DNA from: Terriglobia bacterium | GTDB taxonomy: Bacteria > Acidobacteriota > Terriglobia > 20CM-2-55-15 | Assembly (NCBI GenBank): GCA_965198225.1 | Contig: CBDAOY010000009.1 | Coordinates: 416,001-480,000, forward strand | Length of the DNA: 64,000 nucleotides | Reading direction: 5' to 3' | Shown here: piece by piece, positions 1 to 64,000 of the stretch | Position numbering within the stretch: position 1 is the first letter of the stretch | Layout: every line of letters begins with the position of its first letter | The notes under the pieces: generated by a model | What the model was told of the DNA's origin: nothing | Database searches by the model: none | What the model saw: only the letters and a program-made list of their open reading frames with translations | Made by a program: the position numbers and the translations under genes

Positions 1-2
1 AG

Positions 3-1478
3 TGCGGCATCCAATTCCGCTTTCAACTCGTCGTCGAGGATCTTGCGCTCGGTAATGTTGCCTAGCAGTTCGGGCTTGCTGGTCTCGAGGAACCGCAGCA
101 TCGATTGCTCGAAAGCACCGAGGTCTTCCACGTCCAAATCATCCAGGAACCCGTTGGTGCCTGCGTAAATGATCGCGACCTGTTTGGCCACCGGAAGCGG
201 GACGTACTGCCCCTGCTTCAGGATCTCCGTCATCCGTTGTCCGCGGGCCAGCTGTGCTTGTGTTGTCTTGTCCAGGTCCGACCCGAACTGGGCAAATGCC
301 GCGAGCTCCCGGTACTGGGCCAGATCCAGGCGAAGACTTCCCGCAATCTGCCGCATCGCTTTGATCTGGGCGCTGCCACCGACTCGTGACACCGATAGTC
401 CGACGTTGACCGCAGGCCGGATGCCCGAGTTGAACAGGTCGGCTTCCAGGTAGATCTGTCCGTCGGTGATCGAAATAACATTCGTGGGGATGTACGCTGC
501 CACGTCTCCGGCCTGCGTCTCGATCACGGGCAGGGCCGTTAACGACCCGCCACCGTTCTCGGCGTTCAGCTTGGCCGCACGCTCCAGAAGTCGCGAGTGG
601 AGATAGAAGACATCTCCCGGATACGCCTCGCGGCCCGGTGGGCGACGCAGAAGGAGCGAAATCTCACGGTATGCGGCGGCGTGCTTTGAGAGATCGTCGT
701 AGACGCACAGCACGTGCTGAGCGTTGTCCCTGAAATATTCGCCGATCGCGCAGCCGGCATATGGAGCGAGGAACTGCATCGGCGCCGGATCGCTGGCCGA
801 AGCCGACACCACGATGGTGTATTCCATCGCACCGGCATCCTCGAGAGTCTTGATCACCTGAGCGACGGTCGATCGCTTCTGACCGATCGCTACGTAGATG
901 CAGATGACGTCCAGGCCCTTCTGGTTGATGATCGTGTCGATCGCGACCGCGGTCTTGCCGGTCTGGCGGTCCCCGATGATCAACTCCCGCTGGCCTCGAC
1001 CGATCGGAATCATGGAATCGATCGGCTTCAGCCCGGTCTGCAGCGGTTCTTTCACGGGCTGTCGATCGATGACTCCCGGAGCGATTCGCTCGATCGGACT
1101 GTGTTCGTCGGTCGTAATCGCGCCCTTGCCGTCGATCGGATCGGCCAGGGCATTGACGACACGCCCGATGAGGCTGTTGCCGACCGGAACCTCCATGATT
1201 CGTCCGGTTCTCTTGACTTGATCACCTTCGCGAATCTTGCTCGCCTCGCCCAGCAGAACCACGCCGACCTGGGCTTCTTCCAGGTTCAGCGCCAGACCCA
1301 TCACCCCGTGCGGGAACTCCAGAAGTTCGCCGGCCATCGCCTTCTCGAGGCCGTATACACGGGCGATGCCGTCGCCGACTGAAATAACGCTGCCGACTTC
1401 ACTGATCTCCAGGCCCGGGCGGTATTCTTCGATCTGTTCGCGTATGATCTTGCTGATCTCTTCTGCCTTGATGTCCAT
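3..1478 (-). CDS. atpA: F1F0 ATP synthase subunit alpha (runs off left window edge)
   Basis: Reverse strand reads [16 protein letters not shown]..., Walker [32 protein letters not shown]. Confidence 0.97.
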
Positions 1479-1527
1479 GTCACTCCACTCGATTCAGATG
1501 TCGGTTTTCCCTCAGACGACCGATCGG

Positions 1528-2058
1528 TTACCCCGCCAAAAGCCGATCTTTGAACCCACGCAACTGCTGCCTGACGGAACCGTCGTAAACCGTACTCCCG
1601 ATACGGACGATCACCCCGCCAATCAATGAGGAATCCTGCTCCACTTCCATTTCGATGCTCTTCACCGTGGTCCTTTCCAGCCGATCGGAAATCGCGGCAC
1701 GTTCCGACTCTGACAAGGGCGCAGCAGCGGTGACCACGGCCCTTACCGTTCCGGTGCGCTCATCCAGGAGCTTCTGATACGCCTCGATGACGTCATCCAG
1801 AACCGCCAGCCGCCGCCGCTCAACGAGCAGGCCCAGCAGTCTCCGCACCCGGACGTCGAAGCCAAGGGATCGGGCGAGCGCACCGAGGAATGCCTCTCGG
1901 CGTTCAGGTGGTATGACCGGGTTCATCAATAACTTACGAGCATCCTCATCTTCGAGAACGTTCGCAAACCCACGCAGCTGGTCCAAGCCGGCCACCATGT
2001 GGTCCGGGGCCAAGGCGTCAATCAGCGCCCGCGCATATCGGCTTGCTACTACGGCCAT
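1528..2058 (-). CDS. atpH: ATP synthase subunit delta
   Basis: MAVVASRYARAL...SLIGGVIVRIGSTVYDGSVR; start trimmed from the longer track ORF. Confidence 0.93.
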   Translation of the reverse strand: MAVVASRYARALIDALAPDHMVAGLDQLRGFANVLEDEDARKLLMNPVIPPERREAFLGALARSLGFDVRVRRLLGLLVERRRLAVLDDVIEAYQKLLDERTGTVRAVVTAAAPLSESERAAISDRLERTTVKSIEMEVEQDSSLIGGVIVRIGSTVYDGSVRQQLRGFKDRLLAG

Positions 2059-2060
2059 AG

Positions 2061-2642
2061 TTATATTTCGGCGATGGCCCGGCTGACGATTCGCCTCTGT
2101 GCGTCTTCCGAGATCTGCGTCCGCAGTCGCGCGGTGGCGCCATCGATGACGAGGTCGGCCAGGTGGGCCCGAATTTCCTGCTCGAACCCTCGCGCCAGAC
2201 GTTCGATCTCCGCCCTGGACTGTTCCATAGCGCGATCGACTTCGAGTTTCCCGTCGGCGACGATACGGGCGCGCTCGGTCTCGGCCGACGCTCTCGCATC
2301 CTCTTGAATTTGAGCGGCTTCCGCCGAAAGCTGAGCCAGGCGGGCCTCGATCTCGGCAAGCCTGCGGTCCGATTCCTCCTGGGCCTTCCGGGCCCGGCCC
2401 AGTCCGTCCTGGATCGCGTGCCGCCGGGCTTCGAAGAACTCGGATGCCGGCTGACGCAGCAGGTAGCCCAACCCTCCGAAAAGGACCAGAACATTCAGCC
2501 ACCGGAACACGACATCCAGGACGCTACCGTGCTCCTCCTCGGCACCTTCGGCCTCGGGAGCGCCGGCGTCTTCCTGGGCCCATACCGTACCGATGCCAAG
2601 CAACAGTCCGAGCAGCAGGACCGCCAAGAACGTTTTCTTCAT
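2061..2642 (-). CDS. atpF: ATP synthase F0 subunit b
   Basis: N-terminal hydrophobic segments plus long coiled coil; position before atpH. Confidence 0.88.
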   Translation of the reverse strand: MKKTFLAVLLLGLLLGIGTVWAQEDAGAPEAEGAEEEHGSVLDVVFRWLNVLVLFGGLGYLLRQPASEFFEARRHAIQDGLGRARKAQEESDRRLAEIEARLAQLSAEAAQIQEDARASAETERARIVADGKLEVDRAMEQSRAEIERLARGFEQEIRAHLADLVIDGATARLRTQISEDAQRRIVSRAIAEI

Positions 2643-3070
2643 CGGCTTTGATCCTGAAGGAGGGTTTCAGACAATCGGGTGGCGAGGGCCTCGATCTCGC
2701 TTTCGAGGCGTTTCTTGGCGTCGGTGGTCTCGGTACCGAGCCTGGTTCGGGCCTCGTCGATCAGCTTTTCGGCTTCCTCACGCGTTTCGGCCAGGAGGCG
2801 AGCTCTCTCGTCGAGCGCGCCCTCACGGAGGGTCTCCTGGTACCGATATGCCTCGGACCGGGCCTCGCGGATCGCGGCCTCGTACTCCGCGGTCTTCTTT
2901 TCCACTTCTGCGATTCTGCTCTGGGCTCGCTCCAGCCGACCTTCGATCGCGGCCCGGCGTTCCTGCAGAATTTTCGTTACGGGGCCGAAGAAAAACTTCG
3001 AAAGGAAAACGTAGAGCACGCCGACGTAGAGGATAGTCACCAGGATCGAGAACGGGTCCAGATCAATCAT
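2639..3070 (-). CDS. ATP synthase F0 subunit b'
   Basis: Single TM then ILQERRAAIEGRLERA coiled coil; ATGA overlap with atpF. Confidence 0.88.
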   Translation of the reverse strand: MIDLDPFSILVTILYVGVLYVFLSKFFFGPVTKILQERRAAIEGRLERAQSRIAEVEKKTAEYEAAIREARSEAYRYQETLREGALDERARLLAETREEAEKLIDEARTRLGTETTDAKKRLESEIEALATRLSETLLQDQSR

Positions 3071-3131
3071 CGTTTAGATGGTGGGAACGATTCTACGAAA
3101 GAGAGCGATTCGTCTTGACAGTAAACGAGTT

Positions 3132-3160
3132 AGCTTAACAAAGCCGGTATGGGGTGTCAA
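3132..3160 (-). promoter_or_regulatory. sigma70-type promoter of the atp operon
   Basis: Minus strand TTGACA-17 nt-TAAGCT with extended TG. Confidence 0.6.
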
Positions 3161-3277
3161 GGCCTCCGAGGGCTTCCGGAGGCCCTGAAACCGGGCGTTT
3201 GAGGCATTTCGGGGTTCGGTTTTCTCCGAAAACGGAACGGGTCTTCCTCAGGTCGAGGCGGAGTGTGTGTCGGCGAT

Positions 3278-4306
3278 TTAATGGACTTCGAGAAGCGCGC
3301 CTGAGATCTCGCCCGCCTGGCCGATCTCTGCGGCCAGGACGCCGGCTGCGCCAAGCCGCAGTATAAGTTCTTCAGCGTCGGCTTCGGGAGCGAAGACCAG
3401 CAACCCGCCCGAGGTCTGGGGGTCAAAAAGCAAGTTGCGGTAGTCCTCCGAGACACCCCCTGCCCACTCGACGTCGCCGGAGAAGAACTCGCGATTGTTC
3501 TTAAGGCCACCAGCGCAGAACCCGCGGGCGCTGTACTGGAGCGCACCGTCCAGGATGGGCACGCGAGCGTGGTCGAATTCGATCGTCAGCTTGCTCGCCC
3601 GGGCCACTTCCAGGGCGTGGCCGAGCAACCCGAAACCGGTGACGTCGGTCATCGCGCGCACGGCGGACCCGTGAATCGCCTCGGCCGCGGCACGGTTCGT
3701 TTCCACCATAACGCGGCTGGCTGCTTCAACGTGGGCCTCCTCGGCCTCACCATTCTTCAGGGCAGTGGCGATCAGCCCGGTACCAAGGGGTTTTGTAAGG
3801 AACACGCGATCGCCGACCGATGCGTTCTTGTTCTGTCGAATATCCTGGGGATCGATGGTGCCCGTCACCGCATAGCCGAACTTCACCTCGTCGTCCTTCA
3901 CCGAATGGCCGCCCATCAGGGCGACTCCCGATTCGTTCAGCTTGTCCAGGCCGCCCGCCATGATGTCGCGGAGCGTGGCTGGCTCAGCGCTCTTTGAAGG
4001 GAAGCCGACGATTGCCAGTGCGGTCAGTGGCTTACCGCCCATCGCGTAGATGTCGCTGAGCGCGTTGGCGGCCGCTATCTGTCCAAAAACAAAGGGATCG
4101 TCGACGATAGGAGAGAAGAAGTCCACGGTATGCACAAGCGCCAGGTCTTCGGTGAGTTGATACACTCCGGCGTCGTCGGCTCCCTCGAAGCCTACCAGGA
4201 TTTCCGGTATTGTCTGCCGCGGCATTGTCTTGAGCGCCTGGTCCAAGTCCCTTGGACTCAACTTACCCGCTCAACCTGCAGATTTAGCTAGATCCGTAAG
4301 CCTCAT
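3278..4306 (-). CDS. selD: Selenide, water dikinase (selenophosphate synthetase), selenocysteine-containing
   Basis: MRLTDLAKSAG-UGA(4271-4273)-AGKLSP in frame with DDAGVY, HTVDFF, MTDVTGFGLLGH, DPQTSGGLL. Confidence 0.93.
4241..4257 (-). promoter_or_regulatory. Putative bacterial SECIS hairpin
   Basis: GUCCAAG-GGA-CUUGGAC perfect 7-bp stem starting 13 nt after the in-frame UGA. Confidence 0.65.
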
Positions 4307-4697
4307 CCACTCCCTCGAGTTCGGTTTTGCCGGCGTTCGCGTTGTCGTCTTTCTCGGCCACGGCCATACGGCACCGGCCGTCGAACGTCCCTCCGGCCTC
4401 AATGACGATGATCGGCGTTCTCACGTCGGCGTTCAGTCGGCCCGTCGAATGAATCTCGACACGGCGTTTCGCGTCGATACTTCCCGATGCGTGGCCCTGC
4501 ACTTCAAGCTCGCCGGCATTGATATCAGCGTGAACGACCGCGTTCAGGCCAACGACCAGAACGCCGCTGGTTTCGATGGATCCGTAGAAATTCCCGTCGA
4601 TTCGCAGGGCTCCGGAGAAGTGCAGCTCACCGGTGGCTGCCGTTCCCCGGTCCAGGAATCCGGCGATCTCTTCCGACGAGACCTTGCGGCGACGCAT
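4284..4697 (-). CDS. Bactofilin (polymer-forming cytoskeletal protein)
   Basis: Beta-helix repeats GELHFSGALRIDGNFYGSI...IVIEAGGTFDGRC. Confidence 0.9.
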   Translation of the reverse strand: MRRRKVSSEEIAGFLDRGTAATGELHFSGALRIDGNFYGSIETSGVLVVGLNAVVHADINAGELEVQGHASGSIDAKRRVEIHSTGRLNADVRTPIIVIEAGGTFDGRCRMAVAEKDDNANAGKTELEGVDEAYGSS

Positions 4698-4718
4698 GGG
4701 GCTCCTCCTGGGCCGATG

Positions 4719-5573
4719 TCAGAACCGCGCCTGAAGAAGTCCATTGTAAAGTCGATCCCGTTCTTCGGGCGAATGAAAGTGAATCTCGATTTTGCCCCGT
4801 CCACCTGCTTGTCGGATGGCCACTTTAGTTCCGAGCGCTCGCTCCAGTGCGGTCTGGGCCGCACGCACATTCGGATCTTCGACGCGCTCGGTTTTCTTCG
4901 AACCGGACTTCTTAACGGGCTGTGCGACGAGCGCTTCGGCCTGGCGGACCGAGTAGTTTTCCCGGATCATTTCACGTGCGGCGTCGACGATGGCATCGGC
5001 CCCGGAAAGGGACAGGAGCGCCTTGGCGTGACCGGCGGTAAGGCGTTCTTCCAGAAGCCATTGTTGCACTTCTCCGGGCAGTTTGAGCAGGCGGAGCAGG
5101 TTGGCGACTCCGGCCCGGCTCTTGCCCACACGGCGGGCTATCTCCTCCTGAGTCATGCCAAACTCCGACAACAGTCGTTGATAGGCGCTCGCCTGGTCGA
5201 TCGGGTTGATGCTTTCCCTCTGGACGTTCTCGACGAGCGCCAGCTCCAGCGCCTGCTGTTCTTCCGCCTCCCGGACGAGCGCGGGAATTCGAATGAGGCC
5301 GGCCCGCTGTGCCGCCCTCCACCGCCGCTCCCCGGCAACGATCTGGAACACGCCGTCCTGAAGCGAGCGAACCACGATCGGCTGGACGATTCCATGCGTC
5401 CGGATAGAAACCGCCAACTCATCTAACTTGCTGTCGTCAAACGATTTGCGTGGCTGATTGCTGTTCGGAATGATTCGGTCGACGTCGATTTCACGTAAGC
5501 GATCGGATTCAAGATCGGGTGTGCCGAGCAGCGCGCTCAACCCCCGGCCTAAAGCCTTTCTCTGCCCGGGCAT
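4719..5573 (-). CDS. parB: Chromosome partition protein ParB
   Basis: RKALGRGLSALL, QPRK, GERRWRAA, HTH. Confidence 0.97.
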   Translation of the reverse strand: MPGQRKALGRGLSALLGTPDLESDRLREIDVDRIIPNSNQPRKSFDDSKLDELAVSIRTHGIVQPIVVRSLQDGVFQIVAGERRWRAAQRAGLIRIPALVREAEEQQALELALVENVQRESINPIDQASAYQRLLSEFGMTQEEIARRVGKSRAGVANLLRLLKLPGEVQQWLLEERLTAGHAKALLSLSGADAIVDAAREMIRENYSVRQAEALVAQPVKKSGSKKTERVEDPNVRAAQTALERALGTKVAIRQAGGRGKIEIHFHSPEERDRLYNGLLQARF

Positions 5574-6324
5574 TGATGACCTCCTTCGCTAGCCGGATGT
5601 AGCTCTCCGCACCTTTGGACTTGATGTCGTAGAGCAGTATCGGCTGGCCGTAGCTTGGGGCTTCGCCAAGCCGAACGTTTCTCGGGATTCTCGTAGAAAA
5701 CAGCTGGGACCCGAAAAAGGACTTCAGGTCGGCGTGAACCTGCTGTGCGAGGTTCGTTCGCTCGTCGAACATCGTGACCAGAACCCCCTCGATATCGAGG
5801 TCCGGGTTCCGCTGTCGACGGATCTGGCGAATCGTCTCTACGAGCTCGGAGATGCCCTCGAGGGCGAAATACTCGCATTGAATCGGAATCAGAATGCTGT
5901 CCGCAGCCACTAAAGCATTGACGGTAAGGATATCGAGCGACGGAGGGCAGTCAATCAGGACGAAGTCGTAGTCGCTTGCAACCGGCCCCAATAGCTCGCG
6001 CAGATGGCGATCACGCCCCTCTTCCTGTGCCAGTTCGACGGTAACACCAACGAGTTCCCTGCTGGCGGGAGCCAGAAACAGCGACTCCAGCTCCGTCGGG
6101 AGCAGAATCGACTCCAGGGGTTCCCCAAATACCATCGAGTGGTAAGTCGAACGCTCGAATGAATCCTTCCGCACGCCGAGCCCGGAAGTCGCGTTTGCCT
6201 GTGGATCCAGATCGACCAGGAGCGTCCGCATGTCCGCGGCCGCCAATGACGCAGCCAGGTTGATGGCCGTCGTGGTCTTTCCAACGCCACCCTTCTGATT
6301 CGATATGGCGATGATTCTTCCCAT
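5509..6324 (-). CDS. parA: Chromosome partition ATPase ParA/Soj
   Basis: NQKGGVGKTTT, DLDPQANAT, IDCPPSL, EAPSYG. Confidence 0.97.
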   Translation of the reverse strand: MGRIIAISNQKGGVGKTTTAINLAASLAAADMRTLLVDLDPQANATSGLGVRKDSFERSTYHSMVFGEPLESILLPTELESLFLAPASRELVGVTVELAQEEGRDRHLRELLGPVASDYDFVLIDCPPSLDILTVNALVAADSILIPIQCEYFALEGISELVETIRQIRRQRNPDLDIEGVLVTMFDERTNLAQQVHADLKSFFGSQLFSTRIPRNVRLGEAPSYGQPILLYDIKSKGAESYIRLAKEVINARAEKGFRPGVERAARHTRS

Positions 6325-6376
6325 ACTGGGCGGAATGTACCACAGGAACCGCTGTTATTGCGCCCCAGAACAGCGA

Positions 6377-6392
6377 TGTTCCACGTGGAACA
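6377..6392. promoter_or_regulatory. parS centromere-like site
   Basis: Perfect palindrome TGTTCCACGTGGAACA just upstream of parA. Confidence 0.9.
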
Positions 6393-6522
6393 ATCTCTCC
6401 TGTCTTAGACCTCCTAGACCCCCTTTTTCGGAGCCCGTCGAGCAAAAATCCCTCCGCGGAGCCCAAAATGGAAGATCTATTCCCTGAATCGTCTCTCCTG
6501 GAGGCGCCAGAACAGGTCCGGT

Positions 6523-7113
6523 CTACGCGAAGCTAAATACCAAGGCTGAGCGATCTGAACCGGGTATTTCGAGGCAGGCCTGCGGCATTGTGGGCCTTTC
6601 GGCGCTGCCCGTAAGCCATACAAGGCGTGTGTTCTCCCCAGCTACGGACCGGATCCGCTCAAATAGCTCCGGCCCCAGCCGTAGACCCTGGAGCGTCACC
6701 CAGTCGGGAGGTTCGAGCGACGGAGCGATCTGCTCGAATCGGCCCTGTTTAACCACGATCTCGGAGTGCCCGAGCGTTCCGACCAGCCGGTGCAGGAAGG
6801 TCGCCCGGCGTCGACGGGCCTCTACGAGCGTGGCGCTCGCGAAGCTGCAGGCGAGATGCCAGGGGATCGATGGCGAGCCGTTTCCGGAACCGATGTCCAG
6901 ATACCGACCGGTCGGTGTGAGTTGGCGGGCCACCCACAGCGGTTCGGCAATGAGGCGGCGGATCCGGATCGAACCGGCCAGGGAGGTCAGGTTCATCGCC
7001 CGATTCCAGCGGTCCAGCTCTCCCAGATAGGTAGCGACGAGGAGTTCGGTTTCTTCTGGAAGGGAGATTCCCAGCCTGCGGAGCTCTTCCCTGATGGCGT
7101 CGGGGGTGGTCAC
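6523..7113 (-). CDS. rsmG: 16S rRNA m7G527 methyltransferase (GidB)
   Basis: WNRAMNLT, LDIGSGNGSP; between mnmG and parA. Confidence 0.88.
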   Translation of the reverse strand: MTTPDAIREELRRLGISLPEETELLVATYLGELDRWNRAMNLTSLAGSIRIRRLIAEPLWVARQLTPTGRYLDIGSGNGSPSIPWHLACSFASATLVEARRRRATFLHRLVGTLGHSEIVVKQGRFEQIAPSLEPPDWVTLQGLRLGPELFERIRSVAGENTRLVWLTGSAERPTMPQACLEIPGSDRSALVFSFA

Positions 7114-7119
7114 CCTATC

Positions 7120-9054
7120 TCAGCTTATGGCAGCGGCGTCCGAGGGCGGCCGGCCTTCGGGGGCATCAGCGGCCTCGCCTCGCTTGCGGCGCATCCCCAG
7201 ATGGAGCAGGATGATCGAGAGTGCCGCCGGGGTGATACCGGGAATGCGGCTGGCCTGACCCATGGATCGCGGGCGCACGCGGGTCAGTTTCTCCACGATC
7301 TCTCCAGACAGGCCGGGCATCCGTGTGAAGTCGAGGTTGTCGGGCAGCGCACGGGCGTCGGCGTTCTTCAGTCTCTGGATCTGGCGCTCCTGTTGCTGCA
7401 GGTAGCCTTCGTACTTGATTGCGGTCTCGACCGAAGCCAGGTCCTCCGGCCTCAAGTCGCCGGTGGAGACAAGGCCGGCCTCCGCCAGGTCCTTCAGCCG
7501 AACCTCGGGACGCCTCAAGAGGCTATGCAGGGTGGGACGATCCCGCAAGCGTATCCCCCGCGCCTGAAAGAAGGGGTGCGCCGGCTCGACACGCTTCTCC
7601 CTGACCTGGGCCCCGAGCCGATCGATCCTCTCCCGGCGTCGACAGAACAGATCCCAATGGCTGTCATCGACCAGGCCGACCTGGCGCCCGATCGGTGTCA
7701 GGCGGAGGTCGGCGTTGTCGATCCGCAGGTTCAGGCGGAACTCCGCGCGGGAGGTGAACATGCGGTAGGGTTCTTCGGTGCCTTTCGTGATGAGGTCGTC
7801 GATCATAATGCCAATATAACCCTGCGATCGGTCCAGGATAACCAGGTCTTCCTTACGGACAAGCCTGGCGGCGTTGATGCCCGCCATCAATCCCTGTGCG
7901 CCGGCTTCTTCGTATCCAGTGGTCCCGTTGATCTGGCCGGCAAAGAACAGCGCCTGGTGGCGCTTCGTCTCGAGAGACGCCTGAAGTTCGGTCGGCTGGA
8001 TGAAGTCGTACTCGATGGCGTATCCGGGACGGACCATCGCCGCAGACTCTAATCCCTTGATATTGCTCAAGATTTCTCTCTGGACATCGATTGGCAGGCT
8101 GGTCGACATGCCGTTGACATAGACCTCGTGGGTGTCGAGCCCTTCCGGCTCCAGCACGACCTGGTGGTGCTCGCGGTCCGCAAACTTGACGACCTTGTCT
8201 TCGATCGACGGACAATATCGCGGACCAAGTCCCTTGATCTGGCCGCTGTAGAGCGGAGACCGGTCCATGTTTTTCCGGATCAGCTCGTGGATAGCGGTGT
8301 TCGTTTGGGTGATGTAACAGGAGATCTTGTTCTCCAGAGATCGGTCGGTCCGAAACGAGAACGGGGTCGGCGCCACGTCGCCGGGCTGGGGTTCAAACGC
8401 TTTGAAGTCGATCGTCCGGCCGTCGAGGCGGGGCGGGGTGCCGGTCTTCAAGCGACCGCAGTCGAAGCCCAGATCGCGGATCGAGTTACCCAAAGCAATG
8501 GCGGCGGGCTCTCCGCTACGGCCCGACGTGAATTGTTTCTCGCCGATGTGAATCAGGCCGTTCAGGAAGGTGCCGGTTGTCAATACGGTCGCCGCCGCGC
8601 CGACCCTGCGGCCGTCGAGCAGCTCTATTCCCGAGGCCCGGGCATCCTCGAAAATCAACCCGGTGACTTCTGCCTGCTTAATGTGGAGATTTGCGATCTG
8701 CTCCAGCTCTCGGCGCATCTCGTATCGATACCCCGCCTTATCCTCCTGGGCTCGGGGCGACCACACGGCCGGCCCCCGGCTCGTGTTGAGCAGTCGAAAC
8801 TGGATCCCGGCCCGGTCGGCCACCAGACCCATGACTCCGCCAAGCGCGTCGATCTCGCGCACGAGGTGGCCCTTGGCGATCCCTCCAACGGCCGGGTTGC
8901 ACGACATCTGGGCGATCAAATCGACGTTCATCGTGTAGAGCGCAGTCGCCAGCCCCATCCGCGAGGCGGCCGCGGCCGCCTCGCAGCCGGCGTGACCGGC
9001 GCCTACGACGACGACATCGTACGTCTCGTCGAACTGGTTGTGCCTCACACTCAT
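7120..9054 (-). CDS. mnmG: tRNA uridine-34 modification enzyme MnmG (GidA)
   Basis: [45 protein letters not shown]. Confidence 0.98.
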
Positions 9055-10415
9055 TTGCCGATACAGAATGTCGAGAATATTCGCCCGAGAACGTCTTCGG
9101 TTGCAACCTCTCCCGCCAACTCACCCAGCGCGGTGAGCCCTGCGTACAGGTCCAGCAACACCATTTCATGCGGCACGTCGGCCCGCAGCGCCGAGGACGC
9201 CTGAGCCAGGCTCGAGCGGGCGCGGGTAATCACGTCCTTCTGCCGCGCGCTGGTCACCACTAACGTCTCGGCCCCTGCATGACCGTCGATACGGCTCCGG
9301 ATGGCAGACCGCAACTGTTCCAGCCCTTTTCCGTTCAGGGCACTCATGCGAACGGCGTTCCAACCATCGGCGGAATCCCAGCTGGCCGGCAGGTCCTGCT
9401 TGTTGATAACAACCAGGTGGGGCAACGCCTTCACTCGCTCCAGGACATGGCTGTCGTCGTCGTCCAGGGGGCGGGAGCCGTCGAGTACAACCAGCGTCAG
9501 GTCGGCCTCGGCTACTGTTTCGATCGTGCGATCCACCCCAATTGCCTCGACTTTGTCTGTGGCCTGGCGAACGCCGGCCGTGTCCGCGAAACGGATCGGA
9601 ACGCCGCCCAACTCCACGGTCTCGGTGAGCACATCGCGAGTCGTACCCGGAACTTCCGTCACTATCGCGCGCTCATTGTGCACTAACCTGTTGAAAATAC
9701 TAGACTTACCGACATTGGGCTTGCCGGCAATCGCGAGGCTGAACCCTTCGGCGAGAAGGCGGCCGTACTGGAAGCTGTCTACGAGTACCGACAGTTCCGC
9801 GGTCATCGGTTCCAGGCGTTCCGCGATCAGGGTCCCGCTGGGAATCGGGACGTCGTCTTCGGCAAAATCTATGCCCGCCTCCAGTTCCGCCACGATACCG
9901 AGAAGCGCTTCCTTGTGGGGCTTGATCCTTTTCGCCAGCCCGCCCTCCATCTGGAGCATCGCCGTCCGGGCCTGGGTTCGGGTCTGGGCATCGACGAAGT
10001 CTCGAACGGCCTCGGCCTGGGCGAGGTCCATCTTCCCCGCGGCGACGGCGCGCAAAGTGAATTCCCCGGCGGTGGCACGACGCGCACCGGCTTCAAGCGC
10101 CAGCTCAACGATTCGCTCCAGGACAACGGGGTTCCCGTGTGCGCTGATCTCGACAACATCTTGCCCGGTGTAGGAATGGGGGCCTCGGTAGGTCGTCGCG
10201 ACAACATGGTCGATATGCTCACCGTCGGGCGACCGGAGCGTTCCGTAGCGGGCACGGCGCAGTTCGGTCCCGTCGGTCGAAGTGAAGAATCTGTCGAGAA
10301 TCTCGATCGCGGCCGGTCCGGAGAGTCGGACCACTCCGATGCCCCCCCGACCGGGAGGCGTGGAGACGGCTACGATCGTTTCGTCCGGAGAGCTGAGTTT
10401 CTCGAAGCCCTGCAT
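9051..10415 (-). CDS. mnmE: tRNA modification GTPase MnmE
   Basis: [36 protein letters not shown]-terminal FCIGK; start approximate. Confidence 0.96.
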
Positions 10416-10462
10416 TGGACCTGGTGCCCACCGGTTGGTTCGTCGCCCGGCGGTTGAGGACA

Positions 10463-12196
10463 CTATTTGCGTCTGCCGCGACGTTTCCTGCGCTTTGGTT
10501 CGGAGTTGTCGGACGCGGGGTCCTCTTCGACCACTTCGGCCTCGACCGGTATTGCGGGCGCGGGTGTTGCCGCTGGTTTGGGTTTGCCTCCCGCCGGAGC
10601 CCAGTACTTGTTGATGAACAACTGTTGCCCAACCCCCACCAGGTTGCTGGTCAGCCAGTAGAGCATCAAGCCGCTTTGAATCCAGAGAAACATCACCATG
10701 AGCATGACGGGCATCATCATCATGATGCGGGCCTGTGTGGGATCCATCGTCGTCGGAGTCATCTTCTGCATCGCGATCATGGAGACACCCATCAGCACCG
10801 GCAGAACGTAGTAGGGATCGTACTGCGAGAGGTCCCGAATCCAGAGTATCCACGGGGCTCCCCGTACTTCGATCGCCACGCGCAGCAGGCTGAAGAAAGC
10901 GAACAGAAACGGCATCTGCAGCAGCAGCGGCAGGCAGCCGCCCATCGGGTTGACGCCGTGCTTCTTGTAGAGCCCCATCATCTCGGCCTGGACTTCGGGG
11001 CGGCGCGGGTCGTTGGCTTTCAGCTTCTTGTACTTGTCCTGCAGCGTCTTCATCTGCGGCTGAATCTTCTGCATCTTGAGCATCGACAGCTGCTGTTTCA
11101 GGCGCAGGGGGAAGAGAACAAGATTGATGAACAGCGTCAGGATGATGATCGACCAGCCGAAGTTCCCGACATAGCTGTGGATCCACAGGAGGCCGAAGAG
11201 CAGAGGCCGGGCGAGAATCTCGAAGAAGCCGTAGTCGATCACCGTAACGAGGCCGGCTTCAACGGCCCCGAGCGCGTCCTGTTGCTTTGGGCCGACATAG
11301 ATCGGGAGTGTGCCGATCGGGGCCGGAACACTCATGGCAACGGTCTGAATCACGTCCTCGCCGCGGGTAAACGGCGCGGCCTCGGCCCTTGCCGCGCTAC
11401 CACCTTCGGGCAGGAACATGACGACGAAGTACTGATCTTCGAGGCCGACATGCGTGGTCGGCGCAATGTCCTGGGCGGCCTCGATGCTCGACACATAGAG
11501 TCGCTCGAAGTCGTCCGCTTCGTGGTAAACGAGGCTGCGGAACGTGGCGTCGAAATCCCTGGATTGGTCGCCGAAACCGCCCTGCCAGACGATGGAGAAC
11601 GGCACCGGTTGGCCATCCCGGCTGAGGCTGGCGTCGAACTCGATGCTGTAGGTTTCAGGATCGAACCGGAACTCTTTGAGCGCTCTCAGTCCGCCACTTG
11701 CAAACTCCAGCCGAATACTCTGCCGATCCCCCCCGACCACGAAAAGCGCGGTGCGGAGGGCCTCGTTGGTATCCGGATCATCGGTCGACAATGCGAGCGG
11801 CCAACCCACGCTTGCAGCTGCATCCTGATTGATCAGCTCGATCGGTTCGCCGGCGCTGCTGACGTACTCCTTCAGTCGCAGGCTGCGCAGCACGCCTCCC
11901 TCGTTCGAGACGATGCCGGAATAGCGAGCCGTGTCGACACGCACGTCTTCGGTCACCACCGCGAAAACGTCAGCCGTTGGCTCCACTGAGCCGAGAGTCG
12001 TCTCCCGGGGGTCAGTCACTGGCTCCGGCGCAGCTTCAGACGACGGTGCGGATGCTCTTTCGGCGGGGATCCTGGACTCTGCGGCCGGTGGGGGTTGGGC
12101 GGGCGGAACCGGTTGAGGCGGAGGCGCGAGCAAGCCGTAGTAGAAAAACATAACCAGGCCGGAGAGCACGAAGGCCAGGAGGATCCGTTTTTCCAT
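10463..12196 (-). CDS. yidC: Membrane protein insertase YidC
   Basis: MEKRILLAFVLS; GNFGWSIIILT; NPMGGCLPLLLQMP; DPYYVLP. Confidence 0.96.
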   Translation of the reverse strand: MEKRILLAFVLSGLVMFFYYGLLAPPPQPVPPAQPPPAAESRIPAERASAPSSEAAPEPVTDPRETTLGSVEPTADVFAVVTEDVRVDTARYSGIVSNEGGVLRSLRLKEYVSSAGEPIELINQDAAASVGWPLALSTDDPDTNEALRTALFVVGGDRQSIRLEFASGGLRALKEFRFDPETYSIEFDASLSRDGQPVPFSIVWQGGFGDQSRDFDATFRSLVYHEADDFERLYVSSIEAAQDIAPTTHVGLEDQYFVVMFLPEGGSAARAEAAPFTRGEDVIQTVAMSVPAPIGTLPIYVGPKQQDALGAVEAGLVTVIDYGFFEILARPLLFGLLWIHSYVGNFGWSIIILTLFINLVLFPLRLKQQLSMLKMQKIQPQMKTLQDKYKKLKANDPRRPEVQAEMMGLYKKHGVNPMGGCLPLLLQMPFLFAFFSLLRVAIEVRGAPWILWIRDLSQYDPYYVLPVLMGVSMIAMQKMTPTTMDPTQARIMMMMPVMLMVMFLWIQSGLMLYWLTSNLVGVGQQLFINKYWAPAGGKPKPAATPAPAIPVEAEVVEEDPASDNSEPKRRKRRGRRK

Positions 12197-12216
12197 CGAG
12201 TCTTCCACGGTTCCCT

Positions 12217-12450
12217 CTAATGAACTGGATCGACCCCGCCACGGTGGAGCGGGTGACACCTCATCAAGCGGCCAAGCGCCTTCCACAATCCGCGAATGAG
12301 CCCGTACTTCTCGATGGCGTCGCCGGCGTACTCGGAACAGGTCGGAACAAAGCGGCAAGCAGGGGGCAGCCAGGGCGAAACGATCTTCTTGTAGGCCCCG
12401 AGCGCCGCAAGCGCAGCCTGGCTCAAGATGGGAGTTGCCGTCTGGCTCAT
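12217..12450 (-). CDS. yidD: Membrane protein insertion efficiency factor
   Basis: CRFVPTCSEY...RCHPLHRGGVDPV. Confidence 0.95.
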   Translation of the reverse strand: MSQTATPILSQAALAALGAYKKIVSPWLPPACRFVPTCSEYAGDAIEKYGLIRGLWKALGRLMRCHPLHRGGVDPVH

Positions 12451-12815
12451 GATTCTTTCAGGAGAGACACGAGCTCGGCGCGGAGCGGCTCAAAGCCGCG
12501 CTCCAGGACCGATCGTCGTGGGTTCAAGACGACATCGACTCCAGCAGGTAGTTCGTTCCGGCGCCTGCGCAGAATCTCGCGAACCCGCCGCCGTATTCGG
12601 TTTCGCTCGTGCGCCCGGCCCAGCTTCCGGGGCGTGGTCAGCCCGTAGCGGCTGACATTGCGGCCATTGGGCAGGACGAAGACGACGAATGAGGGGGATG
12701 CGCTCTTCCGGCCCGCGGTGTAGACGGCCTTGAACTCCGCCGCCTTTCGCAGTCTGTGCTCTTTCGGAAATCGCGCGCCGTCTGCCGGGGTCTGCTTTCG
12801 ATCAGTAGTGCTCAA
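12447..12815 (-). CDS. rnpA: Ribonuclease P protein component
   Basis: [25 protein letters not shown]. Confidence 0.93.
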
Positions 12816-12948
12816 CTGACAGCCGTGTTCGTCCCTTACTGCGCCGCTTGTTCAGGATGAGACGGCCGGCGCGGGTCTTCATACGATGGCGGAATCCGTG
12901 CTTCTTCGCGCGTCGGCGATTGTTCGGTTGAAAGGTCCTTAATGGCAT
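12802..12948 (-). CDS. rpmH: 50S ribosomal protein L34 (not in ORF track)
   Basis: Hand-translated [48 protein letters not shown]. Confidence 0.95.
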
Positions 12949-12975
12949 CTCTTTTCGGCTCCGTCGAAAACTATG

Positions 12976-13005
12976 AATTTACCATCCGCCCCTCGGGAGG
13001 GTCAA
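12976..13005 (-). promoter_or_regulatory. Putative sigma70 promoter of rpmH operon
   Basis: Minus strand TTGACC-18 nt-TAAATT with TG extension. Confidence 0.45.
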
Positions 13006-13144
13006 GCTACCGCTTTGATTTAAAAACTCTTATTTGATCGCCGCGGGCCGTCGGGCACGTAAAATTTTCGCGTAGAAAAGGCGCGTTCAAAAGTGTTACG
13101 CTTCGCGCTCGCGACGAACGGAAAATCGACCGTAAACCCTCTAG

Positions 13145-13176
13145 ATTTCCACAGATGTGGAAAATCCTGTGGAAAT
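13145..13176. promoter_or_regulatory. DnaA-box cluster upstream of dnaA
   Basis: ATTTCCACA, TGTGGAAAA, TGTGGAAAT. Confidence 0.65.
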
Positions 13177-13202
13177 CTGACTCCCTTTCCTCGACCGCAC
13201 TT

Positions 13203-14507
13203 ATGGACGCCTGGCAACAAGTTCTTTCCGTCATCGAAAAGAAGGTCAATCAACAAAGCTACAACACCTGGTTCAAGCCCACACAACTGATCCGTCATGA
13301 AGGTCGGGCTCTCTACGTCCGGGTTCCCAACGCATTCTTTCAGGACTGGCTCAACGATCATATGGATGTCGTGCTCGAAGCCGCTGGAGCCGCCGGGATC
13401 GGGGAAATCGGGGTGGTCTACGTTATCGAACAAAAACCCGCCACGGTGGACGGTGAGTTGCTGCAGGGTCGTCTGGACTTCGAGTCTGTGGAAAACACCC
13501 TGAACTCGAAATACACATTCGACAGCTTTGTGGTCGGCTCATCCAACCAGTTCGCACATGCCGCGGCCCTGGCGGTGGCCGAACGCCCATCGAAGGCATA
13601 CAACCCTCTTTTCATGTACGGCGGCGTGGGGCTCGGCAAGACACACCTGATGCATGCCGTCGGGCAGACGATCAAGTCCCGCAACAAGTCGTTGCGGCTG
13701 GCCTACATCTCGACCGAGAAATTCACAAATGAGCTGATCAACGCCATTCGCTACGACCGCCTGACTGCATTCCGCGAGCGTTACCGCGGCCATGACGTCC
13801 TCTTGATCGACGACATTCAGTTCATCGCCGGCAAGGAACGAACCCAGGAAGAGTTTTTCCATACCTTCAACGCGCTCTACGACATGCACAAGCAGCTCGT
13901 CATCTCGGCGGACTGTCCGCCTCGCGAGATCCCGACCCTGGAAGAGCGCCTCCATTCCCGCTTCGAGTGGGGCCTGATAGCCGACATCCAGCCACCCGAC
14001 CTGGAAACGAAAATCGCCATCCTGCGGAAGAACGCCGAACGTCAGAACATTGCGCTGCCCGACAACGTCGCTCTCTATATCGCGAGCAAGATCAAGTCGA
14101 ACATCCGCGAGCTCGAGGGCGCCCTGATCCGGTTGATCGCGTTCTGCTCTTTGACAGGCTCCGAGATCACGCTGCCGATGGCCAAGGAAACGCTCCGCGA
14201 CCTGTTCAACCCCGGGGAAAAGCCCATATCGATCGAGATGATCCAGAAGACAATCTCCGACTACTATGGGCTACGCGTGCAGGAGCTGAAATCCAAGAAC
14301 AACTCGCGGTCCATCACCCTACCTCGCCAGATCTGTATGTACCTGGCAAAACAGCTGACCGGCGCGTCACTTCCGCAAATCGGTCGGGAGTTCGGAGGGA
14401 AGCACCACACAACCGTTCTCCATTCCGTCACAAAAATCCAGAAGCTACGGCAGAAAGACAAAGAAATCAACAAGTTGGTTCAGTCCTTTATGGACTCGTT
14501 TACTTAA
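13203..14507 (+). CDS. dnaA: Chromosomal replication initiator DnaA
   Basis: YNPLFMYGGVGLGKTHL, LLIDDIQF, TQEEFFHTFN, HTTVLHS; start at MDAWQQ chosen because ATG 13155 lies in the DnaA boxes. Confidence 0.98.
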   Translation: MDAWQQVLSVIEKKVNQQSYNTWFKPTQLIRHEGRALYVRVPNAFFQDWLNDHMDVVLEAAGAAGIGEIGVVYVIEQKPATVDGELLQGRLDFESVENTLNSKYTFDSFVVGSSNQFAHAAALAVAERPSKAYNPLFMYGGVGLGKTHLMHAVGQTIKSRNKSLRLAYISTEKFTNELINAIRYDRLTAFRERYRGHDVLLIDDIQFIAGKERTQEEFFHTFNALYDMHKQLVISADCPPREIPTLEERLHSRFEWGLIADIQPPDLETKIAILRKNAERQNIALPDNVALYIASKIKSNIRELEGALIRLIAFCSLTGSEITLPMAKETLRDLFNPGEKPISIEMIQKTISDYYGLRVQELKSKNNSRSITLPRQICMYLAKQLTGASLPQIGREFGGKHHTTVLHSVTKIQKLRQKDKEINKLVQSFMDSFT

Positions 14508-14717
14508 GGCGGTGGTCCTGTTGTGGGCGTTCTGTGGATAAACTGAGAGTCGGAATTCTCCACAAGCGCTGCACACTTGTCCCGGTGGATTCTCCACAGG
14601 GAAGAGAAGGGGCAAGAACCCGGCCCACTGTGGCTTAGCGGGGATTTCCAGACTATCCACAGGATATAGGAATAGAGATACTGTGGCTTAGCGGGGATAG
14701 ATATATAGATATTAACT
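14508..14717. other. Replication origin oriC (dnaA-dnaN intergenic)
   Basis: TGTGGATAA 14533, TTCTCCACA 14556 and 14590, CTATCCACA 14653, AT-rich GATAGATATATAGATATT tract; gene strand switches next to dnaA. Confidence 0.85.
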
Positions 14718-15830
14718 ATGGAATTCACAGTAAAGAGATTCGACCTTCTACAGGAATTGACCTTGATTCAGGGGGTTGTCGAACGTAAGACGACCATTCC
14801 TATCCTGGCTAACGTTCTTGTCCGCGCAGAAGAAGATCGGCTTGGAATTCTAGCGACAGACCTGGAAATCGGTCTCAAATCGACGTGCCCGTCCGCGGTG
14901 ACTGCCGGTGGAACGATCACATTGCCGGCCAAGCGGATGTACGAAATCGTCCGGGCCCTCCCCGACAAGGAAATCCGTTTCAAAAAAGGCGATGCCAACT
15001 GGGTAACCGTCACATGCGGTTCGAGTCGGTTCCGTATTGCCGGACTTCCTCAGGAAGACTTCCCCCTGCTCCCGGACCCGAAGGATGAGGGCGTCTCGAT
15101 TCCCGCCGACGTGATGTCTCAACTCATCAGCCGGACGATCTATGCGATCAGCACGGAGGATTCGAAATACACGTTCAGCGGGGCACTGCTGGTGATGAAG
15201 CCTGGTTCGTTGACGATGGTGGCGACAGATGGACACCGCCTTTCGTACGTCGAGAAAAGAGACGCCGTCGAGGACGTCTCGGAGGAATCCAAGATCCTGA
15301 TACCCAAGAAGGCGATGAGCGAACTGCTGCGAATGCTCACCGAGAACGAAGAAGGCGGGGTGATCACCTTCTCCAGGGACGATAACCACCTTTTCTTCGA
15401 TTTGGGTCACCGCCTCCTCGTTTCTCGGGTGCTGAGCGGCCAGTTCCCGAACTGGGAAGCCGTTATTCCGCGGAACAATGACAGGACGTTTGTGATCGAT
15501 CGCGATGAGGTTGCCGCTGCGGTACGGAGAGTCGCTATTCTTGCGGACGAGCGCTCCAAGACCGTGCGGTTCGGTGTGGCGAGCGGCGCCCTGGAGATTG
15601 CGGCAAGCCATTCTGAACTGGGCGAGGCGAACGAGACGCTGGAAATCGAGTACGACAAGGAAGAATTTGACATCGGCTTCAACTACCAATACCTGATCGA
15701 TTTTCTATCGACGATACCGGAGACGGAAGTCTCGTTCGAATTCAAGGATGGTGAGAGCGCCACGCAGATTCGGGCCCTTCCCAGCGAAGCTTACAACTGT
15801 CGTTACATAGTGATGCCGATGCGAATCTGA
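14718..15830 (+). CDS. dnaN: DNA polymerase III beta sliding clamp
   Basis: TTIPILANV, ATDLEI, VATDGHRL, YIVMPMRI. Confidence 0.97.
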   Translation: MEFTVKRFDLLQELTLIQGVVERKTTIPILANVLVRAEEDRLGILATDLEIGLKSTCPSAVTAGGTITLPAKRMYEIVRALPDKEIRFKKGDANWVTVTCGSSRFRIAGLPQEDFPLLPDPKDEGVSIPADVMSQLISRTIYAISTEDSKYTFSGALLVMKPGSLTMVATDGHRLSYVEKRDAVEDVSEESKILIPKKAMSELLRMLTENEEGGVITFSRDDNHLFFDLGHRLLVSRVLSGQFPNWEAVIPRNNDRTFVIDRDEVAAAVRRVAILADERSKTVRFGVASGALEIAASHSELGEANETLEIEYDKEEFDIGFNYQYLIDFLSTIPETEVSFEFKDGESATQIRALPSEAYNCRYIVMPMRI

Positions 15831-16090
15831 GGCGACCCGCAAAAACGAGACAAACTATTGATAAAATAGTTAGTTAACGGATTTCTTGGTCGATCGACGG
15901 CCCCACCGGCCTTCAACCGCCAATCTTCGCCGCAAAACCAGCCAGAAGAAGGACCTTTCAGAAGGAAAAACCCGTTATTTTCTGGTAAAATAGCTTGTTT
16001 AGTCTGGTCTCGGATGAGCAGCCTTAGGCAAGCAAATCGAATCTCCCGGCCCCCGAGGCCGCAACCACCAGCTAAGCCGTTTATTATTAG

Positions 16091-18583
<2,493 letters not shown>

Positions 18584-18621
18584 GCAACTAGCGGGTAGCT
18601 AACACCACCAGCCAAACAAAC

Positions 18622-21108
18622 ATGGCCGAAGAGCAAGCACCTCCCGGAGCGAACCACATACAGGTAAACATCGAAGACGAGATGCGCCGGTCGTATCTCG
18701 ACTACGCGATGAGCGTCATCATCGGCCGGGCGCTTCCGGACATTCGCGACGGCCTGAAGCCGGTCCATCGCCGGATCCTCTATGGGATGCGCGAGATGGG
18801 CCTGGCATCGAACCGGCCTTACCGGAAGTGCGCCAAGATCGTCGGCGAGGTTATGGGCAATTATCACCCACACGGCGATAGTCCGATTTACGATTCGGTC
18901 GTCCGGATGGCCCAGGATTTCTCATACCGGTACATGCTCGTGGACGGGCAGGGGAACTTCGGGTCGATCGACGGCGATCCGCCTGCAGCGATGCGCTATA
19001 CCGAGGCCCGGATGCAGGCGTTGTCGGAGGCGTTGCTCGAAGACATCGACAAGGACACGGTCGATTTCGTCCCCACCTATGACGAATCCGGGGAAGAGCC
19101 CGCATACCTGCCCGCCAGAGTGCCGAATCTGCTGGTGAACGGTTCCGGCGGCATCGCCGTCGGCATGGCGACCAACATGCCTCCCCACAACCTGCGCGAG
19201 GTGTGCGACGCCGCGGTCCTGCTGATCAACAACAGGGGCGCGAGCTTTGAAGAGATTACCGAACTGATCCCGGGGCCGGACTTCCCAACAGCCGGGTTTA
19301 TCTACGGCCGCGGCGGCATCCAGCAGGCTTATCGCGAGGGCCGAGGGCAGATCACGATGCGTGCCCGCGCGACGATCGAACCGTTCGGCAAGGAACGGCA
19401 TGCCATCCTCATTAGCGAGCTACCCTACCAGGTCAATAAGGCGCGCCTGATAGAGAAAATCGCGGAGCTGGTCAACAACAAGAAGATCGAAGGCATTTCC
19501 GACATCCGCGATGAGAGCGACCGTGACGGGTTGAGGGTGGTCGTCGAGCTCAAGCGGGGCGAGCAGCCCACCATCGTCCTCAACAAGCTCTACAAGCAGA
19601 CGGCGATGCAGTCGACCTTCGGGGTGATTAATCTAGCGATCGTCAACGGCCAGCCCAGGGTCCTGACCCTCCTGGAGTTGCTCCGGAACTTCATCGATCA
19701 CCGGATCGATGTCGTGCGCCGCCGGACGCAGCACCTCCTCCGCCAAGCCGAAGAGCGCGCCCACATCCTGGAAGGACTCGGGAAAGCGCTCGACAACATC
19801 GACGCCGTCATAAAGCTGATCCGCAAGGCCAAGACGCCCGTGGAGGCGCGGGAAGGCCTGATGTCCGATTTCGAATTTTCCGGGCGCCAGGCCAAGGCCA
19901 TTCTGGAGATGCAGCTCCAGCGGCTCACGAACCTCGAACGCCAGAAGATTGAGGACGAACTCAAGGAGTTGAGCGAGAAGATCGCCGACTACAACGAGAT
20001 CCTTGGTAACGAAAAAAGGCTGCGCCAGGTGATCGTCAAGGAGCTCCGGGAGGTTCAGAAGAAATTCGGCGACGACCGGCGTACCGAGATCATCGATGAA
20101 GCCGCGGAGCTGAGTATTGAAGACCTGATCGCAGACGAAGAGGTCGTCATCACGCTGACTCACACCGGCTACGTGAAGCGGACACCGCTGGGGACTTACA
20201 GGAACCAGGGCCGCGGGGGCAAGGGCCGCATCGGCATGCGTACCCGGGAAGAGGATGTCGTCACGAACCTGTACGTAGCGAGCACCCACAGCTACATGTT
20301 GGTTTTCACGGACCGCGGCAAGCTGCACTGGCTGAAGGTCTACGAGATTCCCGATGTCGGTGCCAGCGGCCGCGGCAAGGCGATCATCAACCTTGTCAAC
20401 ATCGCACCGGGCGAAAAAGTGGCTGCCGTGGTGGGGGTCCGCGGATTCGAAGATGCCGCTTCGATCATCATGGCCACCCGCAAAGGGCAGGTAAAGAAGA
20501 CCGCGCTGAAGGCATTCAGCAACCCGACCGCCCGCGGCATCATCGCGATGAACCTGCCCGAAGAGGACGAGTTAATCGCGGTGCAGCTGATCACCGACGA
20601 CGAGACGATCGTCCTGGGCACCCACAAGGGTCTTTCGATTCGTTTCGGTCACGAGGATGTCCGGGAGATGGGGCGCGTTGCTTACGGTGTGCGCGGAATT
20701 CGTCTCACGAAGGGCGACTACGTCGTCGGAATGATCAGCGCGGACGAAGAAGGCCTGATCCTGAGCGTCACGGAGCGCGGTTTCGGAAAACGGACAAAAA
20801 TCGGCAAGTACCGCACCCAGACCCGGGGCGGCAAGGGCATCATCAACGTGAAGACAACCAAGCGGAACGGCAGGGTTGTGGCGATCATGCAGGTCACCGA
20901 AGACTCGGGCCTCATCTTGATCACCGAGCAGGGTAAGCTCATTCGTGTTCGTGCCGACGGAATCCGGAAAGTCGGTCGCAGCTCGCAGGGCGTCAAGCTC
21001 ATCGACCTCGGCACGGAAGACCGGGTCGCCGCGGCGACGCTCGTTGCCAGCGATAGCGGCAAGGTCGAGGAGTTGCCGGACGATGAACCCGGCCCGACCG
21101 TACATTAG
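18622..21108 (+). CDS. gyrA: DNA gyrase subunit A
   Basis: [15 protein letters not shown], GyrA-box QGRGGKG. Confidence 0.98.
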
Positions 21109-21455
21109 ACCAGTGCCCCGCAATCCCGGCTGACGGACTACCGACTACCGATTCCCCGCTGACGGATCGCTCCAAACTTCCGCATGAACTTCAGGCCGTC
21201 CAGCTCATCCCATTCCTCGGTATTCCGCCCATTCAGTCATCAGAGTTTTGGGTTTGAAGCGTAGTCGCACGAGGCGCACCAACTTCATAACCTGGCAGAA
21301 GCCGTGCAAGCGAAGCCCCCACCACCCAGCCGGATGTACCTCAAGCTCGCATCTGAGGTCCGATTCGTGCAGGATACAGAAAACTCCCGACTCTGGCTCG
21401 AGCAGGCTCGCGCCGGGCTGATTCGCGGCTTGGAGTTCCTTCGGCGGAGGAGCAC

Positions 21456-21566
21456 ATGAAGTACGACAGTTTGAATGTCGGCGTGGCCCTGTTCTTTCTC
21501 GCGGTTGGAATCGGCATCGCCGTTTGGGGCTATGACGACGTGCGGGACGCGCGGCGGCCTGACTAA
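21456..21566 (+). CDS. Small single-TM membrane peptide (36 aa, not in ORF track)
   Basis: GGAGGAG RBS then MKYDSLNVGVALFFLAVGIGIAVWGYDDVRDARRPD. Confidence 0.45.
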   Translation: MKYDSLNVGVALFFLAVGIGIAVWGYDDVRDARRPD

Positions 21567-21646
21567 GATGCGGCCGAGTTGCTCCGGTTGCAAGCCCCAG
21601 TGGCATTCTACGCGCTGCGGTTCGCTCCGCAGAGGAGGTATCGACG

Positions 21647-24034
21647 ATGCGTGGACGTTTTGTACGGACCTGGTTGGGATGCGTCCTGACCCTGTTGCCT
21701 GCCGGCTCCCTGCCGGCATTGGCCCAGGCAGTCGAGGCGCGTACTCACACTGTTTCCGGCCTGTCCGGGCCGGCGGAGATCCTCGTCGACGAATGGGGAG
21801 TTCCGCACATCTATGCGGAGACCCAGTACGACGCCTTTTTCGCACAAGGCTTCAACGCCGCGCGGGATCGGCTGTGGCAGCTCGACATCTGGCGACGACG
21901 GGGCCTGGGTGAGCTGTCGGAGGTCTTCGGTCCGGCGTTCGTCGAACAGGACCGTGCCGCCCGCCTCTTCCTCTACCGCGGAGACATGTACTCGGAGTGG
22001 CTGGCGTATGGTTCCGACGCCAAGAGGGTCGCGACTTCCTTTGCGGCCGGGGTGAATGCCTACATCGCACTCACCCGGCAGGACCCGGAACTCCTGCCTT
22101 GGGAGTTCGAGTTTCTCGGTTACGAGCCGGCCTCGTGGTCGCCCGAAGACACGGTCCGAATCCGTAGCCATGGCCTGGTCCGCAACGTCGGCAACGAGGT
22201 GCGGCGGGCCCTCTTTGTCCGGGATCATGGGCTGGAAGCCGATGCCCTGAGGGCGCCGTTGTCGCCAGAATGGAAGACGACGATCCCCGAGGGCCTCGAC
22301 ATCGATGCGATTCCCGAAGATGTTCTGAGCGTCTACCGGCTTGCTACCCGAGGCGTGAGGTTCACACCGGAGAGTTTGAGCATGGCTGCGAACGGGTCGG
22401 CGCCGTTGCCAGAGCAGGTGGTAGCCGACGAAGACGCGATCGGGAGCAACAACTGGGTTGTCTCGCCACGCCTGACGGCCACGGGCCGTCCGATCCTGGC
22501 CAATGACCCGCACCGTGGCCAGTCGGTCCCGTCGCTCCGCTATCTCGCCCACCTCGTCGCGCCCGGCCTGAACGTCATCGGCGCCGGTGAGCCGGCTCTG
22601 CCCGGCATTTCGATCGGGCACAACGAACGCATCGCGTTCGGCCTGACGATCTTCGCGATCGACCAGGAAGACCTGTATGTCTACTCGACCAGTCCGGCGA
22701 ATCCCGACGAGTACCGGTACAGAGACGGATGGGAGCCGATGGAGACCGTCCGGGAAAGGATTCTTGTTAAGGGCGGGACCCCCGAGGCCGTCGAGCTGAA
22801 GTTCACGCGCCATGGCCCGGTCATCTACGAGGACCGTGGAAACCGGACGGCCTTCGCTGTTCGCGCAGCCTGGCTCGAGCCGGGAATGGCCCCGTACTTC
22901 GGCAGCGTTGAATACATGCGCGCATCGGACTGGGACGAATTCCTGGCCGCAATGAACCGCTGGGGTGCGCCGTCGGAGAACCAGGTCTACGCCGACGTGG
23001 ACGGCAACATCGGCTGGAAGCCGGGAGGCCGGGCGCCGATCCGGCCGAACTGGGACGGACTCCTGCCAGTGCCCGGCGACGGCCGTTTCGAGTGGGATGG
23101 CTTCTGGGACATGGACGAGCTGCCGGTCGAGTACAACCCCGCAAGGGGTTGGTCTGCCACAGCCAATGAGATGAACCTGCCCGAAGAATATCCGTACCGC
23201 GAACGGAAACTCGGTTTCGAGTGGTCGAATCCATCGCGGAAACAACGGATCGGCCAGGTCCTCTCGGCTTCGTCTGCGATAACCACCGACGACATGCTCC
23301 GGCTCCAGATGGACCACGTCTCGGTTGCCGCACAACGTGTCCTTCCGGTGCTTGGCGGGATTTCGGCTCCCGACCCCGACGTCGCCGTTGCGATCGACCT
23401 GCTTGCCGGCTGGGACACCGTTCTCGAGAACGATTCGGCCGCCGCCGCCCTGTTTACCGCCTGGTTCGGGCGGGGCCGCCTGGGTCGGCTGCTGCTGCCC
23501 CACGCGGTGTCGCCGGAGGTCGCTGCCGCAATCGGCAACCCGAATCAGCTCATCGTTCTGGACATGCTCGAAAACCCTCAGGACTGGTTCGACGATGATC
23601 CATCCGGAACCGTGGAGAGAGCTATCCTGGAATCCCTCGCTGAGGCTCTCGGGGAGATAGAAAGCCAGTTCGGCCAAGATAGTTCGTCCTGGCGCTACGG
23701 CGCCTTCAACACCCTGGCGCTACGGCATCCGCTGTCCGACGTGGTCGAAGCCGACACGCGGGCGAGGATCGACATCGCCAGCGAAGAGAAATGCTCTGCG
23801 GGAGGCACGGTCGGCACGACGAACGCATCGTGGAGGCAGGTCCTGGATGTGGGAAACTGGGATGCCGCTCTCGCCATGAGCAACCCGGGCCAGTCCGGAG
23901 ACCCCGACAGTCAGTTCTACCGGAACCTCTGGGATCCGTGGAGAAACTGCGAGGCGTTCCCGCTGCTGTACAGCCGCGAAAAGATCGAGGCGGTGACGAA
24001 GCTGCGAATCGAACTTCAGCCGCGCCGCGACTAA
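21647..24034 (+). CDS. Penicillin acylase / Ntn-hydrolase family protein, secreted
   Basis: Signal peptide, DEWGVPHIYA, GSNNWVV nucleophile, ILANDPH, PGQSGDP. Confidence 0.92.
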   Translation: MRGRFVRTWLGCVLTLLPAGSLPALAQAVEARTHTVSGLSGPAEILVDEWGVPHIYAETQYDAFFAQGFNAARDRLWQLDIWRRRGLGELSEVFGPAFVEQDRAARLFLYRGDMYSEWLAYGSDAKRVATSFAAGVNAYIALTRQDPELLPWEFEFLGYEPASWSPEDTVRIRSHGLVRNVGNEVRRALFVRDHGLEADALRAPLSPEWKTTIPEGLDIDAIPEDVLSVYRLATRGVRFTPESLSMAANGSAPLPEQVVADEDAIGSNNWVVSPRLTATGRPILANDPHRGQSVPSLRYLAHLVAPGLNVIGAGEPALPGISIGHNERIAFGLTIFAIDQEDLYVYSTSPANPDEYRYRDGWEPMETVRERILVKGGTPEAVELKFTRHGPVIYEDRGNRTAFAVRAAWLEPGMAPYFGSVEYMRASDWDEFLAAMNRWGAPSENQVYADVDGNIGWKPGGRAPIRPNWDGLLPVPGDGRFEWDGFWDMDELPVEYNPARGWSATANEMNLPEEYPYRERKLGFEWSNPSRKQRIGQVLSASSAITTDDMLRLQMDHVSVAAQRVLPVLGGISAPDPDVAVAIDLLAGWDTVLENDSAAAALFTAWFGRGRLGRLLLPHAVSPEVAAAIGNPNQLIVLDMLENPQDWFDDDPSGTVERAILESLAEALGEIESQFGQDSSSWRYGAFNTLALRHPLSDVVEADTRARIDIASEEKCSAGGTVGTTNASWRQVLDVGNWDAALAMSNPGQSGDPDSQFYRNLWDPWRNCEAFPLLYSREKIEAVTKLRIELQPRRD

Positions 24035-24087
24035 GCCTGGCTTCGTGTTGAAGATTCGGATCGTTCCAAGAATGCGGATCGGCGGAT

Positions 24088-25296
24088 TCAGGCGGAACCT
24101 GTGACGGTATTTCGCAGAACGTCGAAGGCCACTCGCGGCGCGGAAAGAACCAATTTCTTCTTGAGTCCAGCATAGGACTGCTCTCCGGCGATCAAGTCCC
24201 CGAGGATCGTTCGCAAGGTCGGGCTTCTTCCGGCGAACTGAACCATTCGTTTCCTGAAATTCCCGGCCATGAATCGGCCCCGGTAGAATCGCGAGTACAT
24301 CCTCGATGCTCGCGCCAGCTCCCCGACGCAATCAGATTGCAGAATCTCGGCATACTTGCCGGTGTCTGGAAAGGTGTCGGCGAGCAGTTCGGCCGAGCGG
24401 AGCGCGTAGCGAATTCCCTCACCGGTGATCGGGTCCACCAGTCCGGCGGCATCGCCGAGCAACGCCCAACCCGGACCGCCCACCGTGTTAGAGGCCCACG
24501 ATCCCGGACCTAAACAGGGTACGGGCGCACCCGGACCGCCCACCGTGTTAGAGGCCCACGATCCCGGACCTAAACAGGGTACGGGCGCACTGTAGAATTT
24601 GGCTTGTTCGACCACTTCGGCACCCAGATCTGCTTCGATGAAGTTTCCGAGAAGGGATTTCGCGCGCGAGGTCCATCCCGGATCGGGGCGGGTGATCAGT
24701 CCGTAGGAGATGTGGTCGGGTCTCGGAAACGACCAGATGTAGCCGGCCATCGAAGGGAGAAAGAAAATCTTCATGGTGGAGCTGGTCTCTCCGGGAATGA
24801 AATAGCCGAGGGTCACGCTGAGGTCGTTGCTCGAGATTGGAGTCGAAACACTGCGCCGAACGAGACTTGTGGCGCCGTCGGCGCCGACAAGGAAATCGGC
24901 CTGCAAGCTTTTGTTGCTTGTCTCGACGGACCAGCCCTTATCCGTGCGTGCGAGGCGACCGGCGCGCGCCTGGAGAAACTCGGCGCCGGCGCTGCGCGCC
25001 GCGGCCAGAAGGCGGATGCCGAGCTGTTTCCGCGATGCCACCGCGAGAGGAACGGAGGGCGCCAGCACGACCCCCGCGTGATCGCCGAAATGAACCGAGA
25101 TGCGGTCGATTTTCTGGAGTTCAAGGCCGGAAGCAGGACCGTTGGCGAGCTCCAGGGCTCTGGAGGTCAATCCGCCGCCGCAGGGCTTTTCCCATGGCCC
25201 CCGGGAGTCGACCAGCGTCACCCGATGTCCCCGGCGGGCGAGCAATTCTGAGACTCGGCAACCGGCGGGGCCGCCGCCGATAACGACAATGTGCAT
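24088..25296 (-). CDS. Geranylgeranyl reductase-family FAD oxidoreductase (with in-frame 20-aa duplication)
   Basis: VIGGGPAG, KPCGGG, GADG, GDAAGLVDPITGEGI. Confidence 0.88.
   Translation of the reverse strand: MHIVVIGGGPAGCRVSELLARRGHRVTLVDSRGPWEKPCGGGLTSRALELANGPASGLELQKIDRISVHFGDHAGVVLAPSVPLAVASRKQLGIRLLAAARSAGAEFLQARAGRLARTDKGWSVETSNKSLQADFLVGADGATSLVRRSVSTPISSNDLSVTLGYFIPGETSSTMKIFFLPSMAGYIWSFPRPDHISYGLITRPDPGWTSRAKSLLGNFIEADLGAEVVEQAKFYSAPVPCLGPGSWASNTVGGPGAPVPCLGPGSWASNTVGGPGWALLGDAAGLVDPITGEGIRYALRSAELLADTFPDTGKYAEILQSDCVGELARASRMYSRFYRGRFMAGNFRKRMVQFAGRSPTLRTILGDLIAGEQSYAGLKKKLVLSAPRVAFDVLRNTVTGSA
24471..24590. repeat. Perfect 60-bp tandem duplication
   Basis: 24471-24530 identical to 24531-24590. 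Confidence 0.97.
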
Positions 25297-25472
25297 GAAG
25301 GATCGTGTACTTCTGTTCAATTTGGCCGTCTATTCTATCATGGCGCAATTCCCATAAATGTCTTTAACGACAGGGGTTGAGGGCTATTTCGGCCCCGCGA
25401 TATGATTCAAGAGCTGGGAAAAAGGCTAAATCCCCGCCGCTTGGGAGGCGATACAGCGGATAGGAGATTCCG

Positions 25473-26006
25473 ATGATCCAGCCAAGCCACAGCGATGTCG
25501 GTCCGAACCACCCGATCCGGCCGCTCTTCCGCGCCTTGACAGAACGCGGGATGGCACAGACGAGAGTTAGCGACGAAGGAACCGTTGGCTACATCAGCAA
25601 CCTGCTGACGGAATTCGTCCGCACCGAAGACATGTATCGGGTTCGGGATGACCAGGGGCAGCTGGAATATCTGGCCGATCTGGTTTCCGTCGCCGACGAG
25701 GCCGCCGACGCCGATATCCGTCGTGATCATTACAAACACCTGGGCGACCTGACGCTGTTCATGCTGGGATTGTTTTCCGAGAGGCTGAGCCGGCCGCGCC
25801 GCGCCGACAACGCCAGCTACTACGCTGAGCAAGGACGGCGTTCCTACAGCATCGTGGCCGACCTGGAGTGGAGCCGCTCCGACCCCGCGGTCTACCGCAA
25901 GCTGTCCGACCAGTTCGAGCTGTATGTTCTGGGGCTGAACTGGGTGAAGCTCTACATCAACGATCCCTTCTTCCAGTACATGTTCCGGGAATTCGGAGTT
26001 TCCTGA
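25473..26006 (+). CDS. Hypothetical protein
   Basis: 177-aa ORF with AGGAG RBS and normal composition. Confidence 0.75.
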   Translation: MIQPSHSDVGPNHPIRPLFRALTERGMAQTRVSDEGTVGYISNLLTEFVRTEDMYRVRDDQGQLEYLADLVSVADEAADADIRRDHYKHLGDLTLFMLGLFSERLSRPRRADNASYYAEQGRRSYSIVADLEWSRSDPAVYRKLSDQFELYVLGLNWVKLYINDPFFQYMFREFGVS

Positions 26007-26174
26007 TCGCGTTCAGCTTTCTGCTTTCAGCGATCAGCCCAATCGGAGGGGACTAATGGCCTGTAACGGCAGTACAAGGCTGAACGAACCGCGAGGGGTG
26101 ACGGCGCCGAAGGCAGCGTGCTGAGAGCTGAATGCTGAGCGCTAGGTCAAAACCCTGCTAGAATATCGGCCGCC

Positions 26175-27020
26175 GTGGGGAAGACTAAAATCTCGGTCGT
26201 CGACTACGTCAACTCGGTGCCCCTCGCCTGGGGCATTCTCGAAGGCCAGCAGAAGGACGCATTCGATCCCGTCTTTTCGACGCCCGCCGAATGTGCCGAC
26301 CAACTGGCGGCCGGCAGTGTCGACATCGGCCTGATTCCGTCCATTGAATACCAGCGAATTCCCGACTGCCGGATCATCCCGGGGCCGGCAATCGGCTCTC
26401 TAAATCGAGTGCGGAGCGTAATGCTCCTGAGCATCGTTCCCCTGTTTCGGATCCGCTCTGTAGCGTATGACAGCGCCTCTCGAGCTTCAGTCGCGCTGAC
26501 AAAGATCATCCTGAATAAGTTCTATCGGGCGAAGCCGGAATTCCGTCCTGCGGAGCCTGATCCGGCCCGCATGCTCGCCGACAGTGACGCGGCGCTGCTG
26601 ATCGGCGACGCGGCACTCCGCTACCGAGCCGCGAACATGCTGCCGCGTGCCGAGAATCAGGCGGAGCTCATACGCGAGGGAGCCGAGCCCGTCCAGGTAT
26701 TTGACCTGATGGAACGATGGAACAACCTGACAGGCCTGCCGTTCGTGTTTGCCTTTTGGGCGGCTCGCAAGAGCTTTGGCGACCGGTCCGTGGTCGAGCA
26801 GCTTGTGGCGTCCCGCGATTTCGGACTCGCGAACCTGGACACCATCGCCGAACGCCACGCCGAGCAATCAGGGCTGGAGCAGGACTACGTCCTGCAGTAC
26901 CTCAAGAAGAACGTGTATTATCATATGGATAAGGATTGCGTCGAAGCGCTCCAGCTATTCTATGAGCTGGCAGCCGAAGTCGGAGCGGCCAAATCCCCCC
27001 GGGGCATCCAGTTCCTATGA
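26175..27020 (+). CDS. mqnA: Chorismate dehydratase (futalosine pathway)
   Basis: YVNSVPL, AALLIGDAAL, TGLPFVFAFW; adjacent to mqnC. Confidence 0.9.
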   Translation: MGKTKISVVDYVNSVPLAWGILEGQQKDAFDPVFSTPAECADQLAAGSVDIGLIPSIEYQRIPDCRIIPGPAIGSLNRVRSVMLLSIVPLFRIRSVAYDSASRASVALTKIILNKFYRAKPEFRPAEPDPARMLADSDAALLIGDAALRYRAANMLPRAENQAELIREGAEPVQVFDLMERWNNLTGLPFVFAFWAARKSFGDRSVVEQLVASRDFGLANLDTIAERHAEQSGLEQDYVLQYLKKNVYYHMDKDCVEALQLFYELAAEVGAAKSPRGIQFL

Positions 27021-28093
27021 GAAGCACTGCAGAAATCCTCGAAGGAGCCTTCGAAGGTGTTCGCGTCAGCGACCTCGATGCCGTTCGGCTCTTTGAGGAA
27101 GCCGACTTGCTGGACCTGGCGTCGGTCGCCGATCGTATTCGCGAACGCCGACACCCTGACGGCGTCATCAGCTACATCATCGACCGGAACATCAACTACA
27201 CGAACGTCTGCAACGAGTTGTGCAGCTTTTGCGCGTTCTACCGGGTCAAGGGTGACCCCGAAGCCTACGTCCTGCCGAACGACCTGATATACCAGAAGAT
27301 TCAAGAAACCGTCGACCGTGGCGGAACCGGGATCCTGATGCAGGGGGGCGTGAACCCGGACCTCGGGATCGAGTACTACGAAGAGTTGCTCAGTGGGATG
27401 CGGGAGCGCTTTCCCGATGTTCGGCGACACTGCTTTTCACCGCCGGAGATCCTCAACATCGCTCGAGTGGGAAGCCTGAGCCTCGCTGAAACCTTCCGCC
27501 GCCTGAAGGCGGCCGGCCTGGACTCGATGCCGGGAGGCGGAGGCGAGATCCTGGACGACGAGATCCGGCAGGACATCAGTCCGCTCAAGTGCACGACCGA
27601 GCAGTGGCTGATGGTCCACCGCGTGGCCCACGCCGAAGGGCTTCGGACGACGGCCACGATGATGATCGGCGTCGGGGAGCGGCTCGAGCACCGCATCCGC
27701 CATCTTCAGCGGCTGCGCGATCTTCAGGATGAAACGGGGGGCTTCACCGCGTTTATCCCGTGGACTTTCCAGAAGGAGAACACTCCCCTGGGCGAGCGGG
27801 ACCTCCCGGAGGTTACGGCGGCGGAGTACCTGCGCCTGCTGGCTCTGTGCCGCATCTTCCTCGACAACATCGACAACCTTCAGGTCTCCTGGCTGACAAT
27901 GGGCCTCAAGCTCGGCGCGGTTGCCCTGCGTTTCGGTGTGAACGATATGGGCAGCATCATGATCGAGGAGAACGTAATCAGCGCTGCCGGCGCCGACCAC
28001 TGGGCCACCGATGACACTCTCCGCCACGTCATTTCCGACGCCGGCTTTACTCCTCGCCAGAGAACAACCCTTTACGAAGAATACGTGAGCTAG
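27017..28093 (+). CDS. mqnC: Cyclic dehypoxanthinyl futalosine synthase (radical SAM)
   Basis: DRNINYTNVCNELCSFCAFYR, PGGGGEIL, AFIPWTFQ, GSIMIEENV. Confidence 0.9.
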   Translation: MRSTAEILEGAFEGVRVSDLDAVRLFEEADLLDLASVADRIRERRHPDGVISYIIDRNINYTNVCNELCSFCAFYRVKGDPEAYVLPNDLIYQKIQETVDRGGTGILMQGGVNPDLGIEYYEELLSGMRERFPDVRRHCFSPPEILNIARVGSLSLAETFRRLKAAGLDSMPGGGGEILDDEIRQDISPLKCTTEQWLMVHRVAHAEGLRTTATMMIGVGERLEHRIRHLQRLRDLQDETGGFTAFIPWTFQKENTPLGERDLPEVTAAEYLRLLALCRIFLDNIDNLQVSWLTMGLKLGAVALRFGVNDMGSIMIEENVISAAGADHWATDDTLRHVISDAGFTPRQRTTLYEEYVS

Positions 28094-28215
28094 CCAGGAC
28101 CGTGCGGGAAATGGGGCTGTCTTGGCGTGTTTCGGCATTTTTGCCCAACGGCAAGAATCCCAGCGCCAGGACGTTACCAATGGCCTCCGCGCTCGGGGGT
28201 CGCCCGTCGGGAGTC

Positions 28216-28385
28216 TAGTGGCCTGTAACGGAGATATCGGCGCCCGTCGGGTTGCGGCGGAACGGTCGGGTCTTCGTTGCCGCGACCATTTATTGTAAGA
28301 CCCGCCTGTCCCGGGTCGTCGACTCCTAGAATCCGGTGCCGTTCCACGGCAACGCTGGTACCGATATCTCCGTTACAGGCCACTA
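28216..28385. mobile_element. MITE family A, complete copy
   Basis: 25-bp perfect TIR TAGTGGCCTGTAACGGAGATATCGG; relatives at 28722, 47118, 56211, end remnant at 26053. Confidence 0.8.
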
Positions 28386-28386
28386 C

Positions 28387-29354
28387 CTAGGCCTTCCTGC
28401 CGAGCGTGTCGAACGGTTGCCATTCGGTTCCGCGCTTCGGCGCGATCAATTCCTCGAGCGGCTCAGAAGCCTTTTCGATGACGACGACGTAGGGGTAAAA
28501 GTGCATCGATTTGATCGACGCCTGAAAGCTTGTGGGCGGTAGGGCCGGTTTCGACCCGGTCGTGTCCATCGCGTTCAGGTTGTCGGCCAGCCCGCGGGCG
28601 TAGGCCGCGAAACCGTTGTGGAGGCCGTGGACATCTTCGCAGAGGTACACGCCGCCGGGGCGAAGATGCGGCACGGTACTGTAGGCCTAATGACCTAAAA
28701 ACGTTCTGCCGCGCAGACATCCTAGTGGCCTGTAACGGAGATATCGGCGCCCGTCGGGTTGCGTCGTAGAACGGTCCGGTGCTTCGTTGCCGCGAGTTCT
28801 TCCATCGTCGCAATCTGCTGGTCGGCGTGGTGGCCGCCGTCGTCGATGATGATGTCCAGGCCGTGGACATCCCGCTTGAAAGAGCGCCAGAAGCTCCGAT
28901 CCGCCTGATCGCCGACAAAGACGCGCGTGTATTCATTCTCGTACGCTTTGCAGGCGCTCTCGATGTCGACCCCGTAGATGCGACAATCCGGGCCGAAATA
29001 GTGGCGCCACATCTCGAGGCTGCCGCCGCTGTAAATGCCGATTTCGACGATCCGCACCTCATGCCCGACGAACTTGCGGAAATGACGGTCGTAGATTTCG
29101 AAATAATGATTCCATTTCCAGATGCCCCGGCCCTCTCGATGGGCATCGAAATAGGCCTGGAGCGGGTTCGGGGACGCTTCTTCGGCGGACGAAGCCAGGA
29201 TTCGCGCTGCGGGGTCCATCGACCAGGTTTGCGAATACCGGAAGCCCTCCATGGTACGGCGCAAATGTCGCAGGAGCCGGAGGGTCAGGCCGAGCGGATG
29301 CGTGAGCACCCGTGACAGGTCAGCGACCGCGCTCAGTTTACTCCGTGCCGACAT
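28387..29354 (-). pseudogene. Class I SAM-dependent methyltransferase interrupted by a 119-bp insertion
   Basis: N-part EIGIYSGGS...IIDDGGH..ATMEEL and C-part VPHLRPGGVYLCED rejoin in frame (282 aa) when 28676-28794 is removed. Confidence 0.85.
28676..28794. mobile_element. Composite insertion of back-to-back MITE-B and MITE-A halves sharing one CTAG
   Basis: 28676-28725 resembles the reverse complement of 44471-44520; 28722-28795 resembles 28215-28285. Confidence 0.7.
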
Positions 29355-29447
29355 TGTCCTGTTGTGCGACCGATTGGCGCGGCCGCTTGATCCCTCCGAA
29401 TCAGTTCATGCCTACCGTTTCGGTGGTGGGGTCTTCTAACGACCCCA

Positions 29448-29810
29448 CTACCTCCGTTTCGCATACGTGTCGGCGCCCATGAAATGGAGCGAGACGTAAG
29501 GCTCGTCCCCGACCACCCAGCTGTCGTGCGGCTCCGGGGGTATGTAAAAGAGAGTCCCCGGTTCCAGCTCTACGACGTGTCCGTCCTCGAAGACCGCGGT
29601 AGCTGTTCCGGTTAAGACCAGGCCGACATGCTCGACCTCGCAGAAGCGTGCTCCGGCCGAGGGACCGACGTCGACGGACCACTTCCAACCAGGCTCATAG
29701 GTGGCGCGCCCGAGGGTGAGGCCGCCGATCTCGACGACCTCGAACTTACCCTTCTCGAAGACCTCAACCCGGTCGGGCCGTTCGAATTTCTTGAGAATCA
29801 CGTTTATCAT
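29448..29810 (-). CDS. Cupin domain protein
   Basis: YEPGWKWS, CEVEHVG, PHDSWVVGDEPYVSLHF. Confidence 0.85.
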   Translation of the reverse strand: MINVILKKFERPDRVEVFEKGKFEVVEIGGLTLGRATYEPGWKWSVDVGPSAGARFCEVEHVGLVLTGTATAVFEDGHVVELEPGTLFYIPPEPHDSWVVGDEPYVSLHFMGADTYAKRR

Positions 29811-29954
29811 GAGCCCTCTGCCTGCTCCGGAAAATGAAATGCTGCACACGCAAACCCGCAGTTGCCGGGGTGAGGGTTACGATACTCACAGGGTTCGGCC
29901 GCATCAGGTCCATGCGATTGTGTGCCGTCGGCTTTACGCGGCGGCGGACGGTAG

Positions 29955-30695
29955 CTACGCGGACTCTTGAGCTAGCGTGCTGAGGATGTAACCGAGAAAG
30001 AGCGTTCCGTTGTAGGCCGTGTGGACCACGACGCAGGGGATCATCGACCCGGTCCGCTCACGCATTTCTGAAAGGATGTATCCCACCCCGAACAGGACGA
30101 GCATACCGGGCCAATTACCCCAGAGCTGCGGCACGTGCATCATGGCGAACATCAGCGCGGTGGCGCGGACGGCCACCGAACCGCTGAACAGGTCCTCGAT
30201 CACACGAAACAGGTATCCCCGGAACATCATTTCTTCCAGGAAGGGTGCGACTGCAATCCCGAAGACGCCAAACAGCGCAATCGCGACCGGTGTGTTGAGC
30301 ATCCGTTCGATCGGGGGGCTGCTCGGAGGAAACAGGCTCGAAACGATCATCACCGAGACGGCGAGGCCCGCGCCCAGCGCAAGCAACGTGCCGTTTTTCG
30401 TCTCGTAGTTCCGCGACCAGCGCATCTCCTCGAAAAAGGGCAACCGGTAAGCGAAATGAACGATGAAGGCTGCCATGCCGATCAGGGGAATTTCTACCAG
30501 CAGCGTCCCGGTCAACGCCCGCAACGCGATCGCGCTCTCCCCCCGGAACGGGATGAGGCTGACGATCGGCTGTACAACGATGGCGAGCAGGAAAAATGCC
30601 AGTATGAAATAGGAAAGGTCGCGCCCACGCCAGCGGTGACGCGGATGGGGCGTCTCCCAGTCCGGGGTCGTGGTTCGGGCAGCGTTCCCGCTCAC
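29955..30695 (-). CDS. CPBP (CAAX/Abi) intramembrane metalloprotease
   Basis: APFLEEMMFRG, FAMMH, HTAYN. Confidence 0.9.
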   Translation of the reverse strand: MSGNAARTTTPDWETPHPRHRWRGRDLSYFILAFFLLAIVVQPIVSLIPFRGESAIALRALTGTLLVEIPLIGMAAFIVHFAYRLPFFEEMRWSRNYETKNGTLLALGAGLAVSVMIVSSLFPPSSPPIERMLNTPVAIALFGVFGIAVAPFLEEMMFRGYLFRVIEDLFSGSVAVRATALMFAMMHVPQLWGNWPGMLVLFGVGYILSEMRERTGSMIPCVVVHTAYNGTLFLGYILSTLAQESA

Positions 30696-31678
30696 GCCCT
30701 GCCTCTATCCTGATCCGACTGCTTCAGGGCGGCGGCGATTAACGGAAGCATGATCTCGTGATGCCCGGTCAGGGCGATCGCCTGCCCGCCTTTGCGGGTG
30801 GGCCGCAGCAGGACGTTCTGAGTCGGGCGATAGTGTTGGATGAAGTCAACGTTGGCGGTCGTAAAATCGGTCAGCGGATCACCGAGATTGCGCACGACCG
30901 ACACCGCCTTGAGGAACACTTCCGGCAGGATCACTGCCGATCCCAAATTGATATAGACGCCGCCCCTGTGGAGTTGTCGGGTCACGCTGCAGAGCAGCTT
31001 GAAATCCCGCATCGTGCCCTCACCCAGCTTCTCGCCCGAGGCGGACGGGTGGATGTGGGTGATGTCGGTTCCGATGGCCAGGTGGATCGTAACCGGGATC
31101 GAAGCGATGTAGGCTTCCCGCAGGAGGCTCAGATGGGCGTGCTGGAACCCGATCGCCTCCGCGTTGGCGTCGACGAAACGCCCGAGGCTTTCGCCCAGGC
31201 CGATCCCGTCGCCAACCCCTGCGTTGATCGCCGCGTTCATGTATTCCCCGGTTTCCTGTGCCATCCCGAACCGGCCCGAGCCGAGTTCGTTCTCCACCTC
31301 CTCGGAGGTCGAGCCGTTCAACGCAACCTCGAAGTCGTGAATCGCAGCGGCCCCGTTCATCGCGATGGCGGTGATGAACCCGTCCCGCATCAAGTCGATC
31401 ACGATTGGACTCAGGCCGCACTTGATGACGTGCCCGCCCATACCCCAGATGATGGCTCGGTCCGAAGCGCGCGCGTCCCGCAGGGCTGCGATCAGTTTTC
31501 GAAGGTCTTCCGCCGCCAGGATTCTCGGGAGTTTGCCGATCAAATCGCCGATGTCGTCGGCAGCGTCGGCGGGCTGTCCGAACAGGCTGACGTCTACTTT
31601 ACTCGTCCGGTCTTTGAGCGGGTAAGTCGAGATGCCCTCGAAGTCGAGCGGGCGGATTGGGTATTTCGATTCAGGCAT
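30692..31678 (-). CDS. Conserved hypothetical protein, deoxyhypusine-synthase-like
   Basis: GMGGHVIKCG, IHDFE, GSAVILPEVFLKA, GHHEIMLP. Confidence 0.7.
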   Translation of the reverse strand: MPESKYPIRPLDFEGISTYPLKDRTSKVDVSLFGQPADAADDIGDLIGKLPRILAAEDLRKLIAALRDARASDRAIIWGMGGHVIKCGLSPIVIDLMRDGFITAIAMNGAAAIHDFEVALNGSTSEEVENELGSGRFGMAQETGEYMNAAINAGVGDGIGLGESLGRFVDANAEAIGFQHAHLSLLREAYIASIPVTIHLAIGTDITHIHPSASGEKLGEGTMRDFKLLCSVTRQLHRGGVYINLGSAVILPEVFLKAVSVVRNLGDPLTDFTTANVDFIQHYRPTQNVLLRPTRKGGQAIALTGHHEIMLPLIAAALKQSDQDRGRA

Positions 31679-32263
31679 TGGGGTAGGCGTCCGGAAACAT
31701 CTGCCGGTCGATCAGTTCACAGAGGACATGACCAAGCAGGATGTGCGTCTCCTGGATGCGTGGTGTCGTCCGGCACGGAACTCGGAACAGGACCTCGACA
31801 CGACCTTCCATGCCACCACCCGTTTCTCCCGTGAACCCGATAGTGTAAAGACCCCTCTCCCGAGCCACTTCGATTCCGGCGAGGACGTTCGGCGAGTTGC
31901 CGCTGGTCGAGATCGCGACGGCCGTGTCGCCGGGCTTTCCATGAGCCTGGAGCTGCCGGGCGAAAATCTGGTCATAACCATAGTCGTTGCCGAGCGCGGT
32001 CAGCACCGAGGTGTCGGTCGACAGCGAGATGGCCGGCACGGCCGGCCGGTCCGGCACGAATCGCCCCACGAACTCCGCCGCCATGTGCTGTGCGTCGGCG
32101 GCGCTTCCGCCGTTTCCGAAAAAGAGAATCTTGTTCCCGCCGTTCAGGCTTGCGGCGACGGTTTCAGCAACTTCGAGAACCTGGTCGCGGTACTTCCCAA
32201 AGAAGTCGGCCTGCACCCGTTGACTCTCCGCAACGAAGTGATCCAGCGCTTCACCGGGGGTTT

Positions 32264-32267
<4 letters not shown>
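31671..32267 (-). CDS. gmhA: D-sedoheptulose 7-phosphate isomerase
   Basis: [24 protein letters not shown]. Confidence 0.95.
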
Positions 32268-35068
<2,801 letters not shown>

Positions 35069-35261
35069 TCCAGTCTCACAGACAACGTTTGGAGGGGGGT
35101 GAAAACCCTAAATTCTAGCCCAAGTGCGCGGCGCGGTCAAAGCGGGGGAGAATTTGACGTTCGAGATTGTAGATTGGAAATTTCATATTGAGCTTGTTGA
35201 GCACGCGGCAGGCACAGGAGATGGCAATGCTACAGATGTAGTAATGGCGGCTTGGAAGGGA

Positions 35262-35711
35262 TCATTGGGGTGGTGGGCAGTCCTGATGGGCGGTAGTCCA
35301 GGCGGCGGCAGCCTCCCTGTCCAAGAACCTGCCTGCGCGGCCCTGCTTGCCCGCGATGTGGTCGAAAACGTGGTCGACGAAGTCGGTCAACGCTTTCCTG
35401 GCTTCGTCATCGAACTGAAACTCTTCGCCAGCGGGGCTTGCGAGGACGTTGTGGTCTTCCTGGCCGTCCTCGATCTGTTCCATCAGACCCATGGGCAGGC
35501 AATCGACGATGTCACCGGTGCGGAGCCGGCGAGCAGTGAACCCGAAACAATCCAGGTTCCCGCCGTCGGCCGCCGTGGTGTGTCGATCACGAAGCCATAC
35601 GGAAAAGGATAAGCTCGCGAGACCTCCACACGACGCTTGTACGCCAGCGTCTTTTTCGTCGTGTATGTTCTTGATCCTCGATCCCGCCTCGTTCTCGACG
35701 AACACTTTCAT
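35262..35711 (-). pseudogene. ppa: Inorganic pyrophosphatase with two compensating frameshifts
   Basis: Correcting a +1 and a +2 indel gives EKTLAYKRRVEVSRAYPFPYGFVIDTTAADGGNLDC (YPxxYG motif). Confidence 0.7.
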
Positions 35712-35720
35712 GGCGTCTCT

Positions 35721-36410
35721 TCACAACCCGGGAATCGAAGCGGTCTCGAGCGCTCCGAGCGTTGCCCCGTAGTCGGAGAAGTCCTCCAGGACGCACAGCG
35801 CCCCTTCGTCCAGCAATCGTTTGTTTCGTGGGCCGGCACCCACACCGACGAAGGGAAGCCACATCTTCGCCGCGGTCTGCACGTCCCACGCGGCATCGCC
35901 GATGTAGACGGTGCGCTCGAACGGGGTCGAGTGGGCCCGTTGCGCTTCGTCGATCACTGACTCGAGTATTGCTACGCGGGAGTAAGCTTGATCGGAGGAG
36001 GCAAATGGCACGCCATCGATCTCCACCCGTACGGTTCGCAGTTTCAACAGCGCAGACGCGCGCCAGCCCCCCGTCGCGATCGCGTACGTCCATCCCGGCT
36101 CCGCCGCGAGCCGCCGCAGCAGATCGGGTGCTCCCGGGATCGGTTGCAGGGGTCGCGTCTTGAATCGCTCCTCGAGAAGCTGTACGAATCGCGTTCGGAG
36201 CACCTCGACGTCTTTCGCGTCAGCCCGGCCCCGATGTTTTTCGAGGATCTCGGAGACAATACCCGAGTCGGTGGAGTAGCGGTAGGATGTCCAATCCGTG
36301 TCGATATCGCGGATGCCGAGCGACTCTTCGAACGCCTGGAGGAAACAGGCATTGTCGGCCGCGTTCGTATCCGTCAACGTCCCGTCGATATCGAAGATCG
36401 CGAGCTGCAT
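35721..36410 (-). CDS. HAD family hydrolase
   Basis: FDIDGTL, YIGDAAWD. Confidence 0.9.
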   Translation of the reverse strand: MQLAIFDIDGTLTDTNAADNACFLQAFEESLGIRDIDTDWTSYRYSTDSGIVSEILEKHRGRADAKDVEVLRTRFVQLLEERFKTRPLQPIPGAPDLLRRLAAEPGWTYAIATGGWRASALLKLRTVRVEIDGVPFASSDQAYSRVAILESVIDEAQRAHSTPFERTVYIGDAAWDVQTAAKMWLPFVGVGAGPRNKRLLDEGALCVLEDFSDYGATLGALETASIPGL

Positions 36411-36421
36411 CGAAGGGGAGC

Positions 36422-36943
36422 TCAGCGGTATTCGACCTCGAGTATTTCCAGCACCACTCTTCCTCGGGGCAGGCCGAGCGTCGCCTCGTCCCCGACCTTT
36501 TTGGACAGCAGCGCCTTGGCGATAGGGGAGATCCAGCTGATCCTGCCTCTGTCGGGTTCGGCCTCGTCGACACCACAGATGGTGTAGGTACTCTCGTTGC
36601 CTTCTTCGTCTGCGACCCTCACCCTTGCCCCGAATGCTACAGCCCCGGAGTCCTGCGTGGCGGGATCGACGATTTCGAATCTGCCGATGCGGTCACTCAG
36701 GATGCGGATCTGCTGGTCGATCTGCCGCAGCTTTTTCTTCGCTGAAGCATCCGCTTCGGACCCGGCCGCCTCCAGCGCCGGGGGCCGCTCGTCGCTCACA
36801 AGCCGCCTCAAGCGTTCCCTCAGACGTGTGGCTCCTGGCGGCGTGATGTAGTTCTTCACGCCGGGGGGCAGGACGTCGACAGGTTCCGGCAATGGATCGT
36901 GAACGTCTTCGTTGTCGGATTCCTTCGTGAACGCTCGTGCCAT
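36422..36943 (-). CDS. GreA/GreB family transcription elongation factor
   Basis: KNYITPPG, VAFGARV, ISWISPIAKALL. Confidence 0.9.
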   Translation of the reverse strand: MARAFTKESDNEDVHDPLPEPVDVLPPGVKNYITPPGATRLRERLRRLVSDERPPALEAAGSEADASAKKKLRQIDQQIRILSDRIGRFEIVDPATQDSGAVAFGARVRVADEEGNESTYTICGVDEAEPDRGRISWISPIAKALLSKKVGDEATLGLPRGRVVLEILEVEYR

Positions 36944-36995
36944 CTCCTTACTCTAAACCGTTTGTGCTTTCTCGGGGGACCAATCGTATTCCATG

Positions 36996-37952
36996 CTAGT
37001 TCAGGTCTCCGCTCAACCAGTGAAGAACGTTCAGGACGAACTGGGGGTTCTGCTCCGCCATGGGTGCATTCATGCCCATAGGAGTCTGCTGAGCTCCGGC
37101 GACTTGGGCCGTGAACATGGCCGCTTCGCCGAAGAACGCTGCCCGGCCGGCGCCCGCCTCCAAGGCCGCGCCCTGGTACCATCCATCGACCGATACCCGC
37201 CGCGTTCCCTCGTCGAACTGCCACGCGAACCGGGGCATCAACGAGACGAACTCCGGGGAGAAGACCATGAGCGGGTATATCGCCGCGTCGGACTGAAAGG
37301 CCTGCCCTGTAAACGTTCGGATTGAGTCCACGCGTTCGCCGGGATCACGACCGTTCGTGATGGGATGGTCGGCCAGGGTTCCGGTCTGCCGGGCGAACAG
37401 CGTCGGTTTCGCGCCCGCCGTCGACCAATCCGAGGTGGGCGCGTCACCGAGTTCGAACGCGAACCCGTCGTTGAACTGGACGTCGAACGCCGCTGCCAGC
37501 TTCAACGCGGCTCCGGCGACCGGCATGTGGTCGGCGATCAACAGCAGCGAGCCGCCCGCGTCGACCCAGTTCTTCAGGGCCGCGATCTCGCCTTCGCTGA
37601 ACGCCGACGGTGTCGGATCGGGATAGGTATTCCAGGCCGCGTCGCTCGGCAGGGGGTTGGAGATCACAAAGATCCGGCAAGTTTCCAGCAGCTCCTTGCT
37701 GAGTTCCAGGTCGGAGCCCTCGACGCGGTACCCGTCCGCACGCAGCAGCTCCGCAAAAGCCTGGAATCGGCCGCCTATCGTATGAAAGTTGAAATGGGCC
37801 TCGTCCACGAGTACGAGCGGCCCATAGCCGTCCGGGTAAGCTGGTTCCTCGATCGGGAATTCGAACGCCGTGTCCGCCAGCTGCTGCGCCGATCCGCTCC
37901 ATCCGGCAACGAATGCGGCGACGAGAGCGAACATCGTCAGTTTCTTCAACAT
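36996..37952 (-). CDS. Secreted hypothetical protein (DUF4350/GATase-like fold)
   Basis: Signal peptide, DEAHFNFHT, GGSLLLIADH, GEAAMFTAQ. Confidence 0.7.
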   Translation of the reverse strand: MLKKLTMFALVAAFVAGWSGSAQQLADTAFEFPIEEPAYPDGYGPLVLVDEAHFNFHTIGGRFQAFAELLRADGYRVEGSDLELSKELLETCRIFVISNPLPSDAAWNTYPDPTPSAFSEGEIAALKNWVDAGGSLLLIADHMPVAGAALKLAAAFDVQFNDGFAFELGDAPTSDWSTAGAKPTLFARQTGTLADHPITNGRDPGERVDSIRTFTGQAFQSDAAIYPLMVFSPEFVSLMPRFAWQFDEGTRRVSVDGWYQGAALEAGAGRAAFFGEAAMFTAQVAGAQQTPMGMNAPMAEQNPQFVLNVLHWLSGDLN

Positions 37953-38033
37953 GTTTGTCTCCTGGAAGCTTTACTATACCTTCATTCTTGAAGTGGCTAC
38001 AGCCACTCGTCAGCCCCTCAGAGGAGGTTCAGC

Positions 38034-38858
38034 ATGGCATCGAGGATTCCGTTTCTGTTGATCTTAGCGACGGCGGTCGCCGGTTCCGCCGTGGCCCAGA
38101 CCCCACCGACGACGCGGGAGATGACGCTGCTCGGATGGCAGGAGTTTGCCGAGCTGGTGCCCGCGCAAGTCGAGACCGTTCTGGTACCGACCGGGACGCT
38201 GGAAGCGCATGGCGTACTGCCTAACGGATCGGACAACCTGGCGCCCGAGGCGATGGCGCGGGACCTCGCCGAGCGGCTGAACGCCTTGATTTCGCCGACG
38301 CTCAACTATGGTGTCACCGGAAGCCTGGACGCGTTTCCCGGGACGTTTTCGATAGGGGCCGAGTCCTACGAAGCCTTTGTCACGGACATCATGACCGGTC
38401 TCGCTCGCAACGGCTTCAAGAACCTGGTCATCCTGAACGGTCACGGCGGAGGCCAGACAGCGATCCTTCAGCGAGTTGCCCAGGAAGTTGGAAGAGCACA
38501 ACGCGTCAGGACATTGGTGACGAACTGGTGGTCGATCGCGAGCGAAATCACCCTCGAGGTGTTAGGTGAAGACGGCGGCCACGCCGGCAATAACGAGAGC
38601 GCCTACGTGCAGGCGATCGTGCCGGACAACGTGCATCCCGAACGGTACTCCCCCGACATGGCGACCGCTGGTTCGTCGCCGGCAGGATGGAGCGCTTATC
38701 CTTTTCCGTCCTCGATCATTCTCTACCAGCCCGGTCAGGGATATCCGGACTTCGACGCGGACAAGGCGGCGGTCTACTTCCGGAGGGTTAACGACCGAAT
38801 GGCCGAGTTGATCGAATCGACGATCGAGAAGTGGGATCGGGCGGGGATTTTCCGGTAG
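38034..38858 (+). CDS. Creatininase family protein
   Basis: PTGTLEAHG, NGHGG, HAGNNES. Confidence 0.9.
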   Translation: MASRIPFLLILATAVAGSAVAQTPPTTREMTLLGWQEFAELVPAQVETVLVPTGTLEAHGVLPNGSDNLAPEAMARDLAERLNALISPTLNYGVTGSLDAFPGTFSIGAESYEAFVTDIMTGLARNGFKNLVILNGHGGGQTAILQRVAQEVGRAQRVRTLVTNWWSIASEITLEVLGEDGGHAGNNESAYVQAIVPDNVHPERYSPDMATAGSSPAGWSAYPFPSSIILYQPGQGYPDFDADKAAVYFRRVNDRMAELIESTIEKWDRAGIFR

Positions 38859-39076
38859 GTGTGGGTGCGGTCTATCAAGCTGTGAACGATCCTCAAGTGC
38901 AGGTGCGCTCTATGAGCGCACAAATGCCCGCGGGACCACAAGTTGTGCGGTCATAGACCGCACCTACACGTGCCAAGCCCCGCCACCCGATTTTCCGTTC
39001 CCATGATTCGTTCACAGCTTGATAGACGCACATTCTTCGAGCCGAAACGACGTGCGCTCACAGAGCGCACCTACAC
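38859..39076. repeat. Nested REP doublet / MITE / REP doublet stack
   Basis: GTAG-type REP palindromes (GTGCGCTCTATGAGCGCAC); 19-bp IR at 38871-38889 and 39008-39026. Confidence 0.8.
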
Positions 39077-39131
39077 CGGACTTCCGTGAGATCTAACACG
39101 ATTGAGATCTATCGGGGAAGGTTTGATTGTG

Positions 39132-40753
39132 GGTTATGTTTCAGAGTTTCTGCAAAAAGGTCCTGAAATAGGAAAGGGCCAGGGTATCTCCGAAAAGTTG
39201 GTAACGAATCAACTTTGAAACGAAGGAGATGAACCGATGGCCCGACCTCAGATTAAGCGAAAGGGAGTGGATTGGAAAGAACTGTTAGGAGAGGAAAAGG
39301 ATTTGCTGAAAAGCGTCGTACAGGAGGTGGTTCAAGAGATTCTCGAGGCGGAGATGGACCAGGTCGTGGGCGCGGTCAAGAGTGAACGAACAGGGGGTCG
39401 CACCGGATATCGGAGTGGCTATTACGGACGGGACCTGGTCACACGGGTGGGCAAGCTGGAGTTGCGCGTGCCGCAGGACCGGGCCGGCCGGTTCAGTACG
39501 GAGGTGTTTGAACGCTACCAACGCAGCGAGAAAGCCTTGGTGGCCAGCTTGGCCGAGATGTACGTGCAGGGCGTGTCAACGCGCAAGGTGAAAGCCATCA
39601 CCGAAGAACTATGCGGACATTCGTTTTCGGCCAGCACGATCAGCCGGATTAATCAGACTCTGGACAAGGAGCTGAAAAAGTTTGCAACGCGACGATTGGA
39701 GGAAGAATACCCGTACCTAATTTTGGATGCGCGCTACGAGAAGGTGCGCGAAGACGGGGTCATCCGGAGCCGGGCGGTGCTGGTCGCGATCGGAATCAAC
39801 TGGGACGGCCGGCGCGGTGTGTTGGCGGTGGAGCTGGCGGGACGGGAAAGCACGACCAGTTGGCGGCAACTGCTGCTGAGTTTAAAACAACGCGGCCTGT
39901 GCGGGGTGGAGTTCGTGGTGACCGACGATCATCCGGGGTTGAAGAAAGCCATCGCGGAAGTCCTGACCGAAGCGATCTGGCAGCGCTGCTACGTGCACTT
40001 TCTCCGAAACGCATTGGATTATCTGCCGCGCAAAGGCGATGACGATTGCCTCCAGGAACTGCGTTGGCTCTACGATCGGCGGAACCTCCAGGAAGCGCGG
40101 CAGGACCTCGCGGCGTGGTTGAGCAAGTGGGGGCAGAAATATCCCAAACTCTGCGACTGGGTCGAAGACAACATCGACGAGACGCTGAGCTTCTACACGC
40201 TGCCGCTTCAGCATCACAAGCACATGAAATCCACCAATATGCTGGAACGGCTCAACGAAGAGATCAAGCGGCGAACGCGTGTGGTGCGGATATTCCCCAA
40301 CGCGGCCAGCTGTCTGCGTTTGATTCGGGCACTGACCACCGAGATGCACGAGAACTGGATCGAAGCGATCCGTTATTTGAACATGGATCTGTTGAAGGAA
40401 CACAAGAAGGACTGGCACCGTCAGACGCCTGCCGCGTGAACGCGTCAAAACGGACCGACCCAAGGATCGGCTCGGAAGCCGATCGTCGATTACAGCGCAT
40501 CCTGGAGCGAGGAATCTCTGTGGAAAACTTTCAAAGGGCGAAAGAAAGAGAACCAAAAAAGAAAGAAAGGCAGAGGCCTGATGGAAATGACGCCTCAGAG
40601 GAAATCCGCAACAAGACGCGGATTCCCTCTGAGGCTTGGAAAAGCTTCGCCAAGAACGTTCAGCTTTCCCACATTCCCACAGGCCCGACGGCGATCAACA
40701 CTCAAGAACTGACTTTTTCGGAAATACTTTTTGCAGAACTTGACGCACACAAC
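39132..40753 (+). mobile_element. Complete IS256-family insertion sequence
   Basis: Imperfect terminal IRs ending TTCTGCAAAA; target duplication TTGATTGTG at 39123-39131 and 40754-40762. Confidence 0.92.
39237..40439 (+). CDS. IS256 (mutator-type) DDE transposase
   Basis: VPQDRAG, GVSTRKV, LILDARYEK, WQRCYVHF, STNMLERLNEEIKRRT. Confidence 0.97.
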   Translation: MARPQIKRKGVDWKELLGEEKDLLKSVVQEVVQEILEAEMDQVVGAVKSERTGGRTGYRSGYYGRDLVTRVGKLELRVPQDRAGRFSTEVFERYQRSEKALVASLAEMYVQGVSTRKVKAITEELCGHSFSASTISRINQTLDKELKKFATRRLEEEYPYLILDARYEKVREDGVIRSRAVLVAIGINWDGRRGVLAVELAGRESTTSWRQLLLSLKQRGLCGVEFVVTDDHPGLKKAIAEVLTEAIWQRCYVHFLRNALDYLPRKGDDDCLQELRWLYDRRNLQEARQDLAAWLSKWGQKYPKLCDWVEDNIDETLSFYTLPLQHHKHMKSTNMLERLNEEIKRRTRVVRIFPNAASCLRLIRALTTEMHENWIEAIRYLNMDLLKEHKKDWHRQTPAA

Positions 40754-40855
40754 TTGATTGTGCTCGATCCCGACGGAGCTGGGTACCTTTCGGGGATGAC
40801 GACAGCCCGTGCGGACGAGGTGACTCCAGTACGAAACAATTGAATCTCTCGGACC

Positions 40856-40875
40856 GGCCCCAAGCCGGGCCTTTT
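40856..40875 (+). terminator. Terminator-like stem-loop at the IIC intron target
   Basis: GGCCC-CAAGCC-GGGCC-TTTT just before the intron 5' end. Confidence 0.55.
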
Positions 40876-41314
40876 CAGGTGCGCCGGGCATGGCACGCCA
40901 ACCGAAGGTAGGAAAGCCACCGTGATCGGACGGAAGGCGAACGCCAACAAGGCAAGGGCAGTCTCAGAGATGGGATGTCCGGAGGAAGCATGAGGCAGAA
41001 CTCGTGTACGTAGCGAACAGCGAACCGGCTAGATGGGTGCCCGGAGGGGGGCGAGCAGGCTTGAGAGAGCGAGCCCCGATATTCGATCGGAGTTACCGAA
41101 GGGAGCTGAAGCCGGACGGGATACGAGGAGGGGGCGTGTCTTACCCCGGGAAGCCCTACTGCTTCGATGTCGGGACCCACAGCGGGTGCGCCCGCCCAGG
41201 CGCTCAAAGGACATTGGGTTATCCAGTCCGCCGTGACCTGACGTTCGAAAACCGAGCCGCGAACGGCGATTCCGTAGCGGGCAGGGAGCAGAGGGTGGCA
41301 GATCCATGGATAGT

Positions 41315-42236
41315 GCGTGCCTGGCAGCACGCGTTTCCGGCGGGTTAAAGTCCCGCTCGGCCCGAGGCCACGGGTCGATATCCAACAAGTGGGGGTAATG
41401 CCTCACTGGCCGAAGTGTAGACAGGTAGTGCAGATGCCTAAACGGGCACGAAGGCGAAAGCCGGATACGGCCAAGGCAAAGCTGGAGCCAGCTACGGAAA
41501 CTTTGGAGGGCAGGGCGCCCACCGCGAGGTGGGGTCTGAAGGGCATGAGGAGAACCACCGGGTCGTAATCGACGGGAGCCATCCCGAGGATGAACCGGTC
41601 GGCCAAAGATGGGGAATGGTCGAGCCCGCACTATTGGGGCGAAGGCGCATTGGTTCCACCCCATCGCACCAAGGTGTGTGCGGGCGACACGGTGGAGAAG
41701 AGACGCGAGTGACCCAGGGAGGCCTGGTATCGTCCGAGCGGAAGGTAAGGTCGAGATGATGTGGCACCCGCAGACGAAAGGGCGGGCAACCGAGAAGACA
41801 AACATCGACCTAGAGCCCTGCGCGGTAGGTGCGGATATAAGCGAGAGCGAAATTCCGGCCGACGCGGTGTCAGGAATCGGATCGGGGAATAGTACTCAGG
41901 AACGAGACGGCAAACATAAGGTCTCGGATCGTTGCTTCGAGCAGCGGCGCTGGCGGGTCCAAAAGGCCCGTTGGAGGGGGAAGTCCCCGTACTCAGTCGT
42001 GAATGTGCGAGCGATGGGAAACGCGGAGATATCGTGGAATTGGATAGTTCCCTTAGCGAAAGACCCAAACGCGGTACGAACGAAGCCGCCACCTGCCGCC
42101 ACACAGCGAATTCCGAACGAGGAGCAACTGAGGAAAGCGGCTTGCGGGAAAACCGCACGAGCCGTTTGATTGAGCGGACGGTGGAAGGGCAACTGAGGAG
42201 ATTGAGCCCGACCAGCCCGACCACTTTCGACTCTAC
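41315..42236 (+). ncRNA. ORF-less group II (IIB-like) intron nested in the outer intron
   Basis: DI basal stem CCTGG..CACGCGTTT pairs with AGACGCGAGTG..CCAGG; 34-nt DV 42134-42167 (AGC triad, GAAA loop); DVI ending CGACTCTAC; 5' end at 41315 (alternative 41313). Confidence 0.8.
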
Positions 42237-42614
42237 ACTGAGGACTCAGGGCCGATGAAGCCTGGCAACAGTGCGGAGGATAAAACCCTGACGACCGGGA
42301 AACAAAGAGAGGAACGGGCGCCCTGGCAGCAGCCGGAGCAACTGAATCTCTGGGACAACCCGGACGGCCGGAGATCGCCAACCGGCGGTGGGAAGTCATG
42401 GACGAGAGGCGAGAGTGACACCGACAGGGAGTCGACTCAGTGGATGGAGCAAGGGGCCCAGAAAGCCATCGGGGGCGGCGAGTTCCACATGGGCGCCGAG
42501 GCGGAAAACCGCCGCGGTCATCAGCCGTCCGGGTCCGGCGACAACGCCAACCACCCCCGGCCATCCCTGGCGGAAGACAGTCACGGAGGAAGTGAACTGA
42601 AAGTTGTTGGAGTG

Positions 42615-43871
42615 ATGAAACGGGTCTACGACCGGAGGCGACTGGTTCAGGCGTGGCAGCAGGTACGGGCCAACGCCGGAGCCGCCGGGGTGGACAACAT
42701 GACGGTCGAAGCCTTCGGGGAAAGAGAGGATGAATTTCTCTCACTCATCCACGACAAGCTGAAAGCCGGGACATACCGTTTCAAGCCCGCAAAGAGGGTT
42801 CTGATCCCCAAGCCGGGCAGTTCGAAGAAGAGGAAGCTGGGTATTCCCGTCGTGATGGACCGTGTGGTCAGTCAGAGTCTCCATGCTGTGTTGACGGAAA
42901 TCTTTGAGCCGGACTTCAGCGGGTCCAACTTCGGGTTTCGGCGTGGTAAGAGCCAACACCAGGCCATTCGCCATGTGCGGGAAGCCGTGATGGAGGGCTA
43001 TGAGTGGTGTGCATCCCTCGACATCCAGAGCTTCTTCGATGAGATCCCCCACAACCTGATCCTCAAGCTCATTCGACAGAGAATCCGAGATGAGCGGCTC
43101 GTTACGTTGATCGTGCGGGTGCTGAAGGCAGGAGTTGCTGTGGATGGTGTTATCGAGAAGACGGATCAGGGATGTCCCCAAGGCTCCCCGGTCTCGCCGG
43201 TCCTGTCCAACATCGTGCTCAATGAGCTCGACCAGGAACTGGAACGGCGGGGACACCGGTTCAGCCGGTGGGCCGATGATTTCGTCATCCTGTTGCGAAC
43301 GGAGCGGGCGGCTCTACGGGTGATGGAAGGTATCACACGATTCCTCGAAGAGGAACTCGGACTGCGCGTCAACCGGGACAAGAGCCGCGTGGCCCCGATC
43401 AAGGATGTGGAGTTCTTAGGATTCCAGATCCTGCGGGGTCAGATTCGGGTGAGTACGCGGGCGCGGAAGCGCTTCGTGCAAGAGGTCCGATCCCGGACAC
43501 GGCGGAATAACGGGCTATCGATGCACCAGGTCATTGGCGAACTCAACGAATATCTTGAAGGATGGGTCGGGTATTACCGCATCCAGGAGTTCCGGAAGAT
43601 CTTCCAAGAGCTAGATGGATTCATCCGTAGTCGGCTCCGGTCCATGCAGTTGAAGAAGTGGAAGAAGCCGGCGAAGTTCCAGCGGATGATGATTCGCGCC
43701 GGCGCCCCGGTGTATTACGCCCGCCGAACCTGGGTGCGGATGAAGGCGTGGCAATCCGTCATGCGGCGGGAGGTCCGTTTCGTCCTGAGCCTGGAGTGGT
43801 TTCGGAGCCAGGGACTCGTCTTTCTCCACGACTTCGCGCAGCGGAATCTCAAACTGGAGTTTGCTCGCTGA
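42615..43871 (+). CDS. ltrA: Group II intron reverse transcriptase/maturase (class C, no endonuclease); frame open from 42255, true start uncertain
   Basis: AWQQVRANAGAAGVD, RKLGIPVVMDR, DIQSFFD, GCPQGSPVSP, RWADD, X domain GWVGYY. Confidence 0.93.
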   Translation: MKRVYDRRRLVQAWQQVRANAGAAGVDNMTVEAFGEREDEFLSLIHDKLKAGTYRFKPAKRVLIPKPGSSKKRKLGIPVVMDRVVSQSLHAVLTEIFEPDFSGSNFGFRRGKSQHQAIRHVREAVMEGYEWCASLDIQSFFDEIPHNLILKLIRQRIRDERLVTLIVRVLKAGVAVDGVIEKTDQGCPQGSPVSPVLSNIVLNELDQELERRGHRFSRWADDFVILLRTERAALRVMEGITRFLEEELGLRVNRDKSRVAPIKDVEFLGFQILRGQIRVSTRARKRFVQEVRSRTRRNNGLSMHQVIGELNEYLEGWVGYYRIQEFRKIFQELDGFIRSRLRSMQLKKWKKPAKFQRMMIRAGAPVYYARRTWVRMKAWQSVMRREVRFVLSLEWFRSQGLVFLHDFAQRNLKLEFAR

Positions 43872-44045
43872 TCGAAGAGCGGCTTACCTGGCCGGTACGA
43901 GCCGTTCTGTCCGGAGGGGGTGAGGGTCACTTCACCTCCTACCGGGATTTGGACCTGACCGCAGTACAATTCCGACACTCTCACAGCGCAATCGCCATGC
44001 GACCGAAGCGGTCCATGCGGCAGGTGGAGTCGTGAAAGATTACCG

Positions 44046-44474
44046 ATGAGGAACGTCAAGCAACTTTTGGACGTGAAGGGATCGACGGTGTGGTCGATCG
44101 AACCGGAGGCTTCCGTGTTCGAAGCCATCAAGCTGATGGCTGAGAAAGAAATCGGGGCCGTGTTGGTCGTGAAAGACCACCACCCCGTTGGCATGCTGTC
44201 GGAACGGGATTATGCCCGTAAGATCATCCTCGAAGGCAAGTCCTCGCGCGACACACCGGTTGCCGACATCATGTCGAGCCCCGTGATCTACGCGAAGCCC
44301 AAACAGACCATCAGGGAATGCATGGCGGTGATGACCGATCGACGCTGCCGCCACCTGCCGGTCCTTGACGGCGAACAACTTGTCGGGATGATAAGCATCA
44401 ACGATCTCGTGCGTGACATCATCGCCGACCAGCAGTTCCAGATCACGCAACTGGAGAGTTACATCAGCAGCTAG
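44046..44474 (+). CDS. CBS domain protein
   Basis: GMLSERDYARK, RHLPV, GMISINDLV. Confidence 0.92.
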   Translation: MRNVKQLLDVKGSTVWSIEPEASVFEAIKLMAEKEIGAVLVVKDHHPVGMLSERDYARKIILEGKSSRDTPVADIMSSPVIYAKPKQTIRECMAVMTDRRCRHLPVLDGEQLVGMISINDLVRDIIADQQFQITQLESYISS

Positions 44475-44586
44475 GAGTCTGCGCGGTAGAACGATTTTGG
44501 GTCATTGTGACCACAGCATAGTGCGTGTGCGCAGCACTTAGCATCGACATGTAGTACCGGGTTTCTTCTGCCGCGCAGACTCCTAG
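44471..44586. mobile_element. MITE family B, complete copy
   Basis: CTAG-GAGTCTGCGCGGTAGAA ... TTCTGCCGCGCAGACTC-CTAG. Confidence 0.8.
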
Positions 44587-44598
44587 TCCGCATTTGCT

Positions 44599-44669
44599 GT
44601 GTAGGTGCGGTCTATGACCGCACATTCTTCGAGCCGAAATGATGTGCGCTCAATAGAGCGCACCTACAC
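44599..44669. repeat. REP doublet (REPIN-like), GTAG family
   Basis: GTAGGTGCGGTCTATGACCGCAC ... GTGCGCTCAATAGAGCGCACCTAC. Confidence 0.8.
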
Positions 44670-44736
44670 CCGCTGCTGGAGCTTCGATTGTTTCCGGCAC
44701 CGAGACCTCTTCAGAGACTCGCCGCTGCGTTTATTT

Positions 44737-45159
44737 CTACCGTATGAAGTATCCGGCGACCCGCCAGCCTCGATCCCCGTCCAGCACCAGACTGATCGTC
44801 TCGATGGCGGAGCTGTTGTTGGCGAACGAGCTGTCGTACTGGACCACGACGTATTCGCCCTCGGGAGCTCCGGGCAGTTCGGTCTCGTACTGGCTCGAGC
44901 GGACACCGCGAGAATCCAGCGCACCCTGAGGGCGCCGCGCGGCTCGCGCCGCATCCTGCCATCGCGATCGGGGTACCCGCCCCTTGAAGAATCGCGCGGC
45001 TTCGTCCCAACTTCCACCGTAGTCTCCTTCGTCGACTATCGCCAGCCACACCAGGGCAGCCTCCTCGGCGTCCGCGATCTTATCGTCTTGGGCGGATGCG
45101 GGCGCTGCCGCGAATCCAACGGCCAGGATACAGAGGGTTACCGGGCGGAAGGCTCTCAT
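44737..45159 (-). CDS. DUF4019-like secreted protein
   Basis: Signal peptide, WLAIVDEGDY, LPGAPEGEY, WRVAGYFIR. Confidence 0.85.
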   Translation of the reverse strand: MRAFRPVTLCILAVGFAAAPASAQDDKIADAEEAALVWLAIVDEGDYGGSWDEAARFFKGRVPRSRWQDAARAARRPQGALDSRGVRSSQYETELPGAPEGEYVVVQYDSSFANNSSAIETISLVLDGDRGWRVAGYFIR

Positions 45160-45244
45160 GAGCGCTTTCTCCTTAGCGGACGATTATGTCACGGGCCATA
45201 ATACCGAATCCACGGCTCGCCCCGCGCGCGGCTTCTTTCGCGAA

Positions 45245-47116
45245 CTACCCGATAATGGCCAGCCGGTTGTTCAACTCCTCGTAGAGCTGTTCGACCTCGT
45301 GTTTCAGGTCCGCATAGTGTCGGTTCGTCTTGTCCCAATCCGTCTCAGGAGACGGCTTCTGAAAAAGACCTTCGATTTCCGCAATCTTTCCTTCCGCGAC
45401 TGCGATCTGCGCCTCGAGTTCATGGACCTCCCGTATCAATCGCTCCCGTCGATTCTTACTGAGGCTTGGAACTTCCTTCCCGGGTTGTTGGTTCGCCGAC
45501 GCTTCTTTCTTTTCCGGTTTCGAGGCGATCGAAGAGGCCAGCCATGCTTCGAAGTCGTCGAAACGATCGAACGACTGTGCTTTCTCCCCGTCGAGGTAGA
45601 TGATGTGACTCGCGATCTTCTGCACCAGGTAGCGGTCGTGGGTCACGAACAGCATCGTCCCGGGATATTGGTCCAGGGCGATCTCCAGCGCTTCGCGTGA
45701 GGCGATGTCCAGGTGGTTTGTGGGCTCGTCCAGAGCCAGCAGCGTCGGTCCCGCATAGATAATCTTTGCAAGTGAAAGGCGCGACTTCTCCCCGCCGCTC
45801 AGGTCCGAGACTCTTTTGAAGACTTCGTCGCCCTGGAAAAGGAATTGAGCCAGGAACGAGCGCAGTTCGCCGTCGGTCGGCTCGGAGTCCATAGCGCGTA
45901 GTTCTCCCAGGACGGACTCGGACCCGTTCAGGTCCTCCATCTGTTGATCGTAATAGCCGATCTCGAGGCGTTCGTCCCAGGAGAGCTCGCCGCCCAGCGG
46001 CGGTAACCCGCCGACGAGGGACTTCAGCAGCGTCGTCTTGCCTGACCCGTTCGGTCCGACCACGGCCCATCGTTCCCCCCGCTCGACGTCGACGTCCAGT
46101 TTTTTCAGGATCGTGCTGTCGCGATAGCCTACCGAGAGCCCTCGTGCGGTGATCACATACCGGCCGATCCGTGCCGGCGACTGAAATCGAAACTTCACCT
46201 GGTCGGATGCTCCCAGGGGTCGTTCGATCCGCTGGATCCGAGCCAGCGCATTCCTGCGCGACTGGGCCTGGCGCGTTTTCTGCCCTGCGATGTTGCGCCG
46301 GATGTAGTCCTCGGTGCGCGCGATCCATTCCTGCTGTCGCCGCCACTCCTTCCGTTGGAGTTCCATGCGTTCGGCGTGCTGACGGAGGTAGGTGGAATAG
46401 TTTCCCGCGTATTCGTCGATGCCACCCTGCCGCAGGTCCAGGATGCGCGACACGATCCGGTCCAGGAAGAAACGATCGTGCGAGACCATCATCAGTGCAC
46501 GGTCTGTCTCACGCAGGTAGTGTTCCAGCCATTCGATCGAGCGGATGTCGAGATGGTTGGTCGGCTCGTCGAGCAAGAACAGGTCGACGTCGGAGAGCAA
46601 CAGGCAGGCCAGTGCCAGCCGGTTCTTCTCGCCTCCGGACAGCGAGTTGGCCGGTTGGGCGAACTGCTCGCGGCGAAATCCAACACCCAGGAGCGCTGCT
46701 TCGGTCCGTGCCCGGTAGCTGTAACCTCCCTGGAATTCGAACTCATGTTGCAGCTGAGAGTAGCGTTCGAGTAGATCGGGATCCGGCCTATCGGCGATGG
46801 AAGCCTCCATTTCGCCGAGCTGGCTTTCGACGGTACGTAGTCGGGCGAAAGATTCGAGCGCAGAGTCCAGGACGCTGGTGCGTTCGTGGAAGTCGGGAAC
46901 CTGGTCCAGTTTTCCAACCCGCAGGTCGGAAGCGCGAGTCACCGCACCGGAATCCGGTTCCTCCGGACCGGTAATGAGTGAGAGCAGAGTGGTCTTGCCC
47001 GCTCCGTTGGCGCCGATCAGCCCGACCTTCTGTCCGGGCTGAACCTGAAAGGAGATCTCGCGGAGAACGTCGAAAGCGCCGAAGGATTTTGAAACGTCTT
47101 GGAACCGAACGAGCAT
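45245..47116 (-). CDS. ABC-F family ATPase
   Basis: Two ABC domains (GANGAGKTT, LSGGE, DEPTNHLD) with no TM segments. Confidence 0.95.
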   Translation of the reverse strand: MLVRFQDVSKSFGAFDVLREISFQVQPGQKVGLIGANGAGKTTLLSLITGPEEPDSGAVTRASDLRVGKLDQVPDFHERTSVLDSALESFARLRTVESQLGEMEASIADRPDPDLLERYSQLQHEFEFQGGYSYRARTEAALLGVGFRREQFAQPANSLSGGEKNRLALACLLLSDVDLFLLDEPTNHLDIRSIEWLEHYLRETDRALMMVSHDRFFLDRIVSRILDLRQGGIDEYAGNYSTYLRQHAERMELQRKEWRRQQEWIARTEDYIRRNIAGQKTRQAQSRRNALARIQRIERPLGASDQVKFRFQSPARIGRYVITARGLSVGYRDSTILKKLDVDVERGERWAVVGPNGSGKTTLLKSLVGGLPPLGGELSWDERLEIGYYDQQMEDLNGSESVLGELRAMDSEPTDGELRSFLAQFLFQGDEVFKRVSDLSGGEKSRLSLAKIIYAGPTLLALDEPTNHLDIASREALEIALDQYPGTMLFVTHDRYLVQKIASHIIYLDGEKAQSFDRFDDFEAWLASSIASKPEKKEASANQQPGKEVPSLSKNRRERLIREVHELEAQIAVAEGKIAEIEGLFQKPSPETDWDKTNRHYADLKHEVEQLYEELNNRLAIIG

Positions 47117-47117
47117 G

Positions 47118-47391
47118 CTAGTGGCCTGTAACGGAGATGTCGGCACCATCGCCGATGGGTCTTGCCAGTCGAGGTCGAGGAGAGAGGAGGAATTGATGCG
47201 GTTTCATCATGACGACGAACGACAAAGAGATCGACGGCAACCCCCATCGGCCCGGAGGGTTGCGGCGGAATGGTCGGGTCTTCGTTGCCGCGACCATTTA
47301 TTGTAAGACCCGCCTGTCCCGGGTCGTCGGCTCCTAGAATCCGGTGCCGTTCCACCGCAACGCTGGTACCGATATCTCCGTTACAGGCCAC
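47118..47391. mobile_element. MITE family A, long chimeric copy
   Basis: Same TIRs; right part nearly identical to the 28216 copy, left part similar to the reverse complement of the 56211 copy. Confidence 0.8.
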
Positions 47392-47492
47392 GTGTGGTGT
47401 GTCGGGCCCCGGCTCCGGCAGCCATCAGCCGTCAGGAACTCGCGGGCCTCGATTTCAGTGGGGCCGGGGGCGACATATGAGCTGGGTTGGTC

Positions 47493-48692
47493 TCAGGCCG
47501 CCTTGTTGGCGGCCTCGGCGGGACTGAGAAGAATCTCGATGGCCCGATCCAGCTGACGGTCGGTCTCGGAACTGGTTTCGGTCGGGCTTGCGAGCGGATC
47601 GAGGTCCGCCGCTTCGGCGACCTCGATCGTCGGTTCGATACCCTCCTTCTGGATTTCTCGGCCGCTCGGCGTGTAGTAGTTGGCGACCGATAACAGAAGA
47701 GCCCAGCCGTCATCGAGCGGCAGAAGCCGTTGGACGGTCCCCATGCCGAAGGTTCTCAGACCGACGAGCTGTCCGCGGCCGTTCTCTGCGATCGCCGCTG
47801 CCGCCATCTCCGCCGCATCTGCCGTCCCCTGGTTTATCAGGACGACGAGCGGCAGCTCGGATATCGCGTTTCCCGCTTTGGCGGTAAAGGTCTCGCGCTC
47901 GACGGTCTGGCCGTCGAGATAACCCAGCGTGCCGGATTCGACAAAGAGGTTTGCGAGCTCGAAAGCCTCCTGTGGCGTCCCTCCCGCGGTGTTTCTCAAG
48001 TCCAGGACGATATGCGCCGCGCCCTGTTCAGTCAGAGATTCCAGCTTCCTCTTGGCTTCCAGCGCCTTGCCTGGCGCCAGTACCGGGACCTTGAGGTAAC
48101 CGACCTCCTGGTCCAGGAGCCGGGTTTCGACGGCTGGTGGCTCGACGACGGCCCGGGTCAGTGTGACTATTTCGGGCGCGGGCCGTCGTCGTCGGATGAT
48201 CGCCAGCTCGACTTCGCTGCCCGCCGAGCCCGCCAGCAATTGCCGGACCTCCACGAGGTTGTGCTCGCGTAGCGACTCGCCCCCGATGGCCTCGATGGTG
48301 TCTCCCGTGCCGAAACCCGCCCGCGAGGCAGGTCCACCTGGAACCGCCGAGACGATCATCGGATAATCGAACTTCTTGGCCAGGGTGACGCCGATGCCCG
48401 CGCCTGTCCGGGGATCAAAATCTTCGTAAAACCTGACCGACTCCGGAGAGAGATAGCAGCCATGGGGGTCAACCCGCTCGACCATGCCGCGGATCGCGCC
48501 CGCGAACGCATCGGTCAAGCTGGGATCGTCGACGTAGTCGTTCTGGATACGGTTGATCACTTCCATGAATATGGACAGTTTCTGATACGAACCATTCTGG
48601 GCGCTGGCTCGTCCCATCATCCCGCCGACGATGGCGTAGACGACCACCACAGACGAAATCAGCAAGATCGTGTACTTGGTCTTCGAGTGCAA
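47493..48692 (-). CDS. S41 family C-terminal processing protease (PDZ)
   Basis: VLDLRNTAGG, LINQGTADAAE, RTFGMG, YYTPSG; usual catalytic Ser and Lys positions appear as Asp and Met. Confidence 0.85.
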   Translation of the reverse strand: MHSKTKYTILLISSVVVVYAIVGGMMGRASAQNGSYQKLSIFMEVINRIQNDYVDDPSLTDAFAGAIRGMVERVDPHGCYLSPESVRFYEDFDPRTGAGIGVTLAKKFDYPMIVSAVPGGPASRAGFGTGDTIEAIGGESLREHNLVEVRQLLAGSAGSEVELAIIRRRRPAPEIVTLTRAVVEPPAVETRLLDQEVGYLKVPVLAPGKALEAKRKLESLTEQGAAHIVLDLRNTAGGTPQEAFELANLFVESGTLGYLDGQTVERETFTAKAGNAISELPLVVLINQGTADAAEMAAAAIAENGRGQLVGLRTFGMGTVQRLLPLDDGWALLLSVANYYTPSGREIQKEGIEPTIEVAEAADLDPLASPTETSSETDRQLDRAIEILLSPAEAANKAA

Positions 48693-48789
48693 CTGAAACC
48701 TCCAGATGACGCGCTATCCGATGATTATAGCTTGAGCGGTTCCGCCCACGAGTCCCTTTTTTGTGCGGGGGGCGGGTTATCATTAGGGC

Positions 48790-49209
48790 GTGGAAACGAC
48801 ACGCATCATGGCGTTAGACGTGGGAGACAGGAAAATCGGTATAGCGATTACCGACCCGCTCGGAATGACCGTTCAGGGGCGTCCCACGCTGATCCGGACC
48901 CAGGTCGAGGCGGATATCGAGCACATCCGGCGCCTGGCCACCGCGAACGAGGTCGGCAAGATCGTGGTGGGGCACCCGCTGCACATGGACGGCACCGTCT
49001 CTTCCCAGAGCAGGAAGACCGAAGCTTTTGCCGAGTGCCTGAAGAAAGTTCTCCCGACCCCGGTGGCACTCTGGGACGAACGTCTGACGAGTTTCGCCGC
49101 CGAACAGCATCTTGAAGAACTTGGCCTGGACTGGAGAGGCCGCCGGAAGCACGTCGACGAGGTGGCCGCTGTGCTGATTCTCGAGGACTACCTGGGAACA
49201 CATTCATGA
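48790..49209 (+). CDS. ruvX: YqgF/RuvX pre-16S rRNA nuclease
   Basis: ALDVGDRKIGIAITD, WDERLTS, VDEVAAVLILE. Confidence 0.93.
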   Translation: METTRIMALDVGDRKIGIAITDPLGMTVQGRPTLIRTQVEADIEHIRRLATANEVGKIVVGHPLHMDGTVSSQSRKTEAFAECLKKVLPTPVALWDERLTSFAAEQHLEELGLDWRGRRKHVDEVAAVLILEDYLGTHS

Positions 49210-50219
49210 AAAGGGTTCTCCTGTTCCTGGTCATTCTGCTCGCGGTGGCCGCCGCGGGCTCGCTCGGCTACGGATGGTCCCTCGTCGAGCAGCCATACCG
49301 CGGGTATTCCGAGGGAATCGTCGTGGATGTCCCCGCCGGCTTCGGGTCTGAAGAAATCGTCGAACTGCTTCTCGCCAGGGGTGTCCTCCAACACCGGTAT
49401 GCCTCGCTGGGCTACCTGTACTTCAGTCCCTATCGCGGAAAGCTGCAGGCAGGGGAGTATCTGTTTGACGAGGCGTTGAACGTCGAGGGCGTCTTCGGAA
49501 AGCTGGCCCGTGGAGAGATCCGACTTCACACGTTCACTGTGCCGGAAGGTCTGATTCTGGTCGAGATAGCGGACTTGTGGGAGGCGGCCCAATTGGGCTC
49601 CAGCGATGGGTTCCTCGATGCGGTGAAAGCCGCTCTGCCCGCGGTCCAGGAGTTCGAGGCCGAGGCCGCTTCGGTCGAAGGCTACCTGTTTCCAGAGACA
49701 TACTCATTCCGGCGCGGTGTGACCGCAGCCGAGGCAGTCGATGCGATGTTGCGGGGCTTCGGCAGCGCCGTAAGTCGGCTCGAGGATGCGGTGGCCCGGG
49801 GCGATTGGCCGCTTAATCTGCGGGACGCGCTGATCATGGCTTCCCTCATCGAGAGCGAAGCAGCGGTGGCGGACGAACGCGAGCTGATTTCATCGGTTTT
49901 TCATAACCGGTTGCGGAGGGGCATGCTGTTGGAGTGCGATCCGACCGTGATCTACGCGCTCCGCCTGGACGGGAGCTATCGCGGCCGTCTCCTGAGGGTC
50001 GACCTGGATTTCGACTCGCCCTACAACACCTACATGTATCCCAAACTTCCTCCGGGCCCCATCGGCAATCCCGGTTACGACTCCCTCCTGGCCGCCATCT
50101 CCCCCGCCGAGACCGATTTCCTGTTCTTTGTCCGCACCGATGGCGGGCGACATACTTTCTCCAGGACACTGGCCGAGCACAACCGTGCCGTTGCCGCCTA
50201 CCGGCGAAGCACTCGTTAG
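49206..50219 (+). CDS. mltG: Endolytic transglycosylase MltG
   Basis: EGYLFPETY, MASLIESE, SPYNTY, LPPGPIGNPG. Confidence 0.95.
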   Translation: MKRVLLFLVILLAVAAAGSLGYGWSLVEQPYRGYSEGIVVDVPAGFGSEEIVELLLARGVLQHRYASLGYLYFSPYRGKLQAGEYLFDEALNVEGVFGKLARGEIRLHTFTVPEGLILVEIADLWEAAQLGSSDGFLDAVKAALPAVQEFEAEAASVEGYLFPETYSFRRGVTAAEAVDAMLRGFGSAVSRLEDAVARGDWPLNLRDALIMASLIESEAAVADERELISSVFHNRLRRGMLLECDPTVIYALRLDGSYRGRLLRVDLDFDSPYNTYMYPKLPPGPIGNPGYDSLLAAISPAETDFLFFVRTDGGRHTFSRTLAEHNRAVAAYRRSTR

Positions 50220-50225
50220 CTATAG

Positions 50226-50316
50226 GTCCAAGGTCCGACGTCCAAGGTCCAAAGTATCCGGAGGGTTGTTGACACCTGGACTCTGGACTCCCATCACCGA
50301 GTTGGACCTCGGACGA
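50226..50316. repeat. Inverted heptamer tandem repeats (GTCCAAG)n / (TGGACTC)n
   Basis: GTCCAAG GTCCGAC GTCCAAG GTCCAAA, then complementary units downstream. Confidence 0.6.
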
Positions 50317-50382
50317 TTGGGCGGCAGCCGCGGGCCCCAGAAACGTGTCTGGCCGTGACTCATGTGTGCCGCCATCACCGAG

Positions 50383-50714
50383 TTAGCGCAGGTACTCGTT
50401 GAAAAAGGCGATTGTCCGGTCCCAGGCCAGCATGGCCGCCTCTTCGTCGAACCGAGGTGTCGTGTCGTTGTGGAAGCCGTGATTCGTCGCCGGGTACATG
50501 TGTGCCGCGTGCCGTCGCACGTCTTGTGGTTAACCTTCAGGGCTTCCTCATAAGCCGGCCATCCCGCGTTGATCCGCTCATCCATCTCCGCATAGTGGAG
50601 CAGGAGGGGCGCATTGATCTTCCCCACGCCTTCGACTGACGGCTGACCTCCGTAGAATGGCACCGCGGCCGCCAGGTCCGGGATTCGTACGGCGAGCGTG
50701 TTGGTCATGCTGGT
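50383..50714 (-). pseudogene. Dienelactone hydrolase (YghX-like) C-terminal fragment, frameshifted
   Basis: [23 protein letters not shown], frame change, then [24 protein letters not shown]; N-terminus absent. Confidence 0.8.
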
Positions 50715-50716
50715 CA

Positions 50717-52435
50717 CTAGTTTGCCGCTTGCGTGGTCAGGTCGGAATGTCGGTAGACTACGTTTCCTCCGACGATTGTCATCAGAACCCGGATGTCGTC
50801 GATTTGCTCCTCGGCGCAGGTGAGAATGTCGTCCGAAAGCACAATCATGTCGGCGAGCTTGCCCTCTTCGATCGATCCCTTGACCTCGTCCTCGAAAGTC
50901 AGGCGGGCGTTGCCGAGCGACATCAAGCGGAGGGCTTCTTCGCGTCCGACCCTCTGGTCGGGACCGGCGATTCCGGCACTGATCGTGCCCCGTGTGATGA
51001 AGTGATACAGCACCCACATCGGCTGGTATGGAATTACTGGCGAATCGGTGCCCAGCGAGACGTCCAGGCCGGCGTCCACATAGGTCCGAATTGGCGTGAC
51101 CCGGTCGGCTCGGTCCACGCCCCAGTACTTGCGGAGGCTCGGAGCGGCGACGTAGAGATGGTTCTGTGCGGAAATGTGCAGTCCCAACGTCCTCATCCGG
51201 GGAAACTGGTCCTCCGCGACAACGAACCCGTGTTCGATAGCCCATCGCTTGCCATTGATGGGGGAGTCCTGGTGGGCCGCTTCGTAGGCGTCCAGAACGA
51301 GGTCGATCGCAGCATCGCCGACCGCATGGGTTGCGACGCGCCAGCCCTGGGCGTTCAATGCCCGAACGAGTGCGGTGTAGGGCTCCGTCGGGAAAGTCTG
51401 CAGGCCGTTGAACGTCCCGCCTTTCCCCCAGGGTTCCTCATATGGCTCGCGCATCCAGCCGCCCTCGAAGCCCCCGTCGACGCCGAGTTTGATGCCTGCT
51501 ACGCGCACCCATTCATCGCCGTCGTTCGGTCTGATTCCCCACTCCGAAAAGGTCTCGCCGAGAGTGTAGGGATCGGTTGATCCGCCCAAACGGAGCAGGA
51601 CGCTGGCTCGCATGGTTAGAAGCCCTCGCTCCTTGAGGTCGCCGAGCATTCGGTACGTCTCCGGAGAACCGCCGCCGTAACGCACGCTGGTCAGGCCCGC
51701 TTCGTTCAGGGTTCCGAGCTCCGCGGCGAGCGCCGTGAGCCGCTCCTCATAGTCCGGTCGTTCGCCGCCGCCGCGGGGCAGCGGTACCAGGCTCTTCGCC
51801 CGGTCGACGAGCTCACCATTCAGTCTGCCGTCGTCATACCGCCCGATCACGCCGCCTTCGGGCTCGGGGGTTGCCGTTGTGATGTCCCAGCGTGCCAGCG
51901 CGGCGCTGTTCAGGACGTATTCGTGTCCGCCACGGACAACGACGACCGCATGGTCGGGAGCGGCTTTGTCCAGGTCGTCGCGGTAGGGGAGACGTTGTTC
52001 GACGAGCTGCCCTTCATGCCAGTCGCTGTTCGTGCGGATGATCTCTCCGGCCGGGGTTCGAGCGGCCCGGGCCGCGACCGCGTCATGGACATCCTGAAGG
52101 CTGCGGGCGCCAGACAGGTCGACCCCGGTCCCACCGCCCAATCCGTGGAAGTGATTATCCGCCAGGCCGGGTACCACGGTCCGACCGTCCAGATCGATCT
52201 GTTCGGTCTCCGGGCCGGCCATCGCCCGAATACGGGCGTCGGTACCGACGGCGACCACACGCCCTTCAGTCACAGCGACAGCTTCGGCTTCGGTGGACTG
52301 GGGGTCGAGCGTTACGATGTGTCCGTTGTAGGCGATGAGATCCGGCGGTGGCCCTGACGGCGGCCGCGCACAGGCCGATAACGCCGGGATCGCTGCGAGG
52401 CACAGAATCAGGAGATGGAATGCGCGGTCAGTCAT
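50717..52435 (-). CDS. Amidohydrolase-3 family protein (lipoprotein-like signal)
   Basis: [34 protein letters not shown]. Confidence 0.9.
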
Positions 52436-52583
52436 GGAGCGGACCTCCGATTTGTGGGGTCGGTTTCGGCACTATATCACCGAGGTGTTCAGCTCTCAGC
52501 AGCTGGTTTTGCCGTTGATCTGGGCGATAGCTGAGAACTGCAGACCGAACGCCGTGGCGATCAGCCAAGCGCCGACAAGCTGG

Positions 52584-53141
52584 CTACGGAAAGGCGGGAT
52601 TCTTCCGGTACTCGGCCAGGCTCTGGCTGATCTGGTCGCGCTCGGAGAGGATCGGGTCTTTGATCGGCCAGTCCACCCCGACATCAGGGTCGTTCCAGCG
52701 GACCCCTCCCTCCGACGGAGGGGTGTAAAAACCGGTTTGCTTGTACTGCACCTCGGCGATGTCGGAAACGGTTGCGAAGCCGTGGGCGAAGCCGACGGGG
52801 ACGTAGATCTGCCGCTTGTTCTCCGCGTTGAGCTCGATGCCGAACCAGCTTCCGAAACTGGATGAGCTCATCCGAAGGTCCACGACGACGTCGAATATCC
52901 GGCCGACGGTGCATCGGAGCAGCTTTCCCATGGGCGCGGTCATGTCCTGGTAGTGCAAGCCCCGCAGCACGCCCTTTCCGGAGCGCGAATGGCCTTCCTG
53001 GACGAACGTCAGGTCCAGACCTGCGGCGGCGAAATCCCGCTGATGCCAGGATTCGATGAAAAACCCCCTTTCGTCTTCGAAGTAGTCGATATCGATAACA
53101 AACAGATCCTTCAGGGGAGTCGTTGTCAGGGTTGTCTTCAT
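52584..53141 (-). CDS. rfbC: dTDP-4-dehydrorhamnose 3,5-epimerase
   Basis: DERGFF, GVLRGLHYQ, GFAHGF, WNDPDVGVDWP. Confidence 0.95.
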   Translation of the reverse strand: MKTTLTTTPLKDLFVIDIDYFEDERGFFIESWHQRDFAAAGLDLTFVQEGHSRSGKGVLRGLHYQDMTAPMGKLLRCTVGRIFDVVVDLRMSSSSFGSWFGIELNAENKRQIYVPVGFAHGFATVSDIAEVQYKQTGFYTPPSEGGVRWNDPDVGVDWPIKDPILSERDQISQSLAEYRKNPAFP

Positions 53142-53178
53142 TCCGGAGATGATCCTCGTTTGGGCCGGCGTGTTCCCT

Positions 53179-54855
53179 CTACTGAGCGGATCGGGTGAAC
53201 CGGTACCGGTAGAACCGCTCCGGCCGCAGCAGGAACTCGATCTGTTCGGCGCCGCGCCGGACGATGAGGCGAACATCGTCGCCGTTTCCGCTTGATATGC
53301 GGCGCAGTTCTTCCTCGAGCCTGCCGCGATCCGGGATGGGGGTGCCGGCGAGTTCGACGACGACATCATTCTCCCGGACTCCGGCAACCCAGGCCGGTCC
53401 CTCCCGATCCGGGGCCCGGACAGCGGCCTGACCTCCGGGATCGCCCACGTCGAAGATGCCCAACGAATAGCCGTCCTCCGCGATTCGTTCGATCCGGTAT
53501 CCTGCGTCGACCATCACGCCTTCCAGAGTTCCACGGTAGCCTTCGCGGGAGAACCGCCCGAGCACGGTGACGAGCGCGGCGCCGCCGACATCGTTCAAGG
53601 CTTCCAGGACGTCCTCGTAACCATACAACTCGCCCCGCTCGGCATTGTTGCGGTTCTGTGCCAGGGTGCGCATGATGTCGTCGAGTTGGGCTTCGCCCTT
53701 CGAGCCCAGGTAGGTGTCGAGCAGGAAGCCGGCCAGAGCGCCCTTGGTGTAGACGAGGTTCCGGGCTCGCGAGTCCTCAAAGTAACGGTTCCCGGCCTCT
53801 CGCAGTGGAGTCTCGCGCAGAAAGCTTGCATTCAGGCGCCGATACTTGCCGGCGAGTTCGGCGAGCATTTCCTCTTCCGAGATGAGCCCGGCACGCAGCA
53901 GGTTCTTTTGAGCGTAGTAATCGGTGACCCCTTCGCTGACCCAGAGCACGTCGTAATCCCTGTATCCCAGCAGCCCGTCTCCGCCGCTCCACAGGTGGAA
54001 CGATTCGTGAGCGATCAGGTTTCGGAAGGCGACGTGGTCCGAGAGCCTCCGATCACGAGGCATCACGAGGTTGATGCTGTTGTGGAACGCGTTGCCCGAC
54101 GTCACACCGTTTTCGTAGAAGAAGTCCCCGATCACCAGCAACCGTCGGAACGGCACCATTCCGAAAGTCTCCCGGTGAGTGTCGAGGATCCGGAAAAGAA
54201 AGCGCCGAACGTCGACGTCGTCGCTCATCCCCCTGCCCCGGAACGCGGTGTGGACTTCTACATCTCCCAGCCGGCTGGTCTCGATCCGGTAGTCGCCGGC
54301 GACGGAAATGGAATAGATCAGCTCGTCCAGGTCCGACCCGTCAAAGCGGTATTCCGGGTCGCCGACCCCCCAACTCGTGGCGAGATCCCATTCCTCCGGC
54401 CGCGCGAAACGCACGCGCACCAGATCCACGGTCTCTTCCGCCGGATAGATCAGCGTTGATGCGCCAGGGATAAACGCATGCACGGCGTCGATTGTCGGCA
54501 ACGTGCGGCCCCGGGATCGATCGAAGCCAGAGAGGTCCAGGCGATAGGAAAGCGTGAGGGAGTCTTTGCCGACCGTCGGTATGACAGCCACCCAGGAGTG
54601 TGGACCATCCACGGGTTTACCGTCGGCTCGGAGGTCGCGTACCGCTCTGTAGTAATCTTCTATTCCGCCGTAGTCCGCGGTCAGTTGAATGCGGAGAGAA
54701 TCGCTCTCGATGCCCTCGAGCGTCAGGGAGATCGGGATCGTCGGCGCACCGGGTTCGATGCCGATCTCGTAGGTCAGGTCGAGGGCCTCAGCAGCGGCTC
54801 CGTACGGGAACCCGATCGCGGCAGCCAGCAGGATCAGAAGGCGCGGCCCCATCAA
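53179..54855 (-). CDS. M61-like zinc metallopeptidase with PDZ domain
   Basis: AHESFHLW, WVSEGVTDYY, YTKGAL, C-terminal PDZ. Confidence 0.85.
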   Translation of the reverse strand: MMGPRLLILLAAAIGFPYGAAAEALDLTYEIGIEPGAPTIPISLTLEGIESDSLRIQLTADYGGIEDYYRAVRDLRADGKPVDGPHSWVAVIPTVGKDSLTLSYRLDLSGFDRSRGRTLPTIDAVHAFIPGASTLIYPAEETVDLVRVRFARPEEWDLATSWGVGDPEYRFDGSDLDELIYSISVAGDYRIETSRLGDVEVHTAFRGRGMSDDVDVRRFLFRILDTHRETFGMVPFRRLLVIGDFFYENGVTSGNAFHNSINLVMPRDRRLSDHVAFRNLIAHESFHLWSGGDGLLGYRDYDVLWVSEGVTDYYAQKNLLRAGLISEEEMLAELAGKYRRLNASFLRETPLREAGNRYFEDSRARNLVYTKGALAGFLLDTYLGSKGEAQLDDIMRTLAQNRNNAERGELYGYEDVLEALNDVGGAALVTVLGRFSREGYRGTLEGVMVDAGYRIERIAEDGYSLGIFDVGDPGGQAAVRAPDREGPAWVAGVRENDVVVELAGTPIPDRGRLEEELRRISSGNGDDVRLIVRRGAEQIEFLLRPERFYRYRFTRSAQ

Positions 54856-55664
54856 TTCCTCAAGAGTGCAAAGATTCGTGTCGGGCCGCCTGTGCCATTG
54901 TCGATCTTGATCGGTGCAACGATCAGGTGAGTGCCCGTTGGCGGAAGCTCGCCCAGGTTTGCCACGTTCTCCAGGTGATACTTGTCCCGTGCGTTGGTGA
55001 CGTGGTGGACGTCAAAGCCTTCCGACAGCCCGTAGTCGACGCTGAGCGTGTCGATACCGAGTCCCGCCACGTCGCGCTCGACGAGCAGTTCCGCCGCTTC
55101 GGGCGAGAAACCCGGGAAGTGCAGGGTTCCTTCTTCATCGGCGTTCTTGTAGCTGTCGTAATCCGTCCAGCGCTCGTCCCAGCCCGCGTACATGAAAACG
55201 AAGGTATTCGGCTCGATCCGTCCGTTGGTGCCTTCCCAGTTCAGGACGTCTTCGGTCGTGAGCAGGTAGTCGGGATTCTCGGCCACGGCAGCGCGAGCGT
55301 CGATGACGACAGCGGAGACGATCAGTTGCCGGATCGGAATACTGTCAATCGAGGCCTGGCCCTCCACGAAGTGGTTCGGCGCGTCCAGGTGCGTGCCGGT
55401 GTGTTCGGCCATCATGAAGCGCGCCGCCAGGGCGCCGTTCTCTTCGATTGTTTCGAAAACCTCGTAGGCGAACGGCGCATAGCCCTCTCCGGGCCAGTAC
55501 GGGTTCTTCGCATTCAGCGCGTGCGTCAGGTCCACGACCCGGGTGCTTCCGTCGGCAATGCCCTCGAGAATGCCGGACGGGGCCGCCGCCGGCTCTGGCG
55601 GTGGCGGGGATTGACAGGCCGCCAGCAGGGCGACAAGGCTCAGGATGAAGCTGATTTTCCTCAT
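54852..55664 (-). CDS. Cyclase (kynurenine formamidase-like) family lipoprotein
   Basis: LAAC lipobox, EHTGTHLDAPNHF, IDTLSVD, GGPTRIFA. Confidence 0.9.
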   Translation of the reverse strand: MRKISFILSLVALLAACQSPPPPEPAAAPSGILEGIADGSTRVVDLTHALNAKNPYWPGEGYAPFAYEVFETIEENGALAARFMMAEHTGTHLDAPNHFVEGQASIDSIPIRQLIVSAVVIDARAAVAENPDYLLTTEDVLNWEGTNGRIEPNTFVFMYAGWDERWTDYDSYKNADEEGTLHFPGFSPEAAELLVERDVAGLGIDTLSVDYGLSEGFDVHHVTNARDKYHLENVANLGELPPTGTHLIVAPIKIDNGTGGPTRIFALLRN

Positions 55665-55715
55665 AGTCGGATATACCTCAAATGGAGATTGTGTTCGGCG
55701 TGCTCTAATACGATC

Positions 55716-56210
55716 ATGACGCGCTGTTTTCTCGCCCTCGGTTCGAATCTCGGTGACCGCCAGGCCCACCTGCGGGCGGCGATCGATGAGCTTCCCCGCC
55801 GCGGGGTCCGTCTCGTCCGGGGCGCGTCGATATACTCCACTGAACCCAAGGAAATGCACGCCCAACCCTTGTTCCTCAACACGGTCGTGGAAGTGCTGAC
55901 CGAGCTCGGTCCTGAAGCGCTTCTGGTTGTTTGCCTCGACATCGAGAAATCTCGAAAGCGAACCCGTCAGGAAACCAACGGTCCCCGGACGCTGGACATC
56001 GACATCATCCTCTTCGGTGACCGCGTCCATCAAAGCGAGGCGGTAACGATTCCCCACCCGCGCTACACCGCCCGCCGGTTCGTCCTCGAGCCCCTGGCCG
56101 AGATTGCGCCCGACGTCATCGATCCGGCGCGGAACCAGCCTGTATCAGAGATCTTCGACCAGGCGCGAGACAGCGCGTCGGTCGAGCGCTGCGCTCCGCC
56201 CCTCTTCTAA
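55716..56210 (+). CDS. folK: 2-amino-4-hydroxy-6-hydroxymethyldihydropteridine pyrophosphokinase
   Basis: LALGSNLGDR, GPRTLDIDII, IPHPR..FVLEPLAEI. Confidence 0.95.
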   Translation: MTRCFLALGSNLGDRQAHLRAAIDELPRRGVRLVRGASIYSTEPKEMHAQPLFLNTVVEVLTELGPEALLVVCLDIEKSRKRTRQETNGPRTLDIDIILFGDRVHQSEAVTIPHPRYTARRFVLEPLAEIAPDVIDPARNQPVSEIFDQARDSASVERCAPPLF

Positions 56211-56380
56211 CTAGTGACCTGTAACAGTGCTATCGGTACCCTTCGGGCCGATGGGGGTTGCGGGCGATCTCTTTGTCGGAAGCCGTCACCGATGAAAGAG
56301 CATCGCTTTCCGTCTCCCTCCTCGACCTCGCCCGCAAGACCCATCGGCGATGGTACCGATAGCACTGTTACAGACTATAG
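56211..56380. mobile_element. MITE family A variant
   Basis: CTAG start; 21-bp IR TGTAACAGTGCTATCGGTACC / GGTACCGATAGCACTGTTACA. Confidence 0.75.
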
Positions 56381-56529
56381 CCGGGGCTCTGCCCCGGACC
56401 CCGGCTCCTTCGCTTGCGCGGCGGCGCCGTTGGCGCCTGGCCCGTTATGCAGGTACCGGTACAAAATTCTCGTTTCGGCAGGCATAACGGGCTACGGCAT
56501 CGAGACGCTGGTTCAAGCGCCCGATTGTA

Positions 56530-57396
56530 TCAGAGGCTGCGGGTCGGGCTTGCGGAGTCCAGCTGATCCGATCGCAGAGTTCGCCTCAGGAGAACGAGTC
56601 CGAAGAGGGTGAGGAGGAGGCCGGTCAGATTCATCCACAATGGCTGAAACTCCACCGACTCCCCGATCTTGTTGAAACCTCGGATCTCGATGTCGAGCAC
56701 GCCAAGGACGAGGGGCCAGCCGTTGGCGACCGCGTGACCGATCAAACCCGGGACGAGAGTGCCGGTACGGACCACAAGCCAGCCGAATAGCAAGCCGAGC
56801 ACGAGCGCGCCGGCAAACTGCCAGGGGTTCAGGTGGAATACGGCAAAGAGAAGAGCAGACCAGAAGATGGCTTTCCGAGCCGAATAGCGGGCCCGGAAAC
56901 CCTGAAGAATCAACCCACGAAACAGGAATTCTTCGGTTACCGGCGCAACGAGCACGAGAACGAACAATGCTCCGGCGACATTACCGCTGCCAAGACCCCG
57001 GAACAACTCCGTCAGTCCCTGCGGGGCAGGCAGGACGGTCTGCAGCGCGTTGTCCAGATCCGACAGCAGGATGGTCAGCCCCACCGTGGCCGATGCGAGG
57101 GGAAACAGCAGCGGCTGGCGGATTCTGTGAAGAGGAAAGACAACCGCGGGCAAAAGACCCTTTATCTTGACGCGCCATAAGACAACCAGCCCGATCGAGA
57201 ACAGGTTCGTGCCGCCGAAAACGAAAGGATTTCGGGAGGTTTGCGGGCCGGCAAGGGAAAGCACCGAGACCTGGATCAATATGCCTGCTGCGAAGACGAG
57301 AGCCAGGATCCAAACGGCCTCACCGATTGTCGGATACGGGTCCGGCAGGGGCGGATCGGGAACGGGTTCGTGCGCACCTGTGTCTGGTTCAGGCAT
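56530..57396 (-). CDS. CPBP (CAAX/Abi) intramembrane metalloprotease
   Basis: APVTEEFLFRG, FAVFHLNP, GHAVAN. Confidence 0.9.
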   Translation of the reverse strand: MPEPDTGAHEPVPDPPLPDPYPTIGEAVWILALVFAAGILIQVSVLSLAGPQTSRNPFVFGGTNLFSIGLVVLWRVKIKGLLPAVVFPLHRIRQPLLFPLASATVGLTILLSDLDNALQTVLPAPQGLTELFRGLGSGNVAGALFVLVLVAPVTEEFLFRGLILQGFRARYSARKAIFWSALLFAVFHLNPWQFAGALVLGLLFGWLVVRTGTLVPGLIGHAVANGWPLVLGVLDIEIRGFNKIGESVEFQPLWMNLTGLLLTLFGLVLLRRTLRSDQLDSASPTRSL

Positions 57397-57443
57397 GACC
57401 TGGATGGACGCTCTCCTGAGACCGTCGACGGTTCAAGACGGTC

Positions 57444-58709
57444 TCAATCGGTGTTCCTACCCCGGGTGTCCGGGAACAGAAACAGGCAGATCCCCGTCAG
57501 CAAGTACATCACGGCTGTCGCCTGAAAAGCGGCGGTGAACCCATACATGTCCACGAGCTTACCGATTGTGTAAGGCGCCAGCGCACTGACACCCCGGCCG
57601 ATGTTGTAGGTGAATCCCTGTGCGGTTGCCCGGATGTGAGTCGGGAACAGCTCGCCGGTGATGATGCCGAAACCGGCAAAATGCCCGGCGCCGAAGAAGC
57701 CGATCAGCGGTCCTATCAACAACAGGGCCATGGGGTCGCGCGTGGCGCTGTATATCGGGACCAAAGCGGCCGCGAGAAACACGTAGCTGATGTAGATCTT
57801 CTTACGGCTGAAGCGGTCGGCAAGCGTACCGAAGGTGAGGTAGCCGGCAAAACTACCCGTGTGCATGACGAGCAGAAACATGTTGAACTGAAAGTTGCCC
57901 AGCCCCGCACCTCCCTGTTCGACCGACAGCGACAGGAGCGGCGGAATCCACAGAAACAGCCCCCAGCTGGCGAACATCGCGCAGATGCTGACCATCGAGG
58001 AGACGACTACCGAGCGGCGGATGCCCGGCTTCCAGAGCTGTCCCAACGAGGGCGCGTCTCGCTTCGCGGCGGCGATTTCCTGGCGCGTTTTCAGCCATTC
58101 GGCCGGCTCCTCGACGTTCCGGCGGATCCACAGCGTGAACAGGGCCGGGATGACCCCCACGAAAAAGACGGCCCGCCAGCCCCATAGCGGCAGGACCAGA
58201 GCCGCCGCAATCGCCGCGAGCCCGTAGCCAACGGCAAAGCCGCTCTGCATGATGCCGAAGGCTTTTCCCCGATGCTTTGCCGGCCAGGTTTCCGAAATCA
58301 GCGCCGCGCCGGTGCTCCACTCGCCGCCGACACCAAGTCCCAGGATGATGCGGAAGATCGCCAGCTGCGTGATGGTTTGAGAAAAGCCACAGGCCGCGGT
58401 GAAGATCGAATAGACCAGGATGCTCATCATCATCGCCCGGACACGGCCCAGCCGGTCCGCGATGAGCCCGAAGGCGACACCTCCGATCGCCGACGACATC
58501 AGCGTCAGGGAGTTGAGGAAGCCTGCCATCGCAAAACTCATCCCGAAGTGCTCGACGAGGTGGCCGATGACGATCGCGTAAAGAAGGACGTCCATGCTGT
58601 CCAGAACCCACCCGAGCGTCGCCGCGATCAAAGCCTTCCGCTGAGGTGACGAGATTTCACGCCACCAAGGCTCGGGGGAAGTATCTGGAATTGTGGCAGA
58701 TTGGCTCAT
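57444..58709 (-). CDS. MFS transporter (aromatic acid/sialate-type)
   Basis: GWVLDSMD, ADRLGRV, GLGVGGEW, ELFPTHIRAT. Confidence 0.92.
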   Translation of the reverse strand: MSQSATIPDTSPEPWWREISSPQRKALIAATLGWVLDSMDVLLYAIVIGHLVEHFGMSFAMAGFLNSLTLMSSAIGGVAFGLIADRLGRVRAMMMSILVYSIFTAACGFSQTITQLAIFRIILGLGVGGEWSTGAALISETWPAKHRGKAFGIMQSGFAVGYGLAAIAAALVLPLWGWRAVFFVGVIPALFTLWIRRNVEEPAEWLKTRQEIAAAKRDAPSLGQLWKPGIRRSVVVSSMVSICAMFASWGLFLWIPPLLSLSVEQGGAGLGNFQFNMFLLVMHTGSFAGYLTFGTLADRFSRKKIYISYVFLAAALVPIYSATRDPMALLLIGPLIGFFGAGHFAGFGIITGELFPTHIRATAQGFTYNIGRGVSALAPYTIGKLVDMYGFTAAFQATAVMYLLTGICLFLFPDTRGRNTD

Positions 58710-59077
58710 TCAGGAGCTTTCTTCTATCACCGTTTGGGTATCTGAGGAAGGAGTTTCCCGGAGAGATGATCGGTAGCCAGCCTTGCCAAGCCCCAGCCGT
58801 CTTGGGCCAGGACGCATGGGGGTTCGATTCGACCTTCGGCCATCGGTGCATCTCGGGAATAGTACCGACTGTACCCATAAAGAACATTGGTGTGAAAGGT
58901 TACAGGGATCCGCTTTCGGTGAGGCAGAAGATCGACCCAATCGGGCCAGGGATCTTCAGAATATCGGTAAATGTAACAACGGATGAGAGTTGGGCCAATC
59001 AAACAGCCACTGGGACGATAGCGCCCCCGATCCGCACAACGGAGGGCACAACGGCCTTCGGCCTATGGACAAGTGCC

Positions 59078-60511
59078 TCAATCCGCAAACCCGTACGAGT
59101 CGGTGTAGTGATCCAACCCCATCGAGCGCGACTCCCGGCTGAAACCGCTCTGTTTGAGGCCGGGAAACTCCACGTGAAGATCCTGGAAGATACCGTGGTT
59201 GTTGTGAAAGACCGCCCCGACGTGGATTCGATCGGCAAGGTTTTCAGCTCGGGTCCGGTTCGAAGTCCACACCGAAGCCCGCAAGCCGTACGGGGTGTCG
59301 TTCGACCACTCGACCGCCTGGTTCTCGTCCTTGAAAGGAACAATTGGGATCACCGGTCCGAATTGTTCACAGCCAACCAGCGAATCACCGTGGGCGGCTC
59401 CGGCGATGATGGAGGGCAGCATGAAATAGCCCTCCTTCCAGGAGTCGGGATCGAGTTTCCGTCCCAGAGTACGGACGTCGCTCCCGACTGCGCGGGCTTC
59501 GTCGATCAGGCCGCTGACGAAATCGAACTGGGGTTTGTTGTTCAGCGGTCCCATCGTGGTCTCGTTCCGAAGAGGGTCGCCGACGATGGTTCGCTCGAAC
59601 GATGCCATGAGCTTCTCGAGCAGTTCCTCCTCACGCGACTCTTGAACGTAGATTCGTTTGATGGCCACGCAGACCTGGCCGGTGGCTCGCAGGATTGCGC
59701 GCGTCATCAGGTCGATGGCGGATTCATCGAGGACGGCATCGTCGAGCACGACCGCGGGGTCGTTTCCGCCGAGTTCCAGAAAGAGTTTTTTTACCGTTGG
59801 CGCGGCGGTTTCGATGATGCGTTGGCCGGTTTCCGTGCCTCCGGTGAAGGCGACGGTCGAAACCCGCGTGTCGCGGACGAGAGCCTCACCAAGAGTGCTG
59901 CCCGCTCCGGTCACCAGGTTCAAAACGCCCGCGGGGAAATACGACTGGATGATCCGGAGGCATTCCATGACCGTCAGCGGGCAATAGCTGGCCGGTTTGA
60001 CGACGACAGTGTTTCCGCCGCCAACGGCAGGCACGAAGCGCCGAAAGCTTAGCAGGACCGGCGAATTCCATGGCGAGATGACCGCCGTCACGCCGCGCGG
60101 ACGCCTCCGCTGCCACACCGGCTGCCCCGGTTCGATCAGCTCCGGTGCGCTCCAGCCGGGAAGGTCCCGGGCGACAATTTCCATCATCTCGATCGATCGC
60201 CGGATATCCCGTTCGGCTTCGGCGAGCGGCTTCCCGTTCTCTCGCGCGAACAGAGGGATGAGGTCGGGCAGCGATGCCGCTAAAGCGGCGGCTGCTGACG
60301 TCAGCCGGGCAGCCCGATCGGTAGCACTGAATCGCGACCATTTGTCGAAGGCCGAAGCCGCAGCTTCCAGGGCCCGATCCAGCTCCTCGTTGCCGCAAAG
60401 GCCGACCTCGCCGACCGTCTCGACATTCCGCGCGGGGTTGATGACCGGCCTCGTCCGGGCGACGTCGATCCAGTCACCGTCGATCAGAACTTTGCCGGAT
60501 GTCGCTGTCAT
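59078..60511 (-). CDS. Aldehyde dehydrogenase family protein
   Basis: ISPWN, FTGG, LELGGND, GQVC, EQFGP. Confidence 0.93.
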   Translation of the reverse strand: MTATSGKVLIDGDWIDVARTRPVINPARNVETVGEVGLCGNEELDRALEAAASAFDKWSRFSATDRAARLTSAAAALAASLPDLIPLFARENGKPLAEAERDIRRSIEMMEIVARDLPGWSAPELIEPGQPVWQRRRPRGVTAVISPWNSPVLLSFRRFVPAVGGGNTVVVKPASYCPLTVMECLRIIQSYFPAGVLNLVTGAGSTLGEALVRDTRVSTVAFTGGTETGQRIIETAAPTVKKLFLELGGNDPAVVLDDAVLDESAIDLMTRAILRATGQVCVAIKRIYVQESREEELLEKLMASFERTIVGDPLRNETTMGPLNNKPQFDFVSGLIDEARAVGSDVRTLGRKLDPDSWKEGYFMLPSIIAGAAHGDSLVGCEQFGPVIPIVPFKDENQAVEWSNDTPYGLRASVWTSNRTRAENLADRIHVGAVFHNNHGIFQDLHVEFPGLKQSGFSRESRSMGLDHYTDSYGFAD

Positions 60512-60515
60512 CGTT

Positions 60516-62183
60516 TCAATCGTGAGGTTGCAGCACGCCGCCTGCCCCCGGGGGGCCACTGAAAGGTTTAGCCATCGGCCCGATGGCGTTGGAGTCAACC
60601 ACGATCAATCGTGCCTCCCGGGCGGCGATCGCCTCCCCTAGCTGGGCTCCCAACGCGTTCGCGCTTGCGACCCTGTGGGTCGGTATGCCGAAGGCCCCTC
60701 CGAGCTGGACGAAGTCCGGAGTCCAGAGATCCGCCCCGATCCTCCGCCCATCGAGGTACTGGTCTTGGATGTTGCGGATCACGCCGTAACCGGAATCATC
60801 GTAGAGGACGATCACGACCGGCAAGCGTTCTTCCCGGACAGTGGCGAGGTCCCCGACCTTGAGAAGGAAGCCGCCGTCTCCGCAGAAGAGAACCACCGGA
60901 CTGTCGGGTGCCGCGATCTGTGCGCCGGTCGCCATCGACAGGCCCTGCCCGATCCCCCCTCCCGAAGCGTGCACCGAGGTTCGCGGCCGGAGGATCTCGA
61001 TCAGCCGGTTGCCCCAGCTTGTGTTCGGAATCGTGATGTCCCGGACGACGATCGCCTCCTCGGGTATGGCGTCACGGACGGCATCCAGCACCGTCTCCCA
61101 GGGCCCGAGGGTATCGCGCAGCCGTTGCCGAACCGCGGTTCGGACCGCTTCCACTTTTTCACGAAAATCGGGCTTCGCAGCCGCAGTCCTGCGGCCAAGG
61201 GCTTTGACGAGTGCCGGCAGGAGGGTTGCCGCGTCGCCGACGAGGCTTTCCGAGTGGGGGAAGTTGCGGTTGATCGCGGCGGCATCGACATCGATGCCGA
61301 TGTGTTCGGCCGGGACCTTCATCGCCCAGTTCGATGTCTCGTTTCCCCTGAACCGGACCCCGACGCTGAGCAGGAGATCGGATGACGCGAGCAGCTCCTT
61401 GACTTCCGGATAAGTCGCAAAGTGACCGATACATAGCGGATGGTCCTCGGAGATCGCCCCACGTCCGGCCTGGCTCGTGATGACCCCCGCGTCGAGCGAC
61501 TCGGCCAGCTTCCGCAGCGAAGGCGCCACGTCGGCCCGGATGACCCCGCCGCCCGCCCAGATGAGCGGGCGCCTGGCTGTGACCAGTTTTTCGACCACGG
61601 CCTGCATTTGCTCCGGTTCCGGGACGCGCTGCGGGCGCCGGGACCACACGAGTTTGGAACGTTCGACGATCTGGGCCTGGAAATCGACCGGAATCTCCAC
61701 GCTGACGGGTCCGGAAGGCGGGTCGAGCGCCCGCGAGATCGCCGTTCGAACGATGGTGAGAGCCTGAGGCGCCCGACGAACGCGGAACGCCTGTTTGCTC
61801 AGGGCTTCGAGCATGGGCAACTGGCCTTCGAACTCATGAATGTAGCCCCGGCCCGAATCGATGAAGGCCGAATCCACCTGTCCGGTGATGTGGAGGAGGG
61901 GCGATCCGGCCGTGGCTGCCTCGATGAGGGCGCCCGCACCGTTCCCTGCCCCGGTGCCGGTGCTTGTGAGTACGACGCCCAGCCCGCCTGAAACTCGAGC
62001 GTATGCGTCGGCCATGTTGACGGCACCGCCCTCGCTTCGGGCCGTCACGACCCGGAACCCCCCGTGGCGGTGCAGCGCATCGTAGATGGGAAGGTTGTGG
62101 ATGCTGGTGATGCCGAAGACGACGTCCACACCGACTGCCTCCAGGTCCGAAATGATCGCGTCGCTGACGGTGGGTCGAAACAT
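60516..62183 (-). CDS. Thiamine pyrophosphate-dependent enzyme (acetolactate synthase-like)
   Basis: SEGGAVNMADAYAR, GDGG TPP motif. Confidence 0.92.
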   Translation of the reverse strand: MFRPTVSDAIISDLEAVGVDVVFGITSIHNLPIYDALHRHGGFRVVTARSEGGAVNMADAYARVSGGLGVVLTSTGTGAGNGAGALIEAATAGSPLLHITGQVDSAFIDSGRGYIHEFEGQLPMLEALSKQAFRVRRAPQALTIVRTAISRALDPPSGPVSVEIPVDFQAQIVERSKLVWSRRPQRVPEPEQMQAVVEKLVTARRPLIWAGGGVIRADVAPSLRKLAESLDAGVITSQAGRGAISEDHPLCIGHFATYPEVKELLASSDLLLSVGVRFRGNETSNWAMKVPAEHIGIDVDAAAINRNFPHSESLVGDAATLLPALVKALGRRTAAAKPDFREKVEAVRTAVRQRLRDTLGPWETVLDAVRDAIPEEAIVVRDITIPNTSWGNRLIEILRPRTSVHASGGGIGQGLSMATGAQIAAPDSPVVLFCGDGGFLLKVGDLATVREERLPVVIVLYDDSGYGVIRNIQDQYLDGRRIGADLWTPDFVQLGGAFGIPTHRVASANALGAQLGEAIAAREARLIVVDSNAIGPMAKPFSGPPGAGGVLQPHD

Positions 62184-62195
62184 CGTCGGAAGTGC

Positions 62196-62990
62196 TCAAG
62201 AGTGCGACAGACAGAAGTCGCGCACCAGTGCGTTGAAGATCACGGGTTTTTCCTGGTAGCAAAGATGTCCGGCGTCGGGGATGACCTCGAAACGCGCGTC
62301 CGGCAACAGTTTCCCCATCGCCTCCATTTCAGAGAGTGGAATCACACGATCCTGGGCCGCCCAGACGAGCAGCGTCGGAACAGAGACCTCGCGGAGAATG
62401 TCGCGTTCGTCGGCCTCCGCCAGCGCGGCAGCCGCAAAGCGGTACCCTGAAGGACGGACCTGAGCCATGATCGAAACAGCTTCCTCCAGGACGTCGTTCG
62501 GAACGTCGGTCGAAAGCAGTTCGGGGCTTCGTTCCGCCGCCAGCCCTTCCGGACCGAGCCTTTCGATCATCTCCAGTCTCCTGACCAGTTTTTCCTTCCG
62601 GAGCGTCGCTTCTTCGGCGCCGCCGCCGCGGGACGTGTCCGCCAGTATCAACGTCCTGACGATGTCCGGGCGGGTCCTGTAGGTTTCCTGGGCGATGATC
62701 CCACCCAAGGAATGCCCCAGCAGATGCACGGGACCCAGCTTCAGCGCGTCGAGCCAAGCGGCGACACAGCCCGCGTATTCTTCCATGTTCGGGACTTCGG
62801 AAACCGTATCCGAGGATAGCCCGTACCCCGGCGCATCCCACGCGAGGACCGTGAAGTCGGCGGCCAAACCCGCCAGCTGCCGCTTCCATGAAAGGCGGTT
62901 GGACCCGATACCGTGGAGCAATACCAGCGCCGGCCCCTCCCCTGCGATCTCATAGGTGAGGATGTGTCGGTCCAGCGCAACCGATGCCAC
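62196..62990 (-). CDS. Alpha/beta fold hydrolase
   Basis: LLHGIGS, WDAPGYG, GHSLGG, AGHLCY; GTG start abutting the upstream stop. Confidence 0.9.
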   Translation of the reverse strand: MASVALDRHILTYEIAGEGPALVLLHGIGSNRLSWKRQLAGLAADFTVLAWDAPGYGLSSDTVSEVPNMEEYAGCVAAWLDALKLGPVHLLGHSLGGIIAQETYRTRPDIVRTLILADTSRGGGAEEATLRKEKLVRRLEMIERLGPEGLAAERSPELLSTDVPNDVLEEAVSIMAQVRPSGYRFAAAALAEADERDILREVSVPTLLVWAAQDRVIPLSEMEAMGKLLPDARFEVIPDAGHLCYQEKPVIFNALVRDFCLSHS

Positions 62991-64000
62991 TACTGCCTTG
63001 CTCCGGCATCGTGGACGGCATCCCCGTTGCCCGACGCTCTGGCGGCCGCACAGTCCCGCAGGAAACGTCGGAACTCGTTGACGCCCCGGTCGGAGTTGGC
63101 CAGATGTTCGGCAACACGCGATCGAATGCCCCGCTGCGATTTGAGGATGACCCGGTCCTGGTCGATGACCCACGCGTGCTGGCGCTCCCAGAAGTATCGG
63201 TACATGAGCCGCCAGTAGGCCTTCTTCAGGCCGGAGAGCTGGCGGTACCGAAGGAAGTAGACCAGAGAGGACTCCCCATCGATCGGCGTGACCATTCCAA
63301 CGATGCGCAGGATACCCTTCGGGCCCCACGGCAGAGGGATGTCGAGGCGGACCCATAGAGTTCCCGACCAGTAGAACTCCGCCCAATCGAAGTTCACGCC
63401 CCTCTGGCCGGTCCGTTCGACCTTGAATCCGTCATCGTTGCGGATCACGCGCATGTCGTCGGCGAGCTCGCCGCGGCGCAGGGTGAACGACTTCCCATGA
63501 AGGAACGGACCGTGCATCGGGTCGGCCAGATTTTCGAGGATCAGGATCCAGTTCACGTCCCAGACCACCTCGCAGATGAACCCGCTCCATCCTGGGGCTT
63601 CGAGCTCCTCCGGGATCACGAGAGCCGGCACCGGTGCCGCATGATCCGCGGCAAAGTAAGCCCACACAAGGCCGGCGCGTTCCTGGCTGTCGTAGGTCTG
63701 AAGTCGTAACCGCGGAGCAAGGGATTCGTTCGCGTTGCGGCTGGTTGGGATTTGAACGCAGCGACCGGCACCGTCGTAACTCCAGCCGTGGTAGCCACAA
63801 CTCAGGATCTCACCGGAGATGTCGCCTTCGCTGAGCCTGGCGCCTCGGTGCAGGCATGTGTCGTCCTGCACATGGATCTCGCCGGAAGACTCGCGCCAGA
63901 CAACGACATCGATTCCCAGCCGGGACAGTCCGAGCGGTTTGTTCCCGACGTCGGCGGACTTGCAGATCGGACACCAGAGGTCGGTTATCCCGTCTCGAAG
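62990..64000 (-). CDS. Rieske non-heme iron oxygenase alpha subunit (5' end beyond window)
   Basis: CLHRG..CGYHGW Rieske motif; ENLADPMHGPFLH mononuclear Fe motif. Confidence 0.93.
   Translation of the reverse strand, partial: LRDGITDLWCPICKSADVGNKPLGLSRLGIDVVVWRESSGEIHVQDDTCLHRGARLSEGDISGEILSCGYHGWSYDGAGRCVQIPTSRNANESLAPRLRLQTYDSQERAGLVWAYFAADHAAPVPALVIPEELEAPGWSGFICEVVWDVNWILILENLADPMHGPFLHGKSFTLRRGELADDMRVIRNDDGFKVERTGQRGVNFDWAEFYWSGTLWVRLDIPLPWGPKGILRIVGMVTPIDGESSLVYFLRYRQLSGLKKAYWRLMYRYFWERQHAWVIDQDRVILKSQRGIRSRVAEHLANSDRGVNEFRRFLRDCAAARASGNGDAVHDAGARQ

Follow-up and report, generated by a model that had tools for sequence, protein, structure and literature searches.

The window (the whole stretch of 64,000 nt that was analysed) contains a true group II twintron between positions 40879 and 43948, on the forward (+) strand, as are all the features described here. 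The outer intron starts with GTGCG at 40879 and ends with ..GGGAT at 43948. Its 5′ segment (40879–41314) comprises domains I and II (DI, DII), J2/3 and the 5′ strand of domain III (DIII) up to AUAGU, and matches Rfam model RF02001 at 40961–41139 with 67 bits (gathering score 32). Its 3′ segment (42237–43948) comprises the rest of DIII (distal hairpin, 42238–42249; GAAG, 42257–42260; basal strand, 42261–42265), domain IV (DIV) with an open reading frame (ORF) for a reverse transcriptase (RT), DV and DVI. The two segments are separated by an ORF-less group II intron of 922 nt (41315–42236) with a non-canonical 5′ end, GCGUG; this inner element is multicopy in its own genome, with junctions typical of precise insertion.

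The RT/maturase of the outer intron (42612–43871, 419 aa, in a frame open back to 42255) carries RVT_1 and GIIM only; it has no endonuclease (En) domain, and a domain search revealed no HNH. It scored 373 bits against TIGR04416 and, in a comparison limited to PDB representatives, 308 bits against the GsI-IIC RT, 125 against LtrA and 107 against TeI4h-type RTs. DV (43876–43908) and DVI (43910–43946) fold with a z of -4.99, and a bulged A was read by eye at 43941. Neither DV, outer or inner, was matched by RF00029 in an Rfam search of 40500–44400 at E ≤ 10. The outer intron begins 7 nt after a GC-rich hairpin (40851–40871, -11.9 kcal/mol) followed by TTTTCAG, a terminator-like target structure that precedes it in all three contexts available (two in the same genome, plus a loose end in public run X4). 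It adjoins an IS256-family transposase gene. Rfam matches to miRNA and lncRNA models at 40545–40667 were discarded; they lie below gathering and have one long hairpin behind them. The hairpin-adjacent site and an En-less RT that clusters with IIC RTs among PDB representatives identify the outer intron as IIC-like, and group IIC introns are indeed described, in the accessible text of two sources, as having a site just downstream of hairpins, a short IBS1 and an En-less RT (PMC4424553; PMC12584367).

Boundaries of the two introns

A preliminary description of this DNA had proposed a twintron on the basis of two 5′ ends and two DV/DVI sets. Both were found, and its boundaries are exact. It had also predicted that removal of 41315–42236 would rejoin the outer intron, and precisely this joint, running from 41314 to 42237 (922 nt skipped, ends GC..AC), is present in public runs X4 (two contigs, with 255 nt on each side), X1 and X16. 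The empty outer-intron alleles that it had recommended searching for exist as well: X4 contains the uninterrupted outer intron as a 1842-nt contig (record 24), in which the 5′ segment is contiguous with 42237 onward. Further, seven empty copies of another host intron of this genome (family g) have flanks 100% identical to those of the filled copy and directly adjacent to one another, indicating that insertion is precise. Thus, a complete nested intron and an existing uninterrupted form of the outer one, by which a twintron is recognised, are both present. An inner intron beginning two bases upstream, which would read GUGCG, was considered and rejected because its excision would not restore the observed empty sites.

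Among the public-run contigs listed, none contained the filled junction 41314|41315 flanked by 31 nt in each direction; gaps in the cover of the public runs were given no weight. Two of the runs, X15 and X16, derive from RNA libraries and are stored as assembled contigs, which may hold DNA. The X16 joint contig has 28 nt on one side and is a variant with a 56-nt indel also seen in X4; for these two reasons it was excluded as evidence of splicing, and it may originate from an empty allele.

The inner element and its ORF-containing siblings

The inner element, which starts with GCGTG and ends with CTCTAC, has about 20 copies in its own genome. The 5′ GUGYG of group II introns is absent from all 20, every one of which starts with GCGTG; among metagenome relatives, 57 of 64 start with GTGCG or GTGTG, and seven have a C at position 2. 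The DV and DVI of a group II ribozyme are both present. DV (42135–42167) shows an AGC triad, a 2-nt bulge and a 5-nt loop, with compensatory changes in four of its 13 pairs, while in DVI (42172–42233) the bulged A is at 42230, 6 nt short of the 3′ end, and two pairs are compensatory. Together they fold with a z of -4.47, and six of the 24 predicted pairs show compensatory changes across seven relatives. RF00029 reached gathering on the DV-DVI region of a plasmid relative (L215, 40.9 bits), and not on the window copy. With the D1-D4 models of Rfam the inner element remained below threshold (24.5 bits with RF02001, gathering 32, and 15 bits), and its relatives scored 32.4–35.1 bits with RF02001.

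No RT similarity was detected within 41315–42236. At one point in DIV (42107–42112; a loose end lies at 42109 in run X1), siblings of the inner element carry an RT-encoding segment of ∼1.23 kb that is deleted from the window copy. Two of these ORF-containing siblings are intact in the same genome, with an RT of 405 aa (TIGR04416, 390 bits; RVT_1 and GIIM). The inner element derives, by deletion of the ORF, from an RT-encoding lineage of introns, and the ORF-containing siblings could be its source of RT. The earlier suggestion that it uses an RT supplied in trans or borrowed from its host can be narrowed accordingly: since the element has no ORF of its own and shares its genome with two intact siblings, a cognate RT acting in trans is likelier than one borrowed from the host.

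The inner element had also been called IIB-like, a label that the data do not support. The RTs of solved structure that come closest to that of the lineage are IIC RTs, and the weak Rfam match is to the very model that recognises the outer intron, in a class comparison that covers PDB RTs and Rfam models only. Nor is a conserved IBS2 visible: the hexamers at -12 to -7, where an EBS2-IBS2 pairing would lie, differ across all nine host contexts in this genome while the intron itself is 96–100% constant, and these positions are variable in 64 metagenome flanks too. The inner lineage shares a short target with group IIC introns as described in the available parts of PMC4424553 and PMC12584367, but, unlike them, does not insert after hairpins.

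The target site and its host introns

The six nucleotides upstream of the inner intron, GATAGT (41309–41314), are its IBS1 and at the same time the 5′ strand of the internal loop of outer DIII, preceded by the basal stem at 41304–41309. The insertion point, AUAGU|A, had been assigned to the start of DIII; it lies instead within this internal-loop strand. In the RF01998 consensus, which was also matched to an empty host copy, the strand of the DIII internal loop that faces GAAG reads CAUAGUA, in upper case. The hosts H1, f and g, when folded, likewise show AUAGUA opposite GAAG, between basal and distal helices. In both the folds and RF01998 the target is single-stranded in the host RNA. The ACUAUU loop at 41630–41635, in a GCCC/GGGC stem, had been proposed as the EBS1 that pairs with GATAGT, and covariation bears this out. 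The EBS1 of the lineage is ACUAUG, or ACUAUU here, its partner is (C/R)RUAGU, and the 3′ exon begins with A. In this genome and in metagenomes, position 6 of EBS1 covaries with position -6 of IBS1. Of 14 ACTATT copies, 13 are at a TAGT-type site, with A or G at -6 in 11 of them, whereas four of the five ACTATG copies follow a C; in metagenomes, 50 of 60 EBS1 sequences that end in G are matched by a C at -6. A 77%-identical relative has the loop CCAAAG and is located after CTTTGG. The G-to-U change in the local EBS1 suits three of its targets, the element itself, host family H1 and the outer intron, in which A or G stands at -6.

Within this genome, 18 of the 20 5′ junctions follow TAGT (one of the others follows TAAT), and the 3′ exons start with A in 19 of 19 cases. 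The copy at C5:3834, close to the start of a contig, departs from the pattern with the flank ..GATGGC. At least nine distinct insertion contexts were distinguished, counting the element itself, and eight of nine are either group II introns according to Rfam or the element; the ninth, context h (C8:158737), yielded no Rfam match. Every insertion has the same orientation as its host intron. The DIII loop of the inner intron itself reads AAUAGU|AC (41888–41895), in which 41893|41894 is the site where sibling copies have entered one another; such nested self-insertions account for four junctions after ..GGGGAATAGT| in this genome and for one in genome G020. The outer intron has two genomic copies, invaded at an identical position by distinct inner variants: one lacks the ORF and has the loop ACTATT, the other retains the ORF and has ACTATG. 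Not every copy of the element in this genome stands for a homing event of its own, since some are recombinants or duplicates, and the partial nested forms seen are consistent with recombination. In one host family, three uninvaded copies have a G-to-C change in the DIII loop.

The lineage extends well beyond this genome. At least 120 metagenome contigs contained its motif, and the junctions ended in TAGT in 53 of 64, a set that was retrieved with an EBS1-containing motif and whose 64 flanks represent only 28 clusters. Thirteen of 20 sampled metagenome contigs had a host D1-D4 Rfam match just upstream. The lineage is also present on plasmids of Paraburkholderia, Bradyrhizobium, Microvirga and Alicyclobacillus, with complete examples in the cultured soil bacteria Paraburkholderia hospita and Bradyrhizobium barranii, and all four plasmid junctions from cultured bacteria are at the DIII site. 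RTs of the lineage are 53–80% identical to the 405-aa sibling RT, while the host RTs encoded downstream on the same strand are only 27–40% identical to it; the EBS1 is retained across lineage RTs that are only 53–58% identical. The exact motif was found in just two of 401 sampled genomes of the phylum, an exact 42-mer matched only Terriglobia MAGs in the genome contig collection, and a 24-mer from the 5′ end of the inner intron had no exact match in the metagenome contig collection. The junctions from this genome, metagenomes and plasmids support the proposed specialisation for the DIII motif of other introns. Invasion across structural classes, as first envisaged, stands as a crossing of families, since hosts match four Rfam D1-D4 families (RF02001, RF02005, RF01999 and RF02003), and lacks support in its specific form of IIB-like into IIC.

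The DIII-type site prevails among homologues without being exclusive. In a related genome, G170, only one of eight copies with the same EBS1 is in an intron (an outer-like one); the other seven lie outside recognisable introns, at other TAGT-type sites, so targeting needs little beyond about 6 nt. The excess of DIII sites could thus partly reflect which insertions are tolerated. Taken to its extreme, this argument describes an opportunistic intron with a short target (about 6 nt plus A) and no specialisation, whose DIII copies persist because they are harmless while genic ones are purged. The two G170 junctions that are crossed by a long sense open frame, one of them in flgI, the 1672 RTAGTA sites of the window's own genome and the lack of a visible IBS2 all suit such an intron. 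Nevertheless, we consider it unlikely: all nine contexts in the window's own genome are of DIII type and none is intergenic, the same loop recurs in most metagenome junctions and in all four plasmid junctions, EBS1 has been kept across RTs with only 53–58% identity, and its local G-to-U change matches the base at -6 in the element, H1 and the outer intron.

The single-stranded state of the target and the uniformly sense insertions would also be expected if invasion took place in RNA, the inner RNP reverse-splicing into the DIII loop of a host transcript and the DNA copy arising through host retrohoming or cDNA recombination. A host ribozyme split in DIII should not reverse-splice, however, and insertions in flgI and other genes fit ordinary DNA targeting; we hold this route to be very improbable. 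That the twintron is an artefact of assembly, with a multicopy repeat misplaced into the outer intron, is hardly credible; short-read contigs do break at the ends of this ∼20-copy element, but different inner variants occupy the same base in the two outer-intron copies, an outer-like intron of G170 also contains an inner copy, and the architecture recurs in complete plasmid records from cultured strains. We regard it as very probable that, in this true twintron, the inner intron belongs to an RT-encoding lineage that retrohomes into the DIII loop of several group II families and of itself.

Proposed mechanism and comparison with known systems

In our reading, the IIC-like outer intron inserted after the terminator-like hairpin. 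The inner lineage retrohomes by reverse splicing, both into itself and into group II introns that belong to several structural families, because the target of its EBS1 is the conserved 5′ strand of the DIII internal loop, AUAGUA. Integration probably occurs at the DNA level, primed at replication forks as in other En-less introns, and the ORF-less copies would depend on a sibling RT, acting in trans, for both splicing and mobility. Since the insertion splits DIII, the outer ribozyme is predicted to be unable to fold or splice until the inner intron has been excised; splicing would thus be ordered, the inner intron first. A bolder extension, possible although we hold it to be somewhat less likely true than false, is that this is an old cross-phylum lineage of obligate hyperparasites of group II introns, which uses the near-invariant DIII loop as a universal homing site and makes the splicing and mobility of its hosts dependent on its own excision. 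It would then be a natural brake on, or regulator of, the spread of group II introns, and a living example of how nested, fragmented ribozymes originate.

To our knowledge, intron-into-intron homing has been seen only into the dispensable DIV or ORF of close relatives. The DIII target, by comparison, is a catalytic-effector loop retained by almost every group II ribozyme; as most ribozymes must keep it, a single EBS1 opens hosts of several structural families. A host could escape only by mutating the conserved motif, as in the three uninvaded copies mentioned above, which suggests a testable arms race between retroelements. The twintron would likewise be a natural case of one ribozyme's activity being gated by the excision of another. 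Nested introns also account for the 'ltrA ltrA' tandems to which annotation pipelines give no interpretation. Given the complete examples on plasmids of cultured soil bacteria, bench tests are feasible.

No report of a DIII-homing intron lineage was found in the literature searched. In Thermosynechococcus elongatus twintrons, according to the accessible text of the source, the ORF-less TeI3 (family F3) lies in TeI4 (family F1), and there are ORF-less derivatives mobilised in trans by a sibling RT, a conserved intron-borne site and proliferation within one genome, as here; there, however, the introns entered are closely related members of one family, and the site falls within DIV, between the first and second ATG of the host ORF (PMC2882425). 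By contrast, the present target is a ribozyme-core DIII loop common to host families that are not related to one another, in a lineage that extends across phyla. Judging by its title, Dai and Zimmerly (2003) reportedly dealt with Methanosarcina acetivorans introns that home into related intron ORFs. The nested arrays of this archaeon, as far as they are covered in the part of the article available, resemble the present case in their repeated site-specific homing, several introns deep, in their pruning by homologous recombination and in offering a 'perpetual homing site' (PMC4424553); homing here is instead into the DIII internal loop, with hosts in at least four Rfam D1-D4 families. The Trichodesmium Tery_4732 twintron, for which sequential splicing in vivo has been demonstrated, also has an inner intron that interrupts a domain of the host ribozyme (DI), but the portion of the source at hand describes a single locus rather than a lineage with a conserved intron-borne target (PMC4649490). 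Finally, the hypermobile plant mitochondrial intron cox1i1149g2 invades its own copies, as the present lineage does, although its self-invasion, in the extract available, affects the structurally dispensable DIV (PMC7049729), whereas here it is the conserved DIII loop that is entered.

Nested introns and their boundaries

Two nested group II introns had been proposed at 40879-43948, and each was found to have its own DV and DVI. The outer intron starts with GTGCG at 40879, 7 nt past a GC-rich hairpin (40851-40871) and T-run, and ends at 43948; its 40961-41139 segment matched the Rfam model RF02001 (group-II-D1D4-3) with 67 bits (gathering score 32). Its RT/maturase (P0001; 42612-43871, 419 aa) contains RVT_1 and GIIM domains only (TIGR04416, 373 bits), and its DV (43876-43908) and DVI (43910-43946) folded with z = -4.99. 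The DV (42135-42167) and DVI (42172-42233, bulged A at 42230) of the inner, ORF-less intron folded with z = -4.47, and 6 of their 24 predicted pairs showed compensatory changes in an alignment of seven relatives. In Rfam, RF00029 detected neither the outer nor the inner DV in the window, and the inner element scored below threshold (RF02001, 24.5 bits; RF02003, 15 bits); its relatives reached 32-35 bits in the D1-D4 search.

The boundaries set for the inner element in the preliminary description (41315-42236) proved exact: contigs from public sequencing runs contain a 41314-to-42237 joint that skips 922 nt with ends GC..AC. The joint was present in runs X4 (two contigs, 255 nt on each side) and X1 (30 nt), and in the RNA library X16 (28 nt). 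Record 24 of X4 is an uninterrupted outer intron of 1842 nt, with five differences from the window and located after a different hairpin. In X4 and X1 the uninterrupted form could represent an empty DNA allele or spliced RNA; the junction is fixed in both cases. Among the contig pieces listed from the public runs, none crossed the filled junction by 31 nt in both directions. Short-read contigs would be expected to break at a repeat in this way; evidence for the filled state thus comes from the assembly and from parallel cases in other copies.

All 20 copies of the inner lineage in the window's own genome start with GCGUG (41315-41319 here) instead of GUGYG, and C at position 2 was also seen in seven of 64 metagenome relatives (L113, L125, L140, L141, L152, L158 and L165). 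With GU as the last two bases of the 5' exon, the sequence across the junction is GU/GCG, mimicking GUGCG two bases upstream. The terminal loop of DVI varies strongly from copy to copy; in the window copy (~42190) it is 18 nt longer than in its siblings (922 versus 904 nt), and these 18 letters are absent from the X16 and X4 contigs. Contigs of X4 and the RNA libraries X15 and X16 also show a variant of the outer DIV leader, in which 56 nt are missing at 42301-42358 and one G is present instead. An IS256/Mutator-family transposase gene (39237-40439; PF00872, 2.6e-147) lies directly 5' of the twintron region, and a CBS-domain gene (44046-44474) downstream. Between the transposase gene and the twintron is a near-perfect long hairpin (40585-40642, stem ~21 bp), matched by miRNA models only below threshold (33.6 bits; gathering score 70).

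Copies, reverse transcriptase and target recognition in the same genome

A BLAST search of the window's genome (6.4 Mb, nine contigs) with the 922-nt element returned 33 pieces, including ~13 near-full copies at 90-100% identity and several copies that lie inside other copies. Two copies, one inside a second copy of the outer intron (C6:343788-345941) and one at C5:501714-503866, carry ~1.23 kb extra at the DIV point equal to window ~42109. This segment encodes an intact En-less RT (P0002; TIGR04416, 390 bits); a third ORF-containing copy is frameshifted. The inner and outer RTs share 39% identity. Among solved structures, IIC RTs were nearest to both: the inner RT scored 222 and 217 bits on IIC RTs (TeI4h-type 157, LtrA 136), and the outer RT 308 and 252 bits (TeI4h-type 107, LtrA 125). 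The inner intron had been called 'IIB-like'; this is unsupported, its RT being closest to IIC RTs among solved structures, a proximity that alone names no class. Both RTs read WADD (P0001 at window ~43270, P0002 in locus L023) at the catalytic motif named as YADD in PMC12584367. A tblastn search found ~30 places with group II RT similarity in this genome, from several families; genomes are stated rarely to exceed 10 (PMC8919778). Head-to-tail introns also occur: the host intron H1' begins ~50 nt past the DV/DVI of another (C4:150206-150458).

The ACUAUU loop at 41630-41635 lies in a GCCC/GGGC stem ahead of GAAGGC. It reads ACTATT in 14 copies and ACTATG in six. A TAGT-type site underlies 13 of the 14 ACTATT copies, 11 of these with A or G at -6, while C precedes four of the five ACTATG copies that have a junction. 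In genome G032, a 77% identical relative carries CCAAAG at this loop and follows CTTTGG. This covariation with the upstream exon identifies the loop as EBS1, as had been assigned. No EBS2-IBS2 pairing was evident among the copies of this genome, where each host context has its own sequence at positions -12 to -7 and the intron is nearly constant.

TAGT precedes 18 of the 20 5' junctions (TAAT one; ..GATGGC one, at C5:3834), and A begins the 3' exon in 19 of 19 (AC 17, AG 2). The junctions represent at least nine contexts: the outer intron (two copies), the host families H1, H1', d, e, f, g and h, and the element itself, with four nested junctions between its positions 579 and 580 (window 41893 and 41894). 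Just upstream of the junction and on the same strand, Rfam D1-D4 matches at gathering were found to RF02005 (H1, e and f), RF02001 (g) and RF01999 (H1' and d); h gave none. All nine contexts are of DIII type (h without an Rfam match); the genome contains 1672 RTAGTA sites. In seven uninterrupted copies of family g, the 120-nt flanks are 100% identical to those of the filled copy and directly adjacent, indicating precise insertion with no target duplication. Three uninvaded ORF-less introns of family f (C6:296603, C8:79172 and C5:569943) read CATACT in the DIII loop and the single invaded copy CATAGT; through this change at IBS1 -2 they may have escaped invasion. With the element's own loop, AAUAGU, the ACUAUU variant forms a perfect pairing; with H1 and the outer intron, the pairing includes a G-U. 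This fits both self-nesting and H1 saturation, no empty copy of H1 having been seen among six upstream and eight downstream flank matches.

The RF01998 consensus orders DIII as basal helix, CAUAGUA, distal hairpin, GAAG and basal helix again. An empty family-g copy scored 41.6 bits against it, and the rejoined flanks of H1, f and g fold into the same arrangement. The equivalents in the outer intron are a basal helix of 41304-41309 with 42261-42265, and GAAG at 42257-42260. Layout and folds thus place the insertion between U and A on the 5' strand of the DIII internal loop, rather than at the start of DIII as first described. An adenosine pair from DIII is stated to join a stack reinforcing DV (PMC4476101, citing Robart et al. 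2014), and folding of the outer RNA of twintrons often to require prior removal of the inner intron (PMC4424553). On these statements, the inner intron would here be spliced first.

The lineage in metagenomes, plasmids and related genomes

JGI metagenome contigs were scanned with a 29-nt motif around EBS1; at least 120 matched and 80 were fetched. Because this motif contains EBS1, the sample shows where ACUAUK introns live, not how frequent that EBS1 is. The 5' junction is contained in 64 of the 80, and ends in TAGT in 53. The J2/3-plus-DIII context was visible as C[AG]G[AC] at -16 to -13 (45/64) and G[TG]C at -18 to -16 (52/64), with two clear exceptions, L156 and L132, the latter directly following another copy in tandem. 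Clustering the 64 flanks gave 28 groups, of which 20 have RTAGT. Both ends were visible at 22 loci, all with A starting the 3' exon; ORFs are present in 19 of these introns, which measure 1.9-2.2 kb, and lacking in the other three. Of 20 junction-bearing loci searched with Rfam, 13 matched a D1-D4 model in the host, 90-400 nt upstream and on the same strand (RF02005 eight, RF02001 four, RF02003 one). RTs of the lineage were 53-80% identical to P0002, and the second RT, just 3' on the same strand, 27-40%.

Six PLSDB plasmid records from cultured strains encode RTs that share 54-58% identity with P0002. The 5' junction is retained in four, from Paraburkholderia hospita, Bradyrhizobium barranii, Microvirga sp. 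VF16 and Alicyclobacillus fastidiosus, and each time lies in the DIII context; host Rfam matches were found for three of them. The plasmid locus L214 is a complete twintron, and a plasmid of Bradyrhizobium sp. 62B has two ltrA genes in tandem.

The exact motif was present in two of 401 sampled genomes of the phylum, a patchy distribution such as a mobile element would be expected to show. Genome G020, assigned to another genus in the same family, has copies on contigs C24 and C9 that are 96-100% identical to those of the window's genome, one of them nested in the same arrangement; this near-identity points to a recent transfer or to contigs that are shared or mis-binned. Direct tandems of inner-intron relatives, one 3' end abutting the next 5' end, occur in L039 (778-874, G032) and L132.

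Proposed homing into domain III and known systems

The data are best explained by a lineage that homes into the DIII loop of other group II introns; the copy in the window is an ORF-less member inside a IIC-like host. The specialised homing originally suggested is supported by the nine local contexts and by 53/64 metagenome and 4/4 plasmid junctions. The Terriglobia MAG G170 complicates the picture. It has ~8 ORF-containing copies (EBS1 ACTATG), one at the same DIII base of an outer-like intron; the remainder follow CGTAGT, TGTAGT, CATAGC or CATCGT and lie where Rfam recognised no intron. At two insertions a long open frame crosses the junction on the sense strand, one being flgI (PF02119, 6e-85). 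With most G170 copies, flgI included, outside Rfam-recognised introns, the element might be a short-target intron that is not DIII-specialised and merely survives best within introns. We consider this unlikely, as it leaves unexplained both the recurrence of the same site across distant members and the lack of any intergenic insertion among the nine local contexts.

For a DIII-homing lineage, no description was found in the openly accessible literature searched. The 2025 Introduction of PMC12584367 names as specialised bacterial lineages IIC introns (terminators) and a IIB1 family (start/stop codons), and no intron-targeting one. Intron-into-intron homing is itself documented in several systems. 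In T. elongatus, it is directed into DIV/ORF of a related family (PMC2882425), in Porphyridium into DIV (PMC4476101), and in a lycophyte mitochondrial intron into its own DIV (PMC7049729), rather than into DIII. M. acetivorans has nested arrays pruned by recombination (PMC4424553). In the Trichodesmium twintron the inner intron lies in DI, and there sequential splicing has been demonstrated (PMC4649490).
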